DNA of 59,568 nucleotides, the filler included. It is 3 parts of 3 records of this genome, joined end to end, with 100 filler letters (N's around TTAATTAATTAA, not from the genome) between each part and the next. Parts side by side here need not be neighbours in the genome. Positions count along the whole stretch, not along the records: positions 1 to 25,978 come from DRR723986_18377; 2 more parts are not named here. One strand, written 5' to 3'. The translations under genes were made by a program, and so were the position numbers. A model generated the notes under the pieces. It saw only the letters and a list, made by a program, of their open reading frames with translations, had not been told where the DNA came from and did not search any database. Of this stretch, positions 1 to 59,568 are shown in pieces. The first letter of the stretch is position 1; the number at the start of each line of letters is the position of its first letter.

Positions 1-1065
1 CCACGAAAAATCAATGTCAAAATCGGGAGGGTTGGTTCGATACAAATTGATGAAACGCTCAAAGTAGAGATCTAATTCTATGGGGTCAACATCTGTTATT
101 CTTAAGAGATAAGCAACGACACTGTTAGCACCACTTCCTCTTCCCACATAAAAATATCCCTTAGATCGTGCATAGGAAACAATGTCCCAATTCATTAAAA
201 AGTAAGAGACGAAACCCATTTGTTGAATGGTGTCTAATTCTTTTTTAACCCGATCATGGACCTCTTGTGTTGGGTTAGGATAACGATACGCCATTCCTTC
301 TTGGCAAAGTTGCTCTATGAGCTCAGCATCTTCAACTTCGCAGCCAGTATAGGTCTCTTGATTTTGTGGAGGCGCAGTATTTGAAAAATCAAAGAAAATT
401 TTTGAAGAATCTATGATATATTTTGTGTTCTCAATAATCTCAGGATATTTTTCATAAATCTGAAGTAATTCATCTTGTGGCAACATTTTATAATGCGGTT
501 CGGCTTGTTCAGATAAAGGCAGTTTACTAAGTAAGGTGTTAAGATCGATTGCACGTAATAATCGGTGCGCATTGAAATCTTTTTTGTTTCTGAATGTGGC
601 TGTTTGTAGGATGACTGCTTTTGATGTGTCTATTTTTTTGATACGCACATAATCTAAATCTTCTGGTCGGATGCCGATAAATTCGTGGGGTTTTAGTTTT
701 CTTTTTTTGTTTGTACGATCAAAGGGATAAACAATAAAAACGTGTTTGAAAGCAGGAGCTTTGGTGGTAATTTCTGCCCCAGTATGAATCACGTTGGTGA
801 GATAACGATTCATCTCTTCAAAACCTTTATTGTTTTTAGCAATACCAACATATTTTTGATCAACACCATTTCTAAAGTCAATACCAATAAGCGGTTTGAT
901 ATTAAATCGTTCGGATTGCCGTATAAAATCAAGACAGCCTGAAGTATTGTTGATGTCGGTTAAAACAAGTGATTTGACACCGTTTTCAACGGCTAATTCT
1001 AGGAGAGTTCGGGGGCTATAAGTGCCGTACCGCAAACTGTAGTAAGAGTGGGTATTTAAATACAT
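1..1065 (-). CDS. dnaE: DNA polymerase III alpha subunit, DnaE2-like second copy (5' part; runs off window edge)
   Basis: Not in the ORF track. Manual translation of both ends: ATG at 1065 gives MYLNTHSYYSLRYGTI (PHP start), and the window edge reads GYFYVGRGSGANSVVAYLLRITDVDPIELDLYFERFINLYRTNPPDFDIDFSW (GRGS and PDxDxD catalytic motifs of PolIII alpha), in the same frame. Confidence 0.93.
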   Translation of the reverse strand, partial: MYLNTHSYYSLRYGTYSPRTLLELAVENGVKSLVLTDINNTSGCLDFIRQSERFNIKPLIGIDFRNGVDQKYVGIAKNNKGFEEMNRYLTNVIHTGAEITTKAPAFKHVFIVYPFDRTNKKRKLKPHEFIGIRPEDLDYVRIKKIDTSKAVILQTATFRNKKDFNAHRLLRAIDLNTLLSKLPLSEQAEPHYKMLPQDELLQIYEKYPEIIENTKYIIDSSKIFFDFSNTAPPQNQETYTGCEVEDAELIEQLCQEGMAYRYPNPTQEVHDRVKKELDTIQQMGFVSYFLMNWDIVSYARSKGYFYVGRGSGANSVVAYLLRITDVDPIELDLYFERFINLYRTNPPDFDIDFSW

Positions 1066-1197
1066 TTTTTTGGTTTGTTATGTTGTTTATCCTCAGAATT
1101 AGAGAGGATGAAAAGCACACTTCTACCAAAAAATGTGGAGTTCTACCAAGAAAAGATTTAATCTATTCGCGTTTGGGTTTAAAACCAATGTTCCGAC

Positions 1198-1220
1198 TAA
1201 GGTCGCAATTTGCGACCTTA
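1198..1220. repeat. Palindrome P1, TAAGGTCGCAA-T-TTGCGACCTTA
   Basis: Perfect 11-bp arms with 1-nt centre; 20/23 identical to the core of the palindrome inside ORF6N. Confidence 0.95.
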
Positions 1221-1236
1221 AAAAATTGACATGCTT

Positions 1237-1267
1237 TTAATGGTATCACAGATTGTGATACCATTAA
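1237..1267. repeat. Palindrome P2, TTAATGGTATCACA-GAT-TGTGATACCATTAA
   Basis: Perfect 14-bp arms with 3-nt centre; shares the TCACA-N3-TGTGA core with P3. Confidence 0.95.
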
Positions 1268-1293
1268 GTGACGTGCTATATTATTTTGGCTCA

Positions 1294-1827
1294 TCATTTA
1301 GAACTTTTTCTAAAACCGATTTGTTCTCGAGGTTCTTGTTCTTGAGTCACGAATTTGGTGAGACAATCAAAAACAACTTCAATTTTTTCGTCTTGAGCAA
1401 TCATCTTTTTCTTGATTTCCTCAAGTTCTAAAAGGTTATCCTTATGCGTCAACACCATTTCTTTAAGTTTTTTGTAGACTCTCATGATATGAATATTGAC
1501 GGCTACAGCTCTGTCACTACGCAAAACACTTGAGAGCATTAATACCCCGTGTTCAGTAAAAACATAAGGCAAATATTTTCGGTGATTTCCTTTACCATTC
1601 TCTAAGGTCACAAATTGTGACCTTAGAGAATTATATTCTTCCTGGTTTAATTGAAACATGAAATCTTCAGGGAACCGGTTAAGGTTTCGTTTTACTGCTT
1701 GATTTAAAACTTTGGTCTCAACGTGATAAAGCTCTGCCAAATCTTTGTCCAACATCACTTTTTGACCTCTAATTACATAGATTTTATCAGAGATAACAGC
1801 TTCAGGTATAATAATTTCGTTGTGCAT
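1294..1827 (-). CDS. ORF6N (KilA-N-like) DNA-binding domain protein
   Basis: IRGQKVMLDKDLAELYHVETKVLNQAVKRNLNRFPEDFMFQL, LPYVFTEHGVLMLSSVLRS and C-terminal IGF are typical ORF6N motifs. ATG at 1827 (alternative TTG at 1845). Confidence 0.92.
   Translation of the reverse strand: MHNEIIIPEAVISDKIYVIRGQKVMLDKDLAELYHVETKVLNQAVKRNLNRFPEDFMFQLNQEEYNSLRSQFVTLENGKGNHRKYLPYVFTEHGVLMLSSVLRSDRAVAVNIHIMRVYKKLKEMVLTHKDNLLELEEIKKKMIAQDEKIEVVFDCLTKFVTQEQEPREQIGFRKSSK
1597..1631. repeat. Intragenic palindrome P3, ATTCTCTAAGGTCACAA-A-TTGTGACCTTAGAGAAT
   Basis: Perfect 17-bp arms inside the ORF6N CDS, encoding (N)SLRSQFVTLEN. Confidence 0.95.
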
Positions 1828-1855
1828 TACAGGAGGGCTAGTCAAGTTTTCAACA

Positions 1856-1863
1856 CAAAATTA
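1856..1863 (-). promoter_or_regulatory. Bacteroidota -7 promoter element (TAATTTTG) for ORF6N
   Basis: Matches the TAnnTTTG consensus just upstream of the start. Confidence 0.55.
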
Positions 1864-1955
1864 CGAATAAATCGTCAATAAATAGATTAAAAATTAATCA
1901 AAAATAACATGTGTAAAACACTATTATTTGTAAATCAGTGCTTTAACAATAAAAA

Positions 1956-2828
1956 TTATCGATTCTTCAAGACAGAAACGCCTTGACCAAAAACGTTGCC
2001 TTCACCATAAGGAGATCCCTTACCATCCCATTTTTCCCACTTTTTCAATTCAATGTATTGCGGGTTTTTAGAAATTTGAGATGCCTCTAATTCAATAGCC
2101 TCAGCCTTAAAAATTGCAGAGATGATTAAAGCAGAATCACCACGAGCCTTAGCAATTTTTGCATTCGCCAAATACTCTTCCTCTAATTGCTTTTCTTTAG
2201 CAGTTAAGTTTTTTTGTTTTTGAGTCTCTTTATTCGTGATTTCCGTAGCAATATTTGGAGGCAAGTTAACATCTGCAATCTCCACATAATGCAAGGTGAT
2301 GAAGTTACCTTCAAAATCATGCTGTAAAATATCTTCCATTTCACCTTCTAAAGCTTCACGCTTAGAACTATATACTTGCTCGTAGGTGTATCTACCAATA
2401 ACATCCTTGATGGCACCCTTCGCCTTATCGTCAATGAATTTGATAAAACCAGGACCGTGTTTCAAGTGTAATTGAGCTATTTTTCCGGATTGTGCAGAGT
2501 AATTTACAGCCACGTTTACTGTAATATCAGTACCATTCTTATCCATTACTTCGGATACATAAGTCTCGGACTGTTGACGGATATTATAGGTAATCATTTC
2601 ATTCCACGGAGCGATAAAAAAGGTTCCTTCATCATAAGTAACATCCTGATCAACACCACCTCCGTAAGGACTGTAAATAAATCCTTGTTCACCAGGCTCA
2701 ACATCAGTCCAAGACATTAAAAAGACAATAAAGGCTATCAACAGGATAACACCCAAGGCTATTAAACGCCCAATATTCTTAGGGTCTGCATTCACTTTTT
2801 GCTTAATTTGATCTGAAAAATTACTCAT
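1956..2828 (-). CDS. SPFH/prohibitin (band 7) family membrane protein
   Basis: N-terminal TM helix, VEPGEQG, EGTFFIAPWN, IKDVIGRYTYEQVYSSKRE, coiled C-terminus and WEKWDG. Confidence 0.9.
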   Translation of the reverse strand: MSNFSDQIKQKVNADPKNIGRLIALGVILLIAFIVFLMSWTDVEPGEQGFIYSPYGGGVDQDVTYDEGTFFIAPWNEMITYNIRQQSETYVSEVMDKNGTDITVNVAVNYSAQSGKIAQLHLKHGPGFIKFIDDKAKGAIKDVIGRYTYEQVYSSKREALEGEMEDILQHDFEGNFITLHYVEIADVNLPPNIATEITNKETQKQKNLTAKEKQLEEEYLANAKIAKARGDSALIISAIFKAEAIELEASQISKNPQYIELKKWEKWDGKGSPYGEGNVFGQGVSVLKNR

Positions 2829-3018
2829 TTGGTTTACTTTTTGATTTAATGAAACTCACAACTAAATAAATTACAGCTGCAATAAGACCTACGGCTAATA
2901 CTTTTACAAAAGGAGGACCCTTTAGCATATATTTAAAGGATAAAAAGATAACTCCAGCAATAATGATTGCTCCGAAAATTATTCGATATACTAATTTTGA
3001 TTTCTCATCCATGGCCAT
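2821..3018 (-). CDS. Small two-TM membrane protein, coupled to the SPFH gene
   Basis: 65 aa with two hydrophobic helices; overlaps the SPFH start by 8 nt; TAACTTTG promoter-like element upstream. Confidence 0.7.
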   Translation of the reverse strand: MAMDEKSKLVYRIIFGAIIIAGVIFLSFKYMLKGPPFVKVLAVGLIAAVIYLVVSFIKSKSKPNE

Positions 3019-3091
3019 AATTACTTGACGAACAACAAAGTTAAAAATTGTAGTGAGGAAAAAACATTAAATTTAAACGAACAGATAGATT

Positions 3092-3712
3092 ATGAAAAAA
3101 ATTCTCAGCTTTTGCCTCATCCTCATTTGCGCATATACTCATGCTCAAAACCAAACGGAGGATATTGATAAATTGTGTCAGGAGTATGATGATCAAATTC
3201 AAAAAGCGGAAGATGAAGAAGTCGATTTTTTACCTCCTCATATTACGATAAAATCAACGCTTCAAGAAAGAGCAATTGGTCCGGTAGAAAGAAGCATCAA
3301 ATTGTACTTTGATGAAATTGAAGAAATAGAGTCATCTGAAAATGGTGATGAGTATTCAATGCCTTATGAATATGCTATACTGAGAAAAGCAGTTACCCTA
3401 ATAGAAACCGGATCATATACAATTAAAACTGAGCAGTACTTTGATGAACAAGGGTACCTAATCAAATTTAAGTATACACAAGAGGGTTATGAGTGTTACG
3501 AAGAGTTGACTTATTTTAAAGAGCACACACCCATTAGAATAACGCATATAACAGAACTACCTGAAAAATGTCCAAACAATGAAGATGAAATAGAATCCTA
3601 CGACAAAACAGAATTGAACGAACAAGAAATTGCTACTGCAAAATTATTATTGAAGCAAGCAGAAAAGTATCGAGAAATGATGCAAAATCAATACAGCCTC
3701 ATCAAAAATTAA
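3092..3712 (+). CDS. Hypothetical secreted acidic protein
   Basis: 206-aa ORF with Sec signal MKKILSFCLILICAYTHA-Q. Confidence 0.75.
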   Translation: MKKILSFCLILICAYTHAQNQTEDIDKLCQEYDDQIQKAEDEEVDFLPPHITIKSTLQERAIGPVERSIKLYFDEIEEIESSENGDEYSMPYEYAILRKAVTLIETGSYTIKTEQYFDEQGYLIKFKYTQEGYECYEELTYFKEHTPIRITHITELPEKCPNNEDEIESYDKTELNEQEIATAKLLLKQAEKYREMMQNQYSLIKN

Positions 3713-4635
3713 AGTCTTGGAAATGCAATGGTAGGATTCGTAGAATTGATTCTATAAACCATCATCACTTCGTGCGTTCCACTGTAAAAATCATTTAAAG
3801 CAGAAAAACCGTACTCATATCCATAAGACAACAACAGTTGCGGTACAATATAAACCTGAACATTTGCCATAACTTCGTTACTTGTTCGGTAGGATAACCC
3901 CAAACCAAAACGGTCTTTGAACATAGTGTTCAAATTAAAATCGATTTGTAAAGGAGAGCCCGAAACTTCCTTAAGTAAAGTTGAAAAGATTAAGTTGTGC
4001 TTATCTTTAATTCTCCATTTATAACCGGCATGCAAATAGTAGTGCATGTTTGCAGCGTTAAACGAAAACTCACCTTTTGGACCACCATTATTTTCAATCA
4101 CCTTATTCTCAAGGATATTAGGAATGACAAACCCCGCATAGAAATTCTTCTTGTAAAAATAGGTTCCAAATTTAAAGTTCGGTAAAGCAAATGTTGGACT
4201 GTTATTCGTGTATAATGGGTCATTAATATCTATTGTAGTGACATTGGCTAAATCGGCCTTAACAAGATTTACAGATGCAGATAAACCAAAAATCAATCGG
4301 CTATTTTCACCGGTTCTCAATTTATAAGCGTAAGAACCCGAAATTTCAGTGGAGGTGTTAATGCCAATTTTATCCATTACTGCATTTACTCCAATGAAAT
4401 TTTTATGCTGCTTTCCAACAGGCATGTTGTAATTAAACCCACCTAAATGAGGAGCCCCTTCAAATCCTACCCACTGATTTTTATAAACCAATGCCATATT
4501 GATTTCATCAAAGGTTCCTATTGAAGCCGGGTTAATAAATGGCTGGTGAATCGCATATTGACCAATGTGAAATTGATTTTGCGAAAATCCCTGAAAGCTC
4601 AATAGAGCAACAAATGCAATTAATATCCTTTTCAT
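3709..4635 (-). CDS. PorP/SprF family type IX secretion outer-membrane protein
   Basis: QY...INPA, YKNQWVGFEGAP, GLGLSYRT, YGYEY and SGTHEVM motifs; directly follows a type-B CTD gene. Confidence 0.92.
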   Translation of the reverse strand: MKRILIAFVALLSFQGFSQNQFHIGQYAIHQPFINPASIGTFDEINMALVYKNQWVGFEGAPHLGGFNYNMPVGKQHKNFIGVNAVMDKIGINTSTEISGSYAYKLRTGENSRLIFGLSASVNLVKADLANVTTIDINDPLYTNNSPTFALPNFKFGTYFYKKNFYAGFVIPNILENKVIENNGGPKGEFSFNAANMHYYLHAGYKWRIKDKHNLIFSTLLKEVSGSPLQIDFNLNTMFKDRFGLGLSYRTSNEVMANVQVYIVPQLLLSYGYEYGFSALNDFYSGTHEVMMVYRINSTNPTIAFPRL

Positions 4636-7600
4636 TATTTTCTTCTTAAATCAATAAATCCATTAATTAAATCATCACCATTTCCTAAATCTAAAACGAA
4701 ATAGTAAGTACCGTCAACAACTTGATCTCCTGTTATCTTCAATTTGGCGCCAGCAGAATTACCGTCCCAATCATTTAAATATGGTTCTGCTGCAAATACT
4801 TTATCACCCCATCTATTGAAAATCACAATTGTATTTTCAGGGTATTGCTCTAAATTCAGAATGACAAATGTATCGTTATAGCCATCTCCGTTTGGCGTGA
4901 ACCCGTTAGGGATTACAACATCTAATTCATCATTAACTGTAAAATAAATAGTTGCTCGATCACATTGTGAAGTACAAACAGGATCACAGATTTCATAAAT
5001 TAAACTATCTATTCCGATATAGCCCAAATCAGGTGTATACTCAAATTCACCAGCTCCTAAATATGTTGCTGTTCCGTTCATTGGGTTATCGATAATACTA
5101 ATTGTGTTGATGTCTCCCGTATCATTCACATAAGCATTAATTGTTACCAATGTATTTGGGTAAGTTGATGTTGAATCATCTTGTGCTAAGACATTCGATA
5201 AATCCGTAAAATTCACTTCCACTTCGGTGGTATTCGAACAATTGTTACCATCCGTAACTGTTAAATTAAAAGTTCCTGGATTTAAATTACCAACGTCAAT
5301 TGTGTTGCCGACATTATTTAATCCATCATTCCATAAATAAGTGTAACTCGGAGTTCCAATAATCGCAATTCCTGAAATTGTCCCTCCTCCGTTTAGACAG
5401 TTGCCAGGTGTTACTTGAATGCTTGATGTGTCAATTTGAGGTAATTCATTTACATAAATGATTAATGAATCAACTGCTGTACAATTATTGGTATTCGTTC
5501 CGTTTAGGTAATATGTTGTGGTCACATTTGGCGAAACAGATTGATTTTGTCCAACATAAGAGTTTGATTGATCATCTATCCATGTAAAGTCTGAAACTCC
5601 TGATCCATTTCCAGAAATTGAAGCAGATTCACCCTGGCAGATTGTTTGATCTGCGCTCGCTAAAACAGAAGGTAATGCGTTAACAATGACAATTACATCA
5701 TCAGTATCTGTACAATTGTTGCCGTCTGCAACAGTAACAATATATGTTGTAGTCGTACTCGGTGATACAGCTTGATTTTGTCCTGCACCTAAACCATTAT
5801 CCCAGGTATAAGTTGTTCCACCACTTGCTGAGAGATTAGCAACCTCACCTTCACAAATGGTAATATTTGCTCCAGCATCTGCCATTGGATTTGGGTTCAC
5901 CGTGATTGTTACTGAAGCTGAGCCTGAACAACCTGCTCCATCATCAACGTTAACAGTATAAGTTGTTGTACTTGTTGGTGTAACAATGTGATTTGCTCCA
6001 GAACCCAATCCTTGGTCCCAGTTATAATTTACACCTCCTGATGCCAATAGCGTATGACTCTGACCAGCACAAATATCAGTATCTGCTCCCGCATCTGGAG
6101 TTAAGGCGGTTCCGACATCAATAAAAATGTCATCTGTATTTACACACATGTTGGCATCTGTAACAGTAACGGTATAGGTCACAGGGCTCGTGATATTGGT
6201 AATGGTATGACTGGCTCCCGCTCCCAGACCGCCATCCCAGTTGTAACTAGTTCCGCCGGTTGCATTAATAGTTGCCGTACCACCGTTACAAACGGTAATG
6301 TCATTTCCGGCAAATGCATTAGGAAGCGGGTTAACAGTTATTGTAATATCATCTGTGTCTGAGCATCCTGCTGCATTAGATACTGTAACTGTATAATTAG
6401 CAGTAGAACCTGGTGTAACGTTCTCTGTTGCTGAATTTCCTCCAGAACTCCAAGAATATCCTGTACCCCCAGAAGCGGTCATTGTGGCTGATTGGCCAAG
6501 ACAAATCGCCTGGTCAGGTCCCGCGTTTGCTGTTGGTGCCGCATTTACATTTACTGTAATAGCATCTGAATCAACACATCCATTTCCGTCTGTTACGGTT
6601 AAATTATATGTAGTATTTGAATTGGGAGATACGGTTTGACTAGCTCCTGATGCAGGAATATCCCAAGAATAACTGTAATTACCATCACCGCCGTTAGCAG
6701 ATCCTAACAAATTGGCGCTCTCGTTGTCGCAAATAACTTGATCGGCTCCAGCATTAGCCGTAGGGTTGTCGTTTACCGTTACATATACTGATGCTTGTGT
6801 TGTTGTTCCACAAAATCCTTGAACATCCACAATATATTGCGTGCTTTGGGTTGGACTAACAGTATTTGTAGCAGATGTAGACGTAAATCCTACAGGTTGA
6901 GATGACCAGCTATAGGTATATGGACCTGTTCCACTGATTACGGCTTGAATGTCAGTTGATTCCCCATCACAAATAAACTCATCAACCGCCATGGCTTCAA
7001 CCACCTGAACACCTGAAGTTGCAGATATCGTGTATGAACAAATATCTCCTGCGAATCCATCAACTACTATATAATAAGTATTCCCAACCGTTAATCCTGT
7101 TGCTAAAACTGTTTGAGATGTTGTGGTTTCTAAGAAATTAGATACTGGCGTAAAATTCGTGCAATTGGTTCCTTCAAAAATTTGCATTTGCATTCCGTTG
7201 CCGTTTTGACAAGACGAAATCTCCACAAACAATGCCGCAGTCGTTGCGCTGGCAGTAAACTGCAACCAGCTATTATTATCGAGTTGTACTGGTGAAGTTC
7301 CGGTGTAACCTGTTCCAAAAACACAGCCAGGAGTTGGACTTGAAGGATTTCCAATTCCACACATATTATCCGGTGAATCTACCGTATAAGCGCTTGAAGT
7401 TACACCACCGTAACCATTCAAGTCACAAATTTGCTGAGCATTAGCGCAATTATCATTGTCAGGTGATGTGACGCAAATGCCAAATTCACCGTTATTGTTG
7501 TTTCCATATTCCCAAACTCTAATCCACATGGTGGCTCCTGGTGTTAATCCTGTTTGATAAATATGTGGCATTAAAATTCCGTCACCTGGATCTCCATCAT

Positions 7601-8360
7601 CATCACATGCTACCAATGTTGGTGAGGCACATGAGCCAGAATATAATGCCATGGCTCCGTCTCCAAAATCTAATTGTTGCGTATGAATGTCAAGTTCTCC
7701 ACTTGCCGGAACGACAACTGAAAACCAAACATCTCCACCAGCATATCCGCCCTGAAAAGGTGAAGATCCACCACATCCTGAAGGCGTTGGAACACTCGAT
7801 CCAGCAGATCCAGCATTTGTATACGTAAGATAATTACATGAAGGGGTCACCGTTGGAAGGGCGTAAGCCGAACAAGGAGTGTTATTTGTTGCAGGTGCTA
7901 AACCAGTAACACAAACTTGAAAAGTTGATGTTCCCGATCCCACACCGTAGTGATATACTCTAAAGTAATAGGTAACACCTATTGATAATCCGGTAGCCTG
8001 TAAAACCTCTAAACCGTTAACGCCATTAACATCTTGACAAGTGATTGAACTCAATGAACCACACGACCCTGAAAATAATTGGATAACGGCATCATAACCT
8101 ACAGTTGGACTGACAGTAATATCCATTTCTGTGCTGTTCGCAACAAAAGAGTACCAAACATCATCATCTGCGTTTCCACCTCCTGAGCACGTAGCCATAG
8201 ATTGTGTTCCATTACCTGACGAACCAGCTTGATACGTGCACTGCGTTAAAGTAGGGTTGATTGGTTCAGCGGTTGAGCAGTCATCTCCCTGAGCAAAACC
8301 TAACGTTGAACCCATGAATAAAACAAGGCTCAATCCAATTTTAGTAAAATTACTTTTCAT
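4635..8360 (-). CDS. T9SS type-B (gliding motility-associated CTD) large surface protein
   Basis: Signal peptide; three Cys-rich modules (DDC/NTPC/DNC followed by DVW/NSW); about 7 AGxDxxIC Ig/PKD-like repeats; SprB-like repeat; CTD IPNGFTPNGDGYND...IFNRWG...WDG...DGTYYF. Confidence 0.92.
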   Translation of the reverse strand: MKSNFTKIGLSLVLFMGSTLGFAQGDDCSTAEPINPTLTQCTYQAGSSGNGTQSMATCSGGGNADDDVWYSFVANSTEMDITVSPTVGYDAVIQLFSGSCGSLSSITCQDVNGVNGLEVLQATGLSIGVTYYFRVYHYGVGSGTSTFQVCVTGLAPATNNTPCSAYALPTVTPSCNYLTYTNAGSAGSSVPTPSGCGGSSPFQGGYAGGDVWFSVVVPASGELDIHTQQLDFGDGAMALYSGSCASPTLVACDDDGDPGDGILMPHIYQTGLTPGATMWIRVWEYGNNNNGEFGICVTSPDNDNCANAQQICDLNGYGGVTSSAYTVDSPDNMCGIGNPSSPTPGCVFGTGYTGTSPVQLDNNSWLQFTASATTAALFVEISSCQNGNGMQMQIFEGTNCTNFTPVSNFLETTTSQTVLATGLTVGNTYYIVVDGFAGDICSYTISATSGVQVVEAMAVDEFICDGESTDIQAVISGTGPYTYSWSSQPVGFTSTSATNTVSPTQSTQYIVDVQGFCGTTTQASVYVTVNDNPTANAGADQVICDNESANLLGSANGGDGNYSYSWDIPASGASQTVSPNSNTTYNLTVTDGNGCVDSDAITVNVNAAPTANAGPDQAICLGQSATMTASGGTGYSWSSGGNSATENVTPGSTANYTVTVSNAAGCSDTDDITITVNPLPNAFAGNDITVCNGGTATINATGGTSYNWDGGLGAGASHTITNITSPVTYTVTVTDANMCVNTDDIFIDVGTALTPDAGADTDICAGQSHTLLASGGVNYNWDQGLGSGANHIVTPTSTTTYTVNVDDGAGCSGSASVTITVNPNPMADAGANITICEGEVANLSASGGTTYTWDNGLGAGQNQAVSPSTTTTYIVTVADGNNCTDTDDVIVIVNALPSVLASADQTICQGESASISGNGSGVSDFTWIDDQSNSYVGQNQSVSPNVTTTYYLNGTNTNNCTAVDSLIIYVNELPQIDTSSIQVTPGNCLNGGGTISGIAIIGTPSYTYLWNDGLNNVGNTIDVGNLNPGTFNLTVTDGNNCSNTTEVEVNFTDLSNVLAQDDSTSTYPNTLVTINAYVNDTGDINTISIIDNPMNGTATYLGAGEFEYTPDLGYIGIDSLIYEICDPVCTSQCDRATIYFTVNDELDVVIPNGFTPNGDGYNDTFVILNLEQYPENTIVIFNRWGDKVFAAEPYLNDWDGNSAGAKLKITGDQVVDGTYYFVLDLGNGDDLINGFIDLRRK

Positions 8361-8688
8361 CTCTCAGAGTTCTTTGAATGTTAACGATTTCAGATCCGTT
8401 CGAAACGATTACGGTCTTTACTTTGTCCATCACTGCATAGCGTGTCATATCGTGATTTGTACACGAAAATGTTAAAGCATAATTGATTAGAATCAACTCA
8501 GCATTTTTCACTCCAGAAATTTTAGAAACTTCAAGCTGAATGTTCTGAGCTTGGGCATCAGTTTTTAATTTGTTTAAACTGATGTGATAATCAAAAGTTT
8601 TGAGGGGAGCCACTTCTTGAGCAGTAGCATTCGTTGCTAATGCAAAGAAAAATAGCAACAATATTCCGTTGAGTTTTTTAGTCATCAT
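8350..8688 (-). CDS. Small secreted hypothetical protein, possibly HMA/ferredoxin-like
   Basis: Signal peptide and KISGVKNAEL motif, no CxxC; overlaps the start of the CTD gene. Confidence 0.65.
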   Translation of the reverse strand: MMTKKLNGILLLFFFALATNATAQEVAPLKTFDYHISLNKLKTDAQAQNIQLEVSKISGVKNAELILINYALTFSCTNHDMTRYAVMDKVKTVIVSNGSEIVNIQRTLRDEK

Positions 8689-8820
8689 GTGTAAGCAGTT
8701 TGTTAGGTGTGCATAATAAATGCGCTGGCTAAATTACTTCAATTCGCCGAAATTCACAAATAATAATAGCTGTAAGCTAAGGATTTATGGGCATAAATCG
8801 TTTAAGAAGCATTAAAAAAA

Positions 8821-10095
8821 CTATATATTCAGTAGAATTAATCGAGCGGTTTGCCTCGTTTTCTGCTCAAGAATCACTTTTTTATCAACTGTGACTCTTT
8901 TAATAGTTTCATCATCATAATGTCTGATGGTTACCAATTCAAGCGGTTCATTGTACTTAACGATATACTGATCTTCGAAATGATCGACAATCTTATTGAT
9001 GTCTACTCTGTTTTTATCACAGCAAAACGAGAAGCTTACCGCAGAGTTTTGCATGATGTTCATTCTTATGTTTTCTTGATTCAGAAAGGCAAAAATCTCT
9101 TCTAAATTTTCTTCAATTACAAATGAAAAATCCTTTGGTGATAAGGATATCAGGACTTGATCCATCTTGAAAATGAATGAAGGAACTTTGGTATCATCAC
9201 TCTCTGAGCTTTGTATTACTGTACCGGGATTTTTAGGTTCAATAAATGACTTGATATACAATGGAATATTCTTTCTTTTTAAAGGCTGAATGGTTCTTGG
9301 ATGAATTACGGAAGCCCCAAAATAAGCTAATTCAATAGCCTCTCTAAAGGAAATCTTTTCAAGTAAAACTGTATTATCAAACCATTTTGGATCAGCATTT
9401 AACATTCCAGGTACATCTTTCCAAATCGTTACATCAGTAGCATCAAGTGCATAGGCAAAAATTGCTGCAGAAAAATCTGATCCTTCTCTACCTAAAGTAG
9501 TGGTATGTCCTTCGGTCGTGTACCCAATAAAACCTTGTGAAATAGCAATTTTAGATTTTCCTGAAAGACTTGATTGAACAACTTGATTGACTTGGCTCGC
9601 CGTAGAATCCCAATTAATTTTTGCTTCGCGCCATTTGTCATTTGTTGAAATACATGTTCTCGCGTCTATCCACTCTGAATTCATGCCAATGCTCTTTAAG
9701 TAGCCGTGTACAATTTTTGTTGATATGACTTCACCTAGAGATACAATTTGATCATATTCAAAGTTGTAATTAGAAGAAGGTGGCTCCTGACATTTGTTAG
9801 ATAATTCCGTCAACACACCATCAATATCCGCAAGGGCTTCATCCCTATTTCTTTCAAATAATTCTGTTATAATTTCATTGTGAAAAGCTGTCAAATCTGA
9901 TAATAGTTTTTCAAGCTGTCCGTTAGAATGGAAATAAGCATCAAGTATTGCTTCTAAAGCATTAGTAGTTTTACCCATTGCGGATATGATTACTACCAAA
10001 TTATCATTAGGGTATAAATTTAATATGTTGGCTACATTTTTAACTGCCGCCGCATCTTTTACAGAAGCTCCACCAAATTTAAATACTTTTGTCAT
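8821..10095 (-). CDS. lysC: Aspartate kinase
   Basis: VFKFGGASVKDA, SAMGKTTN, TTTLGREGSDFSAA and KDVPGMLNADP. Confidence 0.96.
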   Translation of the reverse strand: MTKVFKFGGASVKDAAAVKNVANILNLYPNDNLVVIISAMGKTTNALEAILDAYFHSNGQLEKLLSDLTAFHNEIITELFERNRDEALADIDGVLTELSNKCQEPPSSNYNFEYDQIVSLGEVISTKIVHGYLKSIGMNSEWIDARTCISTNDKWREAKINWDSTASQVNQVVQSSLSGKSKIAISQGFIGYTTEGHTTTLGREGSDFSAAIFAYALDATDVTIWKDVPGMLNADPKWFDNTVLLEKISFREAIELAYFGASVIHPRTIQPLKRKNIPLYIKSFIEPKNPGTVIQSSESDDTKVPSFIFKMDQVLISLSPKDFSFVIEENLEEIFAFLNQENIRMNIMQNSAVSFSFCCDKNRVDINKIVDHFEDQYIVKYNEPLELVTIRHYDDETIKRVTVDKKVILEQKTRQTARLILLNI

Positions 10096-10208
10096 GCTTA
10101 TTTTTTTGCGAAAATAGTAGGATATTAGTTGTGATAAAACTCAAAGCTAGCAATTCTATTATTTATCACAGCTTGTCAATTATTTGTGAAAATTAATCAG
10201 CTATAATT

Positions 10209-10571
10209 ATGACAGATGGAAATTTACCTATTACCAGTTTAGATCTCAAGACCTATTTTTCACAAGAAGAATTCGTAGTAAAAACTTGCCAGCAAATCAA
10301 CAAGGATATGGTTGGATTAATTCAAAATCCATTGGAATTTAATGTGGATTTGGAGCAAGATGTTTTAGAACAGTTGGTGCGAATAGTAGCACAAAACTTG
10401 AAAAAAATGAGCGATCTCCACTTGCGTCAGTTCATCTACAAAGTTGACATGAAAGAACAAGAATTTGAATCTAATTTGAATCGGCAACTTGGAATTGAAG
10501 ATTTGGCATTTAAGGTAATTAGACGAGAGGCGCAAAAAATCTTTCTTAGGATTAAATTTAGTCAACAGTAA
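10209..10571 (+). CDS. Hypothetical protein
   Basis: 120-aa helical ORF upstream of sucA; C-terminal IRREAQKIFLR resembles conserved Bacteroidota hypotheticals. Confidence 0.7.
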   Translation: MTDGNLPITSLDLKTYFSQEEFVVKTCQQINKDMVGLIQNPLEFNVDLEQDVLEQLVRIVAQNLKKMSDLHLRQFIYKVDMKEQEFESNLNRQLGIEDLAFKVIRREAQKIFLRIKFSQQ

Positions 10572-10644
10572 TATTTGTTTGATTTGGCTCTCAGTGTTTA
10601 GATAATTTTTAGATTTGTATATAAGGGTAGAAATGTAAAAAACC

Positions 10645-13359
10645 ATGGATAAATTCACTTATATTGGAAATAGTGACGTAAATGCAATTGACGATTTATA
10701 TCATAAATATGTAGCAAATCCTGAATCCGTTGATATTCAATGGGCTCGTTTCTTTGAGGGAGTAGATTTCGCTAAAACAGATTTTGAGAATGGAGGTATT
10801 CCAGAAAATTTTCAAAAAGAATTTAAAGTTATTAATCTTATCAATGGTTATCGGACCCGCGGACATTTGTTTACTAAAACAAATCCTGTTCGAGAAAGAC
10901 GTCAATATGAACCTACCCTTGATTTAGAAAATTTTGGATTAGAAGCATCAGATTTACAAACTATTTTTCAGGCGGGTAACGAAGTTGGAATTGGTCCAGC
11001 GACTTTAGAAAGCATTGTTCAGCATCTTGAAGAAACGTATTGTCAGTCTATCGGCATTGAGTATGTCTACATGCGTGAACCAGAGCGAATGCAATGGTTT
11101 AAAGAGAATATTGAGCTTAAGAACAGACCAAAATTCACAGCTGATGAAAAAAGACATATTTTCAAAAAAGTTAGTTCTGCTACCATATTCGAACAATTTT
11201 TGGCAAAAAAATATGTGGGTCAAAAGAGATTCTCAATTGAAGGAGGTGAAGCGTTAATTCCTGCACTAGATGTAGTTATTCAAAAAGCAGCGGAACTGGG
11301 TGTGAAAGAAGTGGTCATGGGAATGGCGCACAGAGGAAGATTAAGTACGCTTGTCAACATTTTTGAAAAAGACCATGTTTCGATATTTAACGAATTTGAC
11401 GGTAAAATTTTTGAAGCGGATGATTCTTTTGATGGTGATGTAAAATACCATTTAGGTTTCTCAACGGAAGTGGATACAGTAAGCGGTAATAAAGTTCAGT
11501 TAACATTGGCACCAAATCCTTCGCATCTTGAGGCGGTTGACCCAGTTGTTCAAGGAATTGCGAGAGCAAAAATTGACGATTATTTAGAGAGCGAAAAAGA
11601 TATTATTACTGTTGCCGTTCATGGAGATGCGGCTATTGCTGGGCAAGGAGTTGTGTATGAAGTCGTGCAAATGGCGCAATTAGATGGATATAGAACTGGT
11701 GGAACGATTCATATTGTTGTGAACAACCAAGTTGGATTTACAACGAATTATAAAGATGCGAGATCTTCAACCTACTGTACAGATATTGCTAAGACTACAC
11801 TTTCGCCTGTTTTTCACGTTAATGGTGATGATGTGGAGGCTGTAGTGCAAACTTTGAGCATTGCGGTGAAATACAGACAAAAATTTAATAGAGATGTTTT
11901 CATTGATCTGTTAGGATATAGAAAATATGGGCATAACGAGGGAGATGAGCCGAAGTTTACTCAACCTAAGTTGTATAAAGCCATTGCAAAACATCCAAAC
12001 CCAAGAGAGATTTATTTAAAACAGCTGATTTCTGAAGGGATTTTAACTGCAGCAGAAGGGAAAAAAATTGAAGAGGACCACATGGCTTCTTTAGATCAAG
12101 CACATACAGATTCTAAAAAACACGATCAAGCTGAAGTAACGAATTTCTTGGCAGATACTTGGAAAGGTTATCGCCATGGAAAAGAAAAGGATTTTGAGGC
12201 TTCACCATCAACTGCTATAGACAAAAAGAAGGCCTTAGAGCTTGGAACAAAATTAGCGACTTTACCTGAAGACCTTAGTTATTTTAGAAAGATTAAAAAG
12301 TTGTTGAACGATCGTCTTGAAATGTTAAAAGATGATAAGTTAGACTGGGGAATGGCTGAAATGTTAGCCTATGCTTCATTACTTGATGAGGGTCACCCGG
12401 TAAGAATTTCAGGACAAGATGTTGAAAGAGGTACTTTCTCTCACCGTCACGCAGTTGTTAAAACTGAGGATGATGAACAAGAAATTATCACACTGAATAG
12501 ATTAAACGATAAGCAAGCTAAATTTCACATTTATAACTCATTGTTGTCTGAATATGGAGTACTAGGTTTTGAATATGGATATTCTTTAGCCACGCCACAG
12601 GGCTTAACAATTTGGGAAGCTCAATTCGGTGATTTTTATAATGGTGCACAGATTATGGTTGACCAATTCATTTCTTCAGGAGAAGATAAATGGTATGTCC
12701 AATCAGGTTTAGTCATGTTGCTTCCTCATGGTTATGAGGGGATGGGTGGAGAGCACTCTTCAGGAAGAATAGAAAGATTTTTACAACAGTGCGCTGACTT
12801 GAATTGGCAAATATGTAATACCACAACTCCTGCGAATCATTTCCATTTGTTAAGAAGACAAATTCACAGAGAATTTAGAAAACCATTAGTTGTATTTTCT
12901 CCCAAGATGTTGTTGAGGTATCCAAAAGCAGTTTCGTCAATTGATGAATTGGCTAAAGGATCTTTCCAAGAAGTCTTGGATGATGATGTGAAAAAAGATG
13001 CTGTTGATACAATTGTACTTTGTTCAGGTAAATTCTATTATGAAGCGAAAGAACAAGCAGAAGAAAGAGGAATTACGAATGCAGCGTTTATTAGATTAGA
13101 GCAAATGTATCCGTTCCCTAAAAAGCAGTTAGATGCGGTTTTAGGAAAGTATAAAAAAGCGAAGAAAGTTATTTGGGCACAAGAAGAACCACAAAACATG
13201 GGGCCATGGTCGTATGTTGCTCTTGAACTAAGAGAGATGAACCTTGATGTGGTTTCTAGAAGGTCATCTGCTGCACCTGCTGCTGGATCAAGTGCATTAC
13301 ACAAGAAAAGATTAGAAGAGTTATTCAACAATCTGTTTGATAAGATTGCTGGCAAATAA
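10645..13359 (+). CDS. sucA: 2-oxoglutarate dehydrogenase E1
   Basis: GQKRFSIEGGE, GMAHRGRL, NPSHLEAVDP, HGDAAIAGQG and WEAQFGDF. Confidence 0.98.
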   Translation: MDKFTYIGNSDVNAIDDLYHKYVANPESVDIQWARFFEGVDFAKTDFENGGIPENFQKEFKVINLINGYRTRGHLFTKTNPVRERRQYEPTLDLENFGLEASDLQTIFQAGNEVGIGPATLESIVQHLEETYCQSIGIEYVYMREPERMQWFKENIELKNRPKFTADEKRHIFKKVSSATIFEQFLAKKYVGQKRFSIEGGEALIPALDVVIQKAAELGVKEVVMGMAHRGRLSTLVNIFEKDHVSIFNEFDGKIFEADDSFDGDVKYHLGFSTEVDTVSGNKVQLTLAPNPSHLEAVDPVVQGIARAKIDDYLESEKDIITVAVHGDAAIAGQGVVYEVVQMAQLDGYRTGGTIHIVVNNQVGFTTNYKDARSSTYCTDIAKTTLSPVFHVNGDDVEAVVQTLSIAVKYRQKFNRDVFIDLLGYRKYGHNEGDEPKFTQPKLYKAIAKHPNPREIYLKQLISEGILTAAEGKKIEEDHMASLDQAHTDSKKHDQAEVTNFLADTWKGYRHGKEKDFEASPSTAIDKKKALELGTKLATLPEDLSYFRKIKKLLNDRLEMLKDDKLDWGMAEMLAYASLLDEGHPVRISGQDVERGTFSHRHAVVKTEDDEQEIITLNRLNDKQAKFHIYNSLLSEYGVLGFEYGYSLATPQGLTIWEAQFGDFYNGAQIMVDQFISSGEDKWYVQSGLVMLLPHGYEGMGGEHSSGRIERFLQQCADLNWQICNTTTPANHFHLLRRQIHREFRKPLVVFSPKMLLRYPKAVSSIDELAKGSFQEVLDDDVKKDAVDTIVLCSGKFYYEAKEQAEERGITNAAFIRLEQMYPFPKKQLDAVLGKYKKAKKVIWAQEEPQNMGPWSYVALELREMNLDVVSRRSSAAPAAGSSALHKKRLEELFNNLFDKIAGK

Positions 13360-13382
13360 ATAATTAAATTAAAAAACAGAAG

Positions 13383-14651
13383 ATGTCTGTATTAGAGATG
13401 AAAGTTCCCTCACCGGGAGAGTCAATTTCAGAAGTTGAAATCGCAATGTGGCTAGTAGCTGATGGCGATTATGTTGAAAAAGATCAAGCAATTGCTGAGG
13501 TAGATTCAGATAAAGCAACTTTAGAGTTACCTGCGGAAGCAGCTGGAATTATAACTTTAAAAGCAGAAGAAGGTGATGCTGTTGCTGTTGGAGCAGTGGT
13601 GTGTCACATTGATACTTCGGCTGAAAAGCCAGCGGATTTCGTGTCTGCTGAAGCCGCACCTGCTGAGGTTGTTGAAGAAGCTGCGCCAGCAAAGACGGAG
13701 GCAAAGCCAAATCCGAATCCAGTTAAAACGGAGGCTCCTAAAAAGGAATCACACGCTACTGGGCATCCCTCTCCGGCTGCTGCAAAATTGATGGCAGAAA
13801 ATGGTGTAGGATCTAATCAAATAAACGGAACCGGAAAAGACGGAAGAATCACAAAACAAGATGTTGTTGCTGCAATGGCAGGTGGTTTTTCTACTGCATC
13901 TGCTGCAGGTTGGGGTGGAACTAGAGAAACCTCTCCTAAGAAGATGTCTATGTTGAGACGAAAAGTTGCTGAGCGATTAGTAGCTGTGAAAAATGAAACG
14001 GCCATGTTAACCACTTTTAATGAGGTTGATATGAAACCCATCATGGATATTCGTTCAAAATATAAGAAGACATTTGGTGAACAGCATGATGTTGGCTTAG
14101 GTTTTATGTCGTTTTTCACAAAGGCAGTAACCGAGGCGTTGAACATGTTTCCTGCTGTTAACGCAATGATTGACGGTAAAGAAATGATTATGCATGATTA
14201 TGCAGATATCGCAATTGCCGTATCTTCTCCTAAAGGATTAATGGTTCCGGTAGTAAGAAACGCTGAACAAATGAGTTTGGCAGATATCGAAAGAGAAATT
14301 AAGAGATTAGCAATTAGAGCGAGAGATGGCGAGTTAACACCAGATGAAATGACTGGAGGTACATTTACAATTACTAATGGTGGTGTATTCGGATCTATGT
14401 TATCAACACCAATCATCAACCCTCCACAATCTGCAATTTTAGGTATGCACAATATTGTTGAGCGACCTGTAGTTGTTGATGGGGATATTGTTGTGAGACC
14501 AATCATGTACGTAGCACTTTCTTACGATCACAGAATTATTGACGGAAAAGAGTCAGTGAGCTTCTTATATAAGGTCAAAGAAATGTTAGAGAATCCTGAA
14601 AAAATGATTTTCGGAGGTAAAGATCCTGTTGAAGTGCTTTTAGGGCTTTAA
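13383..14651 (+). CDS. sucB: Dihydrolipoamide succinyltransferase E2
   Basis: Lipoyl motif EVDSDKA, E3-binding GTGKDGRITK and catalytic YDHRIIDG. Confidence 0.98.
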   Translation: MSVLEMKVPSPGESISEVEIAMWLVADGDYVEKDQAIAEVDSDKATLELPAEAAGIITLKAEEGDAVAVGAVVCHIDTSAEKPADFVSAEAAPAEVVEEAAPAKTEAKPNPNPVKTEAPKKESHATGHPSPAAAKLMAENGVGSNQINGTGKDGRITKQDVVAAMAGGFSTASAAGWGGTRETSPKKMSMLRRKVAERLVAVKNETAMLTTFNEVDMKPIMDIRSKYKKTFGEQHDVGLGFMSFFTKAVTEALNMFPAVNAMIDGKEMIMHDYADIAIAVSSPKGLMVPVVRNAEQMSLADIEREIKRLAIRARDGELTPDEMTGGTFTITNGGVFGSMLSTPIINPPQSAILGMHNIVERPVVVDGDIVVRPIMYVALSYDHRIIDGKESVSFLYKVKEMLENPEKMIFGGKDPVEVLLGL

Positions 14652-14673
14652 TTTTGGGTATTTCGTAACCAGA

Positions 14674-15270
14674 ATGAATTATCATTTGCACTCACTTTTA
14701 ATTTTAGTAGTTACATATTCTAACATTTCACTTTCTCAAGTTTATGCAGATTCAGGGGATTACACCTTTCTTAAAGGTCAAAGTCTATTGAATATTGAAT
14801 TTGAATATGATGGAATGACCGTTGGTAAAAAAACAGAACCTGAATATGTTGACGATAAAATTTATGAGTACAATCAAGAAGAAGAAGATAAAGGTTATGA
14901 ATGGTTTGAAGGATGGGTAAAGGCACGAAAAGAAAGGTATGAACCGGACTTCACTCGTGCACTGCAAATGGAACTTAAGAATGTGAACATTAAAGTTGGA
15001 AACGGTGCTGCTGCAACTTACACTTTGATTGTTAATACCACACATACTGAACCTGGTTTTTATGCAGTTAAGGTTAATCGTCTGGCTCACTGTAATTATC
15101 GCTTTATTTTTAAAGAGAACGAATCGCAAAATGAGTATGAATTTGTTTTAAATGGAGTTTCTCAAGAATTTACTGCCTTTGCACAAGTGGATGTTGTAAA
15201 AAGAATATCACTGTGTTACTTGAAAGCAGGTCGAAAGCTTGGAAGTTTTATTCTTAAATCGATCGATTAG
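14674..15270 (+). CDS. Hypothetical exported protein
   Basis: 198-aa ORF with a signal-like N-terminus and TEPGFY motif. Confidence 0.7.
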   Translation: MNYHLHSLLILVVTYSNISLSQVYADSGDYTFLKGQSLLNIEFEYDGMTVGKKTEPEYVDDKIYEYNQEEEDKGYEWFEGWVKARKERYEPDFTRALQMELKNVNIKVGNGAAATYTLIVNTTHTEPGFYAVKVNRLAHCNYRFIFKENESQNEYEFVLNGVSQEFTAFAQVDVVKRISLCYLKAGRKLGSFILKSID

Positions 15271-15326
15271 AATTCTATTTTTTATTCACAGTAAATGTTA
15301 AAAAGATTCTTTTTAGAAAAGGCTTT

Positions 15327-16418
15327 TTATGCCAAAGCGTAGCGTTTACCAGGCAATGAATTGATAGCACCTTTCATTTCTAAATTAAACAGATGAACAC
15401 TCAAATCTGCGGAAGTCATTCCCGTAGAAATGGCCAAATCATCTGCATTCAAGCTTTTATGTTCAAGGAATAAATCGAATACCACACGTTCAGTTTCTGT
15501 TAAATCATCAAATAATTCTTGATGTGACTCTGCTTCTTTTTCAATCAACTCCCAGTCTAAAACCTTCATCATATCTTCAGCTGACGTTATTAAATGGGCC
15601 TTTGAACGCTTAATTAGGTTGTTACAACCAGATGAGGAATTTCTATCTACGTTTCCTGGAAAAGCAAAAACTTCGCGATTATAATCAAATGCTAGGTTTG
15701 CTGTAATCATTGAACCGCCAGATTCTGAGCTTTCAACTACCACAGTAGCAAGACTTAATCCAGCTACAATTCTATTTCTTTTTGGGAAATTTCCAGGGTC
15801 ACCAGGTACACGTGACATGAATTCTGTCACTAAGCCTCCATTTTCTAACATCCTTTTTGCCAAAGGTCGGTGAGCGGCAGGATACATACTATCCAGCCCA
15901 TGACCCAGCACACCGATTGTTGCAAGGTTATTTCTAATGGCAGCCTCGTGCGCAACTTTATCAATTCCGTGTGCTAAGCCACTGATAATCTGAACATCAT
16001 TTGAGGCTAAGTCCTTGACCAATACTTCACACATTTTTTTGCCATATGAAGTTGATTTTCTTGTGCCAACTATTGAGATGTTTTTTTGATTAAAATTGAC
16101 TTTGCCAAGCGCGTATAGCACAATTGGAGCATCCTCACAATTATTCAGAATTTTCGGGAAATTAACATCCTCGAAATAATACAATTGAACCTGGTTTTGC
16201 TCTATGAATTCAAGCTCCTGCTCCGCTCTGATTAACGTTTTATCCCGATTGATATTTGACAACAATCCCGGTTTGAATCCTTCAATTTTTTCTAAATTTT
16301 TAGTGGATTCTTTAAATACACCTTCTAAATCCCCAATAGTTTGTAACAACAATTTAGAATTAGCCGGGCCAATTCCTGGCAAGGCGCTTAATGCTATTTG
16401 ATAGATTCTATTATCCAC
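15327..16418 (-). CDS. dprA: DNA-processing protein DprA
   Basis: SIVGTR, IISGLAHGID, FPKRNRIVAGLS and C-terminal wHTH (LEMKG...LPGKRY). Confidence 0.96.
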   Translation of the reverse strand: MDNRIYQIALSALPGIGPANSKLLLQTIGDLEGVFKESTKNLEKIEGFKPGLLSNINRDKTLIRAEQELEFIEQNQVQLYYFEDVNFPKILNNCEDAPIVLYALGKVNFNQKNISIVGTRKSTSYGKKMCEVLVKDLASNDVQIISGLAHGIDKVAHEAAIRNNLATIGVLGHGLDSMYPAAHRPLAKRMLENGGLVTEFMSRVPGDPGNFPKRNRIVAGLSLATVVVESSESGGSMITANLAFDYNREVFAFPGNVDRNSSSGCNNLIKRSKAHLITSAEDMMKVLDWELIEKEAESHQELFDDLTETERVVFDLFLEHKSLNADDLAISTGMTSADLSVHLFNLEMKGAINSLPGKRYALA

Positions 16419-16476
16419 ATCACAAACATAAGAAAACAGATTAAAAAATTGTCAACTCAATGACTAAAAAATAATC

Positions 16477-17865
16477 TTAATTTGCATAATTATAGGCAGC
16501 AGTATACCGGTTTAAAACATGAGCATCTAATTCTGCAATTGCCTCATAGAAGTCAGAACTACCTGTCAAGAAGCTATAATCAGAAGTTTCTGTGTTGACA
16601 GAAGTTTCAATTATGCTTTGCCAATAAGCGTATCGATTTTGAGCTGCCGTTGGGTCAAAAATCCCTGAAATGAAGTTGTTGATATGCTGTTTAAAGCTGT
16701 TTTCATAAACAGTATCTGCAGTAATATAGCCAATTAACGGCCAATCTTCAGCGTTTATTTCAGAGAATTCAAAAGAGAGTGCTCCGCCCTGTTTACCTTC
16801 ATCAAATGCCTCGTTATTATCCCATGGAATCCATTTAATTAAATCATCAGAAGGGTCATGATACAAGTAATAATTGTGGGTCATAATTCCATAGGTGTCC
16901 CAATTCTGAATTGTAGTGTTTACTGCCAACCATTTTAAGAAACCATCCACATCAAAAACTGATTCGAGATTCGATCTCCACATTGATGGATTGCTTGTTC
17001 GCGTTTCGGCATGAAGTATTTCGTACATTTCTTGAATATCGTCTTCTCCTGTACCCCCAGTAGTTTTGTTTTCGAAGTCTGTCAAGGAAAACCCAGAAGT
17101 CGCCCATGCTGCTCCGTCACCATCAGGTTTGTAACAATTTCCAGTATTAGTCCCAAACTGATGTTCGAGCGTAGTTTCAAATGCCACTTCTACTGCTGTA
17201 TACAATCCAAAATAAACTGGACCGTCACCATAATCAAGCCACATTTCATAGAAAGCAGTTTCTGGAGCAGGTACTCCAAACTCCCTAAACATATCGCATG
17301 CCACCTTTTCTCTTAAAAATGATTGATCATTGTAGTTGCTGCTCATAGAAAGTGCTGGGAATCCGTAGAATGTTTGACCTGTTATCTGCGGATAATCGGT
17401 AGAGAATTGATCAAACTCAATACGAAAGGGGAGTTTGTTCACGCCTGAACTATAAGCACTAAGGCTCGAGTTTCCTTTATAGCGAATGCCAACATAATAC
17501 CATTCTAAGTCATTAAATTCTATTGAACATGGTATATAAAGTGGGGTTTCATCTGAAAATGAGTCTCCACCTCCTGCACCTCCAGGGCCACCACCACCCG
17601 GACCTGTAGAAGTTGATCCACTGCTGCCATATAAATCTTCCAAATCACTCTGCATATTTTTCCAATCAGATGCTGAAATGGTAATGTCAAAACGATTGAC
17701 TTTGTCTTGTGGGAAAACGGTTGAATAATCGGGGTTTGCATAAGATGAATGGGTACTAAGACTCCAGTCTTCCAAACCATCTCCGGATTCCACAAATGTT
17801 TCTTTGTAGCAGCTGCAAACTGTGATAGAAAGTACGCAAAAAAGTAGTAAGTTCCTGTTGCCCAT
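16477..17865 (-). CDS. CotH kinase family lipoprotein
   Basis: VGIRYKGNSS, KLPFRIEFD, NWDTY...HNYYLY and WIPWDNNEAF; lipobox-like VCSC; Gly-rich linker. Confidence 0.88.
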   Translation of the reverse strand: MGNRNLLLFCVLSITVCSCYKETFVESGDGLEDWSLSTHSSYANPDYSTVFPQDKVNRFDITISASDWKNMQSDLEDLYGSSGSTSTGPGGGGPGGAGGGDSFSDETPLYIPCSIEFNDLEWYYVGIRYKGNSSLSAYSSGVNKLPFRIEFDQFSTDYPQITGQTFYGFPALSMSSNYNDQSFLREKVACDMFREFGVPAPETAFYEMWLDYGDGPVYFGLYTAVEVAFETTLEHQFGTNTGNCYKPDGDGAAWATSGFSLTDFENKTTGGTGEDDIQEMYEILHAETRTSNPSMWRSNLESVFDVDGFLKWLAVNTTIQNWDTYGIMTHNYYLYHDPSDDLIKWIPWDNNEAFDEGKQGGALSFEFSEINAEDWPLIGYITADTVYENSFKQHINNFISGIFDPTAAQNRYAYWQSIIETSVNTETSDYSFLTGSSDFYEAIAELDAHVLNRYTAAYNYAN

Positions 17866-18578
17866 TATTTCTTATTTTTGAAAGTAAAGCTGTATTGTAG
17901 CCCAACTATATTTGTTGTTTTTGGATAACTGATACCTAAATCTCTTTCCATTCGGAAGTATATATCAAGTTCTCCAAATTTCTTGAAGTTATAACCGGTT
18001 CCAATTGTCCATCTGAACTTATCAAAAGAGCCAGTGTACTTCGTAAGGTCCCTAAAAATTTCGGCAGATAGTTTGGGGTCAAACTTCCAGTTTTTTATAT
18101 TGTACTTTAAGCCTACCTTAAATCGTAAATAGTTTTTAGATTCATCACCCTCATCTGAAGTCAGTCCGATTTCATTTTTGTTTTGATATCTTACGCGGTA
18201 TTTGAATGAGAGCCTATCAATTTTATGCTTTAAGGCTAAGTCTGCATTCCATCTAAAATCATTGTCTAAATTATTGTTGTTGTCGCGATCATTGATGTAG
18301 CGAGCTCCTAAACCTATTTCTATTAATTGGATTGGACTCCACCCAACATTAAGTTCTGTTAAAACTTGATCTGTGATAGATGAATTTTGTCTCAATCTAA
18401 GGCCTTGTTCAATTCCAAATTCCCATTTTTTAGATGCTTTATATTTTGCCCCGATAGTGTACCACGATTCAAAATCTTGGGTGACAACGGTTGCTCCGTC
18501 TTGTGCGAATAAGCTTGTTGAGTGAATAATAAAAGCCGCAAGAATGCAGATGCTTTTGAATGAATTAGTTCGAATCAT
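17865..18578 (-). CDS. DUF2490-family outer-membrane beta-barrel
   Basis: Signal peptide, DFESW, alternating beta pattern, YRVRYQ, KYNIKNWKFDP and C-terminal aromatic strand. Confidence 0.78.
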   Translation of the reverse strand: MIRTNSFKSICILAAFIIHSTSLFAQDGATVVTQDFESWYTIGAKYKASKKWEFGIEQGLRLRQNSSITDQVLTELNVGWSPIQLIEIGLGARYINDRDNNNNLDNDFRWNADLALKHKIDRLSFKYRVRYQNKNEIGLTSDEGDESKNYLRFKVGLKYNIKNWKFDPKLSAEIFRDLTKYTGSFDKFRWTIGTGYNFKKFGELDIYFRMERDLGISYPKTTNIVGLQYSFTFKNKK

Positions 18579-18698
18579 TTGAGGACAATTGTAAATTCTT
18601 AGACTACGAATCTACAAAAGGTTTAATCAAAAGAATTAAACTGCTATTTAATCTCGCACAAATTTTATGCCATCCTGGAGTCAACGACATATTTTTCG

Positions 18699-18706
18699 TA
18701 TATTTG
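18699..18706 (+). promoter_or_regulatory. Bacteroidota -7 element TATATTTG for rpoN
   Basis: TAnnTTTG match ending 17 nt before the ATG. Confidence 0.6.
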
Positions 18707-18723
18707 AGTAAGAACAGATACAC

Positions 18724-20172
18724 ATGTTAAAACAGACGCTAAGCCATAAACTACTTCAAAAGTTATCTCCTCAGCAAATTCAATTGATGAAATTATTGCA
18801 GGTTCCTACAATGGAGCTTGAAGCAAGAATTAAAGAAGAAATTGAAGAAAACCCTGCTTTAGAAGAGGGTGCAGAGGAACGAGAAGAATATGAAGATGAT
18901 TATGCAGATGAAGGAGAAGTGTCTGAAGCACAAGAAGATTTTGACATCAACGATTATTTAGATGATGATTTACCGCAATACAAAACTTCTGTTTCTAATC
19001 ACAGCGCTGATGATGATGAAAAATCGGTTCCCATTTCTGGTGGTACATCTTTTCACGATATATTAAAGTCGCAATTAGGTCTCAGAAAAATGACTGATAA
19101 AGAGCGGGCAATTGCCGATAACATTATAGGGAATATTGATGATGATGGATATTTGCGTAGAGAAATCGAAGCAATTGTTGATGATTTAGCATTTACTGCA
19201 AATGTAATGGCTACTGAAGAAGAGGTTGAAGATGTCCTTTTTCTAGTTCAAGATTTTGAACCTGCAGGGGTTGGTGCTAGAGACTTAAGAGAATGTTTAT
19301 TGTTGCAATTAGAGCGAAGACATCATGGTGATATTGCCATCTACACTGCCAAAAAAATTGTTGAAAAGAGTTTTGAAGAGTTTTCTAAAAAGCACTTTGA
19401 CAAAATCAAATCTAAATTTGAAATATCTGATGAAGATCTAAAAGAGGCAATTGAAGAAATCGTTAAGCTGAATCCGAAACCAGGAAATTCGTTGAAAGAA
19501 TCTACCAATTCTAAAAACATTCAACAAATTATTCCAGACTTTATTCTAACTGAAGATGAAGGGGAGTTAAACCTGTCATTAAACAGTAGAAACGCACCAA
19601 AACTCAAGGTCAGCAAATCCTATGAAACCATGTTGCGCAACTATGCGGATGGTGCAAAAAGTTCTAAATCTGATAAAGAGGCTTTGACTTTCGTCAAGCA
19701 AAAACTAGACTCAGCAAAATGGTTTATTGATGCCATTTATCAACGACAGCAAACCTTGATGTTCACCATGAAAGCAATTTTAGAATATCAAGAAGAATAT
19801 TTTAGAACGGGTGACGAAACCAATTTACGTCCAATGATCCTTAAAGATATTGCTGACATTGTAGAGATGGATATTTCAACTATTTCAAGGGTAGCTAACA
19901 GTAAGTACATTCAAACTCCCTACGGTATAATGTCTTTGAAGTATTTCTTTTCTGAATCCTTATCTACTTCATCTGGTGAAGAGGTTTCAACAAGAGAAGT
20001 GAAGAAAATCTTAGAAGACGCCATTGACGCTGAAGAGAAGAGAAAACCTTTGACAGATCAAAAATTGACAGACCTCCTAAAAGAAAAAGGCTACAATATT
20101 GCTCGAAGAACAGTAGCAAAATACCGCGAACAGTTGAATATTCCAGTCGCTCGATTAAGAAAAGAACTTTAA
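18724..20172 (+). CDS. rpoN: RNA polymerase sigma-54 factor
   Basis: QKLSPQQIQ activator-interacting region and RpoN box ARRTVAKYRE. Confidence 0.98.
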   Translation: MLKQTLSHKLLQKLSPQQIQLMKLLQVPTMELEARIKEEIEENPALEEGAEEREEYEDDYADEGEVSEAQEDFDINDYLDDDLPQYKTSVSNHSADDDEKSVPISGGTSFHDILKSQLGLRKMTDKERAIADNIIGNIDDDGYLRREIEAIVDDLAFTANVMATEEEVEDVLFLVQDFEPAGVGARDLRECLLLQLERRHHGDIAIYTAKKIVEKSFEEFSKKHFDKIKSKFEISDEDLKEAIEEIVKLNPKPGNSLKESTNSKNIQQIIPDFILTEDEGELNLSLNSRNAPKLKVSKSYETMLRNYADGAKSSKSDKEALTFVKQKLDSAKWFIDAIYQRQQTLMFTMKAILEYQEEYFRTGDETNLRPMILKDIADIVEMDISTISRVANSKYIQTPYGIMSLKYFFSESLSTSSGEEVSTREVKKILEDAIDAEEKRKPLTDQKLTDLLKEKGYNIARRTVAKYREQLNIPVARLRKEL

Positions 20173-20180
20173 GTCGAGCT

Positions 20181-20834
20181 ATGAAGTTGTTTTTCACAGG
20201 AATTTCTTATTTGTTCCACCCTTTTATCATTCCTATGCTGGGCTTGTTCATTTTATTTCAAGCTCCAACCCTACCGAATAGTTTGTATATCTATGATGCC
20301 ATCTATTTTTTTCCAGGTCCCGTTAAACAAGACTTATTTATCATATTAGGCATTTTAACTTTTGCTGCGCCAGCTTTAAGCATGCTCATTATGTATTGGA
20401 ACAAAATGATAAAAAGCTTGGAACTTGAAAAAAAGGAAGAGCGCATTTACCCTTTTATTTTAGTCACCTTTTATTATGTTTTGGCTTATTTGTTTCTTCG
20501 GTTCAGACTGCAAGATGAATTACAGCATCCAGCAATGATGAGTTTTTTATTTGGAATTATCCTCACGTTTATCGTTTCATTCATTTTAAATTTTTTCATC
20601 AAACTTAGTTTACATTCGGCTGCAATTTTTGGAATAGCCGGATTAGTGTTGGCTTATAATCAATCTCAAATTGAAAGTAACCTCTACATTGTATTATTAC
20701 TCATCTTATTAGGAGGATTTGTTGGGGCATCACGAATGTTTCTAGGCGCTCACAATTTGAAAGAAACAGTTTTAGGAATGACTGTAGGCTTTACGGTTGT
20801 TTATTTAAGTGTAGCAAATAGCTGGTATTTCTAG
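20181..20834 (+). CDS. Multi-pass membrane protein, PAP2-like C-terminus
   Basis: SYLFHP, KLSLHS and ASRMFLGAHN motifs with several TM helices. Confidence 0.75.
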   Translation: MKLFFTGISYLFHPFIIPMLGLFILFQAPTLPNSLYIYDAIYFFPGPVKQDLFIILGILTFAAPALSMLIMYWNKMIKSLELEKKEERIYPFILVTFYYVLAYLFLRFRLQDELQHPAMMSFLFGIILTFIVSFILNFFIKLSLHSAAIFGIAGLVLAYNQSQIESNLYIVLLLILLGGFVGASRMFLGAHNLKETVLGMTVGFTVVYLSVANSWYF

Positions 20835-20867
20835 TTTTATTGAAGCCAAAATGAGTATCTTCATTAA

Positions 20868-22496
20868 ATGCAATACGTTTCCATATATAGGCTAGCTGAA
20901 TTGTGTGATGTGAATATCGATAGACTTGATATTTTTTCAACACGGGACATTCAGTCCGCTTTAAAAAAGCTCTATGCTTCAGATGATATTGTGTTGTATG
21001 AAATTGATAATAAGAACATCACTCTTAAACAAGCAAATGACTTTTTATGGAAGGCGAATAGTTCTGATACCTTGACTTTTTGTCAATGGGTGCATGATAT
21101 TCCTGGATTAGAGTTTTATCTTGAAACCAATAAAATCAATCCTGAATTAAATTCAGAAATCCCAAATAAAGTAACCAAGGCTTTCAATTTCGCACGTTTT
21201 TCAAATTTTTTAGCAGATTATTTAGAGCCCAATTATTTGAATGATGTTGAACAAGCTATTAATGAAAGACAGTTCAACAGACTAAATTTTCTATTGAATA
21301 TGACGCCTTTACTGATGCGTCACGTGCAGTATAGTCTTGATCAATTAATCAAAACAAAATTGATTGAACTTGAACAAGATTTGAAAACTATAGAGCAGTC
21401 AGGTCAATTGGCGGATGTTTCAAAGTTTACTTTTTTGGGAACAATTGAGTTTAAAAAATTCATGGACGCTTTAAAAAAAGAGCATCATATTTCAAGATCA
21501 AATGTTTTTAACTCTTTGAATAGAGTTCTAAGTGAAGGATTCTTAAAAAATGACTTCTCGGATCAAATTGTGAGACTTCATAATTTGGAAATTCAGAAGA
21601 AGTTTGACACTCCAGAAATTAAGATTGTACAAGATGTTCCGGTAAAAAAGGCAACTAAATCAACTGGGCAACAAAACAAAACCCAAAAATCAAAACCAGC
21701 ATCAGAGCCCAGACAGGCGGTACCAAAAAAGCCTAAAACTAGAATACCAACTAAAACTGCATCTCCTAAAAAAGTTTCTCCTTTTCATTTTATAGCAATT
21801 GGTTTTGCTGTATTTGCTTTAATCTTCAAAGTCGTGAAGCATAATACTGAAAGTAGTTACGACTATGATAGTTTTGATTTTCCAGATTACAGTGATTCAG
21901 ATTTTGGGTCTGAAGACTATCTGACTGAGTACAATTGGGATGCAAATTTGGCTACGATAATAGATTATGTTGAAGAGCATGAAAATATCAGTAACAAACA
22001 GGTAAGTGCTTTGGACGATTGGTACGATAAAGAATCTGAAGAAGCTATATCAGAACCGTTTGGTGAATTCTTTTACCCATTATACAACAAGGATGGGGCT
22101 GATGGATTTAATATTATAAATAAGTCGAATTACGCAGTAATCATATTGGTGCAAGGTGCTAGTGATTGTTATTCCTACTTTGTTAAGAGTAAATCATCTT
22201 ATGAGGAGTATTTTGACCTCGAAAAAGATGATGAAATAATGTTTTACTTCGGTAAAGAATTTCAAGAAACAGAGGATTTAGATGAATCTGAAATTGCAGG
22301 ATTTCATTTTGTGGATCAAAACACTAAAATGTACTTAGATTCTGTTTATACGGTTGGATTCGGGGTCAATCCTGATCGAGATAATGAGGACGAATCTTTT
22401 GATTATGAGATAAAAATCACCGAGAAAAATGGTGAACCCGTAGTCAGTTTTGACTATTATCGCACGGTAAAAACTGAAAAGACGGATCTTTTCTAA
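20868..22496 (+). CDS. Hypothetical bitopic membrane protein
   Basis: 542 aa: helical N-domain, Lys/Pro-rich linker, one TM (FHFIAIGFAVFALIF), acidic C-domain. Confidence 0.75.
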   Translation: MQYVSIYRLAELCDVNIDRLDIFSTRDIQSALKKLYASDDIVLYEIDNKNITLKQANDFLWKANSSDTLTFCQWVHDIPGLEFYLETNKINPELNSEIPNKVTKAFNFARFSNFLADYLEPNYLNDVEQAINERQFNRLNFLLNMTPLLMRHVQYSLDQLIKTKLIELEQDLKTIEQSGQLADVSKFTFLGTIEFKKFMDALKKEHHISRSNVFNSLNRVLSEGFLKNDFSDQIVRLHNLEIQKKFDTPEIKIVQDVPVKKATKSTGQQNKTQKSKPASEPRQAVPKKPKTRIPTKTASPKKVSPFHFIAIGFAVFALIFKVVKHNTESSYDYDSFDFPDYSDSDFGSEDYLTEYNWDANLATIIDYVEEHENISNKQVSALDDWYDKESEEAISEPFGEFFYPLYNKDGADGFNIINKSNYAVIILVQGASDCYSYFVKSKSSYEEYFDLEKDDEIMFYFGKEFQETEDLDESEIAGFHFVDQNTKMYLDSVYTVGFGVNPDRDNEDESFDYEIKITEKNGEPVVSFDYYRTVKTEKTDLF

Positions 22497-22601
22497 CCAT
22501 CTGCTCTAATTGGCTGATTATCGATTAAATGAATTATTCGAACGATTCGTTTGCATCTATCAGAACTTTCTGAATATTTTTGCAGCCTAAATACTTAACA
22601 A

Positions 22602-23405
22602 ATGAGAAAATTTATTTTACCTGTAGTAGTTTCTGGTTTTATTCTAGTAGGATGTGGACTTGGGAAAAATGGGAGTGATGAGCCGGATGCCGGTATGCAG
22701 TTGTTTCCAGTATCTAAAGATATGGAGTTAGGTGCGCAAGTTGCGCATGAAATTGAAAGCAATCCAGCTGAGTATCCAATTTTGGATTCTGCCAGTAATG
22801 TGGCGGCTTACAAATACATCTACGCTATTAGAGATAAAGTATTAGCAACTGGTAAAGTTGAACATAAAGATGATTTTGCTTGGAGAATTAGAATCATTCA
22901 AGATGATGAAACCTTGAATGCTTTCTGTACCCCGGGTGGATATATCTATTTTTATACAGGTATTATTAAGTATCTAGATACCGAAGCTGAGCTGGCAGGT
23001 GTAATGGGGCATGAAATGGCGCATGCAGATTTAAGACATTCAATTCGTCAAATGCAAAAGTCAATGGGTGTTCAAATATTATTGAGTGCTGTTCTGGGAG
23101 ATTCATCAGCTTTAGGGCAAATAACCGGTGGCTTAATCGGATTGAAATTTTCAAGAACTCACGAAACAGAGGCTGACAGAAAATCGGTAGCTTACTTATG
23201 TGAAACTGATTGGCCGGCTGATGGCGGGGCAGGATTCTTTGAGAAAATTGCAGCTTCAGGATCTCAAACTCCACCTGAGTTTATGAGCACACATCCTTCT
23301 CCTGACAATAGAATCGAAAACTATCATACTTGGGCAACAGAATTGGGTTGCAAAGGCACTAAAACTTATGACGCTGAATATGAAGCCTTCAAAAGGTTGT
23401 TTTAG
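22602..23405 (+). CDS. M48 family metallopeptidase lipoprotein
   Basis: Lipobox LVGC, NAFCTPGG, HEMAH, FSRTHETEAD and STHPS. Confidence 0.93.
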   Translation: MRKFILPVVVSGFILVGCGLGKNGSDEPDAGMQLFPVSKDMELGAQVAHEIESNPAEYPILDSASNVAAYKYIYAIRDKVLATGKVEHKDDFAWRIRIIQDDETLNAFCTPGGYIYFYTGIIKYLDTEAELAGVMGHEMAHADLRHSIRQMQKSMGVQILLSAVLGDSSALGQITGGLIGLKFSRTHETEADRKSVAYLCETDWPADGGAGFFEKIAASGSQTPPEFMSTHPSPDNRIENYHTWATELGCKGTKTYDAEYEAFKRLF

Positions 23406-23430
23406 GAATTGATATAAAATAATTTAGTTT

Positions 23431-23460
23431 AAAAAGTAGTGCATTAACGCACTACTTTTT
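23431..23460. terminator. Bidirectional intrinsic terminator
   Basis: AAAAAGTAGTGC-ATTAAC-GCACTACTTTTT at the junction of convergent genes. Confidence 0.7.
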
Positions 23461-24238
23461 TTGTTGTAATTAACTGATTGTTTTGAATTATGCTGACAAG
23501 GTATATTCCTTTTGATAACTCAGTTTCAAAACGAGTGCTTCCAACTGATTGCTCTCTTTGCAGAACTTGACCAGCCATATTGGTGACTATAAATTCATAG
23601 GGCTCTTCATTTTGCGTTTCAATGTTGATTTTATTCTCGAAATCAAAAACTAAAAACATTTCTTTCACTTGTACCGCGGCGGGACCAGCGCTAATGGCTG
23701 CAATTGGTGATTCGTGATTTTTAGTATACGCTCCTGTTATGAATGCTCTATTGACGCTCATTCTGCCCTCTTGAAAGAAAGTAATGTTGGCAACTAAACG
23801 TAGATAAGTACAATTCATTTTTTCAACTCTTCCACTCACCATTTCATTATGCGCATTGTTTTGAATGGCTTTCCAATTTATACCGTCTGCAGACAAATAT
23901 GCAGTTGCATAGTTAATTTGGCAATTGGCTAGTTCTTCCAAATCAAATGAAACATTGATGTCATTAAATCCTACCATATCATCAATTTTCTTTGTAAGTT
24001 CCAGCGAACAATTTCCTGACTGATGACTGAATATCTCAAGATGCTTTTGCTCAAAATAAACGTGAGAATCGGGACTAAGCCCTTTAACATACCAACCGTT
24101 AAATCCCGACTCGCTGCCTTCTCCACAATGGAATAATGTTTTAGTTTTTGATGTTTCGGTTGACCCATCAATTTTGCTGGCATAACTACTCGAATACAGG
24201 AGGCATAATGCCATTAGGCTTAATAAATTTCTCATCAC
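23444..24238 (-). CDS. T9SS type-A sorting domain protein
   Basis: Signal peptide; C-terminal TNMAGQVL...LSKGIYLVSI...TKKVV. Confidence 0.8.
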   Translation of the reverse strand: MMRNLLSLMALCLLYSSSYASKIDGSTETSKTKTLFHCGEGSESGFNGWYVKGLSPDSHVYFEQKHLEIFSHQSGNCSLELTKKIDDMVGFNDINVSFDLEELANCQINYATAYLSADGINWKAIQNNAHNEMVSGRVEKMNCTYLRLVANITFFQEGRMSVNRAFITGAYTKNHESPIAAISAGPAAVQVKEMFLVFDFENKINIETQNEEPYEFIVTNMAGQVLQREQSVGSTRFETELSKGIYLVSIIQNNQLITTKKVVR

Positions 24239-24329
24239 TTTGGTTTTTGAATCTTTGCTCTCCTATAACCTAAAAGGTTTAGATAGGTTACAACTGTAAA
24301 TTTTAATATTAGAGTGGGATGATAAAAAA

Positions 24330-24350
24330 TTTGTGTCTATATTACGCATA
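24330..24350. promoter_or_regulatory. NrtR box 1, TTTGTGTCTATATTACGCATA
   Basis: 21-bp imperfect palindrome with GT-N7-AC core, directly before nrtR. Confidence 0.75.
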
Positions 24351-24357
24351 TTAAATT

Positions 24358-25050
24358 ATGGGTAAAACACAAAACATCAAATTAGCCGTTGACGCAGTGG
24401 TCTTTGGATATCAGAACAATCAACTTTACGTTTTATTGATCAAGCAAAAATTCGGAATTGCTAAAGGCTTATGGTCTTTGCCTGGGGGATTTGTCCTGAA
24501 TAATGAATCCTTAACGCAAGCCGTAGAAAGAGAATTACATGAAGAAGCCGGAATCAAAGTCAACTATCTTGAACAGCTTTATACGTTTGGAGATGATGTC
24601 AAAAGAGATACACGTAATCATACTGTATCCGTGGCTTATTTTGCTTTGGTCAATCCAACTAAATGGACCCTAAAGGCAGATACTGATGCCGAAGATGCAC
24701 AGTGGTTTCCAATCACAAAAATTCCGAAACTTGCTTATGATCATAACAAGATTGTGAAAGTAGGTATAGAACGATTAAAAGGTAAATTAACTTATCAGCC
24801 AATCGGTTTTGACCTGCTTGATAAAGAATTTCCTTTCTCTGATTTAGAACATTTATATACCACCATTTTGGGAAAAGAAATCGACAGAAGAAACTTCAGA
24901 AAGAAGATGTTGAGCTTTGATATCCTCCAAGAAACTAATAAAATGAAGAAAGTTGGAAGCGGACGTCCAGCCAAATTATTCACCTTTAACAAACAGAAAT
25001 ACAATGCTTTAGTGAAAGATGGCTTTCATTTTGAAATTAAGTATGTGTAA
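24358..25050 (+). CDS. nrtR: NrtR (Nudix + wHTH) transcriptional regulator
   Basis: WSLPGGFV...ERELHEEAG Nudix box, EQLYTFG, LAYDH and wHTH DRRNFRKK...GRPAKLF. Confidence 0.93.
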   Translation: MGKTQNIKLAVDAVVFGYQNNQLYVLLIKQKFGIAKGLWSLPGGFVLNNESLTQAVERELHEEAGIKVNYLEQLYTFGDDVKRDTRNHTVSVAYFALVNPTKWTLKADTDAEDAQWFPITKIPKLAYDHNKIVKVGIERLKGKLTYQPIGFDLLDKEFPFSDLEHLYTTILGKEIDRRNFRKKMLSFDILQETNKMKKVGSGRPAKLFTFNKQKYNALVKDGFHFEIKYV

Positions 25051-25062
25051 AAATTACGCAAA
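25042..25062. promoter_or_regulatory. NrtR box 2, TATGTGTAAAAATTACGCAAA
   Basis: Same GT-N7-AC 21-mer, overlapping the nrtR stop codon. Confidence 0.75.
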
Positions 25063-25093
25063 ATACTTGCTTCAAGAAATAAAAGATTGTATG

Positions 25094-25114
25094 TTTGTGT
25101 AAAAACAACGCAAA
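25094..25114. promoter_or_regulatory. NrtR box 3, TTTGTGTAAAAACAACGCAAA
   Basis: Same 21-mer, overlapping the -7 element TATGTTTG (25090-25097) and reaching the prs ATG. Confidence 0.75.
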
Positions 25115-25947
25115 TGATTTTAAACTTAACACCAAACTTCGAACCTGTAGGACCCAATTCAATTGAGTTTGAAAGTTTCCTTTTCAAAGGCGGAGAACCA
25201 CACATTAAAATCAAAACAGAATTGTCTGAAGAAGATGAGGTGACGATTACCCACCGATTAAATTCTTTCGAAGATGTTGGATTGATGCTATTGGCAATTG
25301 ATGCGCTACAAAGAATGGGAGTGGAGATCATTAACGTTTTCATACCGTATTTCCCTGCGGCTAGGCAAGATAGAGTGATGGTTCCGGGCGAGCCATTGTC
25401 GGTTAAAGTGTATGCTAAATTATTAAATAATGCGGGCGTAAATTGGGTAACGGTTTATGACGCTCACTCTGAGGTAACAGCAGCTGTATTGGATAGATGC
25501 ACCATTATACCAAATCACATTTTTATTGAAAAAGTATTGAAAGATTTAAGTGATGATACTTTACTGATTTCACCAGATGGTGGAGCACTGAAGAAGATTT
25601 ACAAGGTATCCACTTATTTAGGAGGTAGAGAAGTAGTTGAAGGATCGAAACAAAGAGATGTCAAAACAGGAAAACTGAAAGCATTCAAAGTGTATGCAGA
25701 TGATTTGGCCGGCAGAGATTGCATCATTGTAGATGACATCTGTGATGGAGGCGGAACCTTTATGGGCTTAGCGGAAGAGTTAAAGAAAAAAGGAGCTGGC
25801 AAATTGTATTTAGCAGTCAGCCACGGAATCTTTAACAGAGGATTCGAAGATTTAAGCAAAACATTTGAATCAATTTACACGACTGATTCTTTCAGAGACA
25901 TTGACGAACCAGGAGTAGTACAAATTAAATTGAAGGATATAATTTAG
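25114..25947 (+). CDS. prs: Ribose-phosphate pyrophosphokinase family protein (NAD-salvage type)
   Basis: FKGGE, PYFPAARQDR, DAHS, SPDGGA and IVDDICDGGGTF; ATG at 25114. Confidence 0.92.
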   Translation: MILNLTPNFEPVGPNSIEFESFLFKGGEPHIKIKTELSEEDEVTITHRLNSFEDVGLMLLAIDALQRMGVEIINVFIPYFPAARQDRVMVPGEPLSVKVYAKLLNNAGVNWVTVYDAHSEVTAAVLDRCTIIPNHIFIEKVLKDLSDDTLLISPDGGALKKIYKVSTYLGGREVVEGSKQRDVKTGKLKAFKVYADDLAGRDCIIVDDICDGGGTFMGLAEELKKKGAGKLYLAVSHGIFNRGFEDLSKTFESIYTTDSFRDIDEPGVVQIKLKDII

Positions 25948-25978
25948 CCTTCCCCCTTTCGCTTGCGCCGAAGCTTCA

Positions 25979-26078
25979 NNNNNNNNNNNNNNNNNNNNNN
26001 NNNNNNNNNNNNNNNNNNNNNNTTAATTAATTAANNNNNNNNNNNNNNNNNNNNNNNNNNNNNNNNNNNNNNNNNNNN
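25979..26078. other. Artificial contig linker
   Basis: N44-TTAATTAATTAA-N44 (six-frame stops); base composition changes sharply across it. Confidence 0.98.
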
Positions 26079-26080
26079 CC

Positions 26081-26713
26081 AAGCACCTGATCCGGCTTCG
26101 CCGCCTCGGCCACGACGCCAAGTTTTGCGTTGGGGATACCGTCTGCGAAATCCTGCTCAAAAACGCAAATGATGGTACGTCCGCTTTCGATATCATGGCC
26201 GGGTTGTTCCGCATCCGGTGCCTGAACTCCCTTGTCGCCCAGACCTCCACCCTCGACAGTGTGAAGGTGCGCCACAGCGGAGACGTGAGACACAAGGTGA
26301 TTGACGGCACGTTCCGCGTGATGAAGGAAGCGGAAAAGGCCCTTGCCGCGCCAGCCGATTGGAGCGGTCTGATCCTCGACCGTGACGAAAAGCAGGTGTT
26401 TGCGGAGGCTGCGCACATCGCCCGCTTCGGAGACAGTGAGGGGGAAACTACAACCCGCATTCAGCCAAGCCAGCTCTTGAACGCCCGCCGCAGGGGTGAC
26501 CGGGAAAACGACCTTTGGACCACTTTCAACGTCGTTCAGGAAAACGCCATCCGGGGCGGTCTGGAGGCGCGTTTCCGCGACGAACATGGGCGCCTTCGCC
26601 GCTCCAGTTCCCGAGCAGTGAAGGGTATCGATCAAGACGTGAAACTGAACAAAGCCCTTTGGACACTTTCTGAAAAGATGGCGGAACTGAAAGGCTTGAA
26701 AGCGACAGCCTAA
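26081..26713 (+). CDS. DUF932/DUF945 family protein (5'-truncated)
   Basis: In-frame extension KHLIRLRR...EILLKNANDGTSAFDIMAGLFRIRCLNSLV; RRGDRENDLWTTFNVVQENAIRGG; IDQDVKLNKALW. Confidence 0.88.
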   Translation, partial: KHLIRLRRLGHDAKFCVGDTVCEILLKNANDGTSAFDIMAGLFRIRCLNSLVAQTSTLDSVKVRHSGDVRHKVIDGTFRVMKEAEKALAAPADWSGLILDRDEKQVFAEAAHIARFGDSEGETTTRIQPSQLLNARRRGDRENDLWTTFNVVQENAIRGGLEARFRDEHGRLRRSSSRAVKGIDQDVKLNKALWTLSEKMAELKGLKATA

Positions 26714-26722
26714 CGCGCAAAG

Positions 26723-26761
26723 GACTGGCGGCAGGGATCTCTGTCGCCAGTCGGTATATTT
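26723..26761 (+). terminator. Hairpin after DUF932, probable terminator
   Basis: GACTGGCGGCAG-GGATCT-CTGTCGCCAGTC followed by a weak T-tract. Confidence 0.5.
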
Positions 26762-27419
26762 CGGAATTCAGGATCGGCGCCGCCGGACCAGCCCTCACGG
26801 GCCGGGCTGATCCTGGGAAGGGCTTCGCCCCTACTGAGTACGGCCAAGCCATCCAAAGCAACTCGATATGTCGGGTCTCTGGGAGCGTAGCCTTGCTCCT
26901 GCTTTGATCCCTACGGTGTCCAATTGTGACCATCCTGATTGGCTGAAATCGTGACTGCTTCCGTTAAGAGAACAGAAAAGCACCTAACACTTCGAATATC
27001 GCTTACACAATGCAAGTAGCGGCAGAGACGGCGGCGTCCCGTTAGGTTGCTGGGTCGGATTGTCGTTGTGCTGTTTGAACTTCATGATCGCGCCCAGGGT
27101 AAAACCCAGATGTCCCAGTGTCATCACATTAGCGATCGGGGGATCATCCTCACGGTGGCGAGGAATAAGGGATTTGGACCTGCCACCGAAATAGATGCTG
27201 ACGCCTGCAAGCGCATAGGCTCTGCTCGCCAAGCTTTCGCTAAGTCCTGCAGGTACCGCTGCCAACGTTGACGATAATCCTTACGTTGAAGCGAACGCGT
27301 AAAAGGTTCTCGAGTACACCTTTGGATTTGGAGATCGGTTATCCATGGGGTGGAAGCGCAGGGATTGCTTCAAACGGTAATACCTAGGCACGATTACCGC
27401 TCATTGCTCTGATTTCAGC

Positions 27420-27971
27420 TCAGGGCAAACGTTCGAGCATTTTTCTCAGCTCTTGGTTTTCCGCCCGAAGCTGCAACCTCAACATCGCCTTCAGCCGTTG
27501 ATTTTCCAGTTCCAGCACTTCCAGGTCATCGAGATCCACTGCGTCTGACTTGGAATCGACGCTGTTTGTCTGTTTTTTCTCTATTTCGTCGTCAAAACCT
27601 TTCGAAGAAGTGACTTGTACCTCAGGAGTATGATCGATCTCGTCGTGCTCCAGCTTCGCCTCAGGTTCTACAGCGGCTAGTGGAAGCGCCTGCAAAATCC
27701 GCGGTGTGGACAGCCCCTGAGGCTGCCTGTCACTCGAGAGCATAACTTTGGTTGACTGGGTGTCACCACTCTCCCTTCTGGGGATTGGTTGCGTTGACCT
27801 ATTCTCCAAGGGAAACGAGTTTCTCCTACCAGGGTGCGAAACTGGCAGGTTTGCCTCGACTTCACTGGCAAGAGCCTTGAGATCAGTATCGCCCCAGATG
27901 GATCTGTTCTGTGGTTTTGTCTGTCGCCGGCTGGATTTCAATTCAACAACGAAGTTTCGTCGCGATTTCAT
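27420..27971 (-). CDS. Hypothetical protein with SyrB-like C-terminal coiled coil
   Basis: MKSRRNFVVELKSSRR...SIWGDTDLKAL N-terminus and LELENQRLKAML...LRAENQELRKMLERL C-terminus. Confidence 0.75.
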   Translation of the reverse strand: MKSRRNFVVELKSSRRQTKPQNRSIWGDTDLKALASEVEANLPVSHPGRRNSFPLENRSTQPIPRRESGDTQSTKVMLSSDRQPQGLSTPRILQALPLAAVEPEAKLEHDEIDHTPEVQVTSSKGFDDEIEKKQTNSVDSKSDAVDLDDLEVLELENQRLKAMLRLQLRAENQELRKMLERLP

Positions 27972-28071
27972 GAAAAGATGCTTCCGAAAAAGTTGGGTAG
28001 GCCTCAGTGAGCCATGACTGAGATTTACGACCGTTCAAGCAGGTTTTCAACGCCCGAATGGATGGCCGCAG

Positions 28072-28542
28072 TCATTCCATCCCCAAGCGTTTGCGAAGTT
28101 CAGCGTTTTCCGCACGAAGCTTTTCCGCGAGCTGGGTGCGCAGCCGAATATTTTCAGCTTCGAGTGTAACCAGATCCTCCAGAGTTTCCAGCACGCTGCC
28201 CGATTTCTTTTCACCTTTCGGCTGCGGGGCCGGCTTTTCAGGCTTATCGTTTGGTGCAGCGTTACGTTTCCACCTGTAATAGGTTTGTTCAGATATCCCA
28301 GCCTCTTTAATCGCTGTCTTTATATTCATTCCTTCGGACAAACGCGTTTCGATCTCTGCGATCTTCTCCGCTCTCTCTTTAACGGTATACCGCTGACCGG
28401 TAGATCCTTTAGGCGCTTTGCTTCGCTTCCCGGATTTTCTGATCCGACCAGGACCAGCCGACTGCTGAGAGGTGCTTTTGCTCTCACTGTGCTCTGAGGC
28501 GTCATTCGTTTTTAGCTGTCCTGGATGTTGTTCGTCTGCCAT
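28072..28542 (-). CDS. SyrB-like regulator (IS3 OrfA-type HTH + coiled coil)
   Basis: RYTVKERAEK...AIKEAGISEQTYYRWKR HTH and LEAENIRLRTQLAEKLRAENAELRKRLG. Confidence 0.8.
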   Translation of the reverse strand: MADEQHPGQLKTNDASEHSESKSTSQQSAGPGRIRKSGKRSKAPKGSTGQRYTVKERAEKIAEIETRLSEGMNIKTAIKEAGISEQTYYRWKRNAAPNDKPEKPAPQPKGEKKSGSVLETLEDLVTLEAENIRLRTQLAEKLRAENAELRKRLGME

Positions 28543-29040
28543 TGTGCGCTCCGATATTGGTCACCTTAATTCTTACGAATGTAATAAATAGTCAACAACA
28601 GTAAAAGTCATTATGCTGCCCATCTGGTGGTTTAGGAGAAGGGACGGAGTGCGCATCGCTGGCCAGGGTGAACGCGATAGCGACGCCGAGGATGTCCTCT
28701 CTCTTGGCAGCAAGAACCCATTTTACCCCAGCGAGCACAAGTCCCCTCTCGTGGTTAAAGAAAATAAAAAGCCATTTATTCTAGTTCTCATACATGTTTT
28801 ACTTTTTGTGACTGTTTGTGCTCGTTGTGAAGTTAGCTACTTGAAAAGACCCATCTATTTGTCATGAACTCGCTACGAAAATCCAATAAGCACAGCATTT
28901 ATAGGGTTTTAGCTGGACGAGTTTGACAGAAAACTGCTGAGCTTTGACGTTTGTGAGCGTTTGAAACTGAACAAATACGTTCATATACGAAATCTTGGAT
29001 ATTCTTGAACGTTTGTAACCATTCCTAACCTTGGGGAGCA

Positions 29041-29070
29041 GGGCAAGATAGAGAAAGTGAGGCACTTTCT
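29041..29070 (-). promoter_or_regulatory. Candidate MOB_P oriT (inverted repeat + nic site)
   Basis: Minus strand AGAAAGTG-CCT-CACTTTCT-CTATCTTG^CCC; one mismatch from RP4 nic CTATCCTG^CCC; lies upstream of traK. Confidence 0.65.
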
Positions 29071-29270
29071 GCGTCGCAAATCCCTGCTGGTCGCATATAA
29101 GCGACGGTATTTACTAACTTATTTGCCTGAAGGCTCAACGAAACAAGGCCCTCATTGAAGGCCTTAACTGTCGCTTAAGTATGAGTGCAGGTCTGTGGAC
29201 AACTTACCAGAAAGAGCGGAATAAAAGATGTACAACTACTGCGTCGATTAGTAAAACCGACTTGTTAGCA

Positions 29271-29308
29271 GCTCGGCGGTCCTTATGTGGAAGTCAGGAC
29301 CGCCGAGC
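29271..29308. repeat. 13-bp perfect inverted repeat
   Basis: GCTCGGCGGTCCT-N12-AGGACCGCCGAGC, upstream of traK. Confidence 0.85.
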
Positions 29309-29510
29309 CTAGCGAACACCAAACTAGTCCTTTGATGCTCGCATAAGGAGACCCTCACAAACTCCGTTCCCTGTCTGTATTGGTCGCTATTGCTTTCGGC
29401 AAGCTGACGTGTGTCTAGCTGAATCGCGCCGATAGTGCGGCCAATGCTGCGTGCTTTCAACAATCATCAACAACATTGAGGGCGTTCTTCTTCAAGAACG
29501 TTAATGACCC

Positions 29511-29855
29511 ATGCTGTCCACGCCTTCCAAAGGTTCGCGGTCGCGTTGGGGGATGGCTCGCTTTGAGCTTGAGACCAACTACGACAAGGTAAAATCAATA
29601 GTAGCAAGTACGCCAAATTACACTGTTGCGCATGACCAGCTGGTGGCGAGTGAGACTATCACTATAACGTATGCCGCCTTCGTCCGAACCTGGAAAAAAC
29701 TGCAGAGTGAACGTGTGGAAGATCCAGCAGCCAGTTCGGGAAACACTGCAGAAGACCTCTCACCGCAGGCCGAGAATAAGGCGCGCAAACCGCTCCCCGA
29801 ACTCAACAAGTTCACGGTTCCGACTGGTGCTGACGGCGTGAGGGATCAATGGTAA
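29511..29855 (+). CDS. traK: TraK-like oriT-binding protein
   Basis: Position before traL-traM, size, and GMARFE...ITYAAFVR pattern resembling IncP TraK. Confidence 0.6.
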   Translation: MLSTPSKGSRSRWGMARFELETNYDKVKSIVASTPNYTVAHDQLVASETITITYAAFVRTWKKLQSERVEDPAASSGNTAEDLSPQAENKARKPLPELNKFTVPTGADGVRDQW

Positions 29856-30607
29856 AGACCGTACACATTGTCATGCAGGGCAAAGGCGGAGCGGGCAAGA
29901 GCCTTACGTCTTCCATGCTCGTGCAATATCTGCGCTACACCGATCATCGTGTTCAAGCGATTGACCTGGACCCGACCACGCCCACGCTTTCCGCCATCAA
30001 GGGGCTGAAAGCAGTGCCGATCCCGATTATGGACGGTGACGACATCAATCCGCGCCTCTTCGATCATCTGATGACGCGTATTTTCGAAAGCGAGGGCGAC
30101 ACGCACACTGTCATAGACACTGGCACCTCTTCTTTCATTGCCACCTGTTCGTACCTTGCTGAGAACAATGCGTTTGAGTTGCTGCAAGGGTTTGATGTTC
30201 GTGTCTTCATTCATTGCCCGATCTGCGGTGGTGCAGCCCTCGATGACACCTTCAACAGCCTTCTTGCCATTCTGGGGCATTTCCCAGGCGTGCCGGTAGT
30301 TGTCTGGCTGAACGAGTTTTTTGGGCCGGTTGCCAGTGCTGGCCGAACCTTCGAAGACAGCAAGCTCTACCAGGAAAACTCCGGACGCATTGCAGCTGTG
30401 ATGTGCCACCCCAAGGTCCAGGCCGGAACTTTTGGCGAAGACATCCGGGCAATGATGGGCGCCAAACTGACCTTTGAAGAAGCTATCCGATCGAACGATT
30501 TCAACGTGATGGCGCGCCAGCGCCTCAAGATCTATTGGACCAAGGCGATTGAGCGCCTGGACAGCGCGAGCTTCCTTGAAACAGCAACGCAGGAGGCCGC
30601 CGAATGA
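29849..30607 (+). CDS. traL: Conjugal transfer protein TraL (ParA-like P-loop)
   Basis: HIVMQGKGGAGKS, IDLDP, VIDTGTSSF, VVWLNEFFG and MARQRLK. Confidence 0.88.
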   Translation: MVKTVHIVMQGKGGAGKSLTSSMLVQYLRYTDHRVQAIDLDPTTPTLSAIKGLKAVPIPIMDGDDINPRLFDHLMTRIFESEGDTHTVIDTGTSSFIATCSYLAENNAFELLQGFDVRVFIHCPICGGAALDDTFNSLLAILGHFPGVPVVVWLNEFFGPVASAGRTFEDSKLYQENSGRIAAVMCHPKVQAGTFGEDIRAMMGAKLTFEEAIRSNDFNVMARQRLKIYWTKAIERLDSASFLETATQEAAE

Positions 30608-31065
30608 GCGCCGCAGCGGTTCAGAAGGTTGACGCTGTTTCCGTCGAACAGTGGAAACAGATGACGCTCGATGAGGCCATTGAGGCAGCCCATCGGGAAA
30701 CCGGGATTTCCTTCCAGAAGGACGATCCGGTGCTTGCCGTGGTCGCGATCCTGAACGCCTTCGGCGAACGTCTCAAGGCCCTCATGGAAGATGAGCGCAA
30801 TCGCGTTTCGCTCCAATTCAAGAACGACGTGTCCGGGGTGAATGAAGCTATCGACCACAAGGTCGATGACGTTGCCTCGACCATCCAGAAACTTGCCGGT
30901 TCTCTCGGCAACGAGAGCATCCAGACGGTGATTTCCGCCGTCGCACAACACGCCGTGGAGAGCGACAAGATACGCCGCTCGATCCGCTGGAACTTCATGG
31001 CCTGCGCATCGCTGGCCACCTTCAACTGGCTGGCAGTCGCCACCTTCTATCTCATCCTGAAATAA
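30604..31065 (+). CDS. traM: TraM-like protein
   Basis: GISFQKDDPVLAVVAILN motif, C-terminal TM, follows traL. Confidence 0.7.
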   Translation: MSAAAVQKVDAVSVEQWKQMTLDEAIEAAHRETGISFQKDDPVLAVVAILNAFGERLKALMEDERNRVSLQFKNDVSGVNEAIDHKVDDVASTIQKLAGSLGNESIQTVISAVAQHAVESDKIRRSIRWNFMACASLATFNWLAVATFYLILK

Positions 31066-31078
31066 GGGGTTTTTGAAA

Positions 31079-31420
31079 ATGAACATCCTGAAGAGACTCG
31101 GACTCTGTCCGCAATCTCCCGTAAAGGTGGATTTCGAGAAAGTTGCAATCAAAGCGATTGCATCCGCCTCGATGCTGTTTCCGGCGCAGGCGATGGCTGC
31201 GAGCGACTGGTCCGCGCCAGCGACAACAATGCTGCAATCCCTGGAAAGCGGGTTGGTCAGTGTTGCCGCGCCCGTCATCGGTGTGGGCGTCATCATCTAT
31301 GGCATCTGGGCCATGGTCACCGGCCGCATCGACATCATGCGGCTTGCTCAGCTCGTCGGAGCCGGAGCGCTCGTGATCTTCGGCCCGACCGCGCTTCGCG
31401 CCCTTCTCTCGGCAGCTTGA
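31079..31420 (+). CDS. virB2: VirB2/TrbC pilin
   Basis: Signal ending PAQAMA followed by two hydrophobic helices; first gene of the mating-pair cluster. Confidence 0.8.
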   Translation: MNILKRLGLCPQSPVKVDFEKVAIKAIASASMLFPAQAMAASDWSAPATTMLQSLESGLVSVAAPVIGVGVIIYGIWAMVTGRIDIMRLAQLVGAGALVIFGPTALRALLSAA

Positions 31421-31432
31421 GGAGGGGCAGCC

Positions 31433-31756
31433 ATGAAAGCGCAAAGCCCTATCGCACTCCACATTCAGGAGCCGATGAAGATCCTCGGCATGCCCCCGCT
31501 CCATGCTGCCCTGGTGATGATCGGTGAACTCCTGCTTGCAACCACTGGCGGGTTCCTGGCCGGGAATGTGGTGGGCTTTGCGCTTGTCGTTCTGACAACG
31601 CCTCCCGCAATCGTCTGGATCATCCTGCTGCGCCGGCGAGAACCGCATTGTGAATCTCTGCTGCTGCATCCGGCCACGTTCTTCCAGGCGAAGAAGGTCC
31701 GCCGCCTGATCGCCGGTTTTCCGCTCAAAACCTCCAAAAAGAAGGCTGCACAATAA
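31433..31756 (+). CDS. virB3: VirB3-like inner-membrane protein
   Basis: EPMKILGMP, two TMs, RRREP; TAATG coupling to virB4. Confidence 0.72.
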   Translation: MKAQSPIALHIQEPMKILGMPPLHAALVMIGELLLATTGGFLAGNVVGFALVVLTTPPAIVWIILLRRREPHCESLLLHPATFFQAKKVRRLIAGFPLKTSKKKAAQ

Positions 31757-34107
31757 TGCTGCTTGGCACCTTTTTGACAGGCGCCGCCGCCGTTGGCGCT
31801 GCCGCTCTGGTGAGTTCCAGAGGCCGCAAGTACCTGCTTGGCGAAGTCGAGCAGGACTGGCTTGCGAACGAACTGGAATTTGACCAGTTGCTTGCCGACA
31901 ACCAAACCGTCTCTCTCAAAGACGGGTCTTTCGTCCGCGTCTTTTCCCTGTCCGGCCTCTCCTATGAGACACGCAACATCAGCGAGCAGGAGGCGCTTGC
32001 AAGGGGCCGCGCCAGCACGTTCCATCAGTTCTTGAGCGCCGGGTCCTCGCTACGTGTTTTTGGCATCAAGCGCCGCCGCGATGTGAGCTTCCAAGCTGAC
32101 TGGCCGTCCGTGACCTTGAAGCAAGTCGGCGAAGCCGAACAACGGCTTTACCAGAACGCGTATTCGCTTGTCTGGTATCTGGTTCTCACAACGAAGACCT
32201 CCGCGGAACTGGAAAAAACGTCTCGTGGCCTGTTGAGCGGGTTCACGGATTATAACATCCGGCCGGTCCCTGCCGCCCAGGAGCACAATCAACCGTGCGA
32301 GCTGACACGTGTTCTGAATTATCTGGTCTGCGGTGAGCTGAAACCCGAGATTGCGCGTCTTAGCGCCGGGATCAGCGCGAACCTGCCCGCCTCTGACATT
32401 CACGTATCGACAGACGGCGCGATTGACACGTTTACGCCGCACCAGACGCTCAACCGCGTGATTGCCGTTCGCGGCTGGCCGGAAACCGTGTCCGGAATGC
32501 TGGTGTCCCGTCTGCTGGCACTCAGCGGTGAGCTGGAAGTATGCCAGATCGTCAAGCCGCTCGACAGCACCAAGCAAATCGCCCTTTTCACCCGACAAAT
32601 CACCGAGCAGAAGCATAATTATTTCGGGACGGGCGCTGTCCTGGCCGAGCTGGAAGCTGTCAACGAAGACCTTTTGAACAATGCCCACCAGCTGCAGGAG
32701 ACCCAGTTCCAGATCACGGTCCGGTCTCACAACGAGGCGGAACTCGCTTCGCTGATCGATCAAGTGACCGCCATCCTCGACAATGCGCGGATCCGGTATT
32801 GCTGCGAGACAGTCGGCGCGGCGACGGCCTGGTTCAACCGCATGCCCGGCCGGGACAAGCTGCTGCGGCCGCTCAAGATCACCGAGAGCAATGTCGCGGC
32901 CCTGTGGCCGTTCCAGTTCTCGCCAATCGGTCTGTGGTCAAGCCCGTTCGGCGACCGGCCGGTGCGTCTGTTCAAGACCCCAACGGGCCAGAACTACGCC
33001 TTCCAGTTCCATGTTTCTGACAAACCGCAATCGCCGGGCAACTATCTGATGTTTGCGCCGACAGGTGGCGGCAAATCTACCTTGATCCTTCACCTTCTTG
33101 GCGGACTTGCAAAGTTCCACGGTGTGCGGAACTACGTCTTCGATTCCAAGGACGGCGCGCGCTTCATGATTGAGGCGTTCGGCGGGATCTATCAGGGCTA
33201 TCAGGACTTAGCTCTCAATCCTCTCGATATCGATCTCACCGACAAGTCCGCCCGGCACCGGGTGCGGTTGATCCTGCAAGCCATGCTTGGCGAAGCGTTC
33301 GATGAGGATATGGACGACTATCTTCATGCCGCGCTCGACATGGCCGCCGAGCTGGAACCGGGCTTGCGCACGCTGGATAACATCTATGGTGCGGCCTTTC
33401 CGGCTCAATCGGAGATCCGCCGCGCCTTTGCCAAGTGGGTGAATGGCGAAGACGGAGCAGAAGGCCAGTTCTCTCACGTCTTCAACGCCCCACGCGATCA
33501 GATCACCGGGTTTCTGCAAAAGTCGTTTCTTGTTGGCATCAACATGAACGAAGCCCTGATGGATCCGGTTCTGGGGCCGCCAGTGGTCGCGCATATCTCC
33601 GCTGCGATTTCCGCGGCCGCGAAACAAGGTGACGGTGGCTTTTCCATCTTCATTGATGAAGCTGCGAACCTCTTACGTAACAACGGTTTCCGCTCTGTCG
33701 TGCGGGAAATGTATCAGGAATACCGCAAGCTCAACGGGCTTGTCGGTCTGGCCTTTCAGGAGCCGGGTGCGCTGCTGGAGTTCGATGGCGCATCGGCCAT
33801 GATCGAAAACGCGCAGACCTTGTTCTTTCTGCCGAACTCTCAAGCGAGGCCCGAGAACCTTCAGCCCTTCAATCTGTCGAATGAGCAAATCGCCTTCATC
33901 AAAGGCGAAGGCGACATGAAGGGTGGGCGTCAGGTGCTCGTGGTGAAGCGCTTCGAGGCCGCGAATTTCAACGAAAGCACGATTTTGGACGTGGACCTGT
34001 CGGGCCTGGGCGACGCCTTGCGCTTCTACCGGTCAGGGCCTTCCGCGGTCAAGGAACTGGAAAAAACCAAACAGGAATGGGGTGACCAATGGCTTGCAAA
34101 ACTCTAA
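31756..34107 (+). CDS. virB4: VirB4 ATPase
   Basis: Walker A APTGGGKS, FDSKDG, LNPL, Walker B FIDEA, YRKLNG and FFLPN. Confidence 0.93.
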   Translation: MLLGTFLTGAAAVGAAALVSSRGRKYLLGEVEQDWLANELEFDQLLADNQTVSLKDGSFVRVFSLSGLSYETRNISEQEALARGRASTFHQFLSAGSSLRVFGIKRRRDVSFQADWPSVTLKQVGEAEQRLYQNAYSLVWYLVLTTKTSAELEKTSRGLLSGFTDYNIRPVPAAQEHNQPCELTRVLNYLVCGELKPEIARLSAGISANLPASDIHVSTDGAIDTFTPHQTLNRVIAVRGWPETVSGMLVSRLLALSGELEVCQIVKPLDSTKQIALFTRQITEQKHNYFGTGAVLAELEAVNEDLLNNAHQLQETQFQITVRSHNEAELASLIDQVTAILDNARIRYCCETVGAATAWFNRMPGRDKLLRPLKITESNVAALWPFQFSPIGLWSSPFGDRPVRLFKTPTGQNYAFQFHVSDKPQSPGNYLMFAPTGGGKSTLILHLLGGLAKFHGVRNYVFDSKDGARFMIEAFGGIYQGYQDLALNPLDIDLTDKSARHRVRLILQAMLGEAFDEDMDDYLHAALDMAAELEPGLRTLDNIYGAAFPAQSEIRRAFAKWVNGEDGAEGQFSHVFNAPRDQITGFLQKSFLVGINMNEALMDPVLGPPVVAHISAAISAAAKQGDGGFSIFIDEAANLLRNNGFRSVVREMYQEYRKLNGLVGLAFQEPGALLEFDGASAMIENAQTLFFLPNSQARPENLQPFNLSNEQIAFIKGEGDMKGGRQVLVVKRFEAANFNESTILDVDLSGLGDALRFYRSGPSAVKELEKTKQEWGDQWLAKL

Positions 34108-34910
34108 TGAGGCTCGTTGCCGGTCTGATGCTGGCGACGTCGATCAATGCGCCGGCGCATGCCGCTATGGCTGTCATCGATGTGAAGAACATCGCCGAAG
34201 CGCAAAAGCAGCTCACGACGCTCAAAGAACAGCTCAGCACCGTCAAGGACCAGCTTGCGACCGCGAAGGAAAGCCTTTCGGTCATCACAGACCAACTCGA
34301 CACGCTTAGGCAAGTTCAGAGCATTGCAGGCGACACCCTCTCGTCCATCGGTGAGATCGGAAATCTCTCCATTCCGTCCCTGAACTTCCAGTCGCTTACA
34401 TCCAGTGTCTCGGGGGACATGGCCTGTCTCATTCCCGACTACAAGCAGCTCATGCCGTCCATCAAATTTGACGAGGTGGACTTCGGTTCGATCTGCGAGC
34501 GGGGCAATGCCTACAAGTCCGGCCTGGTCGCAACTCCGGAATCTCTCACCGAGGGAACCTGGGAAGAAAAAGCCAGCATCCAGAAGTCAGTCAGTCAAAA
34601 CCGGATCGCGACCATCACGGACGCAACAGTCAAAGGATTGGCACAGTCGGACGAAGCCCATGAGACGGCTGTCAAAACCCTTGAGACGGCCCAGGAATAC
34701 AAAAGCGCAGGCCAGACCGCCGAGACCGTCAACGCGCGGCTGCAGGTGTTGATCGAGCTTGAAGTCGCTCAGCTCGTCGCCACCGCACAAACCAATCAGA
34801 TCCTCGCTCAGATGTTGAAGATCAACGCGTCCCAGGCCCTCAACAACGGCGTCCCGATCATGAGCGAGGTCGCTGAGGATCGTAAATACAATGAAGAAGG
34901 AAGCGAATAA
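34107..34910 (+). CDS. virB5: VirB5/TrbJ-like minor pilin
   Basis: Signal ending PAHA, AVIDVKNI motif and coiled coil; TAATG overlap with virB4. Confidence 0.7.
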   Translation: MRLVAGLMLATSINAPAHAAMAVIDVKNIAEAQKQLTTLKEQLSTVKDQLATAKESLSVITDQLDTLRQVQSIAGDTLSSIGEIGNLSIPSLNFQSLTSSVSGDMACLIPDYKQLMPSIKFDEVDFGSICERGNAYKSGLVATPESLTEGTWEEKASIQKSVSQNRIATITDATVKGLAQSDEAHETAVKTLETAQEYKSAGQTAETVNARLQVLIELEVAQLVATAQTNQILAQMLKINASQALNNGVPIMSEVAEDRKYNEEGSE

Positions 34911-34912
34911 CC

Positions 34913-35932
34913 ATGGCGGCTTCCTCCTGCAATATCTGCGAGATTTTCTCTGCGTATCAGTCCCATGCCGATAGCACCCTCGGGACCCTCGTTAACGCGG
35001 TTCATGGGCCGTTTCAGGGGATCATCATGAGCCTTGTCGGTGCTTGGGTCCTCTGGGCTGGCATTCAGGTCTTTTTGGGGACGCTCGACTTCGCGGGCGC
35101 GCTCAAACAAGCCATCTTCATGGTGCTTGGCTTCGGCGTCTATAAGGGTGTCGATGGTGGCTTGATCGGTGACGTGTTCGACGCGTGCGTCAATGTCATG
35201 GGCGGACTGTCCAGCGCGCTAATGGATGGCGGTGGGGGCGGCGGACTTAGCGGGCTCGATGCACTGCTGCTGGCTGTTGAGACCGGGATTGGTGGCGTCT
35301 TCAACATTGCCGCCACAATCATGGGATCGGGAAGCTGGGGCGATCAAATCGTAAACACCTTCTACGGTGTGGCGCTTCTGCTTCCCTACGTCATTCTGCT
35401 TGTTCTGTTTCTGGCGCACACGTCGGTCTCTCTTTTCCGGCTCACGCTCATAATGGGCGTGTCGCCCTTTCTCATTGGCATGTCTGCCTTCCCGTTCGGA
35501 CGCAATTTGATCGGCGCCGGCGTGCGGACAATCATCGGTTCAATCGTCACCATGCTCTGCGTCACGATGGTTTTTTCGCTGGTCATCGCCAGCGTCAAAG
35601 GTCTTGGCGTTACCGCTGATGCCGAGGTTGACCCAGAAGCCTACATCGACCTGACCAGCGGCAAATTTCTGCTTGCCATGATTATGGGTTGGCTTGGTGC
35701 TGCCTTGATGTCCGAGGCGGTCAATATCGCCGGTCAGGTGTCGAGCGCGATGCTTGGAACCGTGTCAGCCGGGATCATGTCTGCCGGTGCCATTCGCGGG
35801 GCTGCCATCGGTGCCTCTGCCGGTCGAACAGCGGCGGGGGCTGCCGGTCGCGTCGGTGGCTTCATGCACAGAAAAACCTGGGAATCCTCGCGTTCAGCTC
35901 CGGGCGGGATCATCGATTCCAGCGGTTCGTAG
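34913..35932 (+). CDS. virB6: VirB6/TrbL polytopic membrane protein
   Basis: Multiple TMs, GVSPFLIGMSAFP, Gly/Ala-rich tail, and operon position. Confidence 0.8.
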   Translation: MAASSCNICEIFSAYQSHADSTLGTLVNAVHGPFQGIIMSLVGAWVLWAGIQVFLGTLDFAGALKQAIFMVLGFGVYKGVDGGLIGDVFDACVNVMGGLSSALMDGGGGGGLSGLDALLLAVETGIGGVFNIAATIMGSGSWGDQIVNTFYGVALLLPYVILLVLFLAHTSVSLFRLTLIMGVSPFLIGMSAFPFGRNLIGAGVRTIIGSIVTMLCVTMVFSLVIASVKGLGVTADAEVDPEAYIDLTSGKFLLAMIMGWLGAALMSEAVNIAGQVSSAMLGTVSAGIMSAGAIRGAAIGASAGRTAAGAAGRVGGFMHRKTWESSRSAPGGIIDSSGS

Positions 35933-35976
35933 TCGCCAAGCTCCCCCTTCCTTCCTCTCTCAAAGGGTCTTCTTTC

Positions 35977-36144
35977 ATGAAACACCTCAGACTCGTCTTG
36001 TGCCTTGGTTGGCTGGTTTCCGGCTGCGCACAGGTGGAAATGCCGATTGAACCGGACGGCATCGACAAGATGCGCAAGTCACCCTGCGCCTGCGCGGAAA
36101 TCGAATTTGAGCCGAGTTCCTTTGAATGGGTGGAGGCCGCCTGA
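35977..36144 (+). CDS. virB7: VirB7-like small lipoprotein (55 aa)
   Basis: MKHLRLVLCLGWLVSG-C lipobox, MRKSPCAC motif, TGATG coupling to virB8. Hidden inside ORF 35689..36144 of the track. Confidence 0.75.
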   Translation: MKHLRLVLCLGWLVSGCAQVEMPIEPDGIDKMRKSPCACAEIEFEPSSFEWVEAA

Positions 36145-36863
36145 TGGCTTTCATTTCTCGTTCCAAGTCCAATGCGGCGACGGTTCCGGAGGTCAAGCCG
36201 GAGCCGAAGCACGCCAACATCCTGCAAGCGGATCCGTTTGCCTACAAAACCGCTCACCGGCGCATGGCCTGGCTGTTGCGCCTGTCGGTTGGAACGAATG
36301 TCGCGCTGGCAATCTGTGTGGTGGCAAGCATCCAGGCCCTTGTGTCGCTGGTACCGCTCAAGGAGACCGAAATCGCGCTTCTGCGTGCCGATCCGAGCGA
36401 TGACCGGATCTATCGTGTCGAACCGATTTCCATGGAAGTCGATGGCTTCGAGCTGATGCTCGAAAAGCTTGCCCGGCGCTATGTGCACCAGATCCTCACC
36501 ATTGACGACACCACCCAGAACACCCGTTTCAAGGAAGTCCGCACGTACTCCGATCCGGACTTCTTCAATGACTATGTGAAGACCAACAAAACGGTCATCG
36601 AAGAAGCGATCAAAGACGGCCTCAACCGCTCGATCACGATCAAGGGTGCCTATCAGGTCGATGCCTACGATGGCGTCTATCTCTATGTCGTCGAGTTTCT
36701 TCAGACAGACAGGATCGGCCGCGAACAGCCGAAGCGCCGCCATCTGCGCGCCTTCCTGGAAATGACCCCCCGTCCCCATGACGTCCTTGCAGCCGAGCGG
36801 TTCGAGAATCCGCTTGGAATCCGCGTCCTCGGCATGTCCATCAAGGAGCAAGCTTCCAAATGA
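36144..36863 (+). CDS. virB8: VirB8
   Basis: Single TM ending LVPLKE, ARRYV, and C-terminal RFENPLGIRV. Confidence 0.88.
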   Translation: MAFISRSKSNAATVPEVKPEPKHANILQADPFAYKTAHRRMAWLLRLSVGTNVALAICVVASIQALVSLVPLKETEIALLRADPSDDRIYRVEPISMEVDGFELMLEKLARRYVHQILTIDDTTQNTRFKEVRTYSDPDFFNDYVKTNKTVIEEAIKDGLNRSITIKGAYQVDAYDGVYLYVVEFLQTDRIGREQPKRRHLRAFLEMTPRPHDVLAAERFENPLGIRVLGMSIKEQASK

Positions 36864-37840
36864 TCGCCCGTTTTTCTGTCCTTTTCGCCGCCGTTGCCAT
36901 TACTGGAGCTGCCCACGCACAAACGCCTCTCGGTCAAGGTCCGGCAACACCCGGCAGCGCGGCCACAACCCCGACGCAGCGGGTTGCTGCGGCCAACTCG
37001 GTTGTCAACTCAACGCTTCCTGTCGGTTCCGTGCCGCAGGCGCAAGCCCAGGCGGCCGGAAACTTCGGTCCCCTCGCCCGCCCAGAAAGCATCGGCGGCC
37101 AGATTCAGGAGGCTTGGTCGCGCCCCGGCAAAAAGCAGGGCATTCACGTCCAGAATTTCTGTGGCGACTGCGTCTACAAGGTGCGCCTCAGGCAATACAT
37201 GGTCAGCGCCATCCAGTTGCCGAAGGGCGTCAAGATCAAGTCGGCCGATATGGGCGACAGTTCCCGTTTTGAGGTCAAGAAGCGGTCGGACAACACGCTT
37301 GCCGTGAAGCCGACCGGGGCCGGTGTCGATAGCTCGATGCTGGTCTACACCGAAGATGGCGACGTGTATTCCTTCTACCTTCGCGCCGAAGGCATCAACT
37401 CGAAGTCCGTTCCCGATGTGTCTTTCCGGATCATTGGTCCGCAGAGCGCAGGAATGTCTTTCGTTGAGTTCGATGGCAAGGGCAACCCTATCGGCGGTGG
37501 CGGGGAAACAGCCCTTGCCACTCACAACTCCAAGGACTTTCTCCAGACAGAAAAATTCGATCCGGGCGCGCTGCGCGGATGGAACCAGTACAAGCTTTGG
37601 GGTGACAAGAAGCTACGGCCCGAGCAGGTCTTCCGGGACGATCATTTCACTTACATTCAGTTCGGCGACAAGTGGAACGACGTGGAATTGCCGACCGCCT
37701 ATGTCGTGGTCGATGGCATTGACGAGCTGGTCAATACCCGCGTCCAGGGCACCACTTTCATTGTTGAGTCCACTCACCGGCTGATCACCCTTAAGTCCGG
37801 CCAGTCCTTCATGTGCATCCAGTACAAGGGGGGCAAGTGA
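36860..37840 (+). CDS. virB9: VirB9/TrbG
   Basis: Signal peptide, MGDSSRF, LAVKP, RPEQVFRDDHFTYIQF and ELVNTRV. Confidence 0.9.
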   Translation: MIARFSVLFAAVAITGAAHAQTPLGQGPATPGSAATTPTQRVAAANSVVNSTLPVGSVPQAQAQAAGNFGPLARPESIGGQIQEAWSRPGKKQGIHVQNFCGDCVYKVRLRQYMVSAIQLPKGVKIKSADMGDSSRFEVKKRSDNTLAVKPTGAGVDSSMLVYTEDGDVYSFYLRAEGINSKSVPDVSFRIIGPQSAGMSFVEFDGKGNPIGGGGETALATHNSKDFLQTEKFDPGALRGWNQYKLWGDKKLRPEQVFRDDHFTYIQFGDKWNDVELPTAYVVVDGIDELVNTRVQGTTFIVESTHRLITLKSGQSFMCIQYKGGK

Positions 37841-37842
37841 GC

Positions 37843-38943
37843 ATGGCCGTCTGCGAGATTCTTTTGGCGCTCGGCCTGACCTTCGGCGGAGCCTGTGAGC
37901 CGGAGCCTGTTCACCCTCGCGGTTTGCCCGCCAGTGACCCGGCAGTCTTCTCTTACGAAAAGCCCGAGCCGCCAAAACCGCCTGTTCGAGCGAAGGTGGT
38001 CACCATGCCCCCGGTGATCATCGAAAAAGAAGTGATCCGGGAAGTCGAAGCACCCCCACCACCACCGAAAGAAGTCATCCGAACCCAAACGATCACAAAA
38101 TACATCGAGCCGCCGAAATCAGTGCCGCGTCAGCCAACCGAATATGAGCTGATGCTGCAAACGGCTCTCAGAGAGCGCGCTGCCATGCAGTCGCAGCTTG
38201 CAGGTGCCGATATCACGGGCGACTTTTCAGACGCCGGTAACCGGCCTGCCCCGATGAATGCGAACCTGCCCGGGTTTCCACCGCCTGAGGGGATCGATCC
38301 GGAGAACGACCGCTATTCAGCCCCGCCGCGCTACTCGACCGGAGCAGTCGATAACACCCGTATTCTGACGGCTGACCGCTACATTACGGGCATTCTGGAA
38401 AGCGGCATCAACAGCCAGCTTGCCGACAACGGTTCTGTTGTCGTTCAGGTGAGCCGGGATGTCTACGGCTATCACGGCCGGACCAAGCTCGTGCCGAAGG
38501 GCTCGCGGATGATCTGCGAATACGCCTCGGTCGATAAGGTCGGTCAGACCCGTGTCGGGTTCTCCTGCAGCCGGATCCTGCTCGGGGAAAGCCGAGCCGA
38601 AATCTATCAGCTCAAGGCTCACATAGGCGACGCACAAGGGTATGCGGGCCTCTCCGGTGAAGTGAATACCCGATTTTGGGAAAAATACGGCTCCGCCATC
38701 CTGACCACCGGCATCGGGACAGCGGTAGAGGCTGCCGTTTCCGGCTCCCAGAAAATCGACAGTTCGAATTCCAACATTGTCGCCAATGGCCTGTCCGGTG
38801 CCAGCGAGAACATTGGAACCATCACTGCGGCCCTCCTGGAGGACACAGTGGATCTCAAGCCAGTCATCCGGATAGCCCAGGGCACCCGCGTACAGGTGCG
38901 CCCGAAGTTTGACTGGTACCTCGCCGACCCTCCCCAAAACTAA
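37843..38943 (+). CDS. virB10: VirB10/TrbI
   Basis: Pro-rich region, ILESGINSQL, VSRDVY, VPKGSR, DAQGYAGL, RFWEKYG and IRIAQGTRV. Confidence 0.92.
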   Translation: MAVCEILLALGLTFGGACEPEPVHPRGLPASDPAVFSYEKPEPPKPPVRAKVVTMPPVIIEKEVIREVEAPPPPPKEVIRTQTITKYIEPPKSVPRQPTEYELMLQTALRERAAMQSQLAGADITGDFSDAGNRPAPMNANLPGFPPPEGIDPENDRYSAPPRYSTGAVDNTRILTADRYITGILESGINSQLADNGSVVVQVSRDVYGYHGRTKLVPKGSRMICEYASVDKVGQTRVGFSCSRILLGESRAEIYQLKAHIGDAQGYAGLSGEVNTRFWEKYGSAILTTGIGTAVEAAVSGSQKIDSSNSNIVANGLSGASENIGTITAALLEDTVDLKPVIRIAQGTRVQVRPKFDWYLADPPQN

Positions 38944-38953
38944 GGAGACTGGA

Positions 38954-41419
38954 ATGCGATACACTAGAATGGTGTCTTGCGGCCTTCTGGCGCTCGTCCT
39001 GGCGTCATCTACCGCACTTTCTCAGGCACAGACAGTGCCGACGATTAACCCCGCCTCGGCCCAGACATCGGGTGCCGGAGAAGGAGGGGTTCTGATTAAG
39101 GAGAACCTCTTTACAGTGTCGCCGGCATTGGAAACGGAACTGTCTAACGACAATGCCGTGCCGGTCCAACTACAGTTCAACGCACAGCCGAACACAACCG
39201 AGGCCGTTGATATAAGCGGGATCACCGCTGAGGGTTTCACCCGCAAAGTCAGCGTCAATGGCGAAGAAATCGCCCAGGTGGTTGTCACACGGCTGAAGAA
39301 AGACGCCGACTTTGTCGATCTGGAAGCCGATAACTTCACCAGCCAGTTCGGTGTTGACAGCAACCGCCTCTTGCCGACGACTGCCATCTCCGTGAATGGA
39401 GATGAGGCCGAGTTTGTTCAGGCAGTCGCCCGGCTTTCTGCGAGCGAAGAGACCAAGCCCGAAGAGGAGCTTGAAGACAAGGAAAACACTGTCGAGGACG
39501 ATACGAGCGTTGACGAGGCCGGTGGCAGTGGCGGGGAAAACCCGGTTGCCGGCGGCTATGAAACCCCGGACCGCCTGGAAGCGGAAAAGGACGAAGATCG
39601 TGAACCGAACGTGACATACAATGTCACGACAGACGGCTGCGAACCGCAGATCGAATTTGTGTCCGGGATCGTGCGTCAGACATCCTTGTCGCAGACGCTG
39701 GAAGACGGTGTTGTTACCGAAACGGATGCCTGCGCTCCCAATGGCGTGGTCTTCCCGATCCAGAAAAACTTTGAAGCCTGCGAAGACATCGTGGATCGGG
39801 ATGGTCTTGTTGCAACCCCGCAATATACGTCCTTCTACAACGACGATCGCGGTGCGCGTTTCGATCTGGCCGCGTGCCAACCTGATGCGTCAATGTTCTA
39901 TGTCATCAATGAGGACTTCGATGCGTGTTCCCCGGATCTGGATTTTGCCGGGGAGGAAGTCACCATGTTCTCGCAGCTCAGCTATCGCGGTCGCGGTGGC
40001 AAGAAGGTGATCGTCAGCGAGTGCGAGGCGTCCGACAAGGTCTTCCAGATGGAACGTGAATACGGCGTTTGCGGTGATTTTGTCGACATGAAGTCAGGTG
40101 TTGCCCAGGCTCAATATTCGCTCTTCTATGTGGACGGCACATCCTCGCGCCACAAGGTCAGCGAGTGTATGCCGGATGCGGACAAGTCCTATGAGATCGT
40201 TGAAAAACAGAACTGCACGTTCGACTTCGATTTTGACCAGGGCATGGCCATCGTCAACACGTCGCTGACCTACCTCAATGAGGACAGCATCGAGGTCTCG
40301 GTGCGCGAATGCGCTCCGTCAGAGACCATGGATCCGATCCAGATGTCGGCAGACACCGGCAACTGCACCATGCGTCATGACTTCGGGGCGGGGACGTCTT
40401 CGGAAATGGCGATGTGGACCTATGTGCATGAAGGTCAGCTCTTTCAGGCGTCCCCGTGCATAACCACGGACACCACCTATACCCACACCAGGGTGTTCGA
40501 AAAGAACGGCATCGACGTCTGCACGCCGATTGTCGATCTGGCGAAGGGCCAGGCCGCACGCCAGTATCGCACGGAAATTACCGTGAACGGTCGGGAAGAG
40601 GTCATTGCCGGCTGTCAGCCTGATGAAGGTGCGATGCTCGGTATCGACGCAACGACGGATGGCTGTGAAGATGTGGCATCGTTCGATCATGATCTGATCG
40701 CAGGCGTGTCCTATGGCCGGGAGCGTTTCTTCTATAACGTTCCCGGTCGTGGCCGGGTCTATGTAACCGGATGCCAGACCAACCAGCAGACCTTCTCACA
40801 TTCGATTGAACCGAATGGCTGGAAATACAACGACGCCAATTTGCGTGCGCTGCAGTTGGTGGACGTTTCGATCAACGTGAACGGCAGCCCTTACACAATC
40901 GCAACATCCTACCTTCAGCCGGGCACATCCGAAATCGCCTACAGCTTCCTCAGGAACCAGGACGATCCGGATTACGCGAAACGGTATTACAGCGGCTGCA
41001 ACGAGATGGTTCCGACCAATCGGACCAAACTCTACACACGTCCGGACAGCACGACCTATTCGGTGTCTTCTGGTGCGGGTGCTGTTTTGAACAACGGCGA
41101 CAAGTGCCAGCGGGTCAATCAGAACCGGCGTGTCGAAAACTGGGGTGTGAAGATCTGGCTCGGTGGTGAGGGAACGATCAAGTTCCGCACGGATTCGGGA
41201 ACCAAGACCTTCACCCTGAAGCGGCACCAGGATGAGCGGCACTACGACATCCGGGGCGGCAATCCGCAGTATCTCAGCTACTCCGGTGGCGGTCGCTGCG
41301 GGATTTACCCGATGCATCAGGATCAGACCAGAACGAAGGTCACCTATCCGGATGGCAAGGTCACCTACACCTCGTGGCAAGGAACCAAGGAAATTCTTGG
41401 GCCCCAACACGGCTGCTGA
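38954..41419 (+). CDS. Large secreted Cys-repeat protein (821 aa), putative T4SS adhesin or mating-pair stabiliser
   Basis: RBS AAGGAG, Sec signal, acidic linker, eight roughly 50-aa repeats with two Cys each, and a distinct basic C-terminal domain. The function is inferred. Confidence 0.85.
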   Translation: MRYTRMVSCGLLALVLASSTALSQAQTVPTINPASAQTSGAGEGGVLIKENLFTVSPALETELSNDNAVPVQLQFNAQPNTTEAVDISGITAEGFTRKVSVNGEEIAQVVVTRLKKDADFVDLEADNFTSQFGVDSNRLLPTTAISVNGDEAEFVQAVARLSASEETKPEEELEDKENTVEDDTSVDEAGGSGGENPVAGGYETPDRLEAEKDEDREPNVTYNVTTDGCEPQIEFVSGIVRQTSLSQTLEDGVVTETDACAPNGVVFPIQKNFEACEDIVDRDGLVATPQYTSFYNDDRGARFDLAACQPDASMFYVINEDFDACSPDLDFAGEEVTMFSQLSYRGRGGKKVIVSECEASDKVFQMEREYGVCGDFVDMKSGVAQAQYSLFYVDGTSSRHKVSECMPDADKSYEIVEKQNCTFDFDFDQGMAIVNTSLTYLNEDSIEVSVRECAPSETMDPIQMSADTGNCTMRHDFGAGTSSEMAMWTYVHEGQLFQASPCITTDTTYTHTRVFEKNGIDVCTPIVDLAKGQAARQYRTEITVNGREEVIAGCQPDEGAMLGIDATTDGCEDVASFDHDLIAGVSYGRERFFYNVPGRGRVYVTGCQTNQQTFSHSIEPNGWKYNDANLRALQLVDVSINVNGSPYTIATSYLQPGTSEIAYSFLRNQDDPDYAKRYYSGCNEMVPTNRTKLYTRPDSTTYSVSSGAGAVLNNGDKCQRVNQNRRVENWGVKIWLGGEGTIKFRTDSGTKTFTLKRHQDERHYDIRGGNPQYLSYSGGGRCGIYPMHQDQTRTKVTYPDGKVTYTSWQGTKEILGPQHGC

Positions 41420-41502
41420 TCCCCAGTCAGCCTGACTGGCAGGGGCTTGTTGCCCCTGCCCTTGTCCCATTCCCCCAGTTCCAGTTTCGAGAGGCCGAAC
41501 CC

Positions 41503-42459
41503 ATGTCTCAGGTTCTGTTGCAAAAAATCCTTGATCCACTTTCCAGGCACTATGCCGCGTCTGATGTTGTCGAAGTCCGGACCAAGGCACCGGGCAAGCT
41601 GATCGTGGAACGTCGCGATCTCGACAACCGCATTGCCGAAGTCGATGAACCGGCTTTGACCCTGCATCGGATCAAGACCATCTGCCGGGCCTTGGCGAAT
41701 ATGAAGGGCCTGGAATTTGACCCCACATCCAAACCGCAGCTTTCAACGGTTCTGCCGGGTGGTCACCGCTTTGAGTGCCTGATCGGAAATTCGGTTGTCT
41801 CCGGTCTGTCGCTGGCGATCCGTTGCAAACATCCTCACAAGATCTCGCTGGAAGACATGGGTCTGTCCGCCGGTATGATCGACTATCTCAAATCGGCCCT
41901 CGATCAGCAGCGCAACATTGCAATCTCCGGATCAACCAATACCGGCAAGACCACGCTGCTCAACAATCTCCTGTCTTATCTGCCTGATAACCGGCGCGTC
42001 GTCAGTGCGGAAGATACTCCCGAACTGGAAGTCAGCAGGTTCTATAACGGAGTGTCCTTGCTGGCAGCGCGTGATACCGCGCAAGGCGCAGGCCTTAGGA
42101 CCTGGCAGCAGCTCTACGATCACAAGATGCGTATCTCTCCGGACAATATCCTGTTCGGGGAAATCTCCACTCAAAACGCCTTCGCCGCGCTCAACGTTCT
42201 GAACACCGGCGCGCGCGGTTGGATGTGCACCGTGCACGCTGAAAGTGCCGAGCTGGTCCCTGCACGTTTCCAGGAGAACATAAACGCGGCCGGTCAGACC
42301 TTGCCCGACGCAGAGACGTTCATGCACCGTCTTGTCGATCTGGTGATCCACATCAAGCGCGACCCACGGGGTGGGCGTTTTATATCGGATATTTATGAGA
42401 TGAAGATGGGTCGCTATGTGCTGCGCGACCGCGAGCCGGTAAGTGCCGAGGCTGCGTGA
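41503..42459 (+). CDS. virB11: VirB11 ATPase
   Basis: ISGSTNTGKTT, SAEDTPEL, RISPDNILFGEI and NTG...TVHA; ATG at 41503 after GAGAGG. Confidence 0.93.
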   Translation: MSQVLLQKILDPLSRHYAASDVVEVRTKAPGKLIVERRDLDNRIAEVDEPALTLHRIKTICRALANMKGLEFDPTSKPQLSTVLPGGHRFECLIGNSVVSGLSLAIRCKHPHKISLEDMGLSAGMIDYLKSALDQQRNIAISGSTNTGKTTLLNNLLSYLPDNRRVVSAEDTPELEVSRFYNGVSLLAARDTAQGAGLRTWQQLYDHKMRISPDNILFGEISTQNAFAALNVLNTGARGWMCTVHAESAELVPARFQENINAAGQTLPDAETFMHRLVDLVIHIKRDPRGGRFISDIYEMKMGRYVLRDREPVSAEAA

Positions 42460-42462
42460 TCA

Positions 42463-44331
42463 GTGATGCATCTGATGCGCTTGTTTGCCGTGCTGGCCTT
42501 TAGTGCTCTCGTCGGCGGGACGCTGACCGGCTGGCACTTCACCCTCGGTTTTAATCCCCTTCAGCCCGATTGGTGGAAGTGGCTCAGAGCCTTCTGGCTT
42601 GAGACTGGCAGCTTCCCACCTGAAATTTTGCGCCCCGCTTATGGTGGCCTAGCGTCGTTTGTCGCCTTGATGTTCGTTGGTGCCATTGTCGCTTCTGGTG
42701 CCAGGTCAGAAACGATCTTTGGCGGCCGAAAGCAGAAGGACATTCACGGCACAGCTCGTTGGGCGGATACTCGGGACGTGAAAGAAAGTGGCCTTCTGTC
42801 GGAAACCGGCGTCGTCGTTGGCGGCTGGCCGATGCGGCGAGGCGTCAGGATGCTTCGTCATGACGGCCCGGAGCACGTTTTAGCCTTTGCCCCGACCCGA
42901 TCAGGTAAGGGTGTCGGCCTGGTTTTGCCCACTCTGCTCTCCTGGGAGGAGTCTGCGCTCGTCCTTGATATCAAGGGTGAGAACTACTCTCTGACTGCCG
43001 GTTGGCGTGCTTCCCAAGGGCAGAGAATTTTTCGCTTCGATCCCGCGGCAGACAGGGGCTCCGTCAAATACAATCCACTTGCAGAAATCCGGATCGGGAC
43101 CGATCACGAGATTGCCGACTGCCAGAACATCGCCATCATGATCATCGATCCGGACGGCACAGGCCTGAAGGATTTCTGGATGCAGGAAGGCTACGGCTGG
43201 CTCTGCACCGCGATCCTGCATGTCCTTTACCGGATCAAAAAATCCGAAAACCGCACCGCGACACTCGCAGACGTGCGCGCCTTCATGTCGATCGGTGAGG
43301 ACGAGGAGCCAGAGTCCATCAGCGAACAGGCCGTCGCAGCGGCGGCAAAAGCCGCGTTCGGCCAGAAGGAGGATGAGCCAGATGGTGAGGAAGACGACAG
43401 TTTCGACCGGCTCTTGAAGGACATGGAGCGCTATGAACATGGACGCGAAGTCGTCAATGACGAAGTGCGCCTTGGTGCGGCTCGTATGCGCAAGCGATCC
43501 AGCAACGAGCGCTCCGGCGTTCACTCGACCGGTACGTCTCAGCTTGCGCTTTACAGCGACCCGATTGTGGCCCGCAACATATCGGAATCCGATTTCCGCA
43601 TCACCGACCTGATGAACGGTGACAAGCCGGCAACCCTTTATATCGTCATACCGCCTTCTGACATTGCCCGGCTGCGGCCCCTGGTGCGGATCCTGCTCAA
43701 CCAGTTCCTCACCCGTCTTACCTCTCATATGGCGTTCGAGGGCGGCCGGTCCGTCAAGCATTATCAATTCCGCATGCTGTTGATGCTCGACGAGTTTACC
43801 TCTGTCGGCAAGCTGGAGATTTTTGAAAAGGCGATTGCTTTCATGGCGGGCTATGGCCTCAAAGCCTTTGTTATCGTTCAGGACCTTACGCAGCTTCAGA
43901 AGGTTTACGGCCGCGAACAATCGATTGTTTCCAACTGCCATGTCCGGATCGCCTATGCGCCGAACACGATGGAAACTGCCCGGGTTCTGTCGGACATGGC
44001 CGGCAAGACCACGCTGGTTCAGAAAAAGACTTCAGCCAGCCACACCACCGGGAAAATCGGGACGAACTATTCCGAAACATTGATGGAGGTGGCCCGTCCG
44101 CTTCTGACACCGGACGAATGCATGTCGTTGCCGGGGATCCAGGTGGGTGCCGGTGGCAAGGTCACCCGCGCTGGTGACATGCTGATATTTGTGGCCGGGC
44201 GTTCTGCCATCTACGGCCGCCAGGTTCTCTATTTCCAGAACGAAGATCTGCAGGCCCGGGCGAAGATCCCGATCGCCTCGCCCACTTCCATTCCTTCTCT
44301 CCCGCCGACCAACAGAAAGGCTTCCTCATGA
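42463..44331 (+). CDS. virD4: Type IV coupling protein VirD4/TraG
   Basis: Two N-terminal TMs, HGTARWA, APTRSGKGVG, LDIKGEN, MLDEF and RPLLTPDE. Confidence 0.95.
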   Translation: MMHLMRLFAVLAFSALVGGTLTGWHFTLGFNPLQPDWWKWLRAFWLETGSFPPEILRPAYGGLASFVALMFVGAIVASGARSETIFGGRKQKDIHGTARWADTRDVKESGLLSETGVVVGGWPMRRGVRMLRHDGPEHVLAFAPTRSGKGVGLVLPTLLSWEESALVLDIKGENYSLTAGWRASQGQRIFRFDPAADRGSVKYNPLAEIRIGTDHEIADCQNIAIMIIDPDGTGLKDFWMQEGYGWLCTAILHVLYRIKKSENRTATLADVRAFMSIGEDEEPESISEQAVAAAAKAAFGQKEDEPDGEEDDSFDRLLKDMERYEHGREVVNDEVRLGAARMRKRSSNERSGVHSTGTSQLALYSDPIVARNISESDFRITDLMNGDKPATLYIVIPPSDIARLRPLVRILLNQFLTRLTSHMAFEGGRSVKHYQFRMLLMLDEFTSVGKLEIFEKAIAFMAGYGLKAFVIVQDLTQLQKVYGREQSIVSNCHVRIAYAPNTMETARVLSDMAGKTTLVQKKTSASHTTGKIGTNYSETLMEVARPLLTPDECMSLPGIQVGAGGKVTRAGDMLIFVAGRSAIYGRQVLYFQNEDLQARAKIPIASPTSIPSLPPTNRKASS

Positions 44332-44528
44332 AGATCAGCAAAGCCGTCGAAATCCTTCTCATGATCCATGAGGAGTTTGGTGATCTGGAAATTTCGGGAG
44401 GAGCGCTTACTGACGAAACGCCGCTCAGGCACGTCACCGTCATCGACACGGAAGGGCGCGAACTTTGGCCCTGCGATCCACTGCCTGTGTCCAGACAACG
44501 CCAGATAAATGGCGTCTTCCTGGACTGA
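44328..44528 (+). CDS. Small hypothetical protein
   Basis: 66 aa, ATGA overlap with the virD4 stop. Confidence 0.5.
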   Translation: MKISKAVEILLMIHEEFGDLEISGGALTDETPLRHVTVIDTEGRELWPCDPLPVSRQRQINGVFLD

Positions 44529-44585
44529 CCATCCGCGTTTTCCGTTTGAGCCGATTTCCATTCCGAACCCATGGAGCTTTTAATC

Positions 44586-45809
44586 ATGGCCGACACCAAA
44601 CCTATCGAAAAGACCTACTTGTCCGTTCCATATGAGCAGCGTGAAGCCGCGAAGGCTGCCGGTGCGCTCTGGGACAAAAAAGCCAAGGCGTGGTTCGCCA
44701 GGGGCACCGAGGTTCCAGATGGTCTGAAACAGTTTCTGCAAGTGAACCGAGTAGAGCCTTCGCGCGAGGATCCACGCACAGCTTTTGGAAAATTCCTGCG
44801 AGACAACGGCGCGGAGTTGCAAGGCCTTCCGGATATGGACGGCAAGTGGCACCGCATCGCACTCGCCGGCGACGGCAAGGAAACCAACGCCAGCTATCGC
44901 GGGTTTCTGGATGGTGTTCCCAACGGCCAGTTCAAAAACTTCAAGGGCGATGATGTTCCCTTGCAGTGGACTGACACAGGAGACGCGTTCACTTCGGAAG
45001 AGAAGCAACGCCTTGTTGCCGAGGCCGCACAAAACCGGGGGAACCGCGAGCATGAGCGGGCCAAGAAACAGGAAACGACTGCCAAACGGGCTTTTGGAAT
45101 CTGGACCAACCTGAAATCCTGGGCCACGCCGGAAAACTGCCCTTACCTTGCCCGGAAGAATGTTCGCGGTTACGGCGTGAAAGTGGCCGACGATGGCCGC
45201 ATGGTCGTGCCGCTGCGCGACGAAACCGGCCGCATCTGGTCGCTGCAGTTTGTCGGTGAGAACAAGATCTACCTGAAAGACGGCCGTAAGGATGGGCTCT
45301 ATCACACTATTGATCCAAACAAGGCTCTGGAGAAGGATCGTGAGAAAGACAATGCGCTGACGGTCATCATCGGAGAAGGCTATGCGACCGGTGCAGATGT
45401 TCACAAAGCGACGAGCTTGCCGACCTTTGTCGCATTCGACGGTGACAACCTGGTGACGACAGCCAAGGCCGTTCGCGAGAAATATCCCACCGCCAACATT
45501 CTGATTGCGGCAGATGATGATCATCATTTGCCTCTCAGGTCTCCGCCCTTGCCCAACAAGGGCTTGAAGTGCGCGCATCGGGCTGCGGAGGCGGTTGGAG
45601 GCAAGGTGCTTGCCCCGAGTTTTACGCCTGCGGAAAAGGATCGTGGCGCGACCGACTGGAACGATCTGAAACAGCTTCGCGGTGAAAAGGGCCTGCTCAC
45701 GGCCCTCAGAGGTTCCTTTGCACAAATGCAGCGGGAACATGCGTGTGGCAAGGGTAAGGACAAAGACCAGAGCAAAGGTATGGGGCGTCAGCTGGAGAGG
45801 TCCCGGTGA
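44586..45809 (+). CDS. traC: DUF5710 + Toprim plasmid primase (TraC-like)
   Basis: YLSVPYEQREAAKAAGALWD (DUF5710), PYLARK, WSLQF, GEGYATG, AADDD and TDWNDL. Confidence 0.88.
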   Translation: MADTKPIEKTYLSVPYEQREAAKAAGALWDKKAKAWFARGTEVPDGLKQFLQVNRVEPSREDPRTAFGKFLRDNGAELQGLPDMDGKWHRIALAGDGKETNASYRGFLDGVPNGQFKNFKGDDVPLQWTDTGDAFTSEEKQRLVAEAAQNRGNREHERAKKQETTAKRAFGIWTNLKSWATPENCPYLARKNVRGYGVKVADDGRMVVPLRDETGRIWSLQFVGENKIYLKDGRKDGLYHTIDPNKALEKDREKDNALTVIIGEGYATGADVHKATSLPTFVAFDGDNLVTTAKAVREKYPTANILIAADDDHHLPLRSPPLPNKGLKCAHRAAEAVGGKVLAPSFTPAEKDRGATDWNDLKQLRGEKGLLTALRGSFAQMQREHACGKGKDKDQSKGMGRQLERSR

Positions 45810-46138
45810 AGAAACCAAGGCGCATCCAGCTCATCACTTACCTGGCCCCGGATATTCATGAGCGGATTGCCGCTCATGCGAAACGGACAAACATGTCTGT
45901 TTCCAAGGTGGCCGAGCGTATCCTTCAGTCCGGAAAATACCCCGACCTGTCGCTTGAACGATCAGTTCTGCAGCTCCTTGAAGTCAATGCTGACCAAGCT
46001 CGTTTAGGCAACCTGTTGCTGAAAGGAATGAATGAGACTGCCGACGGCCATGTGGTTCGACAGATGCAATCGCTACTGCGCGAAGTTCGCCAGACGCAGC
46101 AACAGATCAAGGCTTGTGTTGCGGAGCTAAAGCCGTGA
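45806..46138 (+). CDS. Ribbon-helix-helix relaxosome accessory protein (TraJ/MobC-like)
   Basis: IQLITYL...IAAHAKRTNMSVS RHH pattern and NADQARLGNLL resembling IncP TraJ; precedes the relaxase. Confidence 0.75.
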   Translation: MKKPRRIQLITYLAPDIHERIAAHAKRTNMSVSKVAERILQSGKYPDLSLERSVLQLLEVNADQARLGNLLLKGMNETADGHVVRQMQSLLREVRQTQQQIKACVAELKP

Positions 46139-46894
46139 TTGCCAAAAAAACATCTCTCAAGAAATGCTCCAGTGCCAAAGCCCTCGCGAAATACATCGCC
46201 GGGGCAAAGGAGAAAGGCGAAAAGCTCGATCAGTTCTGGCTGTCCAACTGCAAGGCCGGCGACGGCATCGATGACCTGGACACAGCCATCGCGGAGATCC
46301 GCGCGACGCAGGCTTTGAATGCTCGCAGCAAGTCAGACCCGAACTACCACCTGGTGGTGTCATTTGCCGAAGGCGAAAAGCCAGACATCGATGTTCTGAA
46401 GGATATCGAACAAGAGTTTGCCAAGGCCCTAGGCCTTAAGGATCATCAGCGTGTTGTCGGCACCCATATCAACACCGAAAACTTCCACATGCATATCCAG
46501 TTCAACCTCGTGCACCCGGAAACCTTCCGGATGCACACTCCGTTCCGCGATTTCCAGGTCCTGCAGAAGACCGCGGCCGAGCTGGAAAAGAAACACGGAT
46601 TGGAGGTGGTTCAGGGCCGCGGCCCGGATAAGGACCATACGCACGACGAACGCGACAACCAGCGCGCTCGGGACAAGGAAGCAAACTCCTGGGAGCAATC
46701 CTTTTCCGGATTTCTCAAAGATCACAAGATCGAGCTGCTTGCGATCCTTCGAGTCGCAGAAACCTGGGAGGAATTGCACGAGGGCTTTGCACTCTACGGC
46801 GTTGAACTCCGCCGGCGCGGGGCCGGGTTCGTGTTCCGCGATATCGGTACAGGCACCATGGAAAAAGCCAGCGCTGTTGATCGGCTGTTTTCTA
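46135..46894 (+). CDS. traI: MOB_P relaxase TraI/MobA (3'-truncated)
   Basis: GTG start; motif I LAKYI, motif II YHLVVSFAEGE, motif III HINTENFHMHI. Confidence 0.93.
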
Positions 46895-46994
46895 NNNNNN
46901 NNNNNNNNNNNNNNNNNNNNNNNNNNNNNNNNNNNNNNTTAATTAATTAANNNNNNNNNNNNNNNNNNNNNNNNNNNNNNNNNNNNNNNNNNNN
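46895..46994. other. Artificial contig linker
   Basis: N44-TTAATTAATTAA-N44. Confidence 0.98.
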
Positions 46995-46995
46995 C

Positions 46996-47634
46996 CGCGC
47001 CATCGTGCGCGAACCGGCGGCCTTTCTCTTCGATGAACCGCTGTCCAACCTTGATGCCAAGCTGCGTGTGCAGATGCGTGTCGAAATTAAGCGCCTGCAA
47101 CGCTCGCTCGGCACCACCAGCGTCTACGTCACCCACGACCAGTTGGAAGCGATGACACTGGCAGACCGTCTCGTGGTTCTGAACGGCGGCAACATCGAGC
47201 AGATCGGTGCGCCGATCGATGTCTACGACAAGCCGGCCTCCACCTTTGTGGCCAGCTTCATCGGTTCGCCGGCCATGAATTTGCTGAAGGTCAAGGCGGA
47301 TGGGAACGGTCTTGCTCTTGCAACCGGCACCGGCCTCAAGGGCGCCAATGCAAAGGGCCGTGATGCCTACACCATCGGTATCCGGCCGGAGCATCTCGAA
47401 GTGGTGACTGCACCCGGTGAAGGCGAAGGCCTTCATCTGGAAGCCAGCGTCAACGTGCTCGAGCCAGTCGGCGCGGAAAGCTATCTCTATTCCAGCTTTG
47501 CCGATGGCGGCGACGAGATCCTGGTTCGCGTGTCGAGCCATGCCCGTCATGAGCCGGGCGAGAAGCTTTATCTGCGGGCGGCTCCGGAAAACGTTCACTA
47601 CTTCGACGCTGAAACCGGACGGCGGATCGACTGA
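46996..47634 (+). CDS. ugpC: Sugar/G3P ABC transporter ATP-binding subunit (5'-truncated)
   Basis: FLFDEPLSNLDAKLR, YVTHDQLEAMTLADR, FIGSPAMN and TOBE tail. Confidence 0.85.
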   Translation, partial: RAIVREPAAFLFDEPLSNLDAKLRVQMRVEIKRLQRSLGTTSVYVTHDQLEAMTLADRLVVLNGGNIEQIGAPIDVYDKPASTFVASFIGSPAMNLLKVKADGNGLALATGTGLKGANAKGRDAYTIGIRPEHLEVVTAPGEGEGLHLEASVNVLEPVGAESYLYSSFADGGDEILVRVSSHARHEPGEKLYLRAAPENVHYFDAETGRRID

Positions 47635-47685
47635 TCAGGAAACGTCAGGCGAGGCGGTTTAACGAGGGCCGCCGGACCAGGACAG

Positions 47686-47721
47686 AGCCACCCCGGGCAA
47701 CCGGGGTGGCTTTTTGTTTTT
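47686..47721 (+). terminator. Intrinsic terminator
   Basis: AGCCACCCCGG-GCAA-CCGGGGTGGCT followed by a T-tract. Confidence 0.88.
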
Positions 47722-47831
47722 GGCCATTCGAACATCCTCCTGACGGTGCTTGTCAGGAGAGCGGCAGGAGATGTCTGGAACTCCTTCCGAAGCTCTGGCA
47801 AACACCTTGAAACCGCTTCAGGGAGAAACCT

Positions 47832-48968
47832 TTGGAACCCTTCAAGAACAACATTTCACCGGATCTGGTGCGCTGCATCGGCGGCCATGTTGCGCAACAT
47901 CATGCCGATTTTGACCGGTTGGGCTTTGAAGCGGATATCCTGGAAGAGCTGGACAGTCTGGAACTCAAGCAGCGTGCTGCGCTGATCGCAAGGCATCTGG
48001 ATCATCATCTGCCACGGGAGCTACCTGCCCGCTTTGCCATCCTGCAGGCCATGCTGCATCCGATGACGGAGGTCGCCTTCGACAGGGGCAGCGACGAGCA
48101 GGGTATCCGAGGATGGGGCATGATGCCGCTCGGAATGGTCGTTGCGGCAAGTGGCCTGGAAGATTTCGAGGCTTCGTTCGTGCTGCTGAAGGAAATGACC
48201 AAGCGGGCGACGGCCGAATTCGATGTGCGCCCCTTCCTGGCCAGCGACCAGGACCAGGCACTCGCCATCATGGCGCCCTGGGTGAAGGACGAAAGTGTCC
48301 ATGTCCGCCGGCTGGTTTCTGAAGGAACCCGGCCGCGCCTGCCGTGGGGCATGCGGCTCCAGGCTCTGGTGGCAGACCCCACACCCACTCTGCCGCTTCT
48401 GGAAGCCCTGAAGGACGACCCGGAGGACTATGTTCGCCGGTCCGTAGCCAATCACCTCAACGATATCGCCAAGGACCATCCTGAACTGGTGGCCGATATC
48501 GCGAAACGTTGGCTGAAGGGGGCGGACAGGAACCGTGAAAAACTCGTACGTCACGCCTGCCGGTCGCTGATCAAGCAGGGCCACACGGCAACACTGGAAG
48601 CCTTCGGGCTCAATCCGCCGGAGATCAGGGTCGAAGGCCCGCAGGTCCTGACGTCAGAGGTTGCTTATGGAGACGCCCTCGGCTTCAACATCGAGCTGGT
48701 TTCGACCAGCAGTAAAACGCAGGATCTGGTGATCGACTACCTGATCCACTTCAGGAAAGCCAACGGCACGCTGGCGCCCAAGGTGTTCAAATGGACCAAG
48801 CTGACACTGGCTCCGGGGGAACGGCTGACCCTGTCCCGCAGCCACGCCATCCGGCCGATCACAACGCGGGTCTATTACGGAGGCACGCAGGCGATCAGCC
48901 TCCGGATCAACGGGAAGGATTTCGGATTTTCCGAGTTTGAGCTGGTGATGCCGACGGCAATGAACTGA
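47832..48968 (+). CDS. DNA alkylation repair glycosylase (AlkC-like HEAT repeat)
   Basis: AEFDVRPFL, HVRRLVSEGTRPRLPW, YVRRSVANHLNDIAKDHP and KVFKW. Confidence 0.9.
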   Translation: MEPFKNNISPDLVRCIGGHVAQHHADFDRLGFEADILEELDSLELKQRAALIARHLDHHLPRELPARFAILQAMLHPMTEVAFDRGSDEQGIRGWGMMPLGMVVAASGLEDFEASFVLLKEMTKRATAEFDVRPFLASDQDQALAIMAPWVKDESVHVRRLVSEGTRPRLPWGMRLQALVADPTPTLPLLEALKDDPEDYVRRSVANHLNDIAKDHPELVADIAKRWLKGADRNREKLVRHACRSLIKQGHTATLEAFGLNPPEIRVEGPQVLTSEVAYGDALGFNIELVSTSSKTQDLVIDYLIHFRKANGTLAPKVFKWTKLTLAPGERLTLSRSHAIRPITTRVYYGGTQAISLRINGKDFGFSEFELVMPTAMN

Positions 48969-48975
48969 TCGCGGT

Positions 48976-50151
48976 TCAGGAAAGCCGCTTAAGCCTGAGC
49001 ATCCCCAAAATTCCGAGCGCCGGGCCGATGGCCATCAGGACAAACACGCCGGGCCAGCCGATTAGCTCAGCGCCAAGCGGCGTCAGTTGCACCGTGAAGA
49101 AAGTCAGCGCGAAGCCGAGGGCGGTCTGGAAGCTCATCAGGCTGCCGGCCTGGTCGGGCGGAGCGTAGTCGGCGACAAGGGCAGAGAACTGGGCTGAATC
49201 CGGCAGGATGGAGGCACCCCAGATGAGGACGCACAGAATTGTCAGCCAGACGGGACCGCCGAAGGTGAGGGCCGAGGCGAGCGCGGCGGTGCCACTGATG
49301 ACCATGGCGGCAATCGCGATATTCGCCTTGCCGACGCGGTCGGCCATGATCCCCGCGACAACGCAGGCAGCACCACCCGCTGCAATGGTCAGAAACGCGA
49401 TCAGGCGAGACAGCGGGATCGCGGTTTCTGCGGGCATATGGGCGGAGAAGGAAACGGCAAGAGCAACGCCGATCCAGGCCCACATGGCGTAAAGCTCCCA
49501 CATGTGGCCGAGATAGCCTGCATAGGCATAGCGGATCTTTGGGTTTGTCCATGCGGTGAAGATGGCCTTCATCTTCATGCGGGGCGCCTTGGCATGGAAC
49601 GGCCCGAGGCCGGCAAAAAGGCACAGCACGCCACCTGCAGCGGACGCAAGAGAGGCAACGCTCAGGCTCCAGCGCCAGTCGGTACCACCAAGCAAGGCCA
49701 GAAGATGAGGGGCGGCGGACCCGAAGGTGAGCGCGCCGACAAGCGTGCCGACCAGAAACCCGCGATCCTTCTGGCCCCAGCCGACGGCGATCTTCATGCC
49801 GACCGGATAGACTCCAGCCAGCAGGACGCCGGTTGCAAAACGCGCAAGGATAGAGGCCAGGCCACCCGGCTCGACCACCAGCAGGCTGGCGTTGAACAGG
49901 GCAGCGGTGATCGCGCTGAAAGCGAAGAACCGCCGAGGGTCGATCCTGTCGGCGAGGCCAAGAAAGGCCGACGCGACGGCGCCGAACACGAAGCCGATCT
50001 GGACGGCGCTGGAGAGAGCGGCTTGGGCAAAGTCGGATATGGGAAATTCACGGGTCAGATCGGGCAGGATCGCTGCGGACATGAACCACAGGCTCATGGC
50101 GGCGATCTCGGCCAGCATCAGCAGGCCGAGTGATCGCCATTTGCCCGCCAT
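48976..50151 (-). CDS. MFS transporter
   Basis: Multiple TMs, GLADRID, YPVGMK, GHMWELYAMW and DSAQFS. Confidence 0.9.
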   Translation of the reverse strand: MAGKWRSLGLLMLAEIAAMSLWFMSAAILPDLTREFPISDFAQAALSSAVQIGFVFGAVASAFLGLADRIDPRRFFAFSAITAALFNASLLVVEPGGLASILARFATGVLLAGVYPVGMKIAVGWGQKDRGFLVGTLVGALTFGSAAPHLLALLGGTDWRWSLSVASLASAAGGVLCLFAGLGPFHAKAPRMKMKAIFTAWTNPKIRYAYAGYLGHMWELYAMWAWIGVALAVSFSAHMPAETAIPLSRLIAFLTIAAGGAACVVAGIMADRVGKANIAIAAMVISGTAALASALTFGGPVWLTILCVLIWGASILPDSAQFSALVADYAPPDQAGSLMSFQTALGFALTFFTVQLTPLGAELIGWPGVFVLMAIGPALGILGMLRLKRLS

Positions 50152-50152
50152 C

Positions 50153-50512
50153 TCACCCGGCAAGACCCAGTTCCTTCTGCTGCTTCCTGGTCAGCTTGGC
50201 CGCGATGATCTTGTGCGCGGCTTCGATATAGGCCTTCAGGTCCGCATCGGACAGCGCGCCTTCTTCTTCCATCTGCACCCATTTGGCACGGGCAAGATAA
50301 GGCGCGGGGATCATTCCTTCCTGCTGGGTGAGCAGGGAATAGGAAATATCGGAGCATTTGAAGCTGAACCGCGGAAAATCGCCTTCGCCCCAACCAGAGC
50401 AGATGGCGAAGATCTTGCCGCCAACCTTCCAGACCGATGCGTTGCCCCATTGGATCACATGCGTGGTTGCCGGAAGCTTTTTGCAGAAGGCGTCAAAGTC
50501 GTCGCGGGTCAT
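50153..50512 (-). CDS. MmcQ/YjbR family DNA-binding protein
   Basis: WKVGGKIFA, SFKCS and PAPYLARAKWV. Confidence 0.88.
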   Translation of the reverse strand: MTRDDFDAFCKKLPATTHVIQWGNASVWKVGGKIFAICSGWGEGDFPRFSFKCSDISYSLLTQQEGMIPAPYLARAKWVQMEEEGALSDADLKAYIEAAHKIIAAKLTRKQQKELGLAG

Positions 50513-50618
50513 TGGCGTGCTCGTAAAGTCGTGGGACCGGAAACGGGGTCCGTCGGCAGGAGCGGCAGAGTGGCTTTTCCAGCTGAATCACGCAAGCTGC
50601 ATCGCGATGAAAAAAACG

Positions 50619-50647
50619 TGTCACACATTCCAGCCCCGCGCTCTCTA
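50619..50647 (+). promoter_or_regulatory. Candidate autoregulatory ECF promoter
   Basis: TGTCACA-N16-TCTCTA ending 32 nt before the ECF start. Confidence 0.45.
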
Positions 50648-50679
50648 ACATTACGAGACACCAAGAGACGGAACACGAC

Positions 50680-51498
50680 ATGACGGCAATCAGCGTAAAA
50701 ACGGAAACGGTCCAGGCGGCCCAGGAAGGTGACAGGATTGCTCTGGAACGGGTTCTGGAGGGCGTACAGGACCAGATCCATCATCTGGCCCGCCGCATTC
50801 TGGTCAATCCGGAAGATGCACGCGAGGCGACGCAGGAAATTCTCATCCTGATCCTGACCAAACTTTCAACCTTCAAGGGCGAGAGCCGGTTTTCGACCTG
50901 GGTTTACCGCGTGGCCGTTCGCTATCTGGTGAGCGCCAAGAAGGTTCGCGACCGGGATCTCGGACTGACATTCGATGCCTTTGCCGCCGATCTGGAAGAC
51001 GGCCTGGTGTCAGAGCCGCCCAAGGCGCCGGACGATGTGCTTCTGCTGAATGAACTCAGGATTTCCTGCACCATGGCCATGCTGCTTTGCCTGACCATGG
51101 ACCTGAGACTGGCCTATGTGCTGGGCGATATCCTGGAACTGGAACACGGCGAAGCTTCCAGCATTCTGGAAATTGCTCCTGCGGCCTACCGCAAGCGGTT
51201 GTCGCGGGCACGGGAGGAAGTGTTGGCGTTTACCTCGCGCCAATGCGGCATCGTTTCGGCAAAGGCGAAATGCAATTGTCCGAAGCGGCTTCCTGCAGCC
51301 GTCGCTTCCGGCCGAATTCAACCCGGATCCTATCCCAATTCCGCCGGAGGGGCGCAAACCTATCACGACGCCCGGCGGCAGGTCGCATCGGTGATCGACG
51401 GTCTGAAGGCCTTTGAACTTCAGAACGCGGTTCCCCGGCAACGTTGCCCTGAAGACATCCGCGTTCAGCTGACCGAGATCCTGTCCCCCGGCCACTGA
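50680..51498 (+). CDS. ECF sigma factor with Cys-containing C-terminal extension
   Basis: Region 2 DAREATQE...FKGESRFSTWVYRVA, region 4 AYRKRLSRAR, plus SCTMAMLLCL and CGIVSAKAKCNC. Confidence 0.9.
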   Translation: MTAISVKTETVQAAQEGDRIALERVLEGVQDQIHHLARRILVNPEDAREATQEILILILTKLSTFKGESRFSTWVYRVAVRYLVSAKKVRDRDLGLTFDAFAADLEDGLVSEPPKAPDDVLLLNELRISCTMAMLLCLTMDLRLAYVLGDILELEHGEASSILEIAPAAYRKRLSRAREEVLAFTSRQCGIVSAKAKCNCPKRLPAAVASGRIQPGSYPNSAGGAQTYHDARRQVASVIDGLKAFELQNAVPRQRCPEDIRVQLTEILSPGH

Positions 51499-51591
51499 CG
51501 CAACCAGACCCGCCAGTAATCGCACAATGCATCAACCAGCCCGGCAAAGGGCGGGACTGGCACCGCCTTGCCGATCGAAAGGAAGACCTCC

Positions 51592-52080
51592 GTGACCCAG
51601 TTGAAACAGCTCGCAGCCATGGCGGCCACCGTTGCCGTCGTCACCTTTTCCCAACCCAGCCTCGCAGAAGGAAAGAAAGACATGAGTTCGGAACAACAGA
51701 ACGTCATCACCCTTATCGAAAAAATGACGACCTCCTTTGAAAAGGGAGACATCGATACGGTGATGCAGACCTATGAACCAAGCCAGAGCATTGCGTTCGA
51801 GCCCGGAAATCCGGTGTCCGACAGCACCCTGGCGCGCGAATTGTTTCATCAGTTCCGCTCCGTTTCGCCGAAATTCACCTATTCCGGCCACGAAGTGATC
51901 GTGGAAGGCGATCTTGCTGTCCACATCGCACCCTGGACGATGACCGGCACCGATCCGGAAGGAAAGCCGGTGGCCGGCGAAGGCCTTTCCATTGCCGTGT
52001 TGCGGCGGCAGCCGGATGGCAGCTGGAAGATGGTGATCGACAATCCCTATGGCAGCCGCCTGATCCCGGTCGCGAACTGA
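51592..52080 (+). CDS. SnoaL/NTF2-like (YybH/DUF4440) exported protein
   Basis: Signal peptide, FEKGDID and VLRRQPDGSWKMVIDNPYG; GTG after GAAAGGAAG. Confidence 0.85.
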   Translation: MTQLKQLAAMAATVAVVTFSQPSLAEGKKDMSSEQQNVITLIEKMTTSFEKGDIDTVMQTYEPSQSIAFEPGNPVSDSTLARELFHQFRSVSPKFTYSGHEVIVEGDLAVHIAPWTMTGTDPEGKPVAGEGLSIAVLRRQPDGSWKMVIDNPYGSRLIPVAN

Positions 52081-52086
52081 ACCGCG

Positions 52087-52434
52087 TCAGGTAGCCGGTA
52101 CTGCCGGAGAAACGGTGACACGGGCCTGGCCGGCGCAGCCACGATCTATTGCGCGCTTGCCAGGCGGGTCGCCGCAAGGGGCCTCGGAGATACTCCGGGG
52201 CCTCTTCCGTTTGTGGGGGTGACCAAGGCACATTCGCAGGAATCTCATCACGGCCAGTCGGCGTCGTTTACGGGCCAGCCTCTTTCCGAGTTTGAGCAGC
52301 CGGACATGTTCCGGGATCTGCTGCGGCCAGAATTCCGCATGATGCGGATAGAGCGATCTGACAGGATCGTCCCAGGCGGGCAGGCGGCTGACACAGTGTT
52401 TTTTTCGCAACGGAAAGGAATAGGGGATGAGCAT
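52087..52434 (-). CDS. Hypothetical protein divergent from LysR
   Basis: Good RBS (GAAGGGAG) before the ATG, but Arg/Pro-rich with no recognisable family. Confidence 0.4.
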   Translation of the reverse strand: MLIPYSFPLRKKHCVSRLPAWDDPVRSLYPHHAEFWPQQIPEHVRLLKLGKRLARKRRRLAVMRFLRMCLGHPHKRKRPRSISEAPCGDPPGKRAIDRGCAGQARVTVSPAVPAT

Positions 52435-52508
52435 CTGTTGCTCCCTTCAATTTTGATTTTGTTGAAGAGGTATTTGCAGATAGTCTCACGAGACGCGCCT
52501 ATTCCCAT

Positions 52509-52543
52509 GTTTTCTAATTGAAAACGAGATTTCAAAAATGAAA
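52509..52543. promoter_or_regulatory. LysR-type binding boxes
   Basis: GTTTTC-TAATT-GAAAAC (T-N11-A) and TTTCA-AAAA-TGAAA, the latter overlapping the lysR ATG. Confidence 0.55.
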
Positions 52544-53398
52544 CGAAATATCGATTGGGAAGATCTTCGACTGTTCCTGGCGGTCGCGAAAGCAGGCGGC
52601 CTTGCCGGAGCGGCTGACAAGACCGGCGTCAGTTCCGCAACGCTCGGCCGCCGGGTTGCCGCTCTGGAGAAAAGCCTCGACGTTCGCCTTGTGGAGCGCG
52701 AGGCGCGAGGTTACCAGCTGACCGCTGCCGCACATGATCTCCTGCGCTACCTGGAAGACATGGACCAGACTGCCCGCAGCATCGATGCGTGGAAAGAAGG
52801 AGAAGGCCTCCGCCGGAGGATCCGGATATCGGCGGGAGACTGGACCGCGCGGCTGCTCATCGACAACCTGTCGTCCTTCTGGACCCCTGACGCCGGCTGG
52901 CTGCCGGAAATCCTTGCGGATCTCAGAAACCGGGACATTGCTCGCCGGCAGATCGATATCGGTATCCGCAACAGTCGGCCCAAACAGGCCTGGTTGGCAG
53001 GACAGAAAGTTGGAAAGGTCCAATATGCCGCCTATCAGGCTGCAAAGGTTGCAAAGGGTGCAGAGCTTGGTTGGGTCGGGCTGGTGGAAGACGATGCCCA
53101 TTCGCCGACGGGCCTCTGGTTGAAGGAGAACCATGGCACTGATGCGGTAATCACCGTCAACAAGGCCTCGCTTGCTCTTTCACTCGTTCGCAAGGGCAAT
53201 GCCCGCATGCTGTTGCCGACCTTTGTCGGCGATGCCTATCCTGATCTGATGCGCATCGAAGGCCCGTTTGACACCATGGAAACCGAGCGGTGGCTGGTCA
53301 TGCATCAGGACGAGCGTCATGAACCAACAGTTCGCCAGGCCGTATCCGCTCTCACGAAGTTCTTGAAACAGAACCCGATTTTGTCTTCGTTCTCCTGA
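52538..53398 (+). CDS. LysR family transcriptional regulator
   Basis: DWEDLRLFLAVA...TLGRRVAALE HTH and RRQIDIGIR. Confidence 0.93.
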   Translation: MKRNIDWEDLRLFLAVAKAGGLAGAADKTGVSSATLGRRVAALEKSLDVRLVEREARGYQLTAAAHDLLRYLEDMDQTARSIDAWKEGEGLRRRIRISAGDWTARLLIDNLSSFWTPDAGWLPEILADLRNRDIARRQIDIGIRNSRPKQAWLAGQKVGKVQYAAYQAAKVAKGAELGWVGLVEDDAHSPTGLWLKENHGTDAVITVNKASLALSLVRKGNARMLLPTFVGDAYPDLMRIEGPFDTMETERWLVMHQDERHEPTVRQAVSALTKFLKQNPILSSFS

Positions 53399-53444
53399 AT
53401 AATTCACAGAACAGTGAAAGCAAAAATGGGTGAAAGCCTGGCTC

Positions 53445-53473
53445 CTTGAATCAATTTTAACGAAGCTCCATAT
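53445..53473 (+). promoter_or_regulatory. RpoH (sigma32)-type promoter
   Basis: CTTGAA-N15-CTCCATAT upstream of hsp20. Confidence 0.65.
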
Positions 53474-53485
53474 TTAATCATGAAA

Positions 53486-53561
53486 GGAACCAGTTGGTTC
53501 CGGTCCGGATGCCTTGAAAGGGTCCGGGCGCAAGGTCGCTTCGACAAGGACTTTGAGGATG
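53486..53561 (+). ncRNA. ROSE-like RNA thermometer in the hsp20 5' UTR
   Basis: Three hairpins; the last (AAGGTC-G-CTT-CGAC-AAGGACTTT) pairs UCGCU, with a bulged G, against the AAGGA SD. Confidence 0.7.
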
Positions 53562-53987
53562 TCACGCATGTCAGCGTTTTCTAGCCCGTTCATGCTCGGG
53601 TTCGACGATATCGAGCGCGTGCTCGATCGCGTCTCCAAGGCCGCCAACGACGGTTATCCGCCCTATAACATCGAGAGACTTCCGAAAACAGAAGATCAAG
53701 GCGATGTCATTCGGATCACCCTGGCGGTGGCAGGGTTCACACGAGAGCAGCTTGAAGTCTCGGTAGAAGAGAGTCAGCTGGTCATCCGGGGTCGTCAGGT
53801 AGACGACAAGACCCGGCAGTATCTGCATCGCGGCATTGCCGCCCGTCAGTTCCAGCGGGCCTTTGTCCTGGCCGAGGGGATCGAGATCCTCGGAGCCGAC
53901 TTGAAAGATGGGCTCCTGTCCATCGATCTGGCACGCCCGGAACCGGAGCGTGTTATCAGAAAAATAGAAATCTCCAGCGGCGAATGA
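53559..53987 (+). CDS. Small heat-shock protein Hsp20 (IbpA/HspH-like)
   Basis: GYPPYNIE, LAVAGF, YLHRGIAARQFQRAF and DGLLSIDL. Confidence 0.95.
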   Translation: MSRMSAFSSPFMLGFDDIERVLDRVSKAANDGYPPYNIERLPKTEDQGDVIRITLAVAGFTREQLEVSVEESQLVIRGRQVDDKTRQYLHRGIAARQFQRAFVLAEGIEILGADLKDGLLSIDLARPEPERVIRKIEISSGE

Positions 53988-54019
53988 ACGCTCGTCGGCC
54001 AACATATGGAGAATGACTG

Positions 54020-54304
54020 ATGCAAAACCCCAATAGCCCGTCATGGGCAGACCGCACGCTACTTTCCGAATTCATGTCGGTCGATGAACTGACCGAACTG
54101 GGCACCGGAGATGTCGCCTACATCAAGCCGATCAAGGCCCGGGATCTGAAGGAAATGTTTCCGGATGTCCCGCCGCTGCATGACAACATGACGCTTTACG
54201 CGCTTCTCAATGCGGACGGCACGCCGATCCTGCTGGCAGACAGCCGCGAAGCTGCCGTTGCCAATGCCTTTGAAGCAGAACTGGAAATGGCGTCACTGCA
54301 CTGA
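54020..54304 (+). CDS. DUF1150 family protein
   Basis: LGTGDVAYIKP, LYALLNADGTPILL and C-terminal SLH; usual hsp20 neighbour. Confidence 0.85.
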   Translation: MQNPNSPSWADRTLLSEFMSVDELTELGTGDVAYIKPIKARDLKEMFPDVPPLHDNMTLYALLNADGTPILLADSREAAVANAFEAELEMASLH

Positions 54305-54335
54305 CGTCAACTGACAAGACTGCGTAACGAATGCG

Positions 54336-54367
54336 ACACCGGCCATCTGGCCGGTGTTTTTGTTTTT
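54336..54367 (+). terminator. Intrinsic terminator
   Basis: ACACCGGCCA-TC-TGGCCGGTGT followed by a T-tract. Confidence 0.85.
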
Positions 54368-54470
54368 GAGGCCCTGTATTGAGTGGGGCCGGGTCTTACT
54401 GCTTCACAGGTGAGCGCTTCCAAATGGTGAAGCTCGGGGCCTTTGGTTATCGAATGAAGGTATTCCCCAC

Positions 54471-54512
54471 AAACGAAACGCCCGCAGGAGCAGGACTTCT
54501 GCGGGCGTTCTT
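54471..54512 (-). terminator. Intrinsic terminator after opgC
   Basis: AACGCCCGCAG...CTGCGGGCGTT stem followed by TCGTTT on the minus strand. Confidence 0.7.
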
Positions 54513-54538
54513 GTGTCGGGCAGGAGGCCGGCGCCTGA

Positions 54539-55819
54539 TCAGGTGAGGGCCGGTTCCCGGGTTTCGGCCTTTGCCTTGGCAGCAGGTTCACCGCCATCTG
54601 CCGGAGGTGTCTTCGGTCGTTCGGACGGTCCGGTGGAGGTGGTCGCAGGCGGTTTGCGCCAGGGCTGGCTCTTGTACCAGCCAGCCACATAGGCAACGGC
54701 AATCAGCGCCAGGAAACCGAGCAGGTTCGACAGGATCTGCGGAAGCCATTCGCCGCGGCCCCAGACCATGTCGCGCAGGATGCCCGCAGCCTGGGCAATG
54801 ACCAGGCTTGCCATGAACACGGGCAGTGACTGCTGTCCGACCTTCTGGACAACACGCACGAACCGGCCCCAGATCTCGCCATGTCCGAGCAGGCGTCTGC
54901 CGTGCTCACCGGCAGCAACCCAGGCCAGATAGGCTAGGGCCAGGAAGTGCAGGTAGCGGAACAGGCCGAATTCCGTCTTGATCCAGAGCGGCTTGATGAT
55001 CTCGCGGATTTCGCGGGCCCAGACCAGGTTCAGGTGATTTTCCTGATAGGCGCGGAAGTAGGCGAAGGGAACCGTGGCGACAAGCACCACCGCGCAAAGC
55101 ACGATCAACGTCTTGCTGACGGGAGGTGCCGGTATCCAGCCGCGCATGAACGCAAAGCCGGTGAAGAACAGCATCTGCCAGGCGAAGGGATTGAAGAACC
55201 ATTCCCGGTCCGACCAGGGCTCGGCCGGCAGGCTCAGAAGGTCGAACTGGGCAGCCAGCCACAGGCCGATCGACAATGCGAAAGCGCCCGGTACGGAATA
55301 GCGGGCGACAAGCATGATCGCCGGGATCAGCGACAGGATCACCACATACATCGGCAGAATGTCGAAGTAGTTGGGCACCCAGGTCATCGTCAGCAACCCG
55401 GGCAGGGCCATTTCGGCGTTGTCATAGAGATGCAGAAGGTTGAGCGAGGCGACATAATTTTCTTCCAGGCCGCAGCACTCAGCCAGGTAACCGCTGTTCT
55501 GAAGCATGACAAGGCCGACGGCGAGGACCAGGAACTGGCCGATATGCGCCCAGTACACCTGCCACATGCGGTGCAGGATGCGTGCTGCCCCCATGCCCCA
55601 GCCATGAACGTCGAAGATCTTGCCGAAGGCGAGCGCGGAGGCCATGCCCGAACAGAAGACGAAGATTTCAGTCGCATCGGAAAACCCGAACCGGGCGGGA
55701 ATCCAGAGCGTCCACCAGTTCCAGGGCAGGTGGGCAACGTAGATAATGAACATTCCAAGGCCGCGGAAGAAATCTAGCCGCGGATCGCGTGGGCGTTTCG
55801 TTTGTGTGTGAGCGTTCAC
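54539..55819 (-). CDS. opgC: OpgC family glucan succinyltransferase
   Basis: RDPRLDFFRG, FGFSDATEIFVFCSG, DILPMY, FNPFAWQ and VGQQSLPVF. Confidence 0.88.
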   Translation of the reverse strand: MNAHTQTKRPRDPRLDFFRGLGMFIIYVAHLPWNWWTLWIPARFGFSDATEIFVFCSGMASALAFGKIFDVHGWGMGAARILHRMWQVYWAHIGQFLVLAVGLVMLQNSGYLAECCGLEENYVASLNLLHLYDNAEMALPGLLTMTWVPNYFDILPMYVVILSLIPAIMLVARYSVPGAFALSIGLWLAAQFDLLSLPAEPWSDREWFFNPFAWQMLFFTGFAFMRGWIPAPPVSKTLIVLCAVVLVATVPFAYFRAYQENHLNLVWAREIREIIKPLWIKTEFGLFRYLHFLALAYLAWVAAGEHGRRLLGHGEIWGRFVRVVQKVGQQSLPVFMASLVIAQAAGILRDMVWGRGEWLPQILSNLLGFLALIAVAYVAGWYKSQPWRKPPATTSTGPSERPKTPPADGGEPAAKAKAETREPALT

Positions 55820-55862
55820 GTTGGGTCCAGAGATAATTGGTCAGTCGAGTGCCGGCAGTGGG

Positions 55863-57248
55863 TCAGACCGAGCCGGTAGCCCTGAGTTTTTGGTCTTCCA
55901 TCACTCGGTGGGCGCGGTGCATTTTGTCGCATATTTCAAGACGTTGTTCGGCGAATCTATCCAGTGCACCGCGTTTGTGCGTTCGGCTGTTGAGCAGCCG
56001 TTCCGCATCTTCCGGCATGCCTGCCCGCAGGGCTGCATCGATTGTGATTCGCTCGAAGACATCGCGCTGAGCGTGCGAGCCGCCGACCATGTATAGATTG
56101 TCTCTCGCCGAGTCCAGCAGGGCAAAGGCGGAGGCATAATTGCCCTTCCGGTACTGTTCCAGGCCGAGGCCGGTCGGCAGTCCGGTTTCCGCGGTGATCC
56201 GGCCAAGATCCGTTTCGGTTTGCGCCCGTTCCTTCAGTCCGGTCAGCAACCGCTCGGCACCCATGCGGCGGCCACCGTTCAACAGGGCCAGCAGGTAATG
56301 CAGGTCGGCGAAGACATTGCAGCCGTCTTCGGCGCGCTTGTCGGACAAAAGTGCCAGCTCGTCCCAGCGGGGGCCGGTATTGACCCCTTCAAGCTCCAGG
56401 CGGACAAGCAGCGAGGCCGCATTGGAAATGTCGCGGTAGTCGTCGGTCTTGTCCTTGCGGATGTCGGTGTCATAGAGCGCAAGTGCCTTTTCGGCCTGGC
56501 CCTGGTCCAGATACATCAACGCCAGGTGCCACCAAACGTGATAGCCGAAGTTGTTGCAGTGGGCCCAGCCTTCCGGCTGTGTTTCCAGCCAGCCGGCCCC
56601 TTCTTCGGAGCGACCGGTCATGTCGTGCACATGGGCGACGGCGTGAAGGCCCCAGGCATCATCGCGGGCAAATTCCAGTCCTCTGCGGCCGGCAGCTTCT
56701 GCCAGGCGGTAGTCGCCGGTTTCTTCCAGCGAAAACGCCCGGCAGCCAAGCATGTAGCCATAGGCCGGGTGGGTTTCGCCATAGGCCGCATGTACCCGCT
56801 CGATCGACTGGCGCATGCCAGTGGCATCGCCCAGCACGAAGCGGATCGCGTGAACCAGTTTCATGATCAGGGCATCTTCGGGAACCGTTACCAGCACGGT
56901 ATCTAGAAGGTCGGCAGATCTTGTGGGATATCCCTGCAACCAGGATCCGAGGGCGTCGACCACGGCAAGTTCGCGTGCCGTGACCGGCGTATGCTGGGTC
57001 GAGGTTCTGGCAATCGCCAGGCATTCCTGTGCCGTCGCGGTCAGTTCCTTTCGGCCAAGCAGCAGGCAGAAAATCCCGCGTGCTGCATGACCAAGCGCGA
57101 AGTCCGGCGCAAGGGCGAGGCATGTCTCGAGATGTTGGGGAGTAGTCCTGCCATGCGCCAGAAAGGCTTTCACGGTCTCGTTCCAGGCGGCCAAGGCTTC
57201 CTTGTCCGACAGGGTAAGCTCATATCCGAATTGATCAGTTAGACGCAT
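55863..57248 (-). CDS. TPR protein, TTC38-like
   Basis: AFSLEETG, DAWGLHAVAHV, HVWWHLAL, FADLH and GGSHAQRDVF; ATG at 57248. Confidence 0.85.
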   Translation of the reverse strand: MRLTDQFGYELTLSDKEALAAWNETVKAFLAHGRTTPQHLETCLALAPDFALGHAARGIFCLLLGRKELTATAQECLAIARTSTQHTPVTARELAVVDALGSWLQGYPTRSADLLDTVLVTVPEDALIMKLVHAIRFVLGDATGMRQSIERVHAAYGETHPAYGYMLGCRAFSLEETGDYRLAEAAGRRGLEFARDDAWGLHAVAHVHDMTGRSEEGAGWLETQPEGWAHCNNFGYHVWWHLALMYLDQGQAEKALALYDTDIRKDKTDDYRDISNAASLLVRLELEGVNTGPRWDELALLSDKRAEDGCNVFADLHYLLALLNGGRRMGAERLLTGLKERAQTETDLGRITAETGLPTGLGLEQYRKGNYASAFALLDSARDNLYMVGGSHAQRDVFERITIDAALRAGMPEDAERLLNSRTHKRGALDRFAEQRLEICDKMHRAHRVMEDQKLRATGSV

Positions 57249-57492
57249 AACAGGCCTTTTTTGTTTCTCATTCCGGTCCTCTGAAACCGGGTCCCGCCAA
57301 CTGCGGCTGTAAATGGCCGGGTGGCTGAATATTCCTATCCAAAATCCGCAGGCGGCACTTGAACTGCAAAACACAAAAAGGTGTTGGCAATGTGTAGGTG
57401 AAGAAAAGACACCTTCGTTGCGAAATTAAGGCGGGAAGTGCAAGTCTTCGTATCGGGGTTTTAAAGTCGGATCTGCGCGGGAGCAGGAACAC

Positions 57493-58644
57493 ATGGCCTT
57501 GGCCGTCGCGAAAACTCAAGCAGCCGTCGTCGCCATTGCGGGTGGCCTTCTGGCCATGGTCGCACTGGGGGCCTATGGCGAAGCCGGACCGCGCCAGGCA
57601 GTGGCTGCCCTGATCGGCGGTCTCGCAGGCCTGTCGCTCTATCATGCAAGCTTTGGTTTCACGGCCGCCTGGCGACGGATCGTCACGGAAAAACGCGGCG
57701 GGGGGCTCAGGGCGCAATTCGTTCTCATTCTTCTGACCAGTGCGGTTTCCTTTCCCCTGATTGCCTGGGGGCATGCGCTTGGCTGGCCCACGGGCGGCTT
57801 CGTCTTTCCCTTCGGGGTGGCGGCTGCCTTCGGTGCCTTCCTGTTCGGTCTCGGCATGCAACTGGGCGGCGGCTGTGGATCCGGCACGCTGTTTACCGCC
57901 GGTGGCGGTTCCACCCGCATGATGATCACCCTGGCGTGCTTTGTCCTCGGGTCAGTGGCTGCTACGGCGCATCTGCATCTCTGGGGCCGCTTGCCCAAAT
58001 TGCCGCCGATGTCCCTCATCCGGGAACTCGGACCGCATGGCGCTTTTCTTCTGACCGCGCTCATCCTCGGCCTGTTGGCAATTGCAACCATCATCGTAGA
58101 GCGGCGCGCTCATGGCTCGGTTGCCCAGCCGAAGCCGACAGTTTCGTTTCTCAGCGGTCCCTGGTCCCCCATGCTGGGTGCGGTGATGCTGGCGATCGTC
58201 GGCATTGCCACCTTCGTGGTGATTGGACGCCCCTGGGGCATCACCTCTGCCTTTGCGCTTTGGGGCGGCAAGCTTTTTCACGCGGCAGGCGTGCCGGTGG
58301 ACAGCTGGCCCTACTGGACCTGGCAGCGCGGAGCTTTGGAAAACCCCGTGCTGCGCGACACGACCTCCGTCATGGACTTCGGCATCATTCTGGGTGCAAT
58401 GGCGGCAGCGGGCCTCGCCGGACGCTTTGCTCCGGTCTGGCGTCTGAACCGCCGCGACGTGCTGACGGCGATCGCGGGCGGGCTGATGATGGGCTACGGT
58501 GCCCGCCTGGCGTATGGCTGCAATATCGGTGCTTACCTGGGCGGTCTGGCGTCGGGCTCTCTGCACGGCTGGCTGTGGCTGGTCTTTGGCTTCCTCGGCA
58601 GTCTTGTCGGAACCCGCGTGCGCTTGCGGCTTGGCATGGACTGA
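57493..58644 (+). CDS. YeeE/YedE sulfur-compound transporter
   Basis: GMQLGGGCGSG, PWGIT and GYGARLAYGCNIGA. Confidence 0.9.
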   Translation: MALAVAKTQAAVVAIAGGLLAMVALGAYGEAGPRQAVAALIGGLAGLSLYHASFGFTAAWRRIVTEKRGGGLRAQFVLILLTSAVSFPLIAWGHALGWPTGGFVFPFGVAAAFGAFLFGLGMQLGGGCGSGTLFTAGGGSTRMMITLACFVLGSVAATAHLHLWGRLPKLPPMSLIRELGPHGAFLLTALILGLLAIATIIVERRAHGSVAQPKPTVSFLSGPWSPMLGAVMLAIVGIATFVVIGRPWGITSAFALWGGKLFHAAGVPVDSWPYWTWQRGALENPVLRDTTSVMDFGIILGAMAAAGLAGRFAPVWRLNRRDVLTAIAGGLMMGYGARLAYGCNIGAYLGGLASGSLHGWLWLVFGFLGSLVGTRVRLRLGMD

Positions 58645-58737
58645 CGACGTCCTGAAGCACACCGCATTGTGACGCGTTCGTGAGGCAGGCCCCGCTAGAG
58701 TGCGCGGCATTGCAACATCGCCTGCGGGAGAAAGAAG

Positions 58738-59217
58738 ATGCGTCTGTTTGCCCTGGTTGTCGTCACAAGCCTGTTTGCCGTCGGATTGGCCAGAGCGGAC
58801 AGCCTGACCGATCGCGAAGGCTGGCAGGTCCTGCCCACGACCAAAAGTTACCCTGCGCTGGTTGATGATCTCAAAAGTGCGATCGAGGGAGAAGGCATGT
58901 TGCTGGTAACCCAGGCCAGTGCCTCGGACGGCGCAAAGGGCAGGGGAATTACCATTCCCGGCAACCGCATCATTGGCGTCTATCGCAATGATTATGCCGT
59001 CCGGATGCTGGAAGCCTCCGTTGCCGCGGGTATCGAAGCACCGATCCGGTTCTATGTCACCGAAAACACCGACGGCACCGCAACGCTTTCCTGGAAAACG
59101 CCCGGTTTTGTCTTCGCACCCTACATGGACGAGGGCGGCCCGGCCCTGCAAGAACTTGCAAGGGAACTCGATCAGGTCTTCACCTCTATCGCCGACAAGG
59201 CTGTTGCCGCACAGTGA
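58738..59217 (+). CDS. DUF302 domain exported protein
   Basis: Signal peptide and AGIEAPIRFYVTE...LSWKTP. Confidence 0.85.
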   Translation: MRLFALVVVTSLFAVGLARADSLTDREGWQVLPTTKSYPALVDDLKSAIEGEGMLLVTQASASDGAKGRGITIPGNRIIGVYRNDYAVRMLEASVAAGIEAPIRFYVTENTDGTATLSWKTPGFVFAPYMDEGGPALQELARELDQVFTSIADKAVAAQ

Positions 59218-59331
59218 CAGTCCTGTGAATTGCGTAATCGGTTGGCAACCACGCCTTGTTTTTGGGCTTGTGAAACTGTCTGGGCGACCCCACACTCTTA
59301 GTGTGTTCAACAACTGAAAGGAGGTGTGCCC

Positions 59332-59427
59332 ATGTCTAATGAGTATCGGTGCGTGGCCCAAGTGTCTGGGCGGAATCGAACGGTGCTGGAGCAGCCTCTG
59401 GTAGTGAGAGATTTCGCTGGGATCTGA
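59332..59427 (+). CDS. Small ORF, 31 aa (MSNEYRCVAQVSGRNRTVLEQPLVVRDFAGI)
   Basis: Strong SD GAAAGGAGGT, promoter-like CTTG-N17-CCCCACACT upstream and its own terminator; below the ORF-track cutoff. Confidence 0.6.
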   Translation: MSNEYRCVAQVSGRNRTVLEQPLVVRDFAGI

Positions 59428-59457
59428 TCCGGGGCTTGTGTCACGTCGATCTCATGG

Positions 59458-59490
59458 GAGGGCCGCTAGCGCGGCCCTCTTTTGTTTTTT
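59458..59490 (+). terminator. Intrinsic terminator
   Basis: GAGGGCCGC-TAGC-GCGGCCCTC followed by TTTTGTTTTTT. Confidence 0.88.
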
Positions 59491-59539
59491 AAGCCTCGTT
59501 GGCCTGTTCAGGGTCCTACCTCGTTCCATATTTCAGTGG

Positions 59540-59568
59540 GTCATCCCGGACGCAGCGCAGCGAAGATC
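59540..59568. repeat. Start of an alphaproteobacterial REP-like palindromic element
   Basis: GTCATCCCGGAC... at the window end resembles GTCATCC-type interspersed repeats; truncated. Confidence 0.45.

Follow-up and report, generated by a model that had tools for sequence, protein, structure and literature searches.

Organization of the ORF6N locus

The window (the whole stretch of DNA that was analysed, 59,568 nucleotides) contains an ORF6N gene coding for a protein of 177 amino acids, for which the ORF listing gives an alternative extent of 1294..1845 from a TTG start. Its neighbours are an SPFH-domain gene and the 5' part of a PolIII-alpha gene of the dnaE2 type (hereafter dnaE2), with no recombinase ORF adjoining. 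A profile of 103 ORF6N sequences searched against the six-frame translation of the window matched this one gene only, and a single ORF6N gene is also found in G001, the nearest genome compared, which is 99% identical to the window at this locus. The features of the locus are collected in Table 1.

Table 1. Coordinates of the genes and sequence elements at the ORF6N locus.
Feature	Position	Strand	Remarks
PolIII-alpha gene, 5' part (355 codons), short dnaE2-like paralogue	1..1065	-	Pfam PHP, DNA_pol3_alpha
Direct repeat TTGGTAGAAG / TTGGTAGAAC	1120..1149	-	Only part of the dnaE2 upstream region that is conserved across the six congeners
3' remnant of a second ORF6N gene (..RNIGFKPKRE)	1163..1195	-	33 nt, stop 1163-1165, directly after P1, out of frame with P1
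P1, non-coding palindrome	1198..1220	.	11-bp arms, 1-nt centre, half-site AAGGTCGCAA
P2, non-coding palindrome	1237..1267	.	14-bp arms, 3-nt spacer, half-site GGTATCACA
ORF6N gene	1294..1827	-	177 aa from ATG 1827, stop codon 1294-1296
P3, perfect 35-bp palindrome	1597..1631	.	17-nt arms, centre 1614, codons 66-77, half-site ..AAGGTCACAA
Predicted recognition helix (H38-47) of helix-turn-helix, codons 36-48 (VETKVLNQAVKRN)	1684..1722	-	DSSP of AF2 model

The protein matched the Pfam family ORF6N (PF10543) over residues 21-107 with an E-value of 2.1e-38 and 130.9 bits (cut-off 27.8). Three PADLOC models of PDC-S05 also matched, the best being PDLC04856 (E 7.7e-65, residues 1-172 of 177), and the PHROG matches were 'anti-repressor' families. 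In the AF2 model, with a mean pLDDT of 83.5, the peptide encoded by P3 forms the end of a helix (62-71) and a low-confidence loop. When the N-terminal domain was compared with solved structures for a KilA-N/APSES-type DNA-binding fold, Foldseek against the PDB gave no match at E <= 0.001. With VIA-align, the best match was the N-terminal domain of granulovirus Orf22 (Z 6.3), followed by the Mbp1 DNA-binding domain (Z 4.6) and the DdrC N-terminal domain (Z 4.4), all graded as middling by the tool. The predicted complex of two copies scored 0.24 against a mark of 0.32, which is neutral on dimer formation.

Regarding the polymerase gene, frames of the short paralogue in four congeners measure 1019-1047 aa, compared with 1455-1460 aa for the second paralogue, and NCBIfam models applied to the fragment 1..1065 could not separate dnaE from dnaE2.

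The preliminary description of this DNA had placed one perfect palindrome inside the ORF6N coding sequence and two non-coding ones between its stop codon and the dnaE2-like gene, and this anatomy was reproduced, the cores of P1 and P3 being distinguished by a single compensated A>G/T>C pair and by the centre base. P3 encodes the peptide ..NSLRSQFVTLEN.. in the ORF6N frame. The PolIII-alpha ATG (1065) is 144 bp from the centre of P1 (1209) and 187 bp from that of P2 (1252), both of which lie upstream of it. The separation of the two centres, 43 bp, is arithmetically close to four helical turns, as had been pointed out, but it is not a family-wide spacing, since neighbouring extragenic copies at other loci are 23, 27, 45, about 49-52 or 58 bp apart.

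A chance origin of the three palindromes is excluded. They are three of the four perfect palindromes of the whole window (arm of at least 10, loop of at most 3). The 23-nt pattern matched twice in the window and never in 100 shuffles, and TCRCA-N3-TGYGA matched three times, always at these palindromes, with a shuffle mean of 0.30. In G001, the long pattern occurs at only two places, both in the ORF6N locus; the long cognate site was found nowhere else in that genome, and no wider regulon appeared there. The short core has six other matches in G001, without long arms where checked: four are dyad-symmetric with 5-bp arms only and two are asymmetric even inside the core.

Palindromy and covariation across the family

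Palindromy was studied in 118 distinct ORF6N sites from many phyla, 114 of which were stop-free and were used for synonymous shuffles (200 per site). At the codons equivalent to P3, perfect arms of at least 9 bp were found in 71/118 homologues and of at least 13 bp in 53/118. The mean arm was 10.3 compared with 3.1 in the shuffles, only 0.06% of which had arms of at least 9, and at 75 of the 114 sites no shuffle reached the observed arm. The enrichment for which a test at the SQxxT codons had been proposed is present. Arms were below 9 bp at 47/118 sites, many of them being a longer arm broken by one mismatch, and some sites (L061, L063 and L074, for example) have no palindrome at all. The longest perfect arms in the family reach 17-22 bp.

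The arms also covary. Among the 15 inner pairs, 13 showed changes on both sides and the paired share of cells was 84.8%, with 318 double-change cells compared with 112 +/- 10 in shuffles (none of 500 reached 318). Controls slid along the sequence were 31-42% paired, against 76.8%. The CA-N3-TG core is the sole nearly invariant part, and all other positions vary yet stay complementary. The covarying arms alter the encoded peptide, the symmetry survives amino-acid changes across many phyla, and it is also kept in a second reading frame (L027, ITICD). The SQxxT segment does vary among ORF6N proteins, as stated in the preliminary description, and it does so because the peptide follows the DNA symmetry. 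Judged from these sequence comparisons, the palindromy of the family is selected rather than a by-product of the peptide. No prior description of a palindrome inside ORF6N genes was found in the literature outside subscription journals.

Selection for symmetry could in principle concern the nucleic acid itself. The palindromes would then function by pairing, as DNA cruciforms or as mRNA or ssDNA hairpins, with ORF6N not being the reader, and their role might be in RNA stability or processing, as replication or transfer signals, or as the target of a structure-specific enzyme. Such an explanation agrees with the fact that CA-N3-TG alone is kept in sequence, with the extragenic arms of 21-22 bp, which extend beyond any helix-turn-helix site, with the RNA folding energies of P1, P2 and P3 (-14.9, -17.6 and -24.8 kcal/mol; z-scores -4.3 to -8.3), and with the AT-rich centre, which may favour extrusion. 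The very long arms, which exceed the needs of a helix-turn-helix half-site, may be a sign of some mutational drive or of a further need for a cruciform or hairpin structure. However, one-sided states of the G.U type are nearly absent (each of the 11 inner pairs has 0-4 of them among 102), and duplex DNA together with a symmetric protein therefore fits better than an RNA hairpin. In the sense strand, most interior mismatches of the imperfect copies are A.C (15 AC, 10 AA, 4 GT), which does not favour a sense-RNA hairpin. Neither P1 nor P2 was called as an intrinsic terminator on either strand, with no T-run behind them on the gene strand, and the terminator call at P3 was on the antisense (+) strand only. 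A role by pairing would also leave unexplained the correspondence of site and helix described below, and it was regarded as quite unlikely.

The predicted recognition helix and the half-site

Residues 39, 40 and 43 of the protein hold nearly all the information on half-site bases -5, -3 and -2. Glutamine 43 combined with V, A, I, T, M or H at position 40 corresponds to TCACA (34/34), and E43 combined with R40 to TCGCA (31/31), while R43 is found with TGCCA (5/5), K43 with TTCCA (4/4) and K39 with G at -5 (51/51). All four combinations of the two sub-rules are present, and the rule is also valid in L027, where the palindrome lies in another frame. On a tree from which the helix and palindrome columns had been left out, helix and site switched together in 8/8 independent pairs (sign test, p 0.008). 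For residue 39, 3-5 of 5 independent pairs changed in the same direction and none in the opposite one, which was not significant (p 0.06-0.25).

The window protein has K39, V40 and Q43, and the rule matches P3. Since residues 39, 40 and 43 predict the half-site bases, P3 is most likely the ORF6N protein's own dyad-symmetric binding site. The earlier suggestion that ORF6N binds an operator within its own coding sequence is supported in this indirect way, through the covariation of palindrome and helix across the family. Part of the association could be due to linkage, given that the codons of the predicted helix are only about 70-90 nt from the palindrome and are exchanged together with it in one block. 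The free assortment of the sub-rules, along with a chemical plausibility that would follow from general recognition rules, argues against linkage, though not conclusively.

By the same rule, P1 (TCGCA) belongs to the K39/R40/E43 class and P2 (ATCACA) to another class, that of R39-type proteins. The window protein is predicted to be a poor binder of both.

Locus history and the dnaE2 gene

Immediately beyond P1 lies the remnant of a second ORF6N gene, too short to be detected by the 103-sequence profile. Its positions 1163-1189 (27 nt) are 92.6% identical to the 3' end, including the stop codon, of the intact syntenic gene of G007, and the same remnant is present in G002. In both of these congeners an ORF6N gene occupies the equivalent position beside dnaE2, as it does in G001. 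In G003, G004 and G006, dnaE2 is present, ORF6N is absent and no such palindromes are found upstream. A further case is L037, where dnaE2 is adjoined by an intact array of three ORF6N genes of three classes. Two of their half-sites, GTCACA and GTCGCA, are those of P3 and P1, and the third is ATCGCA, compared with ATCACA in P2.

The window, G002 and G007 have mosaic genes at this syntenic position. The first ~100 nt of these genes are 88% identical and the last ~120 nt 83%, and the central ~290 nt do not align beyond two 14-nt matches. This exchanged block includes the helix, and its borders are located ~100 nt to either side of the palindrome and not in it. The central 25 nt of P2 recur without change (25/25) in the intragenic palindrome of the G002 gene, and G002 mirrors the window, with the P2 sequence internal and a P3-like core external (21/21). 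The suggestion that P1 and P2 are relics is partially supported by the ORF6N remnant after P1 and by the differing central blocks of the two congeners.

A second suggestion had been that ORF6N uses P1 and P2 to control the mutagenic polymerase. Their position between co-directional genes, at the distances upstream of dnaE2 given above, the adjacency of ORF6N and dnaE2 at five loci (window, G001, G002, G007 and L037), and the invariance of P1 in the three sequencing runs covering it, against a divergence of up to 2.4% between these runs at other positions, would be compatible with working operators for an ORF6N-type protein. Yet both half-sites are of other classes than the window protein, and G001 offers no second ORF6N gene. 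The three congeners devoid of ORF6N retain dnaE2 and the proximal direct repeat without palindromes. This repeat, the only stretch conserved in all congeners, sits nearer the gene than P1 and P2 and is likely the native promoter or control region of dnaE2. Genome-wide enrichment of the TTGGTAGAAGT motif was absent, the matches in G003 and G006 being fewer than for the reversed control. In addition, among 147 neighbouring genes beside 80 ORF6N loci, which lie mostly between housekeeping genes, dnaE2 appeared once (L037). The published SOS boxes of Bacteroidetes are different in sequence, and none of the 17 and 11 window matches to their two non-canonical LexA boxes (at most one mismatch) falls in 1066-1293. 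Given the other-class half-sites, the remnant and the ORF6N-less congeners without palindromes, control of dnaE2 by this ORF6N is not supported; operators for any ORF6N-type protein at P1 and P2 were considered very unlikely, and the mutagenic-polymerase gene of the window is probably not under ORF6N control.

Extragenic copies, exchange and strain variation

Matching copies are common in the flanks of ORF6N genes, 28 of the 36 extragenic palindromes of the family being at most 200 bp from one. Sixteen of these 28 are non-cognate to the neighbouring gene and 8 are cognate; the gene next to the other 4 has no internal palindrome. Six cognate upstream copies are found 25-43 bp from the start codon, in 4 independent contexts, and the distance from the cognate upstream copy to the internal one is 233-300 bp; in L046 the two are identical over 33 bp. 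L061 and L063 also have the P1 23-mer upstream of their ORF6N genes. Extragenic arms are longer and more perfect than internal ones, and non-cognate sites lacked a matching paralogue in 3 of the 5 genomes checked. Since no palindrome lies in the region upstream of the window ORF6N, autoregulation here would operate only via the internal site.

Tandem ORF6N arrays are common among the relatives, and ORF6N gene fragments often start or stop near residues 57-88. These two observations, together with the mosaic genes of the window, G002 and G007 and the mirror-image arrangement in G002, might suggest that the palindromes are recombination sites or cassettes, whose exchange would vary this segment of the protein or reassort the halves of genes. 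The preliminary description had likewise proposed P1 and P2 as donor cassettes, a proposal that was not supported. The block borders lie away from the palindrome, and a swap of a 25-31-nt cassette alone would uncouple the protein from its site, the helix being carried by the larger block. There is no donor coding sequence around P1 and P2, nor were silent cassettes found beyond the 23-31-nt palindromes themselves. Integrases account for only 7/75 upstream neighbours at the 80 loci, and no recombinase gene adjoins the locus in the window.

Strain variation was assessed in four public runs, compared as contigs and not as raw reads, so that rare forms may be hidden. No joints or switching among P1, P2 and P3, and no variants in P1 or P3, were observed in these contigs. 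In the outer arm of P2, base 1240 showed an uncompensated A>G in the 3/3 runs covering it. The RNA-library contig, spanning 1507-2012 only, stops short of P2 and is no evidence of transcription. The contigs of two runs (X1 and X3) break at 1153-1267, which was read as an assembly effect of the palindromes and not as biology. A recombination role was regarded as unlikely, to much the same degree as a role by pairing.

The absence of any function was judged extremely unlikely. The conserved peptide would imply a quasi-palindrome that template-switch mutation perfects and lengthens, and the external copies would be decaying debris, as could be read from their position beside a gene remnant, from the uncompensated change at 1240 and from the many non-cognate sites without a matching paralogue in the genome. 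Against this, synonymous shuffles almost never produce arms of at least 9, symmetry persists in many phyla despite amino-acid changes, and in a second reading frame as well, the external arms surpass the internal ones in length and perfection, and the helix-site rule holds.

Proposed role of the palindromes

The explanation that we favour, and hold to be probable, is that P3 is a site read by ORF6N within its own gene, a family-wide property, and that P1 and P2 are leftovers of other classes with no part in dnaE2 control. The helix-turn-helix, through its helix 38-47, would read an NNNNN-CA half-site as an inverted repeat across the fixed 3-nt centre. Helix and site would be carried in the central ~290-nt block and change together, the encoded peptide presumably just following the DNA symmetry. 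P1, P2 and the 33-nt remnant may be what is left of members of an ORF6N array, or of sites serving them; they would have arrived with ORF6N DNA and lie outside the putative native control region of dnaE2. A possible role is autoregulation, given the cognate copies upstream of the start in many relatives. Additionally or alternatively, the family being a phage-defence candidate, the site might serve self-recognition similar to that of BstA and aba. The anatomy and history of the locus, the conservation and covariation of the palindrome and the helix-site rule were observed in the sequences themselves; that the protein binds the site, that it forms dimers and that regulation or defence results is what we infer.

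A variant that we regard as rather unlikely sees ORF6N genes as lock-and-key modules of orthogonal classes, with P1 and P2 kept by selection as decoys or immunity marks. Deletions would have removed the surroundings of partnerless sites and spared the sites themselves, which could counter ORF6N proteins of other classes arriving on phages or mobile elements, in an aba-like marking of self and non-self through dyad-symmetric DNA.

If binding by ORF6N is confirmed, the family would illustrate protein-DNA co-evolution in nature with unusual clarity, with dozens of orthogonal helix/site pairs and a simple code in which Q reads A, R/E reads G and K reads G. Such a code, if true, would help both to understand the specificity of helix-turn-helix proteins and to engineer it. 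The protein appears to yield to the demand for a symmetrical DNA site, which sets the residues of a conserved segment in two reading frames. The site also offers a testable handle on a widespread, uncharacterised family of phage-defence candidates, be it for their control or for the distinction of self from non-self.

Comparison with known systems

With parS inside spo0J/parB, a dimeric helix-turn-helix protein has its palindromic site within its own gene, and site and gene are conserved together. The 16-bp parS sequence hardly varies across bacteria, whereas the ORF6N site has diverged into many classes with the helix and dictates the peptide. Intragenic looping operators, such as lac O2 in lacZ and gal OI in galE, sit in the target gene, a few hundred bp downstream of a promoter-proximal operator. 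The combination of a promoter-proximal and an intragenic site, at the spacing seen in ORF6N relatives, resembles them, but the ORF6N site is in the gene of the predicted binder itself, and the window gene has no upstream copy.

The non-canonical LexA boxes of Bacteroidetes, GGA-N5-TCC and CTAA-N5-TTAG, are found upstream of mutagenic-polymerase genes including imuA-imuB-dnaE2 (PMC8565304). Like P1 and P2, they are palindromic and upstream of a mutagenic polymerase; the dyads and spacing of P1 and P2 differ from those of the boxes, and P1 and P2 accompany ORF6N and not dnaE2. As for PDC-S05, which the window protein matches, it is a single-gene phage-defence candidate family only, and the one representative tested in a preprint (10.1101/2024.09.26.614923) is described there as a Virulence_RhuM-domain protein, which may not be an ORF6N protein.

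The closest published analogue of ORF6N and P3 is BstA-aba. Owen et al. 2021 (PMC8585504) describe BstA as a prophage-borne abortive-infection protein with an N-terminal KilA-N-like DNA-binding domain and a second domain. In that system the element protects the replication of the prophage and relieves abortive infection when present in cis or on a multicopy plasmid. The aba element comprises 63 bp over the start codon (29 bp upstream and 34 bp of CDS), with terminal direct CCCGCC repeats that are essential (PMC8585504). Unlike aba, which by that account is not a palindrome, the ORF6N site is a perfect palindrome in the middle of the gene. The location also differs from that reported for BstA: the window ORF6N lies between chromosomal genes, the SPFH-domain gene and dnaE2, with no prophage setting at this locus, and the same position is occupied in congeners. 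What both systems appear to share, to judge from that source and from the helix-site covariation described here, is a small DNA-binding protein with a short cognate element that overlaps its own coding sequence and is specific to the variant of the protein.

Palindromes at the ORF6N locus

The preliminary description had placed a perfect palindrome (P3) within the ORF6N coding sequence and two related ones (P1, P2) between this gene and the polymerase gene. Both points were confirmed by sequence, as was the single compensated pair, plus the centre base, by which P1 differs from the P3 core.

Features of the ORF6N–polymerase locus (window positions)
Feature	Position	Strand or context	Description
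ORF6N-domain gene	1294-1827	-	PF10543, E 2.1e-38; ORF listing starts at TTG 1845
P3	1597-1631	inside ORF6N coding sequence	perfect palindrome, 17-nt arms, centre 1614; encodes ..SLRSQFVTLE..
P2	1237-1267	non-coding	14-nt arms, 3-nt spacer
P1	1198-1220	non-coding	11-nt arms
ORF6N 3' remnant	1163-1195 (33 nt)	directly after P1	reads ..RNIGFKPKRE-stop
Direct repeat TTGGTAGAAG / TTGGTAGAAC	1120-1149	-	about 55-85 bp upstream of dnaE2-like start
PolIII-alpha gene	ATG at 1065		P1 and P2 lie between this ATG and the ORF6N stop codon (1294)

A 23-nt degenerate pattern matched twice in the window and never in 100 shuffles, and the 13-nt core matched three times, always at this locus (shuffle mean 0.30). 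P1–P3 are three of the window's four perfect palindromes with arms of at least 10, and chance does not explain them. The fourth (54336-54357) is G+C-rich, has a 2-nt centre and is unrelated in sequence. The proposed genome scan was run on the nearest genome, G001 (99% identical at the locus): the long pattern occurred only at the same two places, and six further core matches appeared, none of them long-armed (four dyad-symmetric with 5-bp arms, two asymmetric even in the core). The window and G001 each have one ORF6N gene only. P1 and P2 are unlike terminators on the gene strand.

DNA symmetry across the ORF6N family

Homologues were taken from 41 related genomes, of which 14 had a match (up to 7 per genome), and from a genome collection, in which 524 candidate stretches passed confirmation and the 80 best loci were retained; the record names of these 80 are from Bacteroidota, Nitrospirota, Omnitrophota, Spirochaetota, Planctomycetota, Margulisbacteria and others. 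The codons aligned with P3 form perfect arms of at least 9 bp in 71 of 118 distinct sites and of at least 13 bp in 53. When the peptide was fixed and codons were redrawn 200 times per site (114 stop-free sites), the mean arm was 3.1 compared with 10.3 observed, arms of at least 9 arose in 0.06% of shuffles, and 75 of the 114 sites had an observed arm longer than in any shuffle. Among the 15 inner pairs of a 102-site alignment, 84.8% of cells were complementary and both sides change in 13 pairs. Double-change cells numbered 318 against 112 ± 10 in shuffles (0/500 reaching 318), and sliding the partner column by 1–3 lowered pairing from 76.8% to 31–42%. The anticipated palindromy with covarying arms is therefore a property of ORF6N genes at large.

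The encoded peptide varies with the palindrome (LRSQIATS, MVSQSVIP, WRTQIASS, LRCQFGTS and SSSQIVMM among homologues), which bears out the variability described for this segment. In L027, L028 and L032, homologues of 41–50% identity, the palindrome is retained but read in another frame (..ELITICD..). Since palindrome changes alter the protein and the frame itself can differ, DNA symmetry is primary and the peptide secondary. The position of the segment in the fold, which was to be modelled, agrees with this order: an AF2 model (pLDDT 83.5) places palindrome-encoded residues 67–76 at the end of helix 62–71 and in a low-confidence loop (72–87). One ORF6N coding sequence (L058:1749-1821) contains a pair of family palindromes separated by 46 nt, with outer arms differing in sequence.

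Predicted recognition helix and half-site

One-sided (G.U-type) states were found in 0–4 of 102 sites per pair in the 11 inner pairs, and this near-absence is more in keeping with a symmetric duplex site than with an RNA hairpin. The correspondence between protein and site was studied in 76 proteins with site arms of at least 6. Palindrome-encoded residues aside, the most informative columns were residues 43 and 40 for bases -2/-3 of the half-site and residue 39 for base -5, all inside predicted helix 38–47. The residue-to-base tables are nearly without exception: Q43 goes with TCACA (34/34), E43 plus R40 with TCGCA (31/31), R43 with TGCCA (5/5), K43 with TTCCA (4/4) and K39 with G at -5 (51/51). 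L027, despite its other-frame palindrome, obeys the rule (R39, V40, Q43 with ATCACA).

Linkage contributes to this association, since helix and site are about 70–90 nt apart and exchanged together. All four combinations of the two sub-rules are present, and such free assortment argues for real read-out by the helix, as does the inferred match of the sub-rules to common amino-acid/base preferences. On a tree built without helix and palindrome columns, all 8 phylogenetically independent pairs that switch between TCACA and TCGCA differ at E43 as well (p 0.008); at residue 39, 3–5 of 5 independent pairs go the same way and none the opposite, which is not significant.

The window protein has K39, V40 and Q43 and is predicted by this rule to match P3 only. 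Most likely, P3 is the binding site of the ORF6N protein itself, and the arrangement is family-wide. The suggested operator within its own coding sequence thus holds as a prediction for P3, with P1 and P2 falling outside the protein's class.

Copies outside the genes and history of the locus

In 563 kb of loci, perfect palindromes (arms of at least 10, loop of at most 3) occurred 65 times at the ORF6N motif and 60 times away from it, with about 40 of the latter belonging to the same family. Counting arms of at least 8 with a CA-N3-TG centre gave 36 external copies, 28 of which are no more than 200 bp from an ORF6N gene, in the flanks where such copies were to be sought. The 23 upstream copies comprise 6 cognate, 13 of another class, a few of which (L012, L031, L072) are internal palindromes of adjacent broken genes, and 4 beside genes without internal palindrome; the 5 downstream, P1 and P2 included, comprise 2 cognate and 3 other. 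Cognate upstream copies lie 25–43 bp from the start codon, in four independent contexts. At L046 the upstream and internal copies agree exactly along 33 bp, and the exact P1 23-mer is found upstream at L061 and L063, which have no internal palindrome. A matching paralogue within the genome accompanied non-cognate copies in 3 of 4 cases from two paralogue-rich genomes, and in none of three genomes that had two ORF6N matches apiece.

The short polymerase paralogue has open frames of 1019–1047 aa in four congeners, which also carry one of 1455–1460 aa. The window polymerase is the short paralogue, so the dnaE2 label is plausible; NCBIfam models gave no dnaE/dnaE2 decision on its 355-aa fragment. 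Congeners G003, G004 and G006 carry the polymerase gene but lack both ORF6N and upstream palindromes of this kind. This absence, together with the protein's predicted match to P3 only, leaves the proposed control of dnaE2 by ORF6N through P1/P2 unsupported. The TTGGTAGAAG-type motif is the sole upstream stretch common to all six congeners, and its 13-nt form showed no genome-wide enrichment in G003 or G006.

In congeners G002 and G007, ORF6N occupies the position that it has in the window. Across 27 nt, the window remnant matches the 3' terminus of the intact gene in G007 at 92.6% identity; this remnant also occurs in G002, behind two external palindromes. The syntenic ORF6N genes of window, G002 and G007 have a mosaic structure: window and G002 share 88% identity in the first ~100 nt and 83% in the last ~120 nt, with no alignment in the central ~290 nt beyond two 14-nt matches. 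Window P2 equals the G002 internal palindrome (25/25), and one G002 external palindrome has the P3 core (21/21, centre inverted). A Crocinitomicaceae record (L037) holds an intact three-gene ORF6N array adjoining dnaE2 (classes GTCACA, GTCGCA, ATCGCA), with no external palindrome copies. We read P1 and P2 as probable sister-class sites from a decayed ORF6N array; together with the remnant they would be leftovers of additional members of such an array, or of sites belonging to them, around which deletions may have halted at the palindromes.

The relic part of the earlier relic-or-donor proposal is thus partly supported. The window stretch or part of it is contained in 19 public runs, all as contigs, and four were compared. 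Their contigs showed no joints, although rare rearrangements could escape contigs, and no variation at P3 (1597-1631), where it was to be looked for: P3 was unchanged in 4/4 runs and P1 in 3/3 covering runs, one strain 2.4% different included. Cassette switching between palindromes is accordingly unsupported. The P2 outer arm carries an uncompensated 1240 A>G in 3/3 covering runs. Public-assembly records end at 1153 and 1162 and start at 1202 and 1267 (window 1141-1267, at P1/P2), where short-read assembly seems to be interrupted by the long perfect palindromes. G001 contig C402 ends 128 bp beyond the stretch compared with the window.

Gene neighbourhoods and comparison with known systems

The genes flanking the best 80 loci are highly varied, and many of them are housekeeping genes. 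ORF6N separates the S-methyltransferase and B12 parts of a split metH at 8 loci of Chitinophagaceae-type records (L036, L040, L041, L044, L046, L047, L056, L090), lies between parE and parC at 5 of Polaribacter-type records (L049, L068, L078, L094, L109), and sits beside comM-like genes at 4; the metH- and parE/parC-flanked genes are placed within apparent housekeeping operons. Integrases are neighbours in 7 cases and hsdM/hsdS in 1. DNA-damage-type neighbours also occur, namely an HTH-peptidase S24 repressor-like gene (L086), a DnaQ-like exonuclease (L087) and ruvC (L038); among so many other contexts, nothing more than chance can be claimed for them.

In PADLOC, the window protein hits the candidate family PDC-S05 (E 7.7e-65); in PHROG, it matches 'anti-repressor' families. 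Bacteroidetes SOS boxes (PMC8565304) differ from P1/P2 and are absent between ORF6N and the dnaE2-like gene in the window. Literature searches found no published description of the ORF6N palindrome. The closest published system consulted is BstA, a KilA-N-like abortive-infection protein whose cognate 63-bp DNA element, aba, overlaps the start of its own gene; aba has direct repeats and is not a palindrome (PMC8585504), whereas the ORF6N site is a palindrome. A cis site within the gene of its own binding protein is of a known kind, and the ORF6N palindrome would be another form of it.
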